NCBI GenBank assembly: GCA_965603825.1
Contig: CBFDEM010000036.1
Span: 248,001 to 312,000 of the forward strand
DNA length: 64,000 bases
Source of the DNA: Blepharisma stoltei ATCC 30299
Taxonomy: Eukaryota; Protista; Ciliophora
Direction: 5' to 3'
Shown here: positions 1 through 64,000 of the stretch, in pieces
How positions within the stretch are numbered: the first letter of the stretch is position 1
How the letters are laid out: each line of letters opens with the position of its first letter
Translations under genes and position numbers: made by a program
The notes under the pieces: generated by a model
Told to the model about the DNA's origin: nothing
Databases searched by the model: none
The model's input: the letters and a program-made list of their open reading frames with translations, nothing else

Positions 1-570
1 CGTCTCATTAAATATTTTTCTTGCTCTTTCAGTAACCAAATTTTTTTCAGCTTCAAATCTTTGTTTCAAAAAATTTTCGTTTTGTATTTTTTGAGCAATA
101 GCTTCATCTCTTGCTTTGCTATTTTTTTCGATTAAATTTTTTTTACTTCTTTCTATGCTTTCTTTTCTCCTTTGTCTTTCTGTTGAGATATCTCTCTTTT
201 TGTTGACTGTTTCAATTTCTCGTTCTTTGAGCGCAGTTTCAATCCCCTTTTTAAAAAGTTCATGCTTTTCTCTGATCGTTTGTCTTTTAGAAGACAGCAT
301 CTTTGCAGCTTCAATTGCTTTGTTGGCTTTTTGCTGCTCGGTTTCGAGATGTTTTATTCGATTTTTTAATAATTTTAAATTTTCGTCTGCTTGTTTCCGT
401 TCCTGCGAAAGCAAATACATTTCTATACCTTTTGTTTCAGAAATAGTGCGATGGTGCTCTTTTGGAGTTGCAGAGCAGTTTCGACGTTTAGAGCTTTTTG
501 TGCTAATTGGTGTATCATTTTCAAATAGTTCATCAGAGAGCTTGAGATATGAGTTATTAAGTCCAGACAT
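1..570 (-). CDS. Coiled-coil protein, 3' end runs off the window (MSGLNNSYLKLSDELF...)
   Basis: ATG at 570; open K/E/Q-rich frame to the window edge. The + strand ORF 116..616 is its antisense shadow. Confidence 0.75.
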   Translation of the reverse strand, partial: MSGLNNSYLKLSDELFENDTPISTKSSKRRNCSATPKEHHRTISETKGIEMYLLSQERKQADENLKLLKNRIKHLETEQQKANKAIEAAKMLSSKRQTIREKHELFKKGIETALKEREIETVNKKRDISTERQRRKESIERSKKNLIEKNSKARDEAIAQKIQNENFLKQRFEAEKNLVTERARKIFNET

Positions 571-840
571 TTATGATAAATTTGTTAAAAATGATTTAAA
601 GCTATATATTTATTAAGAAAAAATAGTTTTATATTGCCTGGCTTTAACAATATTTTGAGCTGCTTAGTTATTTGTTCTTCAATATTTTTATAATAAAACA
701 AATATAAAACTTTAAATCAAAATAAACAAATAAACTTATGATTAGGCTAGAAGCGATAATTCTTTTAAAGTTCTCAAATATAGCTTCCAATTAAATTTTC
801 CCCTAAGACTATTTAATTATGGAAGAAATTCGTTTGTTAT

Positions 841-1266
841 TTATGCTGAAAGAATAACTGATCCTCCTACTTTCTTAATTCTTTCTTCAGCTTTAGCAGA
901 AAATAGTCTTGCCTTGACATTGACTGGCCTTGAAAGAACACCTCTGCCAAGAACTTTGAAAAATCCATGAGCTCCTGCATCAATAAGAGGGATATCTGAT
1001 GATGCCTTTTGTTCTTCTGTTAACAGTGTATTAAGGGTGTCAAGATTCACGCAAGGGCAGAACTCTGTGTTTTTCTTTAAGTGGAAGCGTCTCATACCAA
1101 CTTTTCCGAAGTATCCTGGATGGAACTTGTCAAATAAGATTCTGAGGTGATGTAAACCACCGGCATTACCACGACCACAAGGATGTTTTCTGTGCTTTCC
1201 GATACGACCATGGCCCATGCTTACATGTCCTCTGAGTTTCCTGGTATGCTTGAGTCTTGCCACCAT
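841..1266 (-). CDS. RPL27A: 60S ribosomal protein L27a (uL15)
   Basis: [46 protein letters not shown] signature. Confidence 0.98.
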
Positions 1267-1623
1267 ATTAATGAATTACAACACCATAGATTATCATCAA
1301 GCACATAATCGCTTATAATGATTTCTTATTGAGATTCGATTTTGAGAATTTTTAGAAAATTTAAAGAGAAACCTTTGAATGGTTTCAGTTATTTGGTATT
1401 TCTAGATTTGAGTGTATTATGCAAATAATAATAATAATCTATTTTTACTTTAAATTGATGAATAATCTTCTGAATATTTCAGTTTTATATCAACAAACAA
1501 TTTTGATAATCATGTTATGTTGGTCTTATAGATTATTTTTGTTTGATCATAAATAATAAATTAAAATATAGCAGCTGAAATAGTTTTAAGCTCAAACTAG
1601 ATTAGGAGTAAATTAATAAATTA

Positions 1624-3548
1624 CTATTCCATATTAGATTCTTCTATTGTAAAATTAACAGAATGTTTTCGATTTTGTGTTTCTCGCATGAGCACAGTAA
1701 GCTCTCCTCTTGCTTTTGTTTGGTTCCTTTTCACTAGCCATTTTGCTTCTTGTGTTTCCTCAGTTTCAATCTAATTTTTTTTTACCGTTGGAATGGGATT
1801 AAAGTTCAAATTCTTTTTTAAGTCCATTAAATCATTGAAGAACTTTGGCTTTTCTTCACCTTGAGATTGCAAATCAGCTTCTTTGTCGATTGCATTCCCT
1901 TCATCTCTATCAGATGATATTGTTTCTGCAATATACGATAAAGGTATGTTTTTATTCTCTAAAAGATTCATTAACTTTTGGCTTATATCAGTGTCCAGGT
2001 TTTTATTTTGCTTTTTTTAAGTTTGAGATTTTCAAGTCTTTCATATTCCTCGTCCGCATCAAAATTACTTTTAGCATTGGGATCATAAGGACAATTTTTC
2101 TCATCATGTCCAGTTTCTGTGCAACTCTAAATAACTATTACTGTACAAAATTGCTGCTTTCGTAGTCGCATCTCTTCTTGCATTAATTCCTCTTCTTCAT
2201 CTTTAGCAATATGCTGAGAAGTTCTACAACCTTTAGCATTTTCTCCTTTCCTTCCACAGCACCATCACATCGCACCTGAATACTGGCTTGTGTGAATTTG
2301 GCAAGACCAATTGAAGTTTTCATTTTCAAAAAAGAATTTTTTGCAATTTTTGCACACCTTTTCTTCTATTTCTCCATTTCGATTAACTTTGAAATTTGTG
2401 ATTTTGTCTCTCATTCTATCAAATTGATCAGATAAAGCATCATAATTATTTTTAATGTCTTCATATTTTATCTGAAGCTTTTCTTTTTCTTCTCTTTCTT
2501 TTGCCATCTCGTCTTTTATTTGCTGTACTTTCTCTTTAAATCGACATATAAATTTATCTCTATCATTTTTCATATAGTCTTTCATTTCAGCAATTTCTAT
2601 CATATCTTTAGATAGGATTTGATTTTGCTCAGTTAGGGTTTTTAGTGAGTTTATTAATTCAGTTTCATATAAAGCTAACTTTTTGGAGCTTTCAACAAAG
2701 GTAGCAAAATCTTTTGTTGTAATTTCTTCAGTTCGTCTTACTTTTAGAAGATCTTCGATACAGGTTTGTAAACCTATTAGACGATCACCCATTATTTGAT
2801 TTTGCATTTCTACTAAATCATTAAACCGAGCAATTTTTTGCAGCTCAGAAGAAAGCCGATCATTTACCATTTTTTCATTCAGGCATTCTGCTGAGTATTC
2901 TTCTAGCTTCGATTCACATATGGCTAACAAATTTTTATACTGGTCGGCCTGCTCGTTCAGGAAAACAATTTTCAATTCTAATTTTTGATACATTTTCAAG
3001 TTTTGGTTAAGTTGAAATTTTAGCAGTTCGAAATTTATTTCCAAATCTTCGTATTTAGATTTTAAAATGGACAGCTCAGATTCTGAAATAATTTTAGCTT
3101 GTTCTGAATCTCTCATTTTCCTAGTGCAGTCATCAAGCTCGGTTTTTACTTTTTCGATTTCGCTCATAAGTTTTTCGCTGAGTTTTAATTCACCATATAC
3201 ACTTGTCTCTGCAGTTGTTTCTCGACTCTCCAAAATGTCAGCACGCGATTTTGAAATATCAAGTGATTTTCCGTGAGAATGCCTTTTTGACAACCCCCTT
3301 GTTTTACATTCAAACATAGGCAGCAAATATGATTTTACTACTTTTGCGGCGATTTCTGGTTGAATTTCCATTATGGGCTTTAGCTTCCTTTTTTTTAGCT
3401 TGCTTGAAATAGTTTGCTGGCTTGCTTGTGTCGACAAATTTGCTTTTTCGTTGTAGATATTTTGATAAACTTTGTGCTTTAATAGTGGATTTGCTAATGG
3501 CAGCATAGAAAATGAGCAACTGAGATTATCGCTTTTTGAAAATGACAT
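1624..3548 (-). CDS. Long coiled-coil protein with C-terminal Cys/His zinc finger and CCHC zinc knuckle
   Basis: TGA at 2265-2267 read as W gives CKNC...CQIH...MWWCCGR...GC..H. Introns at 2127-2141 and 1771-1785; the spliced product gives CTSCTETGHDEKNCP. A 1-nt frame break near 2012-2018 separates the last part (see findings). Ends TAG TAA. Confidence 0.7.
1771..1785 (-). other. 15-nt spliceosomal intron GTAAAAAAAAATTAG
   Basis: Removal bypasses an in-frame TAG and extends the coding frame to 1624. Confidence 0.8.
2127..2141 (-). other. 15-nt intron GTAATAGTTATTTAG
   Basis: Removal restores the CX2CX4HX4C zinc knuckle. Confidence 0.92.
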
Positions 3549-3586
3549 CTAAAAAAAATTATGATTTTTAAAATCTTATGATTAAA

Positions 3587-5329
3587 TTAAGAGTCATCAA
3601 ACCTGAATTCGCAGTTTCTGATTTCAGTGCCGTCTTTATTCGTAGCTCCAGCATATATATTTGTGCTTCCAAACCTCAGTGTGACTTTAACAGTCTTATC
3701 TTCTACTGACTGGAAAGGTCTCCCTATATCAATTGTAAGTTCTCCAAGCTGTTCTACCCCTTCTTCATCGACAAAATCGACATCTCTAGACTCAGTGCAG
3801 TAAAAAATAATCCTCATGACAGTTTGTCTTGATCTTACTGGACAATATGTTTTTGTATGCACTTCTTCAGCACCTACAGAATCTCCAGCTCTGACAAAAG
3901 GATCGAAAACGTCTTCACAGAAATCTTCTCCTTCAATTATGACTTTTTTGGTTTCTGGGTGTCTTTCAGGGTCAAATGTGGTAAGGGTATTTATCCCATA
4001 TGTTTTTTTGACAATTCTAGAAGTTATAGAGTGGGGGTCAAGGCCAAATAGGCAAGCTCCTCGGACTACGCTCACTTGTGGACGTCGAGGGACTAAAACT
4101 TGCAGCTGCTCAGTTTCGAATTGCTTTTTTATTTCTTGCTTAAGGAATGGACTTTCAGAGAACCCGCCAACCATAAAAATAAAGCCTAACTGTTCGCCTT
4201 TGGCATCAACTTGAGATTTCAGCTGAGCCACTTTTGACTTTATGTTTTCAAAAAGAGGCTGGAAAAATGAAGCCATAAGAGGGGTAGGCAGATCTAAACT
4301 TGACGAGCCTCTTTGTTTTAGCTCAAACTCTGGTGGATGAGCTTTATTATAATTCTTAACCAAATTCGACAAAATTTGTGCAGTTAAATCTTCGCCCATG
4401 TAGCTCAGCTGCAATCTTGATCTTTCATCAATTCCAGGACAGAACTTCCTTTTAAGCATTTCAAAGTGTTTCAAAATATCTAATCTTCCTACAGCATTTC
4501 TCATATATTTCCCAAACAATTCTTCCCCAAAAAATTCTTTCATAAATTCTTCAAAATAAACATCTACGAATTTTGATCCCCATTCACATCCACCACTTGA
4601 CGGCAACAGTTCTTCGCATAAAAACTTTTCTTCAGGCTCGCATAAAAGCTTGTGCACTGTTATATCGACAGTCCCCCCTCCACAATCCAGCACCATGACA
4701 ACAGTGTTTTTGGTCATTTGCTGCTTAATGCTTTCTTCACTATCTTCTCTAACTGAAATTGAGGCTCCTTCAGGCTCTAAACACAACAGGAGATTAGGTG
4801 AATTTAGCTCTGTTATAATTCCAGCCTCAACACAGGCACTTCTCATAAACTGCTTATGCTCTTCACTTCATAATGCAGGCACCGTTAGCACCCACATGAT
4901 TTTTGTTTTGACGACTTTTCCGACTTGTTCTGATAATTTTTGAATAGCCTTGTCAGATATAAATCGCAGAGTTTCCGAAATCACAGTCATCAGTGGCATT
5001 TCGCGGCCATCTACAGAGACTGCATTGCTATGAAGATGGAGAAGATGCATTTTGTACGTTTGAAAAAGCAATGCACTTTCCCCATCGTCTATTATTTCTG
5101 CATATTGCTGAAGTGCTTGCGACCCAAATGCCAAAAACTTGAAATTCGTGTCAAAGAGAATCGCTGTGATAGCTTTTTGATCGTCTGTGTCATCGCATGG
5201 ATTAAAAACTTCAATTCGGGCTTTACCGTTTTCCTTGAGACGAGGAGTAATTGCATAGCCAGATGCGCCTGTACCGAAATCAATTGCAATGATGTGGGTG
5301 TATGAGGAATCTTCCTTGAGGATTGCCAT
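3587..5329 (-). CDS. HSP70 superfamily, HSPA12-like protein
   Basis: IAIDFGT, WVLTVPAL[TGA=W], LEPEGAS, VLDCGGGTVD, MVGGFSESPFL. ORFs 4868..5329 and 3587..4846 join in frame through TGA 4868-4870. Confidence 0.93.
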
Positions 5330-5464
5330 GCTTGAATTAATAATTGAATTTAAATTTCGAAGGAAATGGAGCTGCTGGGTTAAGTGGAGGAGGATTTTAA
5401 AAATTATGAAGTAATTGAATGATATCTTATAAAAGAGAAAAAGAATTATGAATGAAATTAATAG

Positions 5465-6502
5465 TTAATTACCTAGAACATAAATTTTTGAAGCAGGAGC
5501 GTTGTTAATTCTCAACTCAACACATGTCTGGCTACCTTCAAATTTTGGTAACTTTTTGTAAGTTAGAACTCCAAATACAGAAAATTTGCCCAGGGGTTTC
5601 GATTCCATATATCTAGGGTTATCTTTTGGCCACCAGAAAAGCTCAGGTGCATATTGATTGGAAGTATGGCTAACGATTTTAAATGAAAAGTGTTCTTGAG
5701 ACTCCTGAATCGCTCTAATTGACATCAAGGAAACGTTACATATATTACTCACTATCCTTCCAAAGGCAAGAATTTTGAAATTTAATATTTGAAACTGGTG
5801 CAATGCGTCATATTGAAACTCAATTTTAAGGTCTATTGAAGAATTGGGCTTGATTTTTGGCAGCTTTTTATAGCAGCGTGCAGTTTTTTCTTCATAAAGT
5901 ATAAGCGAATCAAACTCATGATAGGTTTTATTGTTGATATGGATCTCATGCTGGCCCCTATCTTTACTTTGCTCCATCAAAAGCTCTAAATGTGAGTCTT
6001 GAAGCTGTGAAGGAAACTTCAATAGCTCAGATTCAATAAGTATTGAGTTTGTTGACTTGGGAATATTTATTATTTTATTGATTTCTTTTATTTCTTCTTT
6101 GAGATTGTTGATTTCTTTAATTACCTTTTTTTCGTCCCTCAAAGGATTAACAGCAGCAACGAAATCTAATGAGACACTGGAATCTGGCCCACAATCATAC
6201 TGCATTTTATTTTTCGCCTGATCTGCAGTATGAGAAATTAAAGCGAGGCTATCTTTAATGTTTTGTTGAAGTTGCTTGCAAGAATCATAGCGTTTTATTC
6301 TTTCGATTTTTTCGTTAGCAATACTCAATATTACTGCTGGCTGTGAAGTATAGAGAAGTTCCGATTTTCGTTTTTCTCTGGTGCTAGCATCTTCTTCCTC
6401 AATGTCAATTGCATAACTTTGATAGATATCCATATCTTGCTCGACAGAAAATACTGATTCTGACTTAAAATTACCTGAAATTGATTGTACTTGAGACTCC
6501 AT
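5465..6502 (-). CDS. Hypothetical protein (short coiled coil plus beta-rich C-terminal half)
   Basis: 345-aa ATG..TAA ORF between AT-rich spacers; no family recognised. Confidence 0.75.
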   Translation of the reverse strand: MESQVQSISGNFKSESVFSVEQDMDIYQSYAIDIEEEDASTREKRKSELLYTSQPAVILSIANEKIERIKRYDSCKQLQQNIKDSLALISHTADQAKNKMQYDCGPDSSVSLDFVAAVNPLRDEKKVIKEINNLKEEIKEINKIINIPKSTNSILIESELLKFPSQLQDSHLELLMEQSKDRGQHEIHINNKTYHEFDSLILYEEKTARCYKKLPKIKPNSSIDLKIEFQYDALHQFQILNFKILAFGRIVSNICNVSLMSIRAIQESQEHFSFKIVSHTSNQYAPELFWWPKDNPRYMESKPLGKFSVFGVLTYKKLPKFEGSQTCVELRINNAPASKIYVLGN

Positions 6503-6935
6503 TTTAAGTTTATAAATCTACAAAACTAGATGTTTTTAAATTTTATTATGATTTATTGATGGGGATCTTGAAAAACTTTTTATTTTTAGATTAAGATCAA
6601 TTCCTAAATGCAGTTTGAAATATTGATGACTAAAATTCATACTTATGAATTATTAGAAATAAAAATTGCTTTCAAAATCAAAGAATTTTAACAGAGAATA
6701 ATAAAACAAATAATTGCTTAATAAATTACGTCTTATATAAATATCGAATTAGATTGAATAAAATTAAATCCTTTAAAATATTCATATTTTTACACATCAT
6801 AAATTTATTTCCATTATTCTTATTTTTTATAATATGATCCAGTTTTACAGTAAGTCCCTTATACAACCATTCTAATAAGTTTCTTCTATTTCCAAACCGA
6901 TTGAATTATCTTGACTAATATGATATGGTAAAAAT

Positions 6936-7304
6936 ATGGCCTCTGTAGCACGCACCGAACTCTCCAAAGCCGAGCACGACGAACTCAGCTGCGTTTTTGC
7001 TGCCTTAATTCTTCATGACGAAGGTGTAGAAATCACAGCCGAAAAAATACAGAAATTAGTATCAGCCTCAGGAAATGATATTGAGAAATATTGGCCTCTT
7101 CTTTTCTCTAATGCTCTTAAAGGACAAGATGTAAGCAAACTTCTGAGCAATCTAGGAAGCGGAAGCGCTGCATCAGCACCAGCCTCTGCTCCTGCAACTT
7201 CAGGAGAAACCAAGACAGAGGAAAAGAAAGAAGAAAAGAAAGAAGAAGCTGAAGAAGAAGTCCTTGATGGAGGTATGGATCTGTTTGGAGGAGATGAATG
7301 GTAA
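6936..7304 (+). CDS. RPLP1: 60S acidic ribosomal protein P1
   Basis: ELSCVFAALILHD, YWPLLF, Ala-rich hinge, acidic tail ending GGMDLFGGDEW. Confidence 0.97.
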   Translation: MASVARTELSKAEHDELSCVFAALILHDEGVEITAEKIQKLVSASGNDIEKYWPLLFSNALKGQDVSKLLSNLGSGSAASAPASAPATSGETKTEEKKEEKKEEAEEEVLDGGMDLFGGDEW

Positions 7305-7399
7305 TAGCTTAACAAATTCTTTTTATTATTCAGAAGTTCTTATTAGTTAAAGCTGTGTGTTAGGTAATTATCAATCTTTTACGTGATTCGTGGGAAATC

Positions 7400-8911
7400 T
7401 TAAGAATTATTTTCGTCTGAAATTCTTTTTTTTAAGCTTGCCATAAGCTTATGCCGCTTTATTTTATTTGCCAATTCACTTTTTTCTTCGGTCTTCGCTA
7501 TTTCCTTGCTGCTCTCTCTGAATTTTATAGGCTTTTTCCCTTTCTTTTCTTTATTCACTTCATTTTCTCTTTTTAGCTCGATTTTCTTCATTTCCTCTTC
7601 ATGAAGCATTTGTTTGGCTTCACTGTTTGCTTTACTAATTTCATCATGAGCTTTTTCTAGTAGTTCTTGATTTAGTGTAATAGACGGTATAGACTGTTTG
7701 ACAGCTTTTCTCAACTGTGATCTCTCATTTGGTGTGCAAAGGCTAATGCTTATCCCACTCAACCCAGCTCTTGCAGTCCTTCCAATTCTATGCAGAAGCC
7801 TTTGAATTTCTCTAGGAATATTCATATTAATCACAGCTTTCACAGGCAAATCAAGCCCTCTGGCAGCAAGATCAGTTGTTATTAAGATATCAATATCACC
7901 ATTTTGGAAGTCATTCACAGCACTCAGTCTTTGCAATTGTGTCAAATTACCATGAAGCTCTCCTGATTTTTTCCCTAAGACTTGCAAAATCAGATGCAGT
8001 CTGTGGCATTCTTTTTTTGTTTTTACAAAAACAATGACGTCTTTGGGAGTTTCGTGATTTAGTAGATATAAAACAACTGCTTCTCTATTCATCTCATCTT
8101 TAATTCTTACAATTTTTTGGTCTAAAGTGTCTGGAACTCCGGATTTCCCTATTTTTACAGCAGATTTCAAAGCCAGCTTTGATAGACCTTTAACGCTGTC
8201 ATTCATGGTTGCAGAGGCTAAAATTGTTTGCCTGGTGCTTGGAAGTTTATCAATGATTTCATTGATTTCTTTAATAAAGCCCATGTCAAGTAATCTGTCA
8301 GCCTCGTCAAGGACAAGAAATTCGATATTTTCACATATAAGCTCTTTTGTGTTGTTTATATGGTCGAGAATTTTTCCTGGAGTTCCTATAACTATTTCTG
8401 GCATTTCCTGCAGCAAATTAGCTTCTTTTGTTGAGCTTGCCCCTCCCATTACTACTTGGCAATTTAGTTTAGTAAACTTAGCAAAACTTTTTATCATAGA
8501 ATGTGTTTGCTGGCTTAATTCTCGAGTTGGACTTAATACGAGTACCTTTGTGGTAAATCGTACTCTACTACTAAGCAGCTTGCTTAGAATCGGCAAACCA
8601 AATGCAGCTGTTTTACCTGACCCTGTTTGAGCACACAAAATTACGTCTTTTCCTTTCAACACTTCTGGTATTGATTGTTCTTGGATTTTCGTTGGACATG
8701 TAAACCCCATTTCTTCACAAGCCCTTATTAGTGGCTTTGATAATCCTAATTCCCAAAATGTATTTTCGCTCTCGTTGATGGCTGTGCTTTCTCGACTCCT
8801 TTTATTTCCAACTCTTAGCTCACCTCCTACATTTGAGTTATTGAAGGTTCAATTTTGTGCTTTTGTGTCATCTTCAAGGTCATCAAAAAAGCTGGACTTA
8901 GAAAATTCCAT
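7400..8911 (-). CDS. DDX27: DEAD-box RNA helicase, DDX27/DRS1-like
   Basis: Q motif (FWELGLSKPLIRAC..MGF..PT.IQ), AQTGSGKT, PTREL, LDEAD, SAT, HRIGRTARAG. N-terminus extends to ATG 8911 through one TGA. Confidence 0.88.
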
Positions 8912-9042
8912 ATTCCCTTGTTAATATTAGGAATTTTAATTTAATTTTGCATCAAAATTTAAGACAATTTTAAAGCTTTTAAATTAAAATTAATATTATT
9001 AAGACTTTTAAACCTTAAAATTATAGATAAGATTCAAATTAA

Positions 9043-10512
9043 TTATTCAGCTTCACATAAAAAATTAAGAATTTCATAAAGCTTCTGTTGAATTCGTATA
9101 TTTGGATTTGCCCTTAGATCTTCTAAATTCTGACACCCTCCACATTCATCAATTAGTTCTAAAAGAGACTGATTCACTTCTACCGTAGACTGCCGATTGA
9201 AAGTCAAAGTGTACATTAAACTTTCCAAAGCCAGGGTTAAAATACTCTTATCATCACTTCTAAGAGCTCCGCAAAGAGTAGAAATTAAATTCATTTGAAT
9301 TAGTTGAGTCATCTGAGCGGTGTTGCATGCTGAAACAGCACTTGTCAAAAATAATAAAAATTGCCTCTTGGTTAAGTTTTCATTTTCTGTGCTAATAAGA
9401 TTGGTGATTTTTGTGAAAATACTATTTACAAAAAGGGTATCTAAATACTCTGCGGTGCATAGCTTTGCCAAACACCATGCAGAATCTTTTCTTATTCCTC
9501 GGTAGTCTGAGTCTAATAGGCCTGAGAGTATTGGAATTATTTGCATTTTAATTGTGTTTTTCAGATATGGAGAAGAATCAGTGGAAATGGCTCTTATGAC
9601 TCTTAAACTGGGGACTACAAACATGGTGAGATTACTTGTAAGATATCAAATTATTTTTGGAATAATATTTCCGCATTTTAGTAGCAAGCTTATTGATTCT
9701 TCACAGCCTTCACATAGTCTTGCTAATATCAAAATACAGTCTGATATAATGCCAGAGTGCTGGCTCTCATTCAAAAAATTTGCCGCTAACGGTATTATTT
9801 CTTCTACCAATTGAAAATTAATAAACTTGTATATACATATATTGCTGATCGCTCAGCACCCTTCACGAATTGTAGATATCCTTTGAGAGTATTTGACAAC
9901 TCTTATTAATTCATTTAGCCCACCTAAATTTATAGCTAATTGTCTATATTCATCAGTATCTCCACATAGATTTCCTAACGCTCAAATGGCTTGATCTCTT
10001 ACATCTTCGTTTTCAGAATTCATTAGATTAATCAATAAAGGCAAAGCTCCAGAGTTCACTACCAATTCCACATATTCATGATCTCCATAGCTTATATTGG
10101 TTAATATCCATGCTCCTTCCATTTGAAGTTCTGGGAAATCATATCGCTGAATTCATTCAATTGTATAGGGCAAAATACCCGCTCTTAAAACTTCACTTAT
10201 GTGAGGATCAGCCAGACTCAAAATTTTCCTAAAACCTTGGGCAGCAAATAAGTGACTTTGGTCATCAGGATTTTTTAATGCTTCTACTAATTCTGGAATA
10301 TCTTCAATCTCATAGCTTGATTTATAAAATGATTTTTCAGATTTTGATTCTTGAGTAGAAATGCTCAATTTTCTGAAAGCATCGGCTAAATCAGATCTCT
10401 GAGTTTTTGATTTTTCAATAGCACCTTTAATTTTCTGAATATTCAGTTTTTGCGTTGAAAAAGGCAGATTTAGCATTTGGCGTGTTGGGTGAAAATCGAG
10501 ATATTTTGACAT
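9043..10512 (-). CDS. Importin alpha (karyopherin alpha), divergent
   Basis: ARM repeats: LQMEGAWILTNI, DQAI[TGA=W]ALGNLCGD, RKDSAWCL. Single frame once four TGA codons are read as W. Confidence 0.92.
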
Positions 10513-10625
10513 TTAAATTTTAATTCCTTTAGAAAATAGGTCGCAACTTGACATAATAATATTAACATTGATAAGAGGTTTTTTAAGAATAAATTTAAGT
10601 ATTGTCAAATTAAACTTACTTTTAT

Positions 10626-12284
10626 TTAGCGGGGTTTACCATGCATCTTGCCATCAGGGGTCTTAGCATCACCAGGAGGCTTCATTGGTTTATTAGGGTT
10701 TGGGATTTCAGCTTGTCTTGCAATGCTTGCTATTTGCTGTGCGTTGCTTCATTGTACTTGTTTATCAGTAGAAATTTCAGTCATATCACTGAGTTTTAAG
10801 TTAGATTCTTTTATAATCGCTAAAGGAATTGCAGTGCTAACTTTTTCACTTTCATTCATGGGCTTTATATTTAAAAGCGTTGATAAATCTAACTCAGGCT
10901 TAGGCAGAGCTTTAAAACTAGGTGATGGTGCTGGACCATAATACTTGGAGTTGATATTTTGATAGTGATAAAAATAGTAATTGTTTTCAAAATTCAAATT
11001 GTGCAGCAAAAAATCAAGGGGCTCATTTGGATCTGAATTTTGAAAATTTGGTTCAATTTTAGGATATACCATTGGGGAAACACCTTTTCTTTGAAACAAA
11101 GAAAAATTCGAAGAAAACTGTTGAATTGGAGGTACGGTTGGGAGCAAAGCTGGCTGAGGTCTAAACCCTGAGCTAACATTTCTCCCTTTTCTTTTTTGCA
11201 ATAGGTTTCATCTTTGGTTACACTCATCAGCAGTATAAAAATCGCTTGTAGTATGCTTAGAAATACTCATTAAATCAGCCACCAAGTCCCAGTTTCCTCC
11301 AAACTCATATACTAGCTTTTCCAGCTCCATATCTTCAAAAATCCTCCATTCCTTTTTCGACTGATTAGGAAATGGGTACATTTCACTTTGAAATCTCGTT
11401 AAAGTCAGCGTTTCAGGCGATTTATCTTCAATGCTTCTTTTTGACACTTCCCATATAGCAAATTCTTCAGAATCCGGCGCAAGCATAAATAGCTCTTTAT
11501 CAATGACTTGTTCTTCATGGGTGATTTCTCTGAATTCTTGTTCATTACTTGATAAAGGAGCATAGATATCAATATCTTCCAAATGCAAAGTTTCTAGCTG
11601 AGCTCTTAAATCATAGTCTATGCTGGTGATGGTGTCAATGTCGTAATACATCTGTAAATTACTTCCAAAATCTGATGTAAAATCGTTTTCATGAACTGCG
11701 GTTTCTGGAGTTGATGGAGGGGACTCATGATTTTTTTCCACAATCTCTGGAGGCTGGAAACCGTACTTGTGAACCATATTTAAAGAGTATTTCTTTACAG
11801 GCTTTTCTTTAGGATCTGGAGGTGGCTCAATTACTATAACAGGCTTTAGTTCAATTTTTTCTAAAACAATATTTATTCGTGAAATGCTGTGATTTACATC
11901 TGCGACCTGCCATACTTTTTCTGGCTCTTTAGGCTTTTCCTCTTCTCTTTTCCCATCATCAATTGACGCAAAATATTGCAAAACCATTTCCCCTATCTTT
12001 TTGGCTTCTGATTGCAGTTGGTTTCCAGTTTTTGGTTCCGCAACTAGCACATGCTTGGCCTTGCTTTTTATTTCTATAGCTAAAATATAGGCACATGCAA
12101 TTTTGTGTTTTCGCTCCTCAATAAAATCAGCTGAAAGCCATTTCATTTCCTCTAGCATGTAATCATGGTGTGTGCACATTCTTTTAGGTTCTTCTATTTT
12201 TGGCATGCGTCTTCCTCCTATCTTTTCACGTAACTGCGAAACTTTGTGAAGAAGCTGATATCTTTGATCAAGCAAATCATCCAT
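10626..12284 (-). CDS. EAF1: EAF1/EP400-like NuA4 scaffold protein (HSA plus SANT/Myb domains)
   Basis: HSA: HHDYMLEEMKWLSADFIEERKHK. SANT: W..FED.EL..LV..FGGNWDLVA...ECNQR[TGA=W]. Joined through TGA at 11208 and 10749. Confidence 0.82.
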
Positions 12285-12435
12285 TTTAATTTTTATAATT
12301 TTATTTAATTTAGCTAAAAAGAGAAAATGTTAATAAAAAGTTTAATAGAAATGAGATATGGATAAATAAACAAATTTTTAACAAAGAGTAAAACTTTTTA
12401 ACTTTATACATTAACTAATGCTGATTCAAGATTAT

Positions 12436-13530
12436 TTAATCTTCATTAGATGCAGGCCAAAACGCCTTTAATGAGACCATAAGGTTTGCGTACTCTCTTG
12501 GATTTTGTTCCAAGATTTCTTGAGTTCTTCTAGTCATAAGTTTAGCAACTTTCAATACATGTTTTCTATTTTGAATTAGTTCTTTATCAACTTTATCTCG
12601 GTACTCTTCAAATTTCTTAAACCTTTGTTTAGTATTTTTCACAGTTTGGCTTGCTAGTGATCTATATTTGCTCATTCTGCTTGCCACTTCCCTTTGTTTA
12701 TCAAGATTTCTCAGTGAATATCTAAGATGCCAGGATTGGACAACGTTATATCCTTCATATCTTCTCCCTTTCATATATCTATCGACGAGTGGTGAATACT
12801 TCATATGAAGCAGCTTTTTCTGAGGGGCCAGTGGCTTTTGTAGATCAGGCAAGGACGAAGTATTCGTATTTTGGCGTTTTAATTTATTCCTCAAAACGTT
12901 TCCAGCGCCTAAATCCAAGTCCCATTTTTCATAAGCCAAGTTGCAAACTGGAACTCCTGTTACTTCTTCACACAGTAAGTCAAAAAATGAGCTCATAAAC
13001 GTTTCGCTCATTATAAGACTTCTTGACTTCGGAAACGCGAAAAATAGTGAATAATACACAGCCTGAGCTAAGTCATCGTAATAAGTTTCAAAGAATTTGT
13101 CTCTATAATTCAAATCGACTGACAAAAACAGCTGCACATAGTTATATGCTATTCGGTCTAATAAGAGCTCCTCAATTTCTGGGTGCTTTCCAGCTCGAAT
13201 TAATTTGCAAATACAGTACCAAAAGAAATCACTAATTATAAATTTGTTTTCGTCTTTTGTGAAATTGGCTGTTCAAGTTTTTTTGGGCTTTTTTTCGCGG
13301 CCGACGTTATTAATGACTCTCATTAAATTCACGTTTTTCGGGAGGAGGTGATCAAGTTGATCTGAAAGGAAATTTGGTGGGACAGCTTCTTCGATTTTAT
13401 AAACTTGCTGAGTATGAGATTGGGGAGTATCTTGGCTAGTACTGAGAGGAAGGCCTGTTGAAGCGTCAACGCCTGTTAAAAACGTGCCTTTGGTGGACAA
13501 TAACTTGTCTTTTTGAGTTTCTTCTTGCAT
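12436..13530 (-). CDS. FAM227 / FWWh-domain protein
   Basis: DFFWYC...DRIAYNYVQLFL...DKFFETYYDDLAQAVYYSLFFAFPKS; joined through TGA at 13273. Confidence 0.75.
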
Positions 13531-13652
13531 ATAAATTCTAAAAATGGAACAGTTTCTAAAAAATCAATTTATTAATGATTTTCAGATATTGATATTTTGA
13601 ATAATTTAACGCTAAATTTGTATTAAAACTTTATAACAATGCCTTTTAAAAT

Positions 13653-14354
13653 ATGTCAAACAAGTACTTCCCTTATTTTTGTCCTCCAAAAACCAAATGG
13701 ACACCTTTAGGAAAACTTTCAACCCGATCTAACAGTTTTGAGCCCTCAAAAATGCAAATTTCTGCTAAAACGAAGCCTTTATCACGCGAGTCAGATTCTA
13801 ATTGCAGCTTTAGTGTTTCTCCTCTAAAGCCTAAAAACGACCAATGTGTTTCATATAGTATCGATAGCTCTCAAAACCCGAACGAACTGCAATTGTTCTT
13901 ACAAACTCCAAGACAAGATGACTTTCAATCAGAAGCATCCTTTCAAAAAGTTAACGATTCACGAAACAATTTACTCAAAAATGATAATTTTGAGTACAAA
14001 ACTAAACTCAGCCACTCCAAAAGAAGCTTTTTATGTGAAAACTCTATTTATTCTCTAATGAGAAAGCTTGAGCCGAAGCCTATTAAATTCCTTTATGAGT
14101 CCCCTTATACAACTCGATCTTTAAGTGCGAAGAAAAGGGTTATCAAATACTATTCTTCTAAAGAAGTGAATAAAGAAAAAGAGCCATACTATCGAGGACC
14201 AATTATAGTTGGATCAATGATAAAAGGAAAAGAGTCGATAAAAGCAAAATTGGAGAGAAGGAAAAGATTTCCACGAACGTCAAGTAATGCGAACACCACA
14301 ACTGAGGAATCTTACTACACTCTTATAGAGTCAAGCATTTCTAAATTTGCATAG
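13653..14354 (+). CDS. Hypothetical basic, Ser-rich protein
   Basis: 233-aa ATG..TAG ORF. Confidence 0.7.
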   Translation: MSNKYFPYFCPPKTKWTPLGKLSTRSNSFEPSKMQISAKTKPLSRESDSNCSFSVSPLKPKNDQCVSYSIDSSQNPNELQLFLQTPRQDDFQSEASFQKVNDSRNNLLKNDNFEYKTKLSHSKRSFLCENSIYSLMRKLEPKPIKFLYESPYTTRSLSAKKRVIKYYSSKEVNKEKEPYYRGPIIVGSMIKGKESIKAKLERRKRFPRTSSNANTTTEESYYTLIESSISKFA

Positions 14355-14470
14355 TAGATTGCTATAGCGGTTGTGCGAAAATAATAATATTCTTAACTTA
14401 AATGCTAATAATAAATATTTTAATCCTAAAAAACTTGCCTTAAAAGCTAATTTCTGTAACTATTATCAAA

Positions 14471-15625
14471 ATGGAGAGCGAAGAGGATGAGATCAGATGT
14501 AGGCTTCCTGAACTGTATCAAATAATAGCTTCGTCTGCTAGAGGGATAAACTGGTCTGAAGTCCATGGCGATTTAGAACATCTTAACTGGCTTCACTTTG
14601 ACAAGGCAAAAGCTATGAATATATTAGAAAATGCTTTAGAAATCATTGATTTGGCATCCCTTACAGACTCAGATGGGAATTCGAGATATAATATTTTACA
14701 GCATAATAGGGTCATTTTATTCTTAAACCGACTTGTCTTCGAAATGACTAATGAGAAAAAATCGATGAAAGTGCTTGCTTCTCAGCTGAAAAAGAAAATT
14801 GACTCCTTTATCTTTTTTAAAAGTGCTAAAAATACTTTGTTGGGTGTAGAAGACGAAAGCCTTGCTCAACTTTTTAAATTCCTAGACAGCTCTTTTCAGA
14901 TTATACAAGAAGCAGTAATTAATATTTTTTCATCTGCTGACAACGCTTTTAAACAAGAAGCTTATCAGTCCATAGAAAAATATTTAATCGAAGCGTTCCT
15001 TACAAATATTTATAACGTAAAAAAATCAATGCTGAAACAAATCCCAGAAATCAAAAGAATTATTGATAATAAGTATACGACATATTCATCAATGAAACCT
15101 AATGGAGGAATATGAAGCACAGGAGGATACTATTCAACGTCATCAAGAGAAAATGATTATTTTGGAGAAGTTGATGAGCATGGAAATCGTCATGGCTATG
15201 GAAAGATAACCTTTTGTAACGGTGACAAATATGATGGACATTGGAAAGACGATAACATGCATGGAAAGGGGATTTATTTTTGGAAAGAAGGCGGAAGATA
15301 TGAGGGAGATTTTCATGATGGAAAAATGCAAGGGATTGGTAAAAGACTGTATTGCTCAGGAAATGTGTATGAAGGAAGCTTTGTTAATAATAAAAAAGAA
15401 GGAAGAGGTGCTATGAGATATAAAAGTGGAGATCATTATGAGGGAGAATGAAAAGATGATGATATGCATGGTGAAGGAGTTTATACTTGGAGCACTGGGG
15501 ATGTTTATAGAGGGAGGTTTAAAGGAGATAGAAGAGAAGGAAAAGGAACTCTCACTCTAGCGAGTGGAGAAGTGTATGAAGCTGAGTGGAGAGATGATAA
15601 AATGAATGGTCGAATTCCATTTTAA
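14471..15625 (+). CDS. MORN-repeat protein (helical N-terminal domain plus about 7 MORN repeats)
   Basis: Repeats of YxGxW/FxxxxMHGxG. TGA at 15113 and 15449 (YEGE[W]KDDDMHGEG) read as W; ends TAA 15623-15625. Confidence 0.93.
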
Positions 15626-16003
15626 TATTAAGAGTCATTAATATAAAAACACATTGTTTTTATATGTAGTCATTTTACTAAATCATTAGAATATATCTTT
15701 TCATTTTTCTGAATTATCTGTTTCAAATTTTGGCGTCAAAAATGTCCATTTAATATTTAATTTACTAAAATTTAAATTCTTAGTTGTGCTATTAATTCTC
15801 AAATTTATTTCTGCACAGAATAGCTAACTCATGTCTAAATTCAATTAATTTCTAAAAAATTTAATTTCTTCCAACAATATTGCTCTATATATCCTAAGCT
15901 TAAATTTCGATACAATTAGCATTTTTCAAATAAAATATTCAATTATTCTCAGCCATATCATTTAATTCCTTTTATATCGAAATAATAATTCATCAATAAA
16001 AAT

Positions 16004-16813
16004 ATGCAAGCTTTGAGCGCTCCCTATCAATGTAAAGGTTGCCATGTGGCTATCAGCTCTGAAGAGTTTCTGATACATTGGGAGCCACATTACATTTTTT
16101 CTGTAGTGTAAGATTCATATAGCTCGAACACCAAAGTAGAAGCCGAAAACAAAGTTACTTGCTCATCTTGTGGAAAGCATCTAGGATATAAAGAGGTAAA
16201 ATTTTAAATCAGGGGTTTGCAATGGCATTTGGAGCCTAGTTCACTAGATTTAAAAAGTATTGAAAAGGCCGATATCAATTTGTTTTCACTCAAGGCGCAA
16301 GATATGGCAAGTGTTAAAATCATGATCGCCGGACTGCTTGAAAATACAAAAATTGAAGTTAGACAAAATGTGCTGCTAAGAAGCCAATTGAGAGGCTTTC
16401 AATATAATTCAGAAGCTGATTTAGTTGTACTCCATCACCGTTCTGAAGGAAGATTGCTACTCACAGACAGGAATGGCTTTTATATGGACTTTTTGGCAAG
16501 CGTTTATAGATTTATGGAAGGAAGAGTGCTGATCTTAATAACAGATATAGAAGAAGACCCACCTGAAGGAGCTTTAGTCTCCTCAGAAATATATGAGCTG
16601 TCTAAGTTTGGGGATCAGCCAACTATTGGGATTTTGGGAGAAATGGGGAAAGTTGTTTGCTATAAAAATTCGCCTTCAGAATATCAGCTGAGTCATATCA
16701 AAGAAAGCATTTTGAGGTCAGCATTTTATAGAGAACCTGCGAATTACTCGAGGTTGCCTGATATTTTTCATCCTACCACAAATCCAAATAAGTTTAAGTG
16801 TTCATTACTATAA
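16004..16813 (+). CDS. Yippee/Mis18-like zinc-binding domain fused to an unknown domain, C-terminal CaaX (CSLL)
   Basis: YQCKGCHVAIS...VTCSSCGKHLGYK after removing intron 16108-16122. The second junction near 16196-16213 is unresolved. Confidence 0.6.
16108..16122 (+). other. 15-nt intron GTAAGATTCATATAG
   Basis: Removes an in-frame TAA between the two CxxC pairs. Confidence 0.88.
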
Positions 16814-17645
16814 ACATTCCATAAATATTAAGAATAATTAATTCAATTTTGTCTGATTTAAAATATCAAATATTAGCTGGGATTAGGCTAAATCAATTTT
16901 AATAAAATATGATGAACTTGTTTTAAATAACTACTTTGGCAATAATTTAAGATTTAAATAGATGCGAGCTTATTATCTATATAAATTTAAAAAATGTTTT
17001 CAAGCATAAAGAATGTCAAAATAATTTTTCAATAATTTATTTCGAATAATATAAGTTTCAAAAATATGCGAATGCAATATGGATTAACCTTACCAATTCT
17101 GAAAGCTAAAATCTTCTAGATATCATGCAATAGAATGTATAAAAAAAGAAATATCTATTATCGATAAAATGCCTTATTTATTTTTTAATTTTAAATTAAA
17201 AGACTTTTATTATTTCTTTCTCTCTTATTTTACATTATTTATTTTGCTAATGCAAGCTTTTAGTATGCTGCTTCTAAAATATATAAATTGGCATAGACCA
17301 GGAATCAGTCTATTGTCTCCAACTCACTAGATCAAAATCCAATTTTTTTTTGCTCCTTGTATTGGAATCCACATCCATAAGATCCGCAAAGACAACGAAT
17401 ATAAATTATCATATTGGCTACCATTAATGCAGATAATTTGTATAAAAATAAGAATAGGCATGGATTAGTGAATGCATCATAAAACTAATTGTTTATGAAT
17501 TCTTATAAATTTCTGATATTGGACATTCAAAATTTGAATTTTCTATTTCTGTTTCATGTTCTGCTAACTAATTATATTCTGAACATATTAATGTTCAGCT
17601 GTATTTTTAATTTGCTTAAAAGATTATGCACTTCTCCAATTATAA

Positions 17646-18005
17646 ATGAATTGTTTTATTGTTTGCATCAAAGCAATTAAAAGGAAATCCACAAAGCAAA
17701 TTTTGCCTAAACAGGAAGAGACTTCAAATACTCCAAGTTCACAAACCCCAAATAACGCCAATCATTCTAGATCTCTAAGCTTAATTTCAATTCTTTCTGA
17801 CTCGAGTAAGCTAGCAGAAGATAGCACAGAACTAAGCAGAGTGCCTTATATCCAAAGAAAACGGCCCAAGGCGTATAATGTAAGAAATAATTCGATTACA
17901 GTTCGACACACAAAAACAAATGAAGTGCTTACTAGTCAAAATACCAGATTAATCAGGATACAAAAAAACCACTCGGACCAGCCAATAGTCCAGGTAAAAA
18001 ATTAA
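17646..18005 (+). CDS. Small hypothetical protein (N-terminal Cys and basic patch, then disordered)
   Basis: 119-aa ATG..TAA ORF with higher GC than its flanks. Confidence 0.6.
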   Translation: MNCFIVCIKAIKRKSTKQILPKQEETSNTPSSQTPNNANHSRSLSLISILSDSSKLAEDSTELSRVPYIQRKRPKAYNVRNNSITVRHTKTNEVLTSQNTRLIRIQKNHSDQPIVQVKN

Positions 18006-18062
18006 TGTATTTTAAACTAATATAATATTTTGCAGCGTCAAAAGAAATTAATTTACACTTCT

Positions 18063-19193
18063 CTATTTAAAATTCACTTGAGAATCGCTCTTTTCTTTTA
18101 ATTCCATAAAACTGATAAAAGGTGTGCTTGGCCTTGATTCTATCTGACATATTGAGCTGATTATACTCCTCTTATCGTCATCTTCTTCAATATACTTTCT
18201 CATATCAAAATCAGGGGTTTCCAACAGCTGCTCCAAATCAATTTCTTTTTGTGATCTTGGTGTCGATGACTTTAAAATTTTATTTCTATTTTCAATTTCC
18301 GCTTTTGAGTCACTTATTCCATAGGAATTTAGCTTGGATTCAAAATATTGAATAATCTGCTTGTTTTCAACAACAAGCAAAATTTCTTCATAGGCAAATG
18401 CAAAATCAATCCCAATTGTGTCAATTAGGTATGCTATGCATTCCAAATAAGGCAAATTCGCTTTTTTTTTGCTGTTTACCGCTGCTATTTGTACAGCATT
18501 TTCGTTTCTTTTGTTTCGAGCACAAAAATTTGCTTTGCACTGTTCATGTAAAAATTTCATCATTGCGTAGTTTCCATTTCTTGCTGAAATTAAAGCACAG
18601 TTTTCGCCTGTGAGCTCATCTTGATAATCAATGTCAAGCTGAACTGGGCAGTATGGCTGTGTTTTAAAATAATTGTGAACATAGCTGATAACATTGATAT
18701 GCCCGTTATTGCATGCCACATGAATTGCAGTATAGGTGCTTTTAACCTTTGCATTATACTGTTCAGCGGTGTTAAAATCAACTGAAACTTCCTCTTGAGC
18801 AAGAATTGAGCCTTTTTCAGCTGATAAATATATCGGAATCACGTCTTCTAGTAGATCTGTATAGCCTTTTGCACAGATTAAATCAAGAGGAGATATACTT
18901 TGTCTCGCTAATAATTGCATAGCTTCTTGAATAGAGGCATCCAAATGGTGAGCTAAATACTTGAAAACTTCTACTTTGCCCAAGTATAGGGCATATGCCA
19001 ATGCACTAAACTGCATTTTTTTAACAGCGATCATGGGCTCATCTACGTTAACTGCACTTTTAGTATTATTTTGATCCACCGATTTAAATAAATCTTGGAG
19101 TGCTTTTATATTATCATGTTCGATAGATTCCCGCAACCTCTGCGAGAATGAACCTCCTGAATTTCTATTTTGGGCACTTTGGCAACAACCCAT
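18063..19193 (-). CDS. Ankyrin-repeat protein with N-terminal MGCC dual-acylation motif
   Basis: SALAYALYLGK, SPLDLICAKGY, TAIHVACNNGH, NCALISARNGN; begins MGCCQS. Confidence 0.88.
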   Translation of the reverse strand: MGCCQSAQNRNSGGSFSQRLRESIEHDNIKALQDLFKSVDQNNTKSAVNVDEPMIAVKKMQFSALAYALYLGKVEVFKYLAHHLDASIQEAMQLLARQSISPLDLICAKGYTDLLEDVIPIYLSAEKGSILAQEEVSVDFNTAEQYNAKVKSTYTAIHVACNNGHINVISYVHNYFKTQPYCPVQLDIDYQDELTGENCALISARNGNYAMMKFLHEQCKANFCARNKRNENAVQIAAVNSKKKANLPYLECIAYLIDTIGIDFAFAYEEILLVVENKQIIQYFESKLNSYGISDSKAEIENRNKILKSSTPRSQKEIDLEQLLETPDFDMRKYIEEDDDKRSIISSICQIESRPSTPFISFMELKEKSDSQVNFK

Positions 19194-19369
19194 AATTCAA
19201 CTACAAAAATAAAGCGAAAAATAAAAAGGCACCAGATTTACTGCAAAATTCACTGTCTTGGTTTTCCAATAACTTTGCCAAAGCTATTATGATAACTTTA
19301 TAATTAAGCTAATTAAGTTTACTCATAATCTTATAAAGATTTCTGATTAAAAAATAGTAATTTTGGAAT

Positions 19370-20008
19370 ATGAGGAGGATTGTTCTTCATTATTTTGATA
19401 TGTATGCAAGGGCTGAGACTTCAAGAATGATTCTCAATTATGTGGGCGCCCCCTTTTTGGATCTTAGATATGATATGAATACCGAATGGCCTGATGCTAA
19501 GAATGATGAAAAGTTTGAAATGGGAAAATTGCCTTGCTTGGAAATAGATGGGAAAATCTTGATTCAAAGTGGAAGCATAGAAAGATTTTTATGTAGAGAA
19601 TTTGGGCTCTACCCAAAGGATAACTATAGCATTTATTTAACGGAGTCTTTAAGAGACATTAAGGAAGATTTCTTCAATAATAGATTGAAATACCTCATGG
19701 TTCTCAAAGATCGTGCAGGGTGGGACAAATGGTCTGAAGAAGAGTTGCCAAAAATGCTAAAAGCAATAGAAAAGCGATTTATTGCAAATGGAAATAAAAA
19801 TTTCTTTGTAGGGAGCTCGCCGACATTAGGAGATTTTGCTATTTTTTTTATGGTCCATGATTTTATGATTAGAAAAAAAGCTCCAAAAAGAATGTCAGAA
19901 ATTCTTATTTCCTCTGCCCCAAAATTAATAGATTTTGCAGAGAATTTTAAGAATACTTCGCCTTTGTTTTTAGATTACATGGAAAATCGAGAAGATTTAC
20001 CATTTTAA
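19370..20008 (+). CDS. Glutathione S-transferase (sigma-like)
   Basis: LHYFDMYARAETSRMIL, GKLPCLEIDG, QSGSI.RFL, FFVG.SPTLGDF. Confidence 0.95.
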   Translation: MRRIVLHYFDMYARAETSRMILNYVGAPFLDLRYDMNTEWPDAKNDEKFEMGKLPCLEIDGKILIQSGSIERFLCREFGLYPKDNYSIYLTESLRDIKEDFFNNRLKYLMVLKDRAGWDKWSEEELPKMLKAIEKRFIANGNKNFFVGSSPTLGDFAIFFMVHDFMIRKKAPKRMSEILISSAPKLIDFAENFKNTSPLFLDYMENREDLPF

Positions 20009-20025
20009 TTTAGATAATTAATAAA

Positions 20026-20550
20026 ATGAGCATCTCGATCAATAAAAGGCTTTCGGTTTGGAAAAGTGATAATTCTTTTAATCAGAACAGTCTATCTAAT
20101 CTATCGCCTAGGGATTTAAAGCCTCCACAGTTTAAAATCAAAATTAGTACTTATTATACACATCAAAACAAAGCAAGCCCAAATAACGTTACATCATTAA
20201 ATTTTAGTCCAAAATGAGGACAAGAAGCAGCAAATGGGCTTTACAAGTTAAGCCAAAGTGGTGATTTTACACCTTATGCACCTTCAAAGCCTTTTAAATT
20301 TCCACATTTGCCTATTTCGTTATCAAATAAAATTATAAAGAAGCATAAGAAGAATATGATTCTTAATAGCAATTTATTGGCTAGAGGGGTAAGTTTGAAT
20401 ATTCTTCCAAATATATCTCCTTACAAAAGAAGAGTTATCAAAAGTGAAGTTCAAGCTTTAAGCACGGATAGCTCTCACAACAAAAGATGAAACTCTTGCC
20501 TATCATCAATAACTCCTATAAAAAGAGCTATTAAAATACAAACAGAATAA
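20026..20550 (+). CDS. Hypothetical basic low-complexity protein
   Basis: ORFs 20026..20217 and 20308..20490 share a frame and join through TGA; ends TAA 20548-20550. Confidence 0.65.
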
Positions 20551-20633
20551 TTGAGTTTTTTTAAGGTCTATTACAATTAAATAGTACTTGATATAGCATT
20601 AGTCAAATACTTAATTAATATAAATTTCCAATT

Positions 20634-23294
20634 CTAAGTCAATGAGCTACCGCTACCCTTTTGTCTTGAATCCAACAATTCTTTTATTGTTCTATATGCT
20701 GTAGGCTTCATTACTATATATCACTTACAAAAGTTATCCATTCCTGCTGCTTCAGCCTTTTGTCTTGCATCTTTATCACCGCTTAACCCACATATAAAGG
20801 TTCTCGGATAATGAAATTTTGCCTCTATCTCTCTTATTTTTTGTGTTGCTTTGAGTCCATCTAATTTTGGCATTATTATGTCCATAAATATCACTTTATA
20901 AACAAATCCTTGACTAGCATAAGACTCAAACATTTTAATTGCTCCATATCCGTCTCTTGCAAAGTCAACGCTTCATTTCATATTTTTAATAAAATTTTCT
21001 AATATTTCTCTTTGTTGTTCATCGTCGTCAACCACTAAAACGCTATTAATGCCCACATCGAAACAAAGACTTTCCTTTCTTCCTTCATGAAAAAGGAATT
21101 TTTTAACAGAAAATATGTCTCTATCAATAATTATAGGAAAGTGATTGTTTTTACTGGAAAATTTTACTTTTCGGGATCTTAAGATTTCTGTCTTTTTAGC
21201 TTTTAGCCTGTAATATTTTCTGGATAATGAGCTAGAATGAATAATATAGTCAGATAGTATTTGACTGCCATTTGATAGAATTTCGCATGAGTTGCACTTA
21301 CAGTCTATATTTATTGCATTTTCGTTGTCTTCTCAATCCTCACTCCCAGAAGAAATTTCTTCATCGCTGCTTAAAGACTGAGTCGGAGTTCTTACTCTCG
21401 ATATTGAAATCCTTGGCATGAACCTTTCTTCTATTAAATTAGCTCCAATCTGGTTGATAATTTGGATTTGAAAGACCTCTTTTTTCTTTTTATTTTTAAT
21501 TGTTTGAATTTGTTCCTTTAAAATAACAGTTTCATCCACTGGGTACCTGGAAAGCATGTCATGCTCATATTTTATATTTGGCCTCCATTTTACAGTTAAT
21601 GGAGTTTCAGTTATAGAGCCGCTTGTGCTTAATCTCAAGAGCTTTGTAGGAGACTCCCTTTCTATGGTTGTGAAAGGAAGCCTGAACGAGATTATGCATT
21701 TTCCAATTTCTGTGTCCGAGATTGTAGTTTCTGTTATAGATCCTTTTAAGATATGAAGCATACTTTCAAAAATAGCCATCCCCGAGCCAAATTCTTTGAT
21801 TGATAAAATAAAATCACTGAATTGCTTCCTCTGTGAAATGCTTTTTTGAAATAAATAGTTCAGTTCATCATCTGCTATCTTTGAAGACCTAAAAGTGAAT
21901 TTGTAATTTACTGTAATATCTTTTTGAACAGCTGTGGCAACTTCAATAAGCAAATATATGTTGCTATGGTCTTCGCTATGAGAAATTATATAGGATAGCA
22001 TAGTATATACAAGCTGGTTGTGGAAACTTCGGTATCCATTTACACAGTTTGGCAAGCCTTGATCTCTGGTGTATGTTAGGCTGATTTCTTTTTCAGATGC
22101 TTGTAGGTAGGCGAGTTCTATGGAGTTTTGGATTTCTATGTTCAAATCAAAATTTGTTCTCTGAGCTGATATTCTGCTTGAAAGATATTGCTGGATTAAT
22201 AAGTTGTTTTTTAAACTATTATGCAAAGAGTTTATTGTAGTTAATGTTCCTCGATTAAGTGAAGTTTTTGACTGATAAATCATTGCTGCAGTAAAAGCCA
22301 TTCTTTCAAAAGCTGCCTCTAAGGTTTGACAATTATTTATAATTTGCTGTCGAGAAATTGCATAGCTTGATATATCAACGCATATAATTTTTACACAATT
22401 TTCAGACTGTCAACTAATATGCTCTGCAGAAATTAAAAGACCCAAACTGTGCAGCGGATCTGGCCTCTTAATATCTTGAATGATAAATTCATCTACACAA
22501 TATTCCCCAGATAATCCAGTCTGGATTAAATTTCTAATATATGGTTTATCATCGTCACCAAAAAAACTTTCAAAATTATCATCAAATTCTTTTGATTTAT
22601 TACTATAAATTTCCAATAGCTTCATTGCAGATTTATTATGAAAAATTATTTTTCCACCAGATTGCAATATAAATATTGGGTGAGGTGATGACTGAAATAA
22701 TTCAAAATAGCTTCCCTCTGATTTTTTAAATGCGGTATATATACGTCATAAATCCCTTAATTGTTTTTCTAGGCAAGCAATAAAAATTGTATAAGTAATA
22801 GAAGATAAAATAAGGCCTGCAGGGTAGATATTATTTATAATACAAATCAGCAAATATTCTGCACCGAAAATAATGCTAGAATAGCTTCATTTCTTTAATA
22901 GATATAAATTGAGAACGAATGATGGGAATTGCGCACCTAGACACTCAGAAATTGATGATTGTCCAATGTATGTCCTTAAAAAATAAAAGCAAAAAAATTC
23001 TGTCAAAATCCTTTGAAAATAATTGTTGAATCTAATAAAAGGCAAAAAAGGAGCGAGTCCAGTAATGAAATAGATATAGGAAATAAAATCCATGTGCCCA
23101 CACAAAAGCCCAAGACTTAATCCTATAACTGCTCAGCATGATATCACATTCATTGAAAATTTTTGCTGCATGCCTATTTCATATAAATACTTGCTTTCTG
23201 ATGAGAAGTCTTTAAAGGCTAGGTGCCAAGCTTGTGTAAACTTTCTGCTTTTCAGATATAAATTTTTCTTGCAAAGAAATGATTTGTTTTTCAT
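20634..23294 (-). CDS. Membrane hybrid histidine-kinase-like protein (TM region, PAS-like, degenerate HisKA/HATPase, receiver)
   Basis: Five supplied ORFs share one frame, joined by TGA. PAS-like YFELFQSSPHPIFI...IIFHNKSA. Receiver VLVVDDD...FMDIIMPKLDG...CGLSG...FLMKP after removing intron 20714-20728. Confidence 0.85.
20714..20728 (-). other. 15-nt intron GTAAGTGATATATAG
   Basis: Removal restores the receiver-domain GMDNFLMKP motif. Confidence 0.88.
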
Positions 23295-23413
23295 TTTTAT
23301 TGTGGCCAATTTTGTTTTCTGAAATATAGGCTTATATATTTTTAAGTATATGCAATTATCACAATATGCTAAAAAAAGCAAATTAAACTTACAAATAATT
23401 ATTAAGACAATGG

Positions 23414-24616
23414 TTAATCAGATGAAACTTTATTTTCCCAACGATTTTCTAAGCCTGATATATGTGGCATTGGGGCAATTTGAAAAACTTGTGTTAAATT
23501 ATATAAAAGGCATTGAATTGCAGTACTGATCTTGGAGTTGTCTACTAGTTTTCCAAATGTATGAAGAGGCAGCTCAATTCCATCATTAATAATAGATGAG
23601 CATGAACCAAAAAATTTCAGCGGATATCGTAGCTGAATTCGATAGATATGAGAAAGTCCACAAATAAGAAGCACGCTATGTCCTAATACAAAGCACATTT
23701 CTTCTTCACTTAAAACTTTAAAATTTTCTTCAGGGTTTCTAGCAAGTCATTCAAACACCAAAGTATTTTTGAAAACTTCATATAGCTCACTTACAAGCTT
23801 TATCCTCCTTATTTCAATCATCCATTGTATATTTGAGATCGAAAGTAAGCTTTTTTGAGCAATTTCCAAATTATTATTGTAATTTATTTTACTTCTTCCT
23901 AATAAATCATGCGAAATCGAGTTTTGAGCACTTAAAAACCTATTCAAGCCAGTAGAATTTTTGGATAAGACCCTTTTTTCAATAGCAGCTTCTTCCAAAT
24001 CATTCTTAAAATCCTTAAATTCATGGATTTTCTTTATTTTTGGATTATGAGTCTTTTTTTGTGAAGCAAATCGTGTCATTCTCTGCTTAATTTCGCTTAT
24101 TTTTTGGCTCAACTCTGAGATTTGCTTTCTGTGAAATAGAAGTTGCTGATATTGCTCTTTTAATTCCCCAAATTTTACATCTCGAGGGGTAGCCTCTTGT
24201 GTTGCTTGAAGCTTAATATGAATTCCAAAATTTTGTGTAAGTTTTGCAATTTCTTCAGCATGCCTTTGCGTTGTGTAGACTCCATCATCAGAAAACTCTA
24301 AAAAGCATGCAGTGGAATCGAAATTTTCTATTAAATTTATGTCTTGGACTGCTAAAAACATGTGTTTTGGATCAATTTCGTCTTCATAGAGTTCTTCTCC
24401 TTTTGTGTTGCAGATTTTAAGTTTTAATGGGAAAACATTACGTGGGATGTCAAAGTGTCTCCAAGTAGGATTTGATGATAAAGGATGTTGTAAAATCAGC
24501 ATAAATCGATTATCTTCATTTTCAAGGTATAGTTTCAAAGAAGAGGGAAAACTTGGTAGATTTCGAACAGCTATTGCAGTCAGTGTTTTCCAAGAGCAAT
24601 CGAATTCTATTGACAT
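23414..24616 (-). CDS. UVRAG/Vps38-like autophagy PI3K-complex subunit
   Basis: Coiled coil, then RR.KLVSELYEVF...LGH...LRYPLKFFGSCSSI.....LPLH...AIQCLLYNLTQ; joined through TGA at 23747. Confidence 0.75.
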
Positions 24617-24696
24617 TTTTAGAATCCTTAGCTTTTTTATGTTACAAGTTCATTTATTAAAATCACCAAAAATTATTTAAAGCTACAAAAATTTCA

Positions 24697-26046
24697 TTAT
24701 TTACTTGATGATACCTGCTTGCTATCATTTTTTGACTTATTTGAGTTTTCCACTCTATACCGTTGGAATTGACTAGCTTGCCGTTTAAGTTTTTCATACT
24801 CTTCAACAGCTTTTCTTGCTTTGATTTCTGCTTCTTTAAGTTTATTATCAATTTTAATCTGAGCGTATTTTTTCCTTGCCTTTACTCCTCTCCACCAGCT
24901 TTGAATCATAATCGCAGCAGTTCTTTCTTGTGCTTTTATCATCAATAAATTAATTTTCTTCTTTTTTGACGACATCACAGGCGTTAATCTTTCGCTTCTT
25001 TGGACTCTTTCGCTTAAATTTCTTGGTTTAAAAATTGAGACTTTGGTGTTTAGGTCAACTGTAAGGTTTTGCTTTTGGGTTATAATTTTTATGTTTCGTC
25101 TCTGGGAATTTATTGTGGAGTTTGGGCTGTTTTGTGATGAAGTAGAAGATCTTGTTGTATGCCCTGTATTAATGGCATCCTCATGGTGACTCCTATGTCG
25201 ATTTTGCTGTATTTTAAGGTTTTTTCAACCTCTAGTCTCATCAAGGCTTGTGCTATTGAATGTTCGACTGCCTTCGTGAGATATTGCTCTCTGATATGCA
25301 TTCCCAATTTGCACAACAGGCAATTTTTCACCTTTAGGTGGAGGCACTGAGCTTCTTGGGTCTCTTCTTTTGACTTTTCCTGCTCTTTTTTCACTTTGGC
25401 TCTCTGATTTCATGTCGCCATTATTTTTCATTTTTTCAGTTAACTCAACAAAGCTCTTTTTCAGAGTCATTGTTAGCGAGTTTTTCAGTCCAAGATGGTC
25501 TTTACTTAATTCTCAGCCTCTTCTATAGCAATCTGCTGCATCAGGAAATTGCATTAAATACTCATACTCTGCTCCTACATTGTGATATGCTATAATCAGT
25601 GTGGAAATTAATCCAGGCTGTGAGTTATAGTTATTTTTTAAGAGGTACAATGATTTCAAAGCGTGCCGTAAAGCACGCTCATGCTCTCCTTCATTGGAGA
25701 GAATAGCACAAATATTCAAATGAGATCCAGCAATGTTGGCAAATTCATTTGGCAAGTTCTTTTCCATTTCTACTGCTTTGAAGAGATAATTTAAAGCTTC
25801 GCTGTGGTTTCCTGTTCTTTTAAAGAAACAGCCGAGATTATTATAGGTGATTGCTAATAATTTTTGTCTCGGTAAGGTGTCTTTTAAAGATTTTATGCTT
25901 GAAAAAGCTTGTTTTAAATAGTTCATTGAAGAGTCATAGTCTCCTTCTCTAAGATAATCCATAGCAATTTTATTGTAGTGCAAGATTTCATCTTCTGAGA
26001 GCCTGGATGTTCGCGAAAATGTTGACTCAGTTGATCTTTCAGTCAT
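24697..26046 (-). CDS. TPR-repeat protein with C-terminal IQ calmodulin-binding motif
   Basis: AITYNNLGCFFKRTG, LNICAILS, IAYHNVGAEYEYL; IQSWWRGVKARKKY; one frame through TGA at 25513 and 25225. Confidence 0.88.
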
Positions 26047-26393
26047 TTTTCTAATCTACTTGCAAAATTAATTTTGTTTTAAAATAAACTTGTGAGCAAT
26101 TGAAATATCAAATTATTATTTTGATAAATATAATGCTTAAAATAGTTTTAAACAGTTAAAGCAACTTCAAGTATTGAGTCTTTTTATTTGAATGACCTAA
26201 TTTTATGTTACTTGGATGATTCAGAAGTAATTTATAAGCTTCCTCAGTTAATGATCTTTCAGCTGTAATGTGCGATCATTTAATAAAAATAATATCTTTT
26301 GAAGCTATCTACTAATATTTTATTCATTTTTAGAGTAAAAGTGTTAGGATATTTTTGCAAGGCCAATAAAGAATAATAAACACTGTAAAGAAC

Positions 26394-27710
26394 ATGATTC
26401 TAGAATCAAATACTTTAGAAAGAGCAAGCTCAAATAGCAATCATACTTATAAGATTCAAGATGATAATCCCGAATGCCTTGTTGTAAATTCCATAATTGA
26501 AGATCATTCAAATATTCCTGAAAGAAAAGAAAGCATAGAGATAAAGCATGCTGTGAAAAAGTCTGCAACAAGGTCATTCTTTGATTCTTCTAAGACTGGA
26601 CCTATTAATTTGAACAATAATGAAACTTCAATGAGTGAATCAAAGATGAACTTAGATGAAATAAAGCACGCTGTGAAAAAATCGGCAACAAAAGTGCTTT
26701 TTGAAGATAATGATATAGAAAGAATTAGACGAAGAGCAAATAAAATAGAATTTGATAGCCAAAGCATTGGAACATCTCAAGAAACTGATTGCAGCAATTC
26801 AGATAACTATCTATCAGGCGCTAAAACTCACACTCTGAAATCTAAGAGTAGAAAAGTTGGTCAAAAAATAAATAGCTTTGAAAAGAGAGACTCTGCTATA
26901 AGCCCTCCAAACAAAAAACTAAAACTGTTAGGAGAAAACAATTTAGTTCAGAAACCAATTAATAGTAGTTCTGATAACTCTATTCATAAAGATCAAGGCA
27001 CAAAAAAACGTAGTACAATCATTAAAGAAAACAGTGAATTAGAAAATTTGTCAGGTCAAAATCTTCAGCAAGAAAATCAATCTAATGAAGATAATGGAGA
27101 AGAAATTCTTACAGAAAGTACAAGAAATGAAGTTATTGCCAAAATATTTCCAGATAGAAGTGGTAGAGATAGGTCATCTGGAGTACATAAAAAGCCGCTT
27201 AAAAGCAAGTCAAAATTTTCAAAATACCCAACCAGACCCCATAAAATTGAACCTCCGAAACCTCCACAGGAAATTCCAATTGGAGATAGGATTTCAGCAT
27301 GGAATCAATTAAAATCAGGATACTTGAATAGAAGGAAAATCGCAATCGCAAAATCAGAAAATAGTAAATCAGGAGATCAAATTAAAAGCGAAAGCACACA
27401 AGAGCCTCAATTGAGAATTTTCAATGAAGATATCCAAATAAAAATGCAAAATAATGAGCCAGGAACTCTAAATGACCTTTTTGGAAGACTCAAAGCATTT
27501 CTGAGAGATAAAGCTCAAACAAGCTTGAATTCCTACATATTGGATGGCAACGAAGATTTATTAATTTTATTTGGCAGGAGAGAAATTCCGTACGACGATT
27601 TATCAAATCTTGTGTTGAATAGTTCGTCAGTCTATGTAGAAGAGAATGATTGGAGAAAAAGGGCCAGTCTGGATAAAGATGGAAAAGAAAAGGAAGAAGC
27701 TGACAATTAA
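26394..27710 (+). CDS. Hypothetical, largely disordered protein with an internal duplicated motif
   Basis: 438-aa ORF; EIKHAVKKSAT occurs twice. Confidence 0.75.
   Translation: MILESNTLERASSNSNHTYKIQDDNPECLVVNSIIEDHSNIPERKESIEIKHAVKKSATRSFFDSSKTGPINLNNNETSMSESKMNLDEIKHAVKKSATKVLFEDNDIERIRRRANKIEFDSQSIGTSQETDCSNSDNYLSGAKTHTLKSKSRKVGQKINSFEKRDSAISPPNKKLKLLGENNLVQKPINSSSDNSIHKDQGTKKRSTIIKENSELENLSGQNLQQENQSNEDNGEEILTESTRNEVIAKIFPDRSGRDRSSGVHKKPLKSKSKFSKYPTRPHKIEPPKPPQEIPIGDRISAWNQLKSGYLNRRKIAIAKSENSKSGDQIKSESTQEPQLRIFNEDIQIKMQNNEPGTLNDLFGRLKAFLRDKAQTSLNSYILDGNEDLLILFGRREIPYDDLSNLVLNSSSVYVEENDWRKRASLDKDGKEKEEADN
26538..26690 (+). repeat. Two copies of a 33-nt coding repeat (EIKHAVKKSAT), 120 nt apart
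   Basis: 26538-26570 versus 26658-26690; the differences are synonymous. Confidence 0.85.
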
Positions 27711-27896
27711 TTCGATCCTAGTAAAAAGTAATGCTATCTTTTATTTCTATATAATTATGTATAAATATAAGCCAGAATTTATAATTCATTTACTTGATAT
27801 TGAAGTATAATATTTTGCCTAAATGGATAATAATAATTATTTGGGTCAAATTATTTTTAAAATAATTATTATTTTGTGTTGATCATTGTGTAAAAA

Positions 27897-29330
27897 TTAG
27901 TTTCTCGTTGTATCGTCTTCTCTCAGCTTCAATAAAAGCTGAAACGCTCTACTCGTACTGGCTGGAATTTCTTCTCTTGATTCAGTGTTCGTTCCTACGA
28001 AAGGAACAGGTAAGGGCAGATAATTTGTCACTCCTCTTGTTGTGTTATTTATTCTTTCCATCATCGCATGCGAAATTAATCCATCTGAATTCAAATTGAT
28101 GGGCTGAGACTGTGAAAGCGCATCAAAACTCGCAGATGATGGCTGCTGCTTACGAATTCATGGATGCTCTAAAGCTTCTTTAGCACTAATTCGTGTGCCT
28201 GGGTTAGGATCAGTCATTTTCAGTACTAAGTCTATCCCTGCTTTTGAGATATTTTTCCAGTGTTTTGGCTTGAAGTAAATTTTGCACTGTTTATTTTGCT
28301 GAAGCACGTCTTGCTGTGCGTTTCCAGCAAATGGGACTCTCCCACATAAGATAATGTAGAGAATGACCCCAGCGCTAAAAACGTCAATCTTGGTCCCATA
28401 GGGCATATTTCTCAATATTTCAGGAGCTACGTATCCAGGTGACCCGCATTTCAAAAATCCATTGTTTTTTATTTCGCAGGCGAGCCCGAAGTCGACAAGT
28501 TTGATTTTTGTGTCATCTTCGCTGGACATCATTAGAATATTTTCTGGTTTCAGATCTCTGTGAACAATTTTTAACTCATGCATATAGCTTAATGCCTCCA
28601 ACAGATTTTTGATGAAACAGCATGCATTGTATTCTGAAAAGGTGACCTTCTTCAGCAGTCTTTGGAACAGATCTCCTCCTTTGACATAGTCTAATATCAA
28701 ATTTACATGTTTTTCGCTTTCATAGACTCTGTGAATTGCGACCAGGTTGGGATGATGTAGTTTTTTCATTATATTAATTTCATTGACGACTGCTGAGACC
28801 CCTCTAGTACTATTTAATAGTTTTTTCTTTGAAATCGATTTCAAAGCGAACTCTTCATAGTTATCTACATCTTGGACCAAATATACCTTTGCGTAATTCC
28901 CTTTGCCAATTTTTTTGATAATCACATAATCCTCTTCTATGTCTGATAAAATGCAAATTGAATTGAGGAAATTCAGCCACAAGTCTAGCTCTTTGTTTGT
29001 CTGTGCATAAAAATCGTAGAAAATACTTCCTTTGCCCAGCCTAAATCCAAATCTCTTTACTGCTCCTTTCTCCTCTGTAAATGGTTGAACAGTTTTGCAC
29101 GCAATAAACGCGTATTTTTTGATTTGGTTGGATTTAGATAAAGCGTATAAAGAAGTAGTTGTGAGTACAAACTTTTTTGCCTTGAGGTAATTTTGATTTT
29201 TTAAAATTTCAAGCTCACCTTCAAAAACTGTGTGGTTTTGTAAATCAGAAATGTTTGAAAAATTGCATTCCTGTCAAAATTCCGAGCTTGGATTAGCTTG
29301 GCGATCAGCTTCTTCAAATACTGAAATCAT
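27897..29330 (-). CDS. PH-domain CAMK-group Ser/Thr kinase
   Basis: GKGNYAKV, ALK, HRDLKPEN, DFG, CGSPGYVAPE, ALEHP[TGA=W]. PH-like N-terminus (DFYAQTNKELDLWL) from ATG 29330. Confidence 0.93.
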
Positions 29331-30093
29331 ACTTGACTTGTATAAAAAAAATGATTACTATACTGGCTAAATTATTTCTTAAAATTACAAATTAAAGTCA
29401 GGTTTAATGGGGAATTTGAACTAATAACAATCTTGATGGTATATATTATTTATTAATCACATTTTTTGCTTCTTTACTAAGCATGAAACATGTCAAAATT
29501 TAAATTCTGCACGTTTATTGATTGAAATGACCGAAAACTTAGATTTTAAATTCTATTCATAAAAATAAATTAGATTTACCTGGAAAGTATCAGAGCGCCC
29601 AACTCTAACTCACAAACTTAAAATTATATATCTGTTACATTAAATTAAAATAAATATAAAATATTCTATTATAACCCCAAGCGAGTTTTTTTTTCTTCCA
29701 TTTAAGTTTTCAAAAGTTTGGAAGTTAAAAATATCTTCTTGTTTTAATCTAAAAAATGCAAATGCTTATTTTTTCAATAAATGATTTACTAGAAATTACA
29801 CTAATTTAAAATTGTGTCAAAAAATTTTTGGATTCTCCTCCTGATTTTTTGACTGATTGACTTAATTTCATTATGAATATCTATTGCTACTATGTATTGC
29901 ATCGCAGAGTATCTATCAAATTAGGCATCTCTTTATTCTATCCTTATATAATGTAGCTTTATATTTCAATCATTTTATGATCTTAGAGCATAGTCAGAAT
30001 AAATTATTATTAAATAAGCATAACAGTGAGACCTAAACCTTAAATTTTTCGGTAAGTCATATTTATTAAAAAAAACCTGTGAATATTTCACAA

Positions 30094-30984
30094 ATGGGAT
30101 TAACAGAGAACCAAAATGAAATTCTATTCATAATCTACGCATCAATATCAGCATTGAGCTTAGCTGGCTCAATCTTTATATGCATTGTCTATTTGAGCTT
30201 CAAAGACCTTCAGATTTTTCAATTCAAGTTAGTCACCTACTTAGCATTAGTAGATGCAGGTACATCTCTTTCGTTCTTTTTGCCAAGTTATCTTGATGAT
30301 ATCATATGCCAAGCTCAAGCATTCCTGATTTCATTCTTTACACTTTCAGGAGTCCTTTGAACTTCTGCAATAGCTCATGCCCTCTATAAATCTGCAATTC
30401 GAGAATATAAAGATATCAGCATTTACCACAAGCCTTACATTCTGTATGCTTGCGGGCTTGCCTTGCTAGCTTCTATAGCTCCTTTTATTACTGAAAGTTA
30501 TGGCAATGCCGACAGCTGATGCTGGGTCAGAACCGATAAAGACCGTGCTCAAGAAACGATCCTCCGACTATTGATATATTATATTCCCCTCTGACTAGTC
30601 ATTCCTTTTAACCTTATAGTCTACCTTAAAGTCATTGTAAAAATAAACCGAGAAATCTCAAACATAAACGAAGAAGAATTTACTAGAAGGCAGCTTATAA
30701 GGAAACTCTTATTATACCCACTCATTCTCATTATTTGTCAAACTCCTGTCACAATCAACAGGATCCATGATTATTTTGACGACGATCCAGAATTCGCTTT
30801 AGTCCTGATATCAGGGGTCGGAATTTGTATCAATGGGTTGCTTAATGCGATTATATACGGATGCACAGAAAGCGTGAAGCTAGCTGTAGCCAGTTGGTGG
30901 AGAGGCAATGGCAAAACCAGGTCGACCAGAGTTAGTTTTCTTTCTGACGAAAGCAATAAGATGGACGAACTTAATACATTTTAA
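30094..30984 (+). CDS. 7-TM GPCR of the cAMP-receptor/GCR1-like family
   Basis: CQAQAFLISFFTLSGVL[W]TSAIA, YGNADS[W]CWV, YYIPL[W], YPLILIIC.TP.TINR, GLLNAIIYG; three TGA read as W. Confidence 0.9.
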
Positions 30985-31017
30985 CTGAGATTTTAGAAAC
31001 TTATAAGGCAACGCCTT

Positions 31018-32694
31018 TTATTCTTTATGCTTAAGCTCCATTTCTCTCTGCTGTTCAAGTCTCATCACGTATTTCATGACCTTCCCTGACACCGTTAATG
31101 GGAATGAATCGACTATCTTAATGATTTTCGGGACTTTATATTTAGCGATTTTCCCTCTGCAAAACTGAGCGAGGCTCTCGTGATTAAGAGGGGTCTTGTC
31201 TGGCTTCATTTTGATCCAGGCGCACACTTGTTCTCCGTATCTCTCATCAGGAATTCCAATAACAGCTACATCTTCAATGTCTGGGTGGGTTTGCAAGAAA
31301 TTCTCGAGCTCAGCTGGATAAATATTTTCGCCTCCCCATATAATCATATCTTTGCTTCTTCCAACGATTTTCACAAACCCGTGCTCGTCCATGGATGCTT
31401 GATCTCCTGTATGCATCCATCCGTCAGCGTCGATAGCTTCATTTGTAGCTTTTTGGTCTCCCCAGTAGTATTTCATGACGAAATAGCCTCTTGTGCACAA
31501 TTCACCGACTTCTCCTCTTTCGACAATTTGCCCGCTACTGTCAATAATTTTTGCTTCACCATGTGGGTGGACTTCTCCTACTGTTGAAATTCTTTTTTCG
31601 AAATCTGCATTTGGATGAAGCTGGAAAGAAACTGGGCTGGTTTCAGTCATTCCGTAGCAGTTCGTGATGTTTGGGACGTGCAACTGGTCAACCATTTTCT
31701 TCATCAGCTCTGCAGTGCAGACTGATCCTGCGACAACGCCAGTTCTTAGTGAGTCAATATGCCGTTTCTTCCTTTCTTGCTCTTTTAAATAGGCAATAAA
31801 CATGGTTGGGACACCATAAATTGAAGTGATTTTTTCGTTTTCGACAGCATCCATACTTGCGACCGGGTTGAACATTGCATCAGGATATACCATAGTCGCC
31901 CCGTGGGAAATGCAGGCAAGGTTTCCAATAACCATACCAAAGCAATGATAAAGTGGCACTGAAATGCAGACTTTATCGTGGTGAGTGTATTTTAAGACTT
32001 CTCCACAATAAAAGCCATTATTTAGCACATTATGATGAGATAAAGTGGCTGCTTTGGGCTTTCCAGTAGTTCCAGAGGTAAATTGTATATTGTAAGGGTC
32101 TTCAAAATTAATATTTTGGGTTCTAGTTAAATATTCATCACTTCTAAGATTGTCGAGTTCTTCAAGCTTCATCATACCCTTATGGTTCTTATTATCAGTC
32201 AAAATGACTCGTCTTAAGTGAGGCAATCTGGCTGAATTGAGCTCTCCTATTTTTGAATCGTGGATTTCAGGCGCAAGTGCTTCAATCATCCCGATGTAGT
32301 TGTTATGCCTGTTGTGGGATGGCATGATTAGAGTATCTACCTGAACTTTATTCAATGCGTACTCTAGTTCCGTTTCCTGGGAAGAAGGGTTGACATTTAC
32401 AAGAATTAGGTCGGCCATTGCTGCTGCACACATAGTTAGAGTCCAGTCTTTACAGTTTGGAGCAAATATTCCTATTCTTGATTGTTTTGGGAGACCAAGG
32501 GCAACAAGACCTTCTGCCATGGATTCTGCTCGATCAAGCAGTTCTTTATAAGTCCATCTAGCCTTTTCGGCAACACTTACGATGGCATCTTCTTTTGGAT
32601 GCTTGTGAGCTGTTTCTCTCAGCATCGCTCCTACAGTTTTTCCTAGTAAACCTTTGCCACCGGCAGAGACATAGCTTAAATGCTTAACTCTCAT
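31018..32694 (-). CDS. ACSF2: AMP-dependent acyl-CoA synthetase, ACSF2-like
   Basis: IQFTSGTTGKPK, PLYHCFG, YGMTETSP, GWMHTGD, GGENIYP, TVSGKV. First ATG at 32694. Confidence 0.93.
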   Translation of the reverse strand: MRVKHLSYVSAGGKGLLGKTVGAMLRETAHKHPKEDAIVSVAEKARWTYKELLDRAESMAEGLVALGLPKQSRIGIFAPNCKDWTLTMCAAAMADLILVNVNPSSQETELEYALNKVQVDTLIMPSHNRHNNYIGMIEALAPEIHDSKIGELNSARLPHLRRVILTDNKNHKGMMKLEELDNLRSDEYLTRTQNINFEDPYNIQFTSGTTGKPKAATLSHHNVLNNGFYCGEVLKYTHHDKVCISVPLYHCFGMVIGNLACISHGATMVYPDAMFNPVASMDAVENEKITSIYGVPTMFIAYLKEQERKKRHIDSLRTGVVAGSVCTAELMKKMVDQLHVPNITNCYGMTETSPVSFQLHPNADFEKRISTVGEVHPHGEAKIIDSSGQIVERGEVGELCTRGYFVMKYYWGDQKATNEAIDADGWMHTGDQASMDEHGFVKIVGRSKDMIIWGGENIYPAELENFLQTHPDIEDVAVIGIPDERYGEQVCAWIKMKPDKTPLNHESLAQFCRGKIAKYKVPKIIKIVDSFPLTVSGKVMKYVMRLEQQREMELKHKE

Positions 32695-32909
32695 ATTTAT
32701 AGCCACAATATATCATTTTGACACCTAATGATAACGGTTAAAAAACCTATAAACACATTTTATTAAAAATAATAATTATTCAACAATTTAAAAGTAAATT
32801 GAATAAGTTTGAATGAGAAAGACGATGACTAGAATGCAGCTTATTTATACTGCTTTGAAAAGTTTGATAAGCTTAAAATATAGAGTCAATCCATTGAGTG
32901 GCTTTTTAA

Positions 32910-33131
32910 TTATTTGATCCATGCATAGATTGTTGCAGCTAGCGTGCATCCTAATAGGCCGACTACGAGTAAGATACAAAAATAATGAATAAAATTTAAT
33001 TTTGTCGGGATTTCGAAATCTTCATCAGTGTCCGAATCTGTTTGATCTTCTTTATCTATCAATAGTACTCTTATTTTATCATTATTTCTATTTGATAGCA
33101 TCTGTTCTGTTCCACTTTCTTCATTTGACAT
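32910..33131 (-). CDS. Small tail-anchored membrane protein
   Basis: 73 aa; acidic N-terminus and a single C-terminal hydrophobic helix. Confidence 0.65.
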   Translation of the reverse strand: MSNEESGTEQMLSNRNNDKIRVLLIDKEDQTDSDTDEDFEIPTKLNFIHYFCILLVVGLLGCTLAATIYAWIK

Positions 33132-33497
33132 TATTTTCTGATATTTATAAATTCTTTTGATTTTCTATTATATAATAACTTAGTTTTTGACCAATGATTA
33201 GGGATTTTTCGAATGATTTTTCATGGAGGATAGTAAGTAATTCAAAAATTATTATTAATTGCCTTTCTTTAAATCTTATACCTAATTATAAAATAACTTT
33301 TGCTAATACTAAAAATTATTCTGTTAGATAAAATTGAGTTATAGATTAAAGAGCAATTTTATTCATTTCAGATTTTGATAGATCCTATTTCATAGCTTAT
33401 AAAATATCCTTTCTAATTGCTCCTGCTTTATTTACGATTTTGAATAGAATATCTTCTCAGCTTCCATTTATACGATTATAAAGAAATCGCCAAAAGA

Positions 33498-33761
33498 ATG
33501 AATAACCTAAAATACGCCAAAATTGTCCTCGGAGTGAGTGCAGTTATTGCTGCATCAATCCCCATAAGTGTTTTGCTTGACCAAAAAAAATCAAGTGCGA
33601 ACAGAAAAAAGAACATTTTGGTAGACAGAGAAAGAATGCGACAAAAACTCGAGAAAAATCCAAACCTAAAAATGAAAACTGAGTTAGAAATTCTGCCTAT
33701 AAAGCCTGAAAATAATGATTTCATTCTAAGTCCACACATTGATCATAGAAGTCACAAATAA
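33498..33761 (+). CDS. Small single-TM protein
   Basis: 87 aa; N-terminal hydrophobic segment followed by a basic region. Confidence 0.6.
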   Translation: MNNLKYAKIVLGVSAVIAASIPISVLLDQKKSSANRKKNILVDRERMRQKLEKNPNLKMKTELEILPIKPENNDFILSPHIDHRSHK

Positions 33762-33782
33762 TAAAATAATTTTAAACTTATT

Positions 33783-35216
33783 TTAACTTAGCTGCCCACA
33801 CTGCACAATTTTGACTTCTTCTGTAGGTTTATCTTGTTCTCCAGTCTTCAAATTTTCTACGTCTCTGCACACTTCCATCCCTTCAATGACTCTTCCAAAT
33901 ACCACATGTTTTTCGTCTAAATGTGGAGTTGCTTCATAAGTAATGAAAAACTGAGAACCATTTGTGTTTTTACCAGCGTTGGCCATAGAAAGCAGTCCTG
34001 GCTGTGTATGGTGAATCCTGAAGTTTTCGTCTTCAAATTTCTCGCCATATATGCTTTCTCCGCCAGTGCCGTTGAAGTTTGTGAAATCCCCTCCTTGCAT
34101 CATAAACCCTTTGATAACTCTGTGGAAAATTGAATTTTGATAAGATAATGGGATACCTCTAGAGTTGGCTCCTTTTTCGCCAGTGCAAAGAGCTCTGAAG
34201 TTTTCGACTGTCCTTGGGACTATATCAGCAAAAAGCTCAAATACAATTCTTCGGGGAGCTGCGTTGCCTATAGTAATGTCAAAGAAGCATTTTGGATTAT
34301 TTGGATTCGGCTCAGCAGGGATTTGATAAGGTCTTTCAGGCATCTTTTTTTCTTCATACATAGAAAGCTTGGAAAACATGTTCCCATATCGCTTTTTATC
34401 TTTTTCTCTTTCTTCTTTAAGTCTTTGATTAATCTTGGACCTTAATACTTTGAAGTCAGCGTTTTCAGGTTCAATTGCTAGTCCAGCTTTACAATCTTCT
34501 AAAGCTTCTTCAGGAAGCCCAAAGTTTACTCTTGCGCTTGCTCTTCTGAAGAGGACTTTGATATTATTCGGCTCAATTTTTAATGCCTCATTGCAATTGT
34601 TAATGGCTTCTCCCCACTCTCCTAGTTTTACATTGCAAATAGCTAAATTTGAATAAAGCTGTGTTTTCAAGGTTTTTAGCTCTCTTGAAGTTTCGTTTAC
34701 ATCTTCTTGATCGAGTGGATCATCTTCTATATAAGATAAAGCTTCTCTGTAAAATTTGTCCCTTGCTTCCAAGTATTGTCCTTTTTTCACTTCTTCATTG
34801 CCTTGTTCTTTAAGTTTTTTGGCTCTTTCAACTCTGACATGGTATTCAAGTTCACTTTTGTCTTCTTCGTCTGCTTCTTTGATTCTTAATAGCTCTACTT
34901 CGAATTTCAAGGTAGCCTTCTTAGGAATTTTAGGTGGCATTCCATTGTCTCCATAAGCGTAATCAGATCTGCAGGTCAAAATTGATTTTTCTCCAACTCG
35001 CATAGTAGCTACACCTTGGTCCCACCCTTTAATTACAGATCCTTGGCCGAGTTTGAATGTAAATGGAGTGCCACGAGAGATAGAAGAATCGAATTCGGTC
35101 CCATCTTCTAAGGTTCCTCTGTAATGGACCTCGACATCATCTCCAGGCTTCGGATATTCACCAGAGCCTTCCATAAGAATTTCTTTAAGAATGCCACCGT
35201 CGTTAGAAATATCCAT
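33783..35216 (-). CDS. Dual-family immunophilin: FKBP, TPR, cyclophilin (FCBP-type)
   Basis: FKBP: [35 protein letters not shown]. Three TPRs. Cyclophilin: [36 protein letters not shown]. Confidence 0.96.
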
Positions 35217-35695
35217 AATATAATAAATGCACGTACTTTAGGCTTATCTCTAAAATGGAAGAGTCTAGAACAATCTTAATGGTTGAGGCTTCAGCCTTAA
35301 CATTTATAATTTTTGCAAATAAAGCAGGTACTAAATCTGCGTTTATTTAAAATAGTTTTAAATTTCAAAAATGAAATTTATTGTAGTCTATTTGAGTATT
35401 ATTCTGGAACAATTGAAAGTGGTCTTATTCATATAAATGTTTTGAGCCTTAATTCTAATACCGCCTTATTTTTCTTTTTCTCTATTCAAATAAATCTTTG
35501 AAACCTAATTTATATGGTTTGCATATGCTTTTTTCCTGGAGAATTATTTAAATCAGGATCAGGAGATTTACATCTCAAGCTATGTTTAGATTTAATCAAT
35601 TCCTTTGAAAATATTTAAGAATAAGGCTAACTAAACTCTCCATAGAATTAATATATTTTTAAATTAACTCAAATATTATAAATATTCATAAAGCA

Positions 35696-37411
35696 TTAAT
35701 TAACTATAAACCATTCATCCTCAGCAATCTCGCACGCTTCTTGAAATTTCGGTCTCTTTAGTGGTGCAATTTTGTTTTCTTCTAAATTCTCAAGTAAGTA
35801 TTTTGCTTTTGCCAAAAACCCTTTAGTTGCAATTGGCGCTATCTCCAAATATTTTACAACCATCTTTAGAGCTTTCACAGCATCATCATGAGAGATTTTA
35901 AAATCCTCGTAATTCTCTATTGTGCTCTCTTTTTTATAATTAGCAACTTGTTCTATAATTTCATCATCAGTCAGCAAATCTTCTTCCCTATCAAAAATAT
36001 TATCTTTCTCCAAATATTCTTCGACATCTTTATTGCTCATACTAAGTATCTCTCTGCATTCATGCAATATTTTGTCCATAGAGTCGTCTAAAATCTGCAC
36101 ATAACGAACGAAAATGTTCATTCCTAAGGCATTTCAATCACTTTTCATGATAGTATCAGGGATTTCATTTCAGCTTTCAGCTAAATAGTAAGCACACTGT
36201 CTCAAACCAAATTTCGCTAAAAAATAAATAATCATTTTCTCCAAATTGAGTCCTGAATGCTCTTTTGAGTGTTTAAAAAGCAGCTTAAGTATTTTGAGTC
36301 TGAAGATTTTCCTGAAAGTTCTTATTGAAACTTGGCTTAATGGTTGCACAAGGTGTGTAATATTATGAGGGTAGTATATTATTTTTACATCTTTCGTGTT
36401 CGCTGCTTTTGAAAGATTATGAATTGGTGCATTATCCAACAAAAGTATAGCTTTTTGAGGCAAGTTCTTTGACTCCATATACTTTTTCATGGAAGGTATA
36501 AATTGGTTGTTTAATCAGCTCTCGAATATTGGGTTTGTTATTATACCTTTATTGCTATAAATTCATAAGCATGGCCAGTGCTCGCCGATAGGCTTATGGA
36601 AATCTCCTGCAATCATCAAAGGCAGCCGATGCGAGCCAGTTGCATTGCAGCATAATAGACACTTAACTCTGCTTTGTGAAAGCCTTAGCTTCCACTCGTC
36701 TTTTAACCTGATCGATAGTCCACTTGGAAGTGTTTGCCAAAAAATGCTTGACTCATCACAGGTATAAATTTGCTCTGGAGAATATTTTTCATTTTCAATA
36801 ATAAAATTGAGCTGGTTTACAAAGGCTTTTAACTCATTTTCTGGATGCATAGGTGTTCTATTTGGGCTGCTAATTTTTCCTAAATCATTCCTTGCTATGA
36901 AATTTTTTGTCCAGCTCCATGAAGCACTGAAATCTGGCTGCTCTCCAAATGCTTTTAATTTTAAATGAAACTGTATTGCTTTTTCACTAACTTCATTTTC
37001 CATTATAATTTTGCCAGCGTTGTATCATTGATTGCATCAGATTATAAGTGCTTTTTCTAGAGCGGGGTTATGATTTCTTGAGATTATTTTCTTGCTTTCG
37101 ATAAGTTCGGGGCATTTTTCAGAGTCGATTGCATTTTTGAGTTGCCCCGCTTTTTTTATTATTTCGCCGAAAGTGGAAATTCCAATGCCATATTCTTTTG
37201 CTAGTGCTCTTCTGTTGACTTTGAGGTATCGATAGCGCATAATTAATTCCTGCTTTTGCTCAGCAGTTAATTTTAAGGGTCTTTGTTTTCGAGTTGGAGC
37301 AGGCTTTCCGTTAGCCAATTTTTCATCAGATTCTTCTTCTTCTTCTTGATCTTCTTGACACTTGCTTTCTTCGAAGTCTTCTCATGGATCATTTAGGTTT
37401 AATTCATCCAT
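35696..37411 (-). mobile_element. pogo/Tigger (CENP-B-like, DDE_1) transposase-derived gene, intact 571-aa ORF, probably domesticated
   Basis: Four supplied ORFs share one frame with TGA=W. Two HTH regions (LAKEYGIGISTFGEIIK; LEKALIIW...FSASWSWTKNF), IYTCDESSIFW, CCNATGSHRLPL, LLLDNAPIH, PHNITHLVQPLSQ. No TIRs seen. Confidence 0.9.
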
Positions 37412-37634
37412 TTTTGCAAAGTGCCCCAAAAAATAATAAATTAACAATGAAAATTGGGAAAATAATAGAAAATGGATATTGTCTTTCTGTTTATGAAATA
37501 CTTTTACAACATTATAAAATTGACCCCAGCGCATATCAATCTTTTTCATTTTATAAATAATTGATCCTAAATAGAAGCTTAAAGTGTTTTATAGGTCTCC
37601 TGCATAATTATCTATAATTCATTATTATATCTCG

Positions 37635-40136
37635 ATGGACTCGGGCTCAAAGTAATTCTAACATAGTCAAGAGGAATCAAAAACATCTATAAGATTCCAC
37701 TATAACCACGATCAATTAATTGTTGATACCACTCCTTACGAGCAAAAATCAAGTGCGAGGAATTCGGCAACTACACCAACTACCATGAATCGAAAAAGAC
37801 CATTAAGCCAAGGAAGAAAAATTACCAGCCTCCCCAAAAATAGACCCTCAGTAGGTCAAGAATTTGTTTTAAAATCTAGACTCTCAGTTGGAGCAATTTT
37901 TGCAGGTGGAAAACAGACTTATGAAGGTAACTTATAATTAGCTTCCCTACTCGAAAAAATCAGTACCCAGAAAAGTCAAATCGAAAGCTTAAAAAAGGAT
38001 TTAAAGCACGAAGAAAAACTAGTTAAAACTCTTATGTCAAACCCTGATAATTATTATATTGGGAAATATGCTGAAGAGGCTAAAGCATGAAAAAACAAAG
38101 TCAGTGAGAACAAAAAGGAAATTAAGCATATGGAATTAGAAATTAATGAATTGAAAAAAAATAAAGGTGTATCCAAGGTATGTGAATTAAAAGAAGAAAT
38201 TGGCATTCTCTCAAAAATATGCCGAAATCTTGAAGCGCAATTAGCTGAAAAAACAAGTGATGCTAAAAGCATGCATGAAGAGGAAAAGAAAGTAAAACTA
38301 AAAATCAAAGATTACGAAAATGAAATCGATGCACTGAAAGCACAAAATAAAGAAATTATAAACAAATATCTTGAGAAAGATTCTATTATATCTGAATTGA
38401 AGAAGGAAGTTGAAAAACTTAGCAAGAAAAAGCTCGCAAAAAGAAATCAAGCTTTAAAAAAAGAGGTTGAGCGTTTAAAACTCAGGCTAGAAGGAAACCG
38501 TTTTGCAGTGGCAAATTCTATAGAAAAAGATGTCAAGATTATTGATATTCAAAAACCTCATATCATTGATAGAAATAAAATAGAAAAAACCCTTATTATA
38601 GCTGATATAAAGGGTACTAAATTTAATCGCAATCAGATTCAAACTGAATTGTTGATTCCTAATATAGAAAGTGCAATTAAAAAGAATCCTAAGAATCAAG
38701 TCTCTATTTTAAATACTGGAATTGAACCTGTGCACAAAAGTGCAAAACTCGACCAAGAATATGAAACAGTTTATAATTCAATTCCGAACAATCGAATATT
38801 AAATTCCGAAGTTAATTGCAATCCTATCTCAATAAGCAATGGAACAACTGAGTTTAAGCAAGCTTTAGACTCTGATATTCAAAAAATTCCGAATGAAAAT
38901 CTAATTAAACCTGAAGATCTTTCAGTGCAATTTGAACATTTTTCACTCTGTATGGCAAATTTTGGACTTACAAAATCAGAAGTCCCCGAGTATTTATTTA
39001 AAGAATCTTTTGAAGATGAAATGACAAAAGATGGGCTTATTGATCATTTAAAAAAATTCGATATTATTTTAAAAATGCCAAAACACGAAGAGTTTTGTAA
39101 GTTTCTAATAGAGCCTAATTTAGGAGACTTCTGCGGTCAAAGCTTTCCAAATAAAAAAACAGTAAGTCAAATCTGTGCAAAGCTCATGGCGAATCTCAGT
39201 GATTGGGAGATTATTAAAGATAATGAAGAAGAAAACTTTGATCAAATCATTTATTCGGATTTATGCGAAAACTTACTAGAATTTAAGAAAATATGTAAAT
39301 CATGGGATAAAGACAACTCTGCATGTGTAAGCTTAAATCAAATTGAACAAGTTTTTATAAAATTCCTGAAGAACCCATCGGCAAAATTACTGTATTATAT
39401 AAAATTTTTTTGTTTTTCCTTATTACATCGCATAGATGCCATTCCTTATATTAATGTCTGCAATATTATTCAAAATTTAGGTAAGAAAAAATCAAAGTCA
39501 GAGACATTATCTACTCCAAGTCAAATTGAAGACAATAGGTCTAATAAAAGCGTTGAAAGAGGAAAAAGTCCGATAGAGGAGGAATTTGTTGCTGAAAATT
39601 TTGGGCATACAGAATCAATGAGCGAAGAAGCAGCTGATATAGATATGCTTCATCCTAATGAATTGCCAAGGAATGAGACTCTAGTTTCAACATGTATAGA
39701 GGGAAATATTGAAATAAAAGAAGATAAGGTATTTGAGGAAAATAAATCAGACTTAAGCTCCATAGATAATCCCTCAGAAAGCCACGAATCTGATCAAGAA
39801 ATTTTAGAGGAAGATATGAATCAAGAAGTGAACGAAGAATTAGAGGAAACCGAAAGTATAGAAAAGACTCAAGAAATAACTGAATCAGAAACAGAATTCC
39901 AACATGAGGAGCTGAATAATTTGGTGATCCAAAGCTGTGGACATACAAATGAAGTAAGCTCCAAAAGAAAAAAAGAAAAGGACGAATATGAAATCATATC
40001 GAATACAGAAATTGAGCGGCCTCTAACATCTTTTGAAGAAAGTTCTGAATCTGAAGAAGAAACGTTTAGAGCAGAAGAAGAAACGCATAAAGCAGAAGAT
40101 GAAGAGGAAGAGGAAGAGGAATACAATATTGCTTAA
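37635..40136 (+). CDS. Coiled-coil protein with degenerate EF-hand-like region and acidic tail
   Basis: ATG 37635; introns 37652-37666 and 37927-37941; TGA 38088 read as W joins to ORF 38130..40136. Confidence 0.8.
37652..37666 (+). other. 15-nt intron GTAATTCTAACATAG
   Basis: Removes an in-frame TAA just after the start codon. Confidence 0.82.
37927..37941 (+). other. 15-nt intron GTAACTTATAATTAG
   Basis: Removes an in-frame TAA; frame preserved. Confidence 0.85.
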
Positions 40137-40221
40137 ATCAAAAATTTATAGTATTTTATTAACCCACAACTTTAATTTCTTAATTTTATTTTTGGATTAA
40201 ACCAATTTATTTACTAATTCC

Positions 40222-41202
40222 TTAAAAGTTTAAGCTGATTCCTAGCTCGTCTTTATTTTGGCTATCATTGAGAGCGAGCAAAGTGTTTCCTTTTTCGACT
40301 TCTTTAGCTTTAGGCTTGTTATAAATAACAATTCCACAAAGCACAAGTGTGAAGCTAATAATATAAAACCAGGACATTCCTTCATGAAACAGTAAAACTC
40401 CAAATATTACTCCATATAGTAATGAAGTCAAAAGAGATAAATTGTACATTGTTGCTCCATATTTCACGAAATAGTAAGGGCTGATTGAGTACATTGACGC
40501 CAAACAAATAGCAAACCCTGCATAGCACCCAACCTGAGATATGGAATCTATAGATGTAATATAATCATATTCCATAATCAAAGATTGAGTCAATGTAATG
40601 AGCATTCCAGAAAACCCTAAAGTTGTTAAATAGGTGTTAGGGTCATGATTATTCACAAATAAATGCTCAGACCAAATATTCGTTCTAGCTACATCTTACA
40701 TTGAATAAAGCAAAGTTCCGAAAAGCACACACAAGTCTCCATGTATTGTTCCTCCCCACTCCCATTTAGAACTGTTCAAATCTGAAAGAACCACACAAAT
40801 GACTCCAGTCAAAGCTACTCCTGCGCCTCCATATTCCCAATAGCTAAACCTCCTTTTTAAAAAGATAAAAGACAAGATCATGACCATAATCACAGAAGAG
40901 TTAGAAAGCGTAAAAACGCTAATAATGCTTGTGTACTCATAGCCCAAAATTACTAAAAAGTTGCATTGTGTGTCTGTGAGGGAGGCCAAAGCATATTTCC
41001 AAAGCTGCTTTCAGGCAATTTGACGCTTTGTGTAAATTATGATTGAGAGATATATAACGAAAAGTAAGAAATAATTCCACACTATTTGAAATAGAGGAGT
41101 GTTTAGACCTAGAATGATGAGAAGTTTTGAAAATATGCCTGTGAACGTATTGAGAATAGAAAGAAACTGGCCTGATGCTATTGCAATGATATTGAAATTC
41201 AT
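40222..41202 (-). CDS. SLC35F-family (DMT superfamily) transporter
   Basis: GQFLSIL, DTQCNFLVILGYEYTSI.SV, GDL..L.G..LY, GATMYNLSLLTS. TGA at 41011 read as W; intron 40685-40699. Confidence 0.9.
40685..40699 (-). other. 15-nt intron GTAAGATGTAGCTAG
   Basis: Removal gives LYSITNIWSEHLF in frame. Confidence 0.88.
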
Positions 41203-41370
41203 GTTGTATCAGGCTATTATAATTCAACAAAATTAATATTAAATTAAATTTCATTAAATGTTAGAAATCAGAAATTTTTCTTAAATTGGTGAGTCAGGCT
41301 GCCAATATCAATTCTTTATTATCACTAATTATCTAATCAAAATTAATTTTCTCTTTTATTTAATAATCAA

Positions 41371-42702
41371 ATGAAAAGTGCTGCTGAAAAGTGCTTAGAA
41401 GAGATCGGTTGGGGAAAATATCAAAATTTTCTTTTCATATGTGGCTGTGAAGCAATTGGAATTGGAGTCGGCGCTTCAATGCTTATACCTCTTATTATAG
41501 TTGAGCTTACAGATATCTCAAACGCTAGCAAAGGGCTGCTTGCAACAGTAATGAACTTAGGAATGCTAATAGGTTCCTGGTACTTTGGCAAAAAGGCTGA
41601 CCAAGGAGGTCGAATTTCATATTTCAGACAGTCATCCTATATACTTTTGCTTGGCTTAACTATACTTTTCTTATCAAATACATATTTAGCATTTTTGGCT
41701 GCATTATTTTTTATCGGGTGTGGGTTTGGTTCTGATAACGCTTTGATTAATTCTTTATTAATTGAAAGTATCCCAGCATCAGGAAGAAAATCTCTTGCAT
41801 GGCTGCTAGGATCTATTAATGTATCGAACTGTGCAATTTTTGTTATAGCTGCGGTTGTTGAAGTTTTTAAAGTTACATTTATAAGTGACTGGAGATTAGT
41901 TGCGGGAATTTTCATTATAATTCGTGTGATTTTTATATATTTGAGAAATTTCCTTGAAGAAGGACCAGTTTTCTTATGTAAACAAGGAAAAAACGAAGAA
42001 ATGAAAAAAGTTTTAAAGAAGGTAAAAATTAATTAGATTGCAGATATGAATGGAATGAAAGATTTTGACCCTGAATTGTTAGAAATTGTAGAAAAGCTTC
42101 CAGCAAGTGGGCCTGCAATTTCGGATTTATTCAAGGTACCTTTATCATCAATTACATTTAAATTGATCCCACTTTTCTTCTTCACATTTTTAGGGTTTCA
42201 AGGGATAATCATGTTCTTGCCAAAAATCATTGTAACTGAAACCAAATTACAAAAATTTACTCTGATTGCATTTTTGCAAATTATAGGACTTTTAGGCAGA
42301 TTTTTAGCAGCAAAATTAATTGATACAAACCTAGGGAGAAAATATACAACAGTGCTCAGTCAATTTCTTCTTGCTGCAACTGCTTTTGGCTTTGCATTTG
42401 CAAATGGTTTCATGCAAAATCTGATTGTTAATTTTGTGTTTTCGATTTCGCTATCTATGATGATGGCAGCTCAAAACGTCATTTCGGCTGAAAGTTATCC
42501 GCCATTTAATAGGTCTTTGAGCATTGGAGTCTTAATGAGTGTCGGAAGTGTAGGGGGGATGCTGAGCTCAGTAATACTAGGGGCATTTATAGATAATTTT
42601 GGGGTTTCTATCGCAATGATTTACAGTTCCTCTGTATTTGTCCTTGCTGGTATGGTAGCATCAAGGTTGAAAGAAACTCGAGAAGTTCATAAACAATCAT
42701 AG
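41371..42702 (+). CDS. MFS transporter (SV2/SVOP-like)
   Basis: IGWGKYQ, G..AD..GR, ESIP...R, D.NLGRK, AESYP...R; halves joined by intron 42022-42036. Confidence 0.92.
42022..42036 (+). other. 15-nt intron GTAAAAATTAATTAG
   Basis: Removal gives KVLKKIADMNG, a typical MFS central loop. Confidence 0.92.
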
Positions 42703-42822
42703 CTTATTAATTAAGAAAATATTTAATTTAAAGTGTTTTAAGTTAGCATAATAAGAAAGTGCTTATTTCAATATCATAATTCTAGAGATGTCTAATAAAA
42801 TATTTTAGATAGAAATAAATTA

Positions 42823-44178
42823 ATGGCCAATTCAAGTATTTTAGTTCTCCTTATAGCTATATCATATGCCCTTGTTACGATTCCAATCAGGAAGCAATCT
42901 AAAGAAGGGTTGATAATTGGAGCTTGGTCTTATAATGCAACATCATACCTAAAAAATTATGCCAACATCCAGTATTATGCCCAGATCTATGCAGGCTCAC
43001 CTCCTCAGCTATTTAATGTCCAAGTCAGCACTGCGTCTCCTTGGCTTTGGATTCCTTCCAAAAAATGCCAATTTTCTTGCCACAAATCTTCTAATTATTT
43101 TGACCCCTTCCAAAGCTCAACCTACAAATTGCTTGGAGAAAATTATAAAGTAACATATGGGATGGGATTTATTCAAGGAGATTTAGCAAGTGAAAGCTTT
43201 TCTATTGGAGATAATAATGCCTTATTCATCAAGGGCCAAGCATTTCTTTTAATTCATCAAGATGGAGGATTTAACGGAGCTCTGTATGATGGGATACTTG
43301 GTCTGGAATATGGTGGAACCTCTTTTGGATATCCTAACTTTCTTGACAATCTCCTCATTCAAGGGCAAATTGCTCGTAGAATGTTTTCCGTCTATTTAGG
43401 TGACAATGATTTTCTTGGAAACTATTATGATGGATCAGCAGTCATATTTGGAGGATATGACCTAGAAACATATGCAAACAGTCCAGAAATAAAATATGCG
43501 AATTTGTATCAGATTAATGGAAAGTGGCAGGTACAATTATCTAACCTTAGGGTAAATAATTATCCTGTTTCATCTAACTCTTTTCAAGCATATTTTGATG
43601 TGGGGACAACCCTCATTTATGCGCCCCAGGCAGAGTTCAACAGCATTATAAACAAAATTGCAATGGCAGGGCAATGCGGGATTCAAGACAATTGGCTCGT
43701 ATGTGATTGCGGAACTTATTATGATATCAATAATTATCCATCAATATCTTTTGTCTTAGGATCAGCACATAGCTTTAGTTTGGAACCTCAAAATTATTTT
43801 TATAAGTATGGAACATCTTGCTATTTACTTTTTGCAATTAATCCTTCTAATGCGTGGTTTATTGGTGATGTATTTATGAGAAAGTATTATACCATTTTTG
43901 ATGCAGATTATGCACGAATTGGATTCGCTCTTGCAAAAACTAAGAAATTTACTAAATTGAGTAGCTTTTTAGGAGCTGATGTAAGCGGTATTGATGGAGG
44001 TAGAATTGAAGACCAAGAGAAACTAGAGCCACAAAAAGGATTCCAGATTTCAACAATACTTTTTTATGTGCTTATTTCAGGTATCCTGCTTGGCTTGCTA
44101 TCAGGGTTTATTTATCTCTTCTGCAATAATCAGAAAGGGAATTATCAGGGTTTTCATTATGAAAAGATTCGCGCTTAA
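42823..44178 (+). CDS. Pepsin-family (A1) aspartic protease homolog with signal peptide and C-terminal TM; first catalytic Asp missing
   Basis: QYY..I..GSPPQ.F.V, WLWIPS..C, YG.G.I.G, DGILGL, IGDVFMRKYYTIFD...RIGFA. Catalytic motifs read STAS and DVGT. Confidence 0.92.
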   Translation: MANSSILVLLIAISYALVTIPIRKQSKEGLIIGAWSYNATSYLKNYANIQYYAQIYAGSPPQLFNVQVSTASPWLWIPSKKCQFSCHKSSNYFDPFQSSTYKLLGENYKVTYGMGFIQGDLASESFSIGDNNALFIKGQAFLLIHQDGGFNGALYDGILGLEYGGTSFGYPNFLDNLLIQGQIARRMFSVYLGDNDFLGNYYDGSAVIFGGYDLETYANSPEIKYANLYQINGKWQVQLSNLRVNNYPVSSNSFQAYFDVGTTLIYAPQAEFNSIINKIAMAGQCGIQDNWLVCDCGTYYDINNYPSISFVLGSAHSFSLEPQNYFYKYGTSCYLLFAINPSNAWFIGDVFMRKYYTIFDADYARIGFALAKTKKFTKLSSFLGADVSGIDGGRIEDQEKLEPQKGFQISTILFYVLISGILLGLLSGFIYLFCNNQKGNYQGFHYEKIRA

Positions 44179-44418
44179 TTTAATTAAGTAAATCTTTAGG
44201 TAATGCTTAATAATTTTTAGATTTTAATATCACTATCAGGCTTCTTAAAATTAACAGGTAAAACTCAAAAATCGAAGATTAAAATAGCTCACTAATATTT
44301 ATTTTCCTCATTGATGTTTTATTATAAGTCAGTTTAATTATTCTATAAGACTAATGAATTCACCTTTTAGTTTACTTAGCATGGAATAATCATATTGTAG
44401 CAGAATTTATGAGATAAT

Positions 44419-45009
44419 TTAGTGTAAATATCTTGGAGCCAGCCTTAATGAATGCTCGTCTGAAGATTCAGACAAAGGTCTTACTTGAATATTAATAGCT
44501 GGAAGACTTGGTCTACTAGCTTTTGACTTTACAAATGGCTTTTGTTTGAAAATATCGGTTTCTAATGAGAGGCTAAAATTCATTTCAAGCTTTTCTCTTA
44601 AGGCTAGCAACTTACTTTGGTTCTTTCCATTATTACTGCTTCCTTTAAGAGTCTTGTTTAGCAATGCCCTTGACCCTTCATTTGTTTTATTTCTAAAATT
44701 AGCAAAGCGATTTTGAATTTTTTCTACTCTAAAGAAGTCATTAGCCAAAGATAAATTCGTATATGAATTTTGCAAAGAAATTGATTTTCTATGTTCTTTT
44801 ATTAGCATTTTACTATGAATTTTAGATATTGTTGAAGGTAGAATGTTGGTTTTTGAATGGCTTCCTTGCTTCCTGGCATAAAGCTGTGAAGAAATGTCTT
44901 TAAGAATAAACTTTGAAATTCGAGAATTTGTGTTTGCAAAAGAAGGTAAAAATAATGAAGTCGAAACTTTTTCGAGATCACTGATCAACATCATCGTTTC
45001 CTTTTCCAT
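44419..45009 (-). CDS. Hypothetical basic protein
   Basis: 196-aa ATG..TAA ORF. Confidence 0.65.
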   Translation of the reverse strand: MEKETMMLISDLEKVSTSLFLPSFANTNSRISKFILKDISSQLYARKQGSHSKTNILPSTISKIHSKMLIKEHRKSISLQNSYTNLSLANDFFRVEKIQNRFANFRNKTNEGSRALLNKTLKGSSNNGKNQSKLLALREKLEMNFSLSLETDIFKQKPFVKSKASRPSLPAINIQVRPLSESSDEHSLRLAPRYLH

Positions 45010-45077
45010 TTATTTATGAGTAATAATAGTCAATGAGCAAATAAATAATTAATGAAATAAATTTTTAAATATTAGAT

Positions 45078-46247
45078 TTAATAAGTATGAGAATATTTTC
45101 TTAAGGCTATAATTAAAGCCATAAGAAGGATAAAAGCTGGGCAAGCAAACACGACTGTCATAGATAAGATGTGCGTACTATTTATATAAAATGAAGTTTT
45201 TCCACAATAATATGATGGCTTTTCAATAGGTGTTTTCAATTTTTCGATAGTTATTAGTTCACTTTGAAGAATATTCCCAAACGAATCTCTTATTGCCATT
45301 TCAATTGTTCTTGAATTTCAATCAACTTCAAGAGTACCATAATTAAATTCATAAATTCTAGGTCCAACATTATTACCAAAATGCAAGTCAAAGGTACTTA
45401 AAAAGAGCCCAATATAACCAAAAACTGTGTAAGCGGTATGAGTCATACCACTTGAAGTTACTTCATAAATTGTGTATTTATTGCAATTTTGTTTTAATAT
45501 TTCTCCAATATGGACATCGCCTGACAATAAAATTGCTCCAGGGACCTTTTCAAGATTTTTCATCAATCTGTTGTATGATTTATCGTGCCATCTTTCTGTA
45601 GGCCCTAATCGATCTTGAACTGTTATTTGCAAGCCATTTCCGATAATTGTTATATCGCCAGGATTTTTAAGTTCTTTTTCAAGCCAATTTCACTGCTCTT
45701 CGCCTAAAGAGTCTCCATCAGTATCTTTTTTATTATCTCTGAATCATCTTATATCGATCAATATAATTTTAATCCTTTTTCCATTATTTCCAAACGTGTA
45801 AGATTGATACAGCCCATCATGATTTCATCTTTCACTGTTGTTTTCTCCCAAAAACTCAAGAAAAAGCTGTTTTGATTCATTTTTCATAGAAAATGTTTTA
45901 TCCCCATCATTAATTCCATAATCATGATCGTCTCACACTCCACTGATCATTGAAGTATTGATAAGCTCTTGGTATTCAGAAATATTCTTAAGCTTATTAT
46001 AAAGCATTCTTCAGTTCTCAATATTATTAGGAAATGATATAAAGTGCGTGTAGAGAATATCTGCATATACAGCATCCCCAAGCCATAAAAAGAGATCAGG
46101 TTTTCATTGAGAAATCGAATGAAAAATCTCAGGATTTTTTGCACGATTATGATGATGACATGATCCAAAAGCAATTTTGCTTATTTCTTTTGTCTGATCT
46201 ATAGGAAGAGCTGCAGCGATAGCAGTAAAGAGTAAGACCAAACTCAT
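45078..46247 (-). CDS. PhoD-family alkaline phosphatase with signal peptide and C-terminal TM
   Basis: IAFGSC, WLGDAVYAD, GV[TGA=W]DDHDYGIND, LGEEQ[W], LLSGDVHIGE, EVTSSGMTH; single frame from ATG 46247. Confidence 0.93.
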
Positions 46248-46299
46248 TCTGATAAAATTTCTTTTTAATTAAATATGTTGCAATTATTATAAACACTAA

Positions 46300-47391
46300 T
46301 TATAAGTCGTTTGCCAAAAATCTATGCATCAGAGCCTCAGATGGAGTTGGTCTTCATTCTGGGTTAAATCTCAAAATATCTGTTACGAAATTCCTGAAAT
46401 CAATATCAGGAATTAATTCCTCAATCGAAGCAGCATTTTCAACAGTCTCAAAATCTGAGCTATTGCCGCATAGCTCTGGCCAATTCAGCTGATTTCTTTT
46501 ATTAAAATACACTTTAAGCTTTTTTCCACTCGCTTTTATCATTTTCGTGGGAAATCTGCCAAATAATTTTTCCATCAAAGCTAAATGTGCATAATCATCT
46601 AGTAATGGAAAAAGCATTTTTCCTGTGTAAAGCTCAATTAAAATGCATCCAAGAGACCACATATCTGAGCTCATGCTCCAGCCTGATTGAAGAATCACTT
46701 CCGGTGCGCGGTAATGTCTTGTGCTTATAGTTGTTGAATGATGGTCGTTAACGAATGTTGCGCCTCCAAAATCTATGATTTTTACATCTGTGCTTGCAGG
46801 TCTATACAGTTTCTAAATAAATTTTACTCTTTGAGGGCAATATTTATATTGATCATTAACAAGTAATATGTTTTCTGGCTTTAGGTCAGTATGAGTCAGT
46901 TGGTGTTTGTGCATGAAATTTAAAGATTCTAGAATTTGCCTGCTAAAATCTTTGATTTCATTGACTGTGAATCCTCTGAAACTGTTTCTCTCTATTAGTG
47001 AAAACAAGCTCCTCCCCAATTTTTCAAAAACGATACAATAATGGTTTTCAAAAGGGAAAGCATCCAGTATTTCAACAATATGAGAGTTGTGGTCAATGTC
47101 AAGAGAATTTAGCATTTTTAAGGTTTCTACTTCAGTTTTAGCTTCATTTACATATTCCGGGACCTGCTTAATTATTTTCATTGCTTTTATTTTTTTGTCG
47201 CATAAATCCCTCACTTCCAAAACCCTGCCAAAGCTCCCTTCGCCTAAGTACCTATTGATTATATATTTTCCTTTTATTATGAAGCCTACCTCCCATTGAT
47301 AATGATCTTCAAAACTATCGTCAACGGAAGCGTCTCTGTAAGCAGACTGGTCGAATTCATGAGGGATGTACAATTCTCTACAAGTATACAT
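46300..47391 (-). CDS. CLK/LAMMER dual-specificity kinase
   Basis: LGEGSFGRV, HTDLKPENIL, IIDFGGA, STRHYRAPEVIL, AHLALMEK; intron 46813-46827; TGA at 46354 read as W. Confidence 0.93.
46813..46827 (-). other. 15-nt intron GTAAAATTTATTTAG
   Basis: Joins kinase subdomains VIb and VII in frame. Confidence 0.93.
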
Positions 47392-47746
47392 TTAATTAAT
47401 TGTAACGAAATGGCTATTTGATAACTTATTTGGACAGATTTTTTATTAAGTTTTGAATTTCTACGGATATGCCAGAAACATTTATAATCCATTTATTAAA
47501 AATTATCTCAAAATTTACTAATTTAAATTTGGCTGTTTCCATAATTATAAGAATTCAAAAATTAGCTATTTCCAATTAATTTTACAAGGCCTAGCAACAG
47601 TTTCTAAAAGAAGTGCATGAAAATAATTAGACTTTTTATCCCAAATGAAATGTGAGGTCTATCGGCAGCTAAAGTCCTTAATATTTATAAATTTGAGACC
47701 TCATTTTGCACATAATAGCTTAGTCATTGAAAAATGTAATCACAAT

Positions 47747-48754
47747 ATGGAAGGCAGCAAGAAAAAAAAGACCGCAATTCTTTATGCTTACAATGGCTCT
47801 CAATTCAATGGTAGCCAAGTTCAAAACCGTCACGAAGGAACAAGAACAGTTGAGGAAGTCCTTGAAAAAGGCCTTTTCGAATCTGGCTGCATATCTCAGG
47901 ACAATTATGGCAATTTAAGCAAAGTGAAGTGAAGCCGCGCTTCAAGAACAGACAAAGGAGTGCACGCACTTTGCACAGTTGCAGGTCTTCGTATGTTGTG
48001 AGCCCCAAAGCCAGATAACGAAATTATCGATGAAATAAATTCACATCTTCCATCTGATATTCGAGTTATCACAATTAAACTGGTGGCTAACAAATTCAAT
48101 GCCAAGAATAACACAGATTACAGAGAATATGAATATATTTTCCCTTTTAAAGCCTTATTCCCAGATGAAGAATTTTCTCTGGATGTAGTCAAAAGAGTCA
48201 ATGAAATGACAGCAAAAATTCAAGGAACGCACTCATTCCACAATTATTCAAGAGATATCGAAATTAACACACCTCAGGCCAAAAGATACGTAATTAAATT
48301 CGAGGCTTCTACAGAGCCTGTTTTATATGAAGGAAAACCGTATTTAAAGTTTACTTTTATAGGGCAAAGCTTTATTTATCATCAAATTAGAAAAATGGTA
48401 GGAATGATAGCTTCTATTTTACTAGGGAAGTATAATATGGAAGCAATTGAAGAGTCTTTCAAAAACCCGAAATTTTATGTGCCTTTGGCTCCTGCAGAAG
48501 GGCTTTATTTAGCAAGAGTTCATTATTCAAAATATAATAGGAAAATGTCTCACAGACCTATTATTATAACTGAGGAAGAAGAGAAAAAAATAAAGGAGTT
48601 TTTTACCACACATATTTTGCCGACGATATGCTCTAAAGATGAAGTTTTCAGAGCATGGGTTGATAGAGAGTTTAGAGGTACAGAACAAAATATTGCGAAT
48701 GAGGAGAACAAAGAAAGTGAATCTGAGTGTGAGGATAATAAATCTGATAGCTAA
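47747..48754 (+). CDS. PUS1: tRNA pseudouridine synthase, TruA/PUS1 family
   Basis: YNGSQFNGSQ, [W]SRASRTDKGVHA, REYEY, GTHSFHNYS, GQSFIYHQIRKMVG, PLAPAEGL; two TGA read as W. Start taken at ATG 47747. Confidence 0.9.
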
Positions 48755-48842
48755 TAAGACATTAAATACATGAATAAAAATAATTAAATTAAAAACTGAT
48801 AAGTAATATGAATCAATAGTAATGGTAAACGATATAAATGAT

Positions 48843-48847
48843 AAAAA
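48843..48847 (-). terminator. RNA polymerase III oligo-T terminator
   Basis: T5 immediately after the tRNA discriminator base. Confidence 0.8.
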
Positions 48848-48919
48848 GGGCCGCTCCGGGAATCGAACCCGGGACCTCTCGCACCCAAAGCGAGAATCAT
48901 ACCACTAGACCAAGCAGCC
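48848..48919 (-). tRNA. tRNA-Pro, anticodon TGG
   Basis: GGCTGCTTGGTCTAGTGGTATGATTCTCGC-TTTGGGT-GCGAGAGGTCCCGGGTTCGATTCCCGGAGCGGCCC; cloverleaf with A and B boxes; followed by TTTTT. Confidence 0.97.
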
Positions 48920-49099
48920 TCACGTAAGTTATTACTGAAATTAAATTTATATAATAATTAGTTTAGCCATTATGTTTTAATATAAAATTAATAATTTCAC
49001 TCTTCATTTTGAAATCTGCAATCTATATAAAGAGACTCTTATCTATTTACAATTTAATTGACTATATCTTTTAATTAGTTTTATTTCATTATATTGAAT

Positions 49100-49549
49100 A
49101 TGTCGAACCAAACTCAACAAACAGACTTTGTTCCAAAAAGATATGGTCTACAATATTCTCCTCCTTCAATTACACTTGAATATTTTGTGCCTTCCAAAAA
49201 GAAACTCTATCATCACAAAATGGAGCTAAGAGAACTTGATCCAGCCCATGATCCTGCTGATTGGTTGGATTATCTAAGGCAAAATCATGGATTATATATA
49301 GATCCACGAATTGTAGATGAATCACAGTTAATTAATTTAATTGAACATCTTCAAAGCCAGATTTCTTATGGGGGGATTGATTTTAACAATCTTTCTCCTG
49401 AGGAAATTGAAGAATATAAGAGACAAGTTGATGAAATGAATAATTATGGTCAGAATGAAAATTATTACTTATATGGAAATCAAGAAGAGTATTCTGATGA
49501 AGAAGAGGCTAGCGATTTAGAAATTGATTTCGATTTTAAATTAAAATAA
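49100..49549 (+). CDS. CEP19: CEP19-like centriolar/ciliary protein
   Basis: PKRYGLQYSPPSITLEY...KKLYHHKM and DFNNLSPEEIEEYKRQVD resemble the conserved CEP19 blocks; ATG at 49100. Confidence 0.72.
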   Translation: MSNQTQQTDFVPKRYGLQYSPPSITLEYFVPSKKKLYHHKMELRELDPAHDPADWLDYLRQNHGLYIDPRIVDESQLINLIEHLQSQISYGGIDFNNLSPEEIEEYKRQVDEMNNYGQNENYYLYGNQEEYSDEEEASDLEIDFDFKLK

Positions 49550-50006
49550 ATTAAGTGCTATAAAGTATATTTTGATTGTAGATGAACTACTTACCATAGA
49601 ATTTAATATCTATAGGCAATTGTGAATTATTAAAGCATCGCTCAAAATTCTTTTATTTGAGTTAGATATAACCCGAGTGCAATTGCGATTTTTGATCTTT
49701 CCCGGTGGTAAATAATATTTTATAAACCAACTAATAAAACTTCCATCTTGCAGGACACTTGCTAAAAGGTTTTTGCCGTGTGTGGAATTGGTAAAATCAG
49801 CATTAGTTGGCTTGGCTAACTAGAATCTTTCACATCTGAAAGCCCAGGAATCCTGAGCCAAAATTGTGTCGGGACTATATAGAAAAGACATTAAAAATTT
49901 AGTTGATAGAAAACTGCCTTAGTTATTTATATTTATGCATAGTAGTTGCATCTAATATCTTGGATTTTTTTCAATTAAAAAAGATAATTTTATTTTGTAT
50001 AAAAAT

Positions 50007-51506
50007 ATGAGTAGCTATGCTATCGACGTGACTAATAGCCGAGTCAAAGAAATCATGGAAGAACTTGGAATAGAAGAAAATGAACTTCTAAACAAGTAAC
50101 TACCAAATAGGACTCTAGAAGATTTTGCCGATGCAAGAGTAACCTCCGAAGTTCAGCAGCTTCGATTTGAATATTACAGCAAAAAACTCAAAGAGACAGT
50201 CAAGCGCATTCGCGACGTCTTAAAAGACAGAACTATGACAATAATCAAGCAAAATAGTCTACCTGATTTGCCTCAAACCTACAATAGTGTTTCACTATCC
50301 ACCGAAAGAGTAACTCCAAGACTTCAAGATATTGCAAAAGCTGAAGAAGAACGCCTTAACAAGCTCAAAGAAATGCAAAAGCAGAAGCTAATCAATACCT
50401 TGGCATGGCTTGAAAAAGTTGACGAAGCTGAAAAAAGCTTCACAAGCCCCAAAAGTGCTTCATCGCCTAGACTAAGCCCAGGCCCTTCTACTACAAAAAG
50501 TCTAAAATATAAAGCAAAAATCGAATCTTTTAAAAAAATCCAGCAAGAAAAATTCAAAGAAAAGAGAAAAGAGCAGGCAGAAAAACAAAAAAATCTGTAT
50601 AACAAAATCATCATGGACATGAAATTCCACAGTGAAAGAGAAAAATTAATTGAGCAGCAGAAAAAAGAAATAGCAAAAGAAAAAGATGAAGCGTTGAAAA
50701 GAAAGCAAGAAGAAATCAAAGCTATAAAGGAAGGGGAAGAAATATTAAATGAGCATATAATTCAGGAGCAGCTTGATTCTTTGCAATCAAGAATTATGAA
50801 GTCAGAAGAAAAGTATGCCACTGAAAGACAAAATAAATTATCCAAAACACTTGGACTGAGAAAATTTTGGGATCATGTGCTCGGAAATCTTGACAGGCTA
50901 AAGCAAACCCATGAAGTTGAAGATGTGCTAAAATTAATTGCAAAGCAGGAAAAAGTAAAAAAGAGAAGAGAGCAAATAAGGCAAAAGCTGGAAGAAGAAG
51001 TGAACATAAGAAGGGAAAAAATGGAAAAAAGAAAAAATGCAGCTCATACCAAAGTAGCCAATGATGAAAAAGAGCTGTATAAGAAAGTCCACTATTTGGA
51101 AAAAAGGCTGACTACGTCCCAAAAGAACTTAGAATCCAAGCAAGAAGAGTGGAAAAAAGAAGTAATGCTAAGAAAAGAACTTCAAAGACTCAAAGAGCTT
51201 GATGGAGTTACCAAAGTTGAAAGAGCCAATAGGAGATTGGTAAGCAATATTTAGAAAGCTAAAAAACTGCAAATGCTTGAAAAGCAGCTAATGACAAGCC
51301 AAAGAATTGATGCATTGAAGTCTGAAAGAGAAATGGTTTTGTCCAAGAAAAGGGAGGCTGCGACGAAAGAAATGATACAAAGAGAAAAAATGAAAGAAAT
51401 TTTTGCGATTGTTTGCAGATCACCAAAATCAAAAACTGCCCAAGAGCAGCTAAGGATGCTTGATATTTTGAAAAAGCCTTCTTCAGAAGGTGAAGAAGAA
51501 TCATAA
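50007..51506 (+). CDS. K/E/Q-rich coiled-coil protein
   Basis: ATG 50007; introns 50096-50110 and 51240-51254 join three exons in frame. Confidence 0.82.
50096..50110 (+). other. 15-nt intron GTAACTACCAAATAG
   Basis: Removes an in-frame TAA. Confidence 0.87.
51240..51254 (+). other. 15-nt intron GTAAGCAATATTTAG
   Basis: Removes an in-frame TAG and joins ORF 51273..51506. Confidence 0.9.
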
Positions 51507-51665
51507 TTAATATATTTATACAACTAGCATTTGCTATATTAAGCCATCTAAACTTGAACTTTTTTGTCTTGCAATATAAATTTAAGTTTCATAATTTCCA
51601 CACTTAAAATAAAATTCTTTCTGATATAAGACCCGCTTAAATATCAGTTATAATTAATAAACTTT

Positions 51666-52589
51666 ATGAATATACAACTGCTTTGGCTGCTAATTTCGCC
51701 AGCTCTTTCATGCCCAGTTTACACCTGCGCTTTAGATACAGACCCTCTGCCAGGCAACAAAGTTTATACTTTCGATTCCGCTTCCAATCAATACACAATG
51801 CAAGCTTGCCAATATTCTTATCTGACCTCAGATCACCCGAAAAACTGGGGAACTGAGGATGGCTATTGCAAGGATTTTCCAGACATTCGAAGGTGGGCAT
51901 CGCGCACTTACCAAGAGTATTATGAGTTTATACTTCTAGGAGAATATACAATTTGTGATCCTGACAGCACTTCAAAACTATGTGATTACAATAGCAATTT
52001 AGAATGCTACTTTAACTCGACAATGGGAAGCTACGCATGTGGTAAAACATTAAATTCAGGAGACGATTGCGCTTCATCTGTTGCACCTTGCCCATACAGC
52101 CATGTTTGCAACCTTGGAAGGTGCGTTGAGATGTTTACCTTGAGTCTTGGCGATGAAGCAAACAATGTAAAAGCTTGCCCTGGAGGGACAGAACTGAAAA
52201 AAGTTGAAGAAAAAAAGGTTTGCGACATTGCTCCAGCTAGTTTTGGATCAATTCCAAAGAAATGCCAAAGTAGCGATGATTGTGCAAATTATTTTACTAC
52301 TGATCTGACTGATTGTGTATGTGGGATAAACTCAGAGGGGCAATCATACTGCCAGCTGTTTCCTGGAGATGATCCTTATTTGAAATACTATGAGGCGGTT
52401 AAGACGCGTACATTTGACGATATGGTTTACTGGCAGTTTGTAAGTGAAAATTATGGCTATTTGCAAGGGAGCATCCCTGAATGCCTCAGCAACGTTTGAA
52501 AAGATTATGGAGAGTATATAAAGGTAGACCAAAATAATGCGTTTTTATTAGGATCTGCAGCAAGTGCCTTTATTTTAAGTTTAGCATAG
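51666..52589 (+). CDS. Secreted Cys-rich surface protein, likely GPI-anchored
   Basis: Signal peptide and many Cys. TGA at 52497 read as W exposes a hydrophobic C-terminus NNAFLLGSAASAFILSLA, then TAG. Confidence 0.85.
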
Positions 52590-52690
52590 AGTTTATACAG
52601 TGGGAATATAAAATATTGGATAATCATTAGTAAATTAGTTCATTATAATACTTCACATTGCCATTGTGATTTGATAATTTTAAAAAAGCC

Positions 52691-52933
52691 ATGAAGTCTG
52701 CGTATGTAATCCCGTATCCTGAAGGACCCAATACACCTGACGATGGCGTCAAACCCAGATCTATCCTAAGAAAATCCACATGTGAGCCGAAGAGTTTTCG
52801 AGTCGTTACCAGAGCAAGTACAATTGATAAAAAAGTGTCTTTTAAAGATCCCGTCCATGAGCTGTATGTAGTAGAGCCCATTATATATAAAATGCCAAGA
52901 AAAGAAGCGAGCTGCACATGCACAATGTTTTAA
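52691..52933 (+). CDS. 80-aa microprotein with SILK-like, RVxF and CaaX motifs (candidate PP1 regulator)
   Basis: RSILRK, KKVSFKD, C-terminal SCTCTMF. Confidence 0.75.
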   Translation: MKSAYVIPYPEGPNTPDDGVKPRSILRKSTCEPKSFRVVTRASTIDKKVSFKDPVHELYVVEPIIYKMPRKEASCTCTMF

Positions 52934-53501
52934 ACTAGATAAAAAAGATGTAAAAAGAGTTTATATCAGATAAATGCAAGCCGACAAGTTAATCTGTGGA
53001 CTTAATTCGTTATGTAAATTATACACTAAATTTTTATTAACTTAGCGATGGCCCGAGATCAATTGGCTACTACTATTTGCATTTTGGATAAGCAATAATC
53101 AATTTAATGGACAAATATACCAAAGGTGGTTTTTCTATTTATCAATAAAATACTCAAGGATATGAAAACTCGAATAGTCCATTAAAAAATTATTTATTAG
53201 TCTATTAAATATCATTAGTAAAAATCTATATAAAGATTTTCCTGCAGTATGAAAATGGACGATATAACTGCAAAATTAGAGTTAATATTTAAAATTTAAA
53301 TATCCTTATTGATTATAATTTAAATTTTTTAAAAAATAGTGATTCCAAGCATATTTTTAATGGTCATTGGAAGGTGAATTATTATGGTGGCATTATTAAC
53401 AAAATCAAATAAAAATTAAATTTTAGAGGCTAAGAAAATCAAAATCCATTTCATAATTATAAATCCAATTTCTCAAAATCTCATAAGAAACCGAAAAAAA
53501 T

Positions 53502-56500
53502 ATGCAAAGAAATAATTCCTCTCAAAGCAGATACCTTACAACTCGTATCGACATCAAAAGAGTAATAAATGAAGAACTTGGAAAAAATAAAATTATACCT
53601 AGATCTGTAAAAACTTTTAGAGATGAATCGCGCAATTATTTAGCAAGCAAAGCTATCGGCAAAGAACTCACCCCTCTACGTAGCCTAGGCGCAGAAGAAG
53701 TAAGAGAACTTTTGAGAAATGAAAAGAAAAAGGAGCAGGAAAAATTTACATTAAATAAAAAGACACGGGATATTTCCTATTTTAAAGATACCTTTTTCTT
53801 ACAAGCTACCCCTTCAGAACCGATTTTATCTACGCACGATCTTCCGACTGATATCAATCATATAAAAAAGATTTTAGTTACAAGCGATTATAAAGGCGTT
53901 CCTACAGCTTATAGTCCATCAGGGTTTTCAAATCCTGTGCCTTGCAAGCGGGAGCATTGCGTAGAGCGCGCATTAGCAACTCACCATAATGCTGTTAGAC
54001 CAAGCAAAGCAAATATTCTTCCTTCAATTGCTGTTGAAACTGACAGAACTTATGAAAATCTGATGAGCACAATGACTCCTAATCCTGGTGATTCTCTTGA
54101 ACGGCTTTATTTAGGAAACCCAACAGGACGACAAGATATAGAAAATCTGTGAAAATGATTCAGTTTTATGAAAGCGAAATATGATAGCGAGAATAATGCT
54201 GAAGCTATTGAGGCAATATATGAAATTTGTAGTAGGGAAATTATAAGACAAGTTTCTGTTCAATGTGTGGAAAGAGGAACCTTATTGACTGAAGTCATAA
54301 TGAGATGGCCTCAAATTGCTAACAATAAAGTTGAGAAACTTTTAGATGAAATGACTCAGCTAAAAGTAAAGCATTCGATAGAACTGCAGGATTTGGCTGC
54401 ACAAAAAGATAAAGAAATGGCTTTATTTAAAGTTTCTGTACAGGAAATTAAAGATCAAGCACAGCTAGAAAAAGAGCTCAGAAAAAGTGCAGAAGAAAAA
54501 TTAGCAATAATAAAAAATAAATTAGCTGGCGTTGAACGAAAGTATGCAGCTGAAGAAGAATTATGGAAAAAAATCAGCCTACAAAAACCTGTTTTAAATC
54601 ACAAAAAAAATATTGCGAAAAGTCCTCAGAAAGTGAGTATGACTTCAGAAATTAAATGAAAGGAAGAAGAACGGCAAATAGAAAACGTCATAGATATTCA
54701 AGCAATTGAGGCTTTAAAAGGAATTATGACAAAGCCTGAGCTTTTAGAAATCAGCAAAAAGCAGCAAGAAGAAGAGGAAAAATTCCAAGAAAAAAACGCT
54801 CAAACTGATTATAGTGAAATGTTTTTATTCGAAGATAAAGAAACTCAAACAGAAGTTTTCGAAGAAGAAGCTTGGAAGATTATAAAAACTGCTGAAGAAA
54901 GCAACTTGCCTACAGACAATGCTGGAATTTCAATAGGCATAGTAGATGAAACCCCTAAAATCCCTAATTTGAAAGAGGCTATTAAAGGGATAGGAGAAAA
55001 TAATAAAAATTCTCTTGATAGCGACAGGTCAGAAAAGTTCATTACAGCTTTTACTATCTCAAATATTGAAGATTTTAGAGAAGAAAGAGAAAACTTAGAT
55101 AAATCAATTAATGAAAGCCAAGAAAATGATGAAGAAATAAGTGAAATTAAAGATGAAGTTAGCATGATGAGAAGCCAGATATCAATGAAATCCTCAGAAA
55201 GTAATGTAAATTCACCAAGAAACGACCAATCTGCATCAAAGAAAACTCCGATAAAAAGTACTCAAGAGTCTAGGAAGCAATCGCTCACTAAGCCTCACCA
55301 AAAAATGAAAACATTACAAAAAAATCCACAAACCCCAGAAAAAGCCCAAACTCCAAGAAACTCTCAAAGTAATGCATCTTCATTTAAAAAATCTACTGGA
55401 AAGAGATCATCGGTTTCTTTCGTAGATCAACTCGCTTCGCATCTTCACTCAGTTGATAAGCTTTCTCAAGAAGAAAGATTAATGTTCTTTGCCAAACTTT
55501 CCCCTGAAGACAAGCAATATTTCGTTAACAAATTTTCACAAGATGACAGACAAATGATGATGGTGAAAGAAGCCTTGCTTAAAGAGATCACTGAACAATT
55601 CGAGCACAAATCAAAAGAACTTGCCAGCTTACTCTCAGATCTAGAAAAGAAAAAAGATATTTTAGAGCTACTAAAACTTGAATTGTATGCTAAGCAAAGT
55701 GAGCTTGAAAATTTTCAGGAATCCATCAAACCCGAGCATCGTGAGGAGCATGAAAGAAGCGAAACAGTTCCGCCTATCCGAGTTTCTCCTGCTAATGAAT
55801 CCGAAATATCTAAAGATCTTTTAGCGGTTAAAAATTCTTCCCGAGATAGATCAGGCTCTTTTGACTCAATCTCAAGCAACAAAGCTATATATTTAAAAAT
55901 TCCAGACCAGCCAAGCAAGAACTTCCAGTTCGAAAGCAACCCAAACTCTTTTACTGAATTAATTCCTTCAGGCTCAGATTTGGGGTCATGAAAAGCTGGA
56001 TGGAGTAGTGGGTATGAGAAAGGAAGAAGCGAAGGTATAAAAAATGGAGAAAAGCTCGGATTCGAAGACGGATATACAGAGGGGTATTTAAAAGCCATTC
56101 AAGAAGCAAAAGGAAGCCAGCTGAGCTCTGATACATATGCAGAAGATATTTGGCAAGATGAAGAAAACAAAGAAGCGCAAGAAAAAAGCATACAGCCTGC
56201 TGAGGAAATCGAAGACCAAGACTCAGAGCTTGATTTCGCTTGTGAAGGAAAAAGACTTCCTTTAGACTATTTCTTTGTCGAGAAAAACAGAGACAAGAAA
56301 AAAATCAAGGAAATTACCAAGTTTATGGAATTCCATTTCCATAAGCCGTTGTATCTTACCCAGCCAAAGAAGCCAAGTGTCGCTCCACAGTTGCTGAATG
56401 CCCTATTGACTAAAAAGACATCTATCATAACCAAAAAGGCTACAATGAGCAGAAGGATGTGCAGCAGGCTAGCTTCTTCAATTTATCAGGATTGCTACAC

Positions 56501-57545
56501 AAAATTCAAAAACGGTGAGCAGTTTCCAAGCTTATTTGAAGTCACTTATGACCAATTTATACATAAATATGGACTAAAAACAGTAGCTGAGAAAAAACTA
56601 ATCGAATTTATAGCCTCACTAATGAAATATTCAGAATACGCCCGACCTTTGCTATTTCTGAGATTTGCAGGGGCTTCTTCCAAAATTGATAACCACGATT
56701 ACAGCAAGCTAAGCTTCTTATTTTACCTGCAAAGCTTGAATTTTATGCTGAACGCCAAGATTGGGATAGTCGTCGGGTATGATGATTCTGCAGATCGACA
56801 AATGTTTCCGACTGTAAGAGCTATTGAGTGCTTAAGAGACAAATTTGATGGAATTTTAGAGAGAAGCATAATTACAGCTTTAATCTCAATTGTAGAACAG
56901 CGAAGCATTACTGATCCTAAAAGGATTAATTCCGCAGGGTTGGTGGAATTGGAGTTTTTGCTTGAATTAATGGTGGAGAACTATGAAAATTACCAAAATG
57001 CTATTGGGGAGGGCATAGTGTTTATAATTTCTGCTCTAGGAATAGAAAGACAAGAATTCATCACAAAGCAAGAATTTTATATTTTAACCCGTCATGTGTC
57101 GCCAGGAAAGCTTCGGGACGACGAAAACACAACCAAAGATTTTGTTCCAAGGCTAAAACTTCATCCAGAGCTGATATCTAACCAATTAGATAAAATGGAA
57201 AAAATTAACTTCAGCGATTTGATCAGCATATGCATTGAAAGAAATTTATTGTCTATTACTGACGTCAAGAATTTCTGTAAATTTAACAAAGAATTAACAC
57301 TGGATCAGGCTAAAGAAGAAATGAATAAAAGTAAAGACGAAATTTTTGAAATGCTGGAAGTGATTAAAAATTCGCCAGAAAAGAAATGGAAAAGCTATGA
57401 TGATTATATTTTTGAAGAGAAGCTGCGTCATCTATTAAATATCAGACATACAGAAAAGCCGAATTACGTTCTTTTTAATTGGAAGCTCCTTGAAGCAGAG
57501 TTAAGGAGAATTAAAAAAGATTATGTGCAAGAAAACCAAAATTAA
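53502..57545 (+). CDS. Large (1347 aa) protein: axonemal dynein light chain (p28-like) domain, coiled coils, GxxxG repeat, C-terminal helical domain
   Basis: GNPTGRQDIENL[W]K[W]...REIIRQVSVQCVERGTLL; four supplied ORFs share one frame joined by TGA. Confidence 0.85.
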
Positions 57546-57827
57546 TAAATAAAATTTTATCATTTATTAATCTTCAAGCATGTTTGAAATAGTTTCATCT
57601 ATTGAGCAATTCTTTTAAGCTCACGCCGAATAATTTCTCTCTTATGCTCCACTTCTCACTCTCTTTGCTCATTTGAGCTAGCACTATTTACAGAATATTA
57701 TCTGCTGTCCTTTTTTTTAAATGAGGTTTCATAAAGCAACTTTTCTTTATGTTGAGCCATGAAATTATCAGTTGTGAAGGCAGAAGAAGAATTGATCTAC
57801 TATTTATTTATAAATAAAAACACTAAA

Positions 57828-58904
57828 TTATAGTAAATTTGACAAAAACGATCATTTTTGGGAAGTCTCAGGCTCCAAAAATACTTGTTTGCACAGCGGG
57901 CACTTCTTCTCACCACTTAAAACCCAGGTTCTAATGCAGTCAACGTGGTGGATATGTCCACATGTAATACGGCTGCATCTGAGATTTGTTAAGCCTTCTC
58001 AACAAATGCAGCATCTTTCATCTTCAAGGTTAATTAAATCTTCCTGAGTCAGCGGAGGGTAGTTTTTTATAAAATCGTTCATAAAAGTATTATACTGAAA
58101 ACATTTTTTGGTGATCGTAAATAAATTTGAGACAAGCTTTTGGAGTTTCATAATGACAAAAAAAGCTTGAAGAGAGCTTGAAAGAAACCACTCGGCATAA
58201 AAGAATACCAAATGAAGCCATCTGCACACATTTATTGAAGTCTCTGTTAACTGGATAATTAATTCGTGCTTTCGGCTCAGAGCTAAATTATGTTTAAACA
58301 CATACAATGTAATTAGGCTTTCCTTTAACACCAAAATACCGTCGTAGTTCAGAAGTAAGATCAAACTGAAACTTGCATAGGAAAATATGCTAGCTGTTCC
58401 AATGATAAAAGCCGCTGCTAGCCCTAATGGAATAAAAATCAACTCTTTTAGATTTCTTACATGATTATTCTGAAATCTAAGCTTTGCAGTAATGCTGAGG
58501 ACTCTACAAAAGCAATAGTAAACAAAAGTTGAACCCCATATCAAGATTTCGATGCCATTATTAGAATTATTTCCAAGATCGAGGATTGCGAGCTGCAAAA
58601 GCATTGATCCATTCAAAATGTAATCTAAAATTTCTTTTCTTTCCATAGAGTTCAGAGTCCCAAGCAAAGTATAAAATAATAGATGAGCTAAATAAAAGCA
58701 CCAAAGCACGAGAGAGAGAAATATCAGAAAGCCAATTGATAAATTTGTTTTGATCAAGTAGACTGTAGGAATCAAGCCTGATGAAAAAAACGATGGGAGC
58801 AATAAGCATGAGAGCAGCAGTGCATCCATTGATAAGGCTCAGACAGCAAACTTCCAATTTACTAATGTTTCAAAGATGCTATCAGGAAGTTCAATTAATC
58901 GCAT
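57828..58904 (-). CDS. Multi-TM RING-H2 E3 ligase (HRD1/AMFR/RNF145-like)
   Basis: Several TM helices, then CCIC[TGA=W]E...CGHIHHVDCIRTW...CPLC; ATG 58904; TAA 57828-57830. Confidence 0.85.
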
Positions 58905-58963
58905 TTTCTTTTAAATTACTTATAATTTATTTAAAATACGAAATACAAATTAATTAATGTAAA

Positions 58964-60835
58964 TTACTGTCCAAATGATTGGCATTTAAGTTTCTCTAAA
59001 TATGAAAGCCATTGCACTTTGGATTCAGGTCTTCTATTAAAATCAGCATTCGCATCAGGAAAAAGACTCAAAATTAATGCTTCAGTATTTGACTCTGAAA
59101 ATCTTTTTGGGCCAAAAGTTGGGATTTTTTTGATTCTTGGCGCCGATTTTTTGTGTAATTGGCTGGCTTTTTTTATGATTTCAGAGAATTTTTCTTTTTT
59201 TATGAGATTTTGATTTTTAGTTTTTATTTGAAGCAAAGCTAATTGCATATCTCCGAGAAGGTCATCGATATTGTTCGCATCGATACTGTTAATAGAAGAA
59301 TTCGGAGAATTTAAGCGATTGAATTCAGTTGATTGCCTTGGAATTGAGCCTGCACTATATCCATGAGTATGTAATGATTTTTTGGATCTATATGAGGATT
59401 TAGGAGAAGGCAGGTTAGAAACTGAAGAAACGTGCTGTGATGTATTATTTTCTGTGTATTTTATTGATACTGAATTATTTGAACTCATTTTTTCAACTCA
59501 TGAATCGGGAGGCAGCTTAGTCTTCATAATTTTATAAACTTCATAGCATCTATCACAAACATGCACAGTGTCATAATATCGAGAAATGTGTCTTGGAATG
59601 GCAGATTTTTCGTTTTTTTCTAAAATATTCAAAGTTTCAAGCAGCTCGTCAACTTTTAGCTCCACTAAATGTGTTTGATCAGATCCCACATCAGCCAATT
59701 CTAAAAGCTCTTTTCCTTTCATAAGCAATTTATATGGAATTTCATTTTTATTTTCTCGAGCCTTTTTCTTATTTCTTTCTTTTAATAAATATTCAACTCT
59801 CAATGACAATTTCACGTTGCTAATTTCTTTTTCTCTTCCTCCCTGATAGAGCTTGCGAACTTCAGTAAAAAGATCTTCGATTTCAGTGTCGCTTTTTTCA
59901 ATTTGCGCTTCACTCTTAATTATATAATTACAAAAATCTCCTGGGCATGGCTTTTTGTTATTTCTAAATATACGATTTTTCTGCATGTTGTATGTAACAT
60001 TTTTCGACATAAATGAAAAATTCCCTTTCGGTGTGGCAAGAGAATTAAAAATGCTCAAAGCTGGACTTCTTGATCCAGGAGACAGAGCGTCTTTTGATAC
60101 TTCAGCAGAGCTATTTTTCACTGTGATAACTTTTTGCGCTAAGCAGTATTTGCTTCCAACTAATCATAAATTCCTATTTTCGTCTTCCAAAAAACATAAA
60201 ATAATTTTTTGAATTTTATATTCAGAATTTTTTTCTATTGCTTCGATAGCGCAGTCGCACATCTTTTTAAGATCACTTTGGTACTTTATTCCATTGAATG
60301 GCACTTTTATTGCTTTTTCTTGCTGCTCATAAGTTTTGTAATATGTATATAAGCTTTTTCCATCGCTTTTTTTATATTCAACTAGCAGCCGACTTGATGG
60401 CTCTCCACGAGTTTTGATAAACAGCTGAATAGCTTCTGAGGTGCCCAAGCCGCCTCCTGCGATTTTTGAAATGGCTAAACTTTTTAAAAGAGGCTGCATT
60501 TGGTTGTGAGAAATATAAGTTGCAACTATCCCATTATAGTTATCTAGGTTATGATGCGGAGAAATTAAATTCAAAGGAGCTTTTTTTGGTAGAGGTTCCC
60601 CTGTGAAACGTGATAATAAAATATCGAGTTTTGTTAAATCATCAGATCTTTTTCTTATAAATCCTTTGGAATCAGTATAGTATCATTTCATACCCATCGA
60701 GGAACTGCGATCAGCCAGAAGAGTATCTAATAGAGAAAGCTTTGTAGGAAATAGAGCTTGATCTTTTCAAAGATGAGAAATTATTCAAGCACACTCGAAC
60801 TCGTGAAAAGAACTTTGTATAGGAGTTTCTTCCAT
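58964..60835 (-). CDS. Hypothetical protein with split Cys motifs (CPGDFC ... VCDRCY)
   Basis: Three supplied ORFs plus an upstream segment share one frame with TGA=W, from ATG 60835. Confidence 0.8.
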
Positions 60836-61369
60836 TTTAAATTATCATTTTAGGCAGCTTATGCTCTTGCTCATAAATAAAGTATTTATAAAGTTTAAGC
60901 AGAAAACTATCTCGTAAGCATGCAATTATCACTCATATAAGTTCTTAAAGTGTAAACTATATAATAGCTGATAATTTTATACAATCAAAAATACTTTAAT
61001 TTAGTTAGAAGAATTAAAACTTCTGTAAATTTTTACATTATGGAATATCAATAATGGACAAATTTTTATTTTTAATGTTTCCTCTAAATAATCTCAAAAA
61101 ATATAAGGAATATAGACAAATATAAAATGCTTTAAGCATAAGTAAGCTTGGCTTCCTAATTATATCCTTTTTGCAAGTTGCTATGTATGGGTTATAAAAT
61201 AGTGTTAATTCTTTAAGTTAGAAATAAGTGACATATAAAATAGCTAGAAAACTCAATATAATTTATGATTTTGAAGATGAGTTACTACCAATACCTCATA
61301 TATCGGTTTTCATTTTCATATTTAATATCCGTTTTTTATCTAAAAATGACGATGGTTATAAAAATAAAA

Positions 61370-62614
61370 ATGCTATACCGAGCTCTTCAAAGATGCATGT
61401 CAAGCTCCGCAAAAGCTCCATTTGAAATTACTGACATGGCTGCTTTTATGTTCACCCTCCAAAAAAGCAACTCTGGCTCCCTCAATCAAGTTCTTCAGTC
61501 CATCCTTGACAGCAAATTGAATTTAACTCACATTGAATCAAGGCCTGCATCTCTAATAGACGCCGATAAAGGGTTTACTTTTATAGTCGATGTTGAAACT
61601 CCAACCAGCTCTTCGTTGGAAAATGTATGCCAGAAAATCAAAAAAGTTTGTGGTGACGTCACGTTACTAGGGAGCCTTGAAGTCCCATGGTTTCCAAGGC
61701 GCTTTAATGATATTGATGGAATGCAGCAACTGGTAAGACCTCTGCATAGCGATCATCCAGGCGTCAATGATCCGGTTTATTGGGCTAGAAGGCAAGAACT
61801 TGGAAATATCATCAGAAGCTGCACTTTAAGCAGCAAAATTCCTATTATTCAATATACTAACGAAGAATCTCAGACATGGCAAACAATTTATCATGCCTTG
61901 TCGCCACTTTATAAAAAAATAGCATGTGAGGAATTTTTACTCAATTTCAAGGAAATGGAAAATAAAGGGCTTATAACCGAAAACGAAGTTCCACAGATTG
62001 CAAATGTCAACAAGTATCTGATGGGGAAGACTGGGTTTCAGCTCAAGCCAATCTCAGGCATGGAAAAGGATCGTGATTTCTTGAATTGTTTGGCATTCAG
62101 AGTATTCCCTACAACTATCCACATGAGACATCATTCACAACCTTATTTCAGCATAGACCCAGATGTGGCACATGAAGTAATAGGACATGCTCCAATTTTA
62201 GCGGATCCAGAGTTTGCTGAATTTGTGCAAGAAATTGGACTTGCGTCTTTAGGCGCTACTGAAGAAGACATCGAGAAATTGATGAACCTTTATTTCTATT
62301 CAATTGAAATTGGACTAATTATGAATCCAGCTGGAGACCGAAGAGTATATGGAGCAAGAATTTTAAGCTCGGTTGATGAAATTCATCACGCACTCAGCAT
62401 TCATCCTGAACTAAGACATTTTGATCCTTTCCAAGCTTGCAACGTAAAGTATCACAGAAAAGACTTGCAGAGCATGTATTGGTTTTGTGAAGATTTCAGA
62501 GAAGCCAAAATTTTGATGGAGAGATATGCAAGCACTTTGCAAAGACCTTTCAATGCAACTTATGATAGAGCTCAAAAATCGATTAAAGTTAGCCACAAGG
62601 TAAAGTCTTGGTAA
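61370..62614 (+). CDS. Biopterin-dependent aromatic amino acid hydroxylase (PAH/TPH family) with ACT domain, divergent
   Basis: LNLTHIESRP, VPWFPR, DHPG.ND..Y..RR, RDFL..LAFRVF, iron ligands PDVAHEVIGH and YSIEIGL. Start uncertain: in-frame ATGs from 61265; 61370 preferred. Confidence 0.93.
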   Translation: MLYRALQRCMSSSAKAPFEITDMAAFMFTLQKSNSGSLNQVLQSILDSKLNLTHIESRPASLIDADKGFTFIVDVETPTSSSLENVCQKIKKVCGDVTLLGSLEVPWFPRRFNDIDGMQQLVRPLHSDHPGVNDPVYWARRQELGNIIRSCTLSSKIPIIQYTNEESQTWQTIYHALSPLYKKIACEEFLLNFKEMENKGLITENEVPQIANVNKYLMGKTGFQLKPISGMEKDRDFLNCLAFRVFPTTIHMRHHSQPYFSIDPDVAHEVIGHAPILADPEFAEFVQEIGLASLGATEEDIEKLMNLYFYSIEIGLIMNPAGDRRVYGARILSSVDEIHHALSIHPELRHFDPFQACNVKYHRKDLQSMYWFCEDFREAKILMERYASTLQRPFNATYDRAQKSIKVSHKVKSW

Positions 62615-63161
62615 GACATGATTAATTAAAATTTATAAAAAATATTCTGATTATCATATATGCAATACAGCTTTAGAAAATTTCAAAATCACTCATTTTA
62701 TAAAATTTTATTAAAATCTCATGGTCTCTCATAGCTCAAATAAGTGTTTATACAGATACTCCAATGAATATTAAAGGTCTATAATGGCTATTTCTTTCCA
62801 TAATTCCCCTTACCATATTCAATGATTCTATATCAGATTTAGAAATTTAATCCATCCTTAAACAGACAATTTCATATGCTACGAAAATTTTATATAATAA
62901 GTCAATAGATTAAAATATTTATAATTTATGAATCCTTATAGTTTGCATAGCAATTAATGGCTTCTTAATAATTTAGCAATTTTATTTTAATCCTAATATT
63001 TACTACCTCTTAGCTCTCTTTTTTAAAAAGTACAGTAAAATAAAATAATTATATAAATTTGCCCAAAATTTTTGGTCCCATCCTCATCGAGCAATAGCAG
63101 TCATTCGATCTAGGTACGAGAAATTAGGATTCTATATAAATTAATTAAAGTAAATATCGAT

Positions 63162-64000
63162 TTAATTATTTCCACCTTTATCTGAAAATGAATCACTTTG
63201 CTTTTGCTGCGTTTCTGCTAGCATTACTTGCCTAGACTCGTCAGTTCTTTTATAATACGCAAAGCAAAATATGATTGCCATTGGTATAAAAAATGCATTT
63301 GATATCAAAATTGTATAAGGCCCATAAGACGAACATATGGCAGGCTCTTCATGAATATCTGCAGGAGAATCACAAGTCTTTGCTAACTTTGCTTTGCTTT
63401 GGTTAAACCAGATAACTGTAGCAGTGAAATTGAACATTGCTATGCAGATTGCCCAACACTATATAAGTTTTACATAATTCATAGCAGAGAGTCCATAGTC
63501 TCTTTTATTGATGAGGTGGAAATAAGTTTTAAGGAAAAATATTGAACTGATAAGTCCAAGACATTCAATTACAACATAAGCCTCATAGGCTTTAGATAAA
63601 TGCTTATAAAGATTGCAAGTGCCTGCAGAAGAGTCAATGGAGCAATAGAAAGATGATAAACATCCTCAACTTATATAGGAAAAATCTTTTTCGCAGTTAT
63701 AGCAATTTGAAAGACCACCTTCTCAAAGACTGCTGTCTGAATTTCTCAAAACCCATCTATTTGATAGTGCTATAATGATGGTTACTACGCCAGATGCAAA
63801 AAGAAACCCGACGATCCACATTCAGTAGTCAAATTTATATTTTCTAAAATTCATTTGCATATCGGTAGAGCTCTCAATGGATTTTAAAGTAGGCTGTCTA
63901 TGCAGCACAGTCACCAATAGGATGAAAGACAATATGCACATTAAACAATTAATTTTTGCAATTTCTGGCCCAGTTTCTGATTGAAGTGAAACGTCGTCAG
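63162..64000 (-). CDS. Multi-pass membrane protein with a claudin/PMP22-like module, 5' end outside the window
   Basis: Open frame with TGA=W: TM-SNRWV...L[W]EGGLSNCYNC...C...C-TM-TM-TM; intron 63459-63473. Confidence 0.75.
63459..63473 (-). other. 15-nt intron GTAAAACTTATATAG
   Basis: Removes an in-frame TAG, giving AMNYCWAICIAMFNF. Confidence 0.88.

Follow-up and report, generated by a model that had tools for sequence, protein, structure and literature searches.

The eukaryotic aromatic amino acid hydroxylases (AAAHs) characterised to our knowledge use Phe, Tyr or Trp as substrate and have near-invariant pocket motifs. One gene in the window, a stretch of 64,000 nucleotides of Blepharisma stoltei DNA, encodes an AAAH in which these motifs are rewritten, which raises the question of what its substrate is. 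Phe at residue 313 of tryptophan hydroxylase 1 (TPH1), equivalent to residue 326 of phenylalanine hydroxylase (PAH), favours Trp. A sequence-only reading had noticed Phe at this position in the query, and proposed that the gene might encode not the housekeeping PAH but a tryptophan 5-hydroxylase of independent origin, feeding the mating pheromone gamone 2 or other specialised metabolism. We find that the interest of this gene lies in its rebuilt pocket and that the pheromone claim is unlikely.

The open reading frame at 61370-62614 on the forward strand encodes 414 aa with zero internal stops and zero TGA codons. Its product matches Pfam Biopterin_H (PF00351) over aa 106-410 with an E-value of 1e-104, scoring 350 bits against a curated cut-off of 22.7, while its ACT match is weak and under the Pfam cut-off. 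The gene, which belongs to a group that we call clade B, is organised as follows.

61370-62614, forward strand: coding sequence of the clade B AAAH paralog, 414 aa, intron-free (ORF translation, Pfam, RNA-type contigs)
61370-61423, forward strand: mitochondrial-presequence-like N-terminus, amphipathic, with 3 basic and 0 acidic residues (a rough prediction by a simple rule)
61433-61672, forward strand: ACT regulatory domain, spanning roughly aa 22-101 and retaining the LTHIESRP motif (Pfam, model, orthologue alignment)
61685-62599, forward strand: Biopterin_H catalytic domain, aa 106-410 (Pfam, structure search)
62615-62644, forward strand: 3' UTR of 30 nt, ending at the poly(A) site (one contig, run X1)

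Contigs from probable RNA runs, whose RNA status is a guess, are confined to 61372-62644 and leave the upstream flank empty; they place a poly(A) tail at 62644 and contain no intron. The AlphaFold model of the query (mean pLDDT 80) has full-length PAH as its best match and hits rat PAH in Foldseek with an E-value of 3.5e-35, with the PAH fold and domain order retained; confidence is lowest in the substrate loops (pLDDT 51-68). The gene is thus a real, intact, expressed and conserved AAAH. An upstream in-frame ATG at 61265 was rejected as the start because orthologues begin at 61370 and contigs at 61372 or later. A hidden intron behind the short lid loop described below was discarded as well, since the contigs are colinear with the gene and the orthologues have the same deletion. 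Of 35 ORF starts taken from the window as background, none passed the presequence rule, and by this rough rule the N-terminus resembles those of the clade B orthologues and of the B. stoltei PAH pair. Most of the B. stoltei AAAHs, and perhaps the indoleamine dioxygenase IDO-I, have similarly basic, acid-poor, presequence-like N-termini, a pattern that suggests a mitochondrial location for the whole AAAH/IDO-I metabolism.

The B. stoltei assembly surveyed (41.46 Mb, 64 contigs) contains nine AAAH genes in three clades, A, B and C; the eight other than the query are database proteins labelled Blepharisma stoltei. Clade A (L003 and L004) has W326, F331, YTPEPD, G346 and an aliphatic residue at 379 and is a canonical PAH pair, likely the housekeeping PAH. 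The query as sole or housekeeping PAH can therefore be dismissed. The sequence-only reading was right on this point, and the host is indeed a Blepharisma, B. stoltei, on which its pheromone link depended. Clade B comprises the query and L002, which are 84% identical, arose from one segmental duplication and have many neighbours in common. Clade C (L005-L009) consists of five short genes without an ACT domain. Positions 46000-64000 of the window are paralogous to C57:466950-488191 through many collinear gene pairs of 50-85% identity, and this shared block is an old segmental or whole-genome duplication.

In a 39-sequence tree, clades B and C each received 100/100 support, and clades A, B and C grouped together, separate from non-ciliate enzymes (97/94). 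Both B and C were recovered in an 85-sequence quick tree, with B nested among heterotrich PAHs. Among the heterotrich AAAHs, clade B sits on a long stem with short tips, and its nearest relatives are heterotrich PAHs. Grouping of clade B with animal TPH was rejected in an AU test (p 1.1e-7), so the proposed independence from animal TPH holds as a matter of descent. The same test did not reject a grouping of clades B and C (p 0.48). Clade B is best read as an ancient duplication in heterotrichs within the PAH lineage of ciliates, and the subfamily is also found in Stentor. A word search with the query returned relatives at 46-76% identity; Stentor coeruleus SteCoe_6777 and SteCoe_26930 (OMJ90797, OMJ74205) carry the same FSIDPD, YFYS, GAR and YHRR motifs. 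The pocket is not specific to Blepharisma and is therefore older than the Blepharisma-Stentor split. Further clade B loci in other assemblies have some of the same neighbours as the Stentor locus, among them an ABC transporter and CKS. A profile search over 1.84 billion representatives yielded one clade B cluster, no outside protein with the signature and no clade B relative outside heterotrich-like sources; the second match, P0211, is of TPH type and has two domains, and G346R is paired with E280D in none of the remaining 146 matches. The ESM Atlas returned generic AAAH clusters only, below 0.9. A gene for 4-hydroxyphenylpyruvate dioxygenase (HPPD; L010:1770-2918) is found at a distance of 1.9 kb from P0003, a clade B orthologue; conserved HPPD linkage was rejected, as it occurs at one locus only and B. 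stoltei has its two HPPD genes elsewhere, on contigs C23 and C18.

To follow what has been kept and what has been rebuilt, residues were mapped by alignment to rat PAH and are written as PAH number = query number. In PAH, substrate recognition involves H285, S349, R270 and T278, the ring is lined by P281, W326 and F331, a water network involves Y277, G346, S350 and E353, and the pterin is contacted by G247, L249, S251 and F254 (PMC8003416). The catalytic features of the query are listed first.

62057-62080, forward strand: pterin-binding loop, PAH 247-254, GMEKDRDF for GLLSSRDF, with F254 kept, L249 replaced by E and S251 by D (alignment)
62120-62128, forward strand: Y268 replaced by H251, invariant in clade B, and carboxylate-binding R270=R253 at 62126-62128 (alignment, residue counts)
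62171-62188, forward strand: HEVIGH, with iron ligands H285=H268 (62171-62173) and H290=H273 (62186-62188) and pterin-site E286 (rat PAH alignment)
62306-62308, forward strand: third iron ligand, E330=E313 (rat PAH alignment)

The iron triad, R270, D282, S349, S350 and E353 are invariant across 11 clade B members, and F254, E286 and Y325 are retained in 10-11 of them. The pterin site of the query keeps G247, F254, E286 and Y325 and carries L249E and S251D in a loop that varies across the clade, positions 247-249 being invariant in heterotrich PAH. The most divergent member, P0010 (L011:8001-9242), has Phe for E286, while its residues 326 and 379 are Val and Ser; its dN/dS to its sister is 0.18, and it is possibly a non-catalytic offshoot.

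Around this conserved centre, the substrate pocket differs at the following places.

61721-61756, forward strand: equivalent of the Tyr138 lid loop, 4 residues shorter than in PAH, TH and TPH (every clade B member spanning the loop)
62147-62164, forward strand: FSIDPD for YTPEPD (Y277F, T278S, P279I, E280D), with P281 and D282 unchanged (rat PAH alignment)
62294-62311, forward strand: W326 replaced by F309 (62294-62296), E330=E313, and F331 replaced by I314 (62309-62311; rat PAH alignment)
62357-62380, forward strand: G346 replaced by R330 (62357-62359), with S349, S350 and E353 retained (alignment, residue counts)
62456-62458, forward strand: V379 replaced by R363, at a discriminating loop position where PAH has Val, TPH has Ile and TH has Asp (alignment, residue counts)

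The alignment to rat PAH places the iron triad, the carboxylate Arg and every motif change that the sequence-only reading had listed exactly where it put them. Its pocket list was right in all entries; it gave no weight to the GAR motif and missed R363, H251, the change of H264 to P247 and the four-residue deletion in the Tyr138 loop.

Residue counts compared the 11 clade B members with 165 other AAAHs, 15 TPHs among them. G346R, E280D and Y268H each occur in 11/11 clade B members and in 0/165 of the others, in which position 346 is Gly or rarely Ala or Ser. Within clade B, Y277F, Ser at 278 and P279I/M are likewise universal (11/11), V379R is found in 10/11, position 326 is Phe in ten members and Val in P0010, and just one member retains F331. 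The combination of G346R, V379R, Y277F, Y268H, P279I, E280D and a short lid loop was present in no other AAAH examined. Purifying selection acts on the clade B signature. The B. stoltei pair in this clade has a dN/dS of 0.064, by which a decaying pseudogene is rejected; the value is 0.058 for the PAH pair and 0.055 to the nearest outside orthologue.

Compared with tetrameric PAH (Dictyostelium 5JK5, rat 1PHZ/5FGJ; TIGR01268), the query is alike in its ACT and Biopterin_H architecture, fold and 2-His-1-carboxylate iron site, as well as in R270, D282, S349, S350, F254 and E286, but differs in W326F, F331I, G346R, V379R, Y277F, P279I, E280D, Y268H, L249E and the short Tyr138 loop, with 36-41% identity. 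Its NCBIfam scores show no lean: 342.7 for TPH (cut-off of TIGR01270, 705.5), 336.9 for PAH (337 against 705 for TIGR01268, far under the cut-off) and 335.8 for TH. Since the pocket has been rebuilt with two arginines, the substrate is probably other than the usual amino acids. A conserved, expressed subfamily in which five near-invariant positions are replaced and the iron site is kept points to an undescribed substrate and would bear on both AAAH specificity and heterotrich aromatic metabolism. Our literature search, with most subscription journals outside its scope, found no account of clade B, though hydroxylases of Blepharisma may have been studied before, and nothing on PAH G346R or W326F/F313W.

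The best explanation, which we hold tentatively and at somewhat less than an even chance, is that clade B is an iron- and pterin-dependent hydroxylase for an aromatic acid that lacks the amine. The enzyme would remain a monooxygenase of the non-haem Fe(II)/tetrahydropterin type, probably mitochondrial, with a new substrate. Iron held by H268, H273 and E313 would activate O2, the pterin would stack on F237, and the substrate carboxylate would be gripped by the unchanged clamp of R253, D265 and S333. From the water network that PAH builds around its substrate (Y277, G346, S350, E353), the Tyr hydroxyl is gone and an Arg has been added, so that an alpha-ammonium group should be disfavoured and a neutral or anionic group favoured; R330 and R363 would face the pocket. 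F309, I314, R363 and the short lid loop would reshape its ring end. The likeliest substrates would be phenylpyruvate or phenyllactate, 4-hydroxyphenyl- or indole-pyruvate or -lactate, or N-acyl amino acids, in a pathway that Blepharisma and Stentor may have in common, and not in the making of the pheromone. Mandelate 4-monooxygenase (EC 1.14.16.6) and anthranilate 3-monooxygenase (EC 1.14.16.3) are microbial activities in which an enzyme with tetrahydropterin and iron hydroxylates an aromatic acid other than an alpha-amino acid; the likeness is one of activity, to the kind of chemistry proposed. The wider proposal, that clade B abandoned amino acids for an amine-less aromatic acid by placing an Arg at the substrate-amine site and that clades A, B and C are an independent three-way heterotrich radiation, is possible but on balance doubtful.

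A hydroxylase that still acts on free amino acids with another specificity or regiochemistry, converting Tyr to DOPA as an analogue of tyrosine 3-hydroxylase (TH; TIGR01269) or Phe to m-Tyr, would make clades A, B and C a parallel to the animal PAH, TH and TPH trio. The changes in clade B fall at the same positions that mark TH (264, 277, 278, 322, 379), with Ser at 278, a residue other than Tyr at 277 and a charged residue at 379 shared between them; the Stentor orthologue has its top NCBIfam score with the TH model, and the ACT domain is retained. However, TH has Asp at 379 (TH D425) and HSPEPD and keeps G346, P279, E280, W326 and F331, whereas clade B has Arg at 379 (R363 in the query) and has changed all of those, the query reading FSIDPD and F309. 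We consider this explanation unlikely.

A dead or weak iron-binding paralog that senses a metabolite or regulates PAH oligomers as one of their subunits, with R330 filling the substrate site, likewise has a minor share of the probability. Constraint is relaxed at the pterin-contact positions 247-251 and 322, P0010 lacks E286, the ACT motif has been retained better than in the B. stoltei PAH pair, and Arg replaces a residue that is Gly, or seldom Ala or Ser, in other AAAHs. A relaxed pterin loop together with the loss of E286 in P0010 would also fit lost catalysis. Against this, none of the three iron ligands and no residue of the carboxylate clamp varies between Blepharisma, Stentor and the more distant clade B members, F254, E286 and Y325 are nearly always kept, and clade B is under constraint equal to that of PAH.

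A tryptophan or indole-amino-acid hydroxylase for general heterotrich metabolism (e.g. serotonin), not bound to pheromone, appears improbable. Like TPH1/TPH2 (TIGR01270), the query has Phe at TPH1 313 and the catalytic core, F326 is present in ten of the clade B members, a single origin of F326 for clades B and C was not rejected (AU p 0.48), and a smaller residue at 331 with a shorter lid loop could widen the pocket. However, all 15 TPHs keep Y248, Y277, P279, E280, F331, G346 and I/V379, which correspond to Y235, Y264, P266, E267, F318, G333 and I/V366 of TPH1 (I366 in the TPH1/TPH2 comparison) and are replaced in the query by M, F, I, D, I, R and R; F326 is thus its lone TPH-type pocket residue. 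Hence the proposed TPH-type pocket does not extend beyond that residue. G346 and F331, both invariant in the TPHs examined, are replaced in the query, and the profile scores do not lean to TPH.

Gamone 2 is 3-(2'-formylamino-5'-hydroxybenzoyl)lactate, a product of mating type II that is common to Blepharisma species (PMC10892320, PMC9542385). In the B. stoltei genome, L020 (C58:332370-333353) is IDO-I with a 100% match. This enzyme reportedly prefers 5-hydroxytryptophan (5-HTP), for which an independently evolved tryptophan 5-hydroxylase would be the source; F326, the presence of IDO-I, the separate PAH pair, a TPH score that is nominally top by 6 bits and the keeping of two copies in B. stoltei speak for the query in this role. 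A sole PAH with the same substitutions in ciliates without gamone 2 had been named as a finding against the link; the presence of the same pocket in Stentor comes near to it, although gamone 2 is not known to have been sought there. Word searches, which give weak negatives, found no close IDO or clade C protein labelled S. coeruleus; no Pfam family matches the genes on either side of the query, with no pathway gene seen among the neighbours; and no paper joining Blepharisma, a hydroxylase and gamone 2 was found in the literature search. With seven TPH-conserved pocket positions altered besides, the same pocket in S. coeruleus and a better placed set of paralogs in clade C, the query is a weak and very improbable candidate for the gamone 2 enzyme.

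Clade C resembles the query in Phe at 326 (Tyr in one), Ser at 278 in most members and Met at 248, but lacks the ACT domain, carries S349G and retains Y277, P279, E280, F331 and G346. A clade C protein scored 271 with TPH, 222 with PAH and 241 with TH, with TPH 49 bits over PAH. The clade C gene L007 (C58:340062-340877) is on the same contig as IDO-I at a distance of 6.7 kb, and L006 (L006:1-2370, equal to C27:138327-140696) lies about 0.2 kb upstream of a same-strand PLP-dependent group II decarboxylase (PF00282). With the amino-acid pocket kept, a TPH lean and adjacency to IDO-I and a decarboxylase, clade C fits the gamone 2 pathway better than clade B, which redirects effort on gamone 2 among the nine AAAH genes to the clade C gene beside IDO-I. 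Contig C58 also carries another IDO-family gene (C58:201883) and a further clade C gene (C58:92397).

Elsewhere in the genome, the pterin toolkit includes five matches to the pterin-4a-carbinolamine dehydratase (PCD) family (C48, C50, C53, C18, C58) and GTP cyclohydrolase I (GCH1) matches at three places (C47, C51, C19), so families for pterin synthesis and recycling are present alongside the nine hydroxylases. One of the loci outside Blepharisma, L014 (1-11242), comes from the ENA GROS21-1 metagenome; its clade B gene is placed with those of Stentor (98/99), and S. coeruleus and L024 have the same gene order. In L014, TGA aligns with W in the L024 orthologues at least 8 times, and by this alignment its organism reads TGA as Trp. 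The clade C locus L026, from the same sample series, has in-frame TGA too, and the source of L014 may be a second heterotrich lineage in which UGA encodes Trp.
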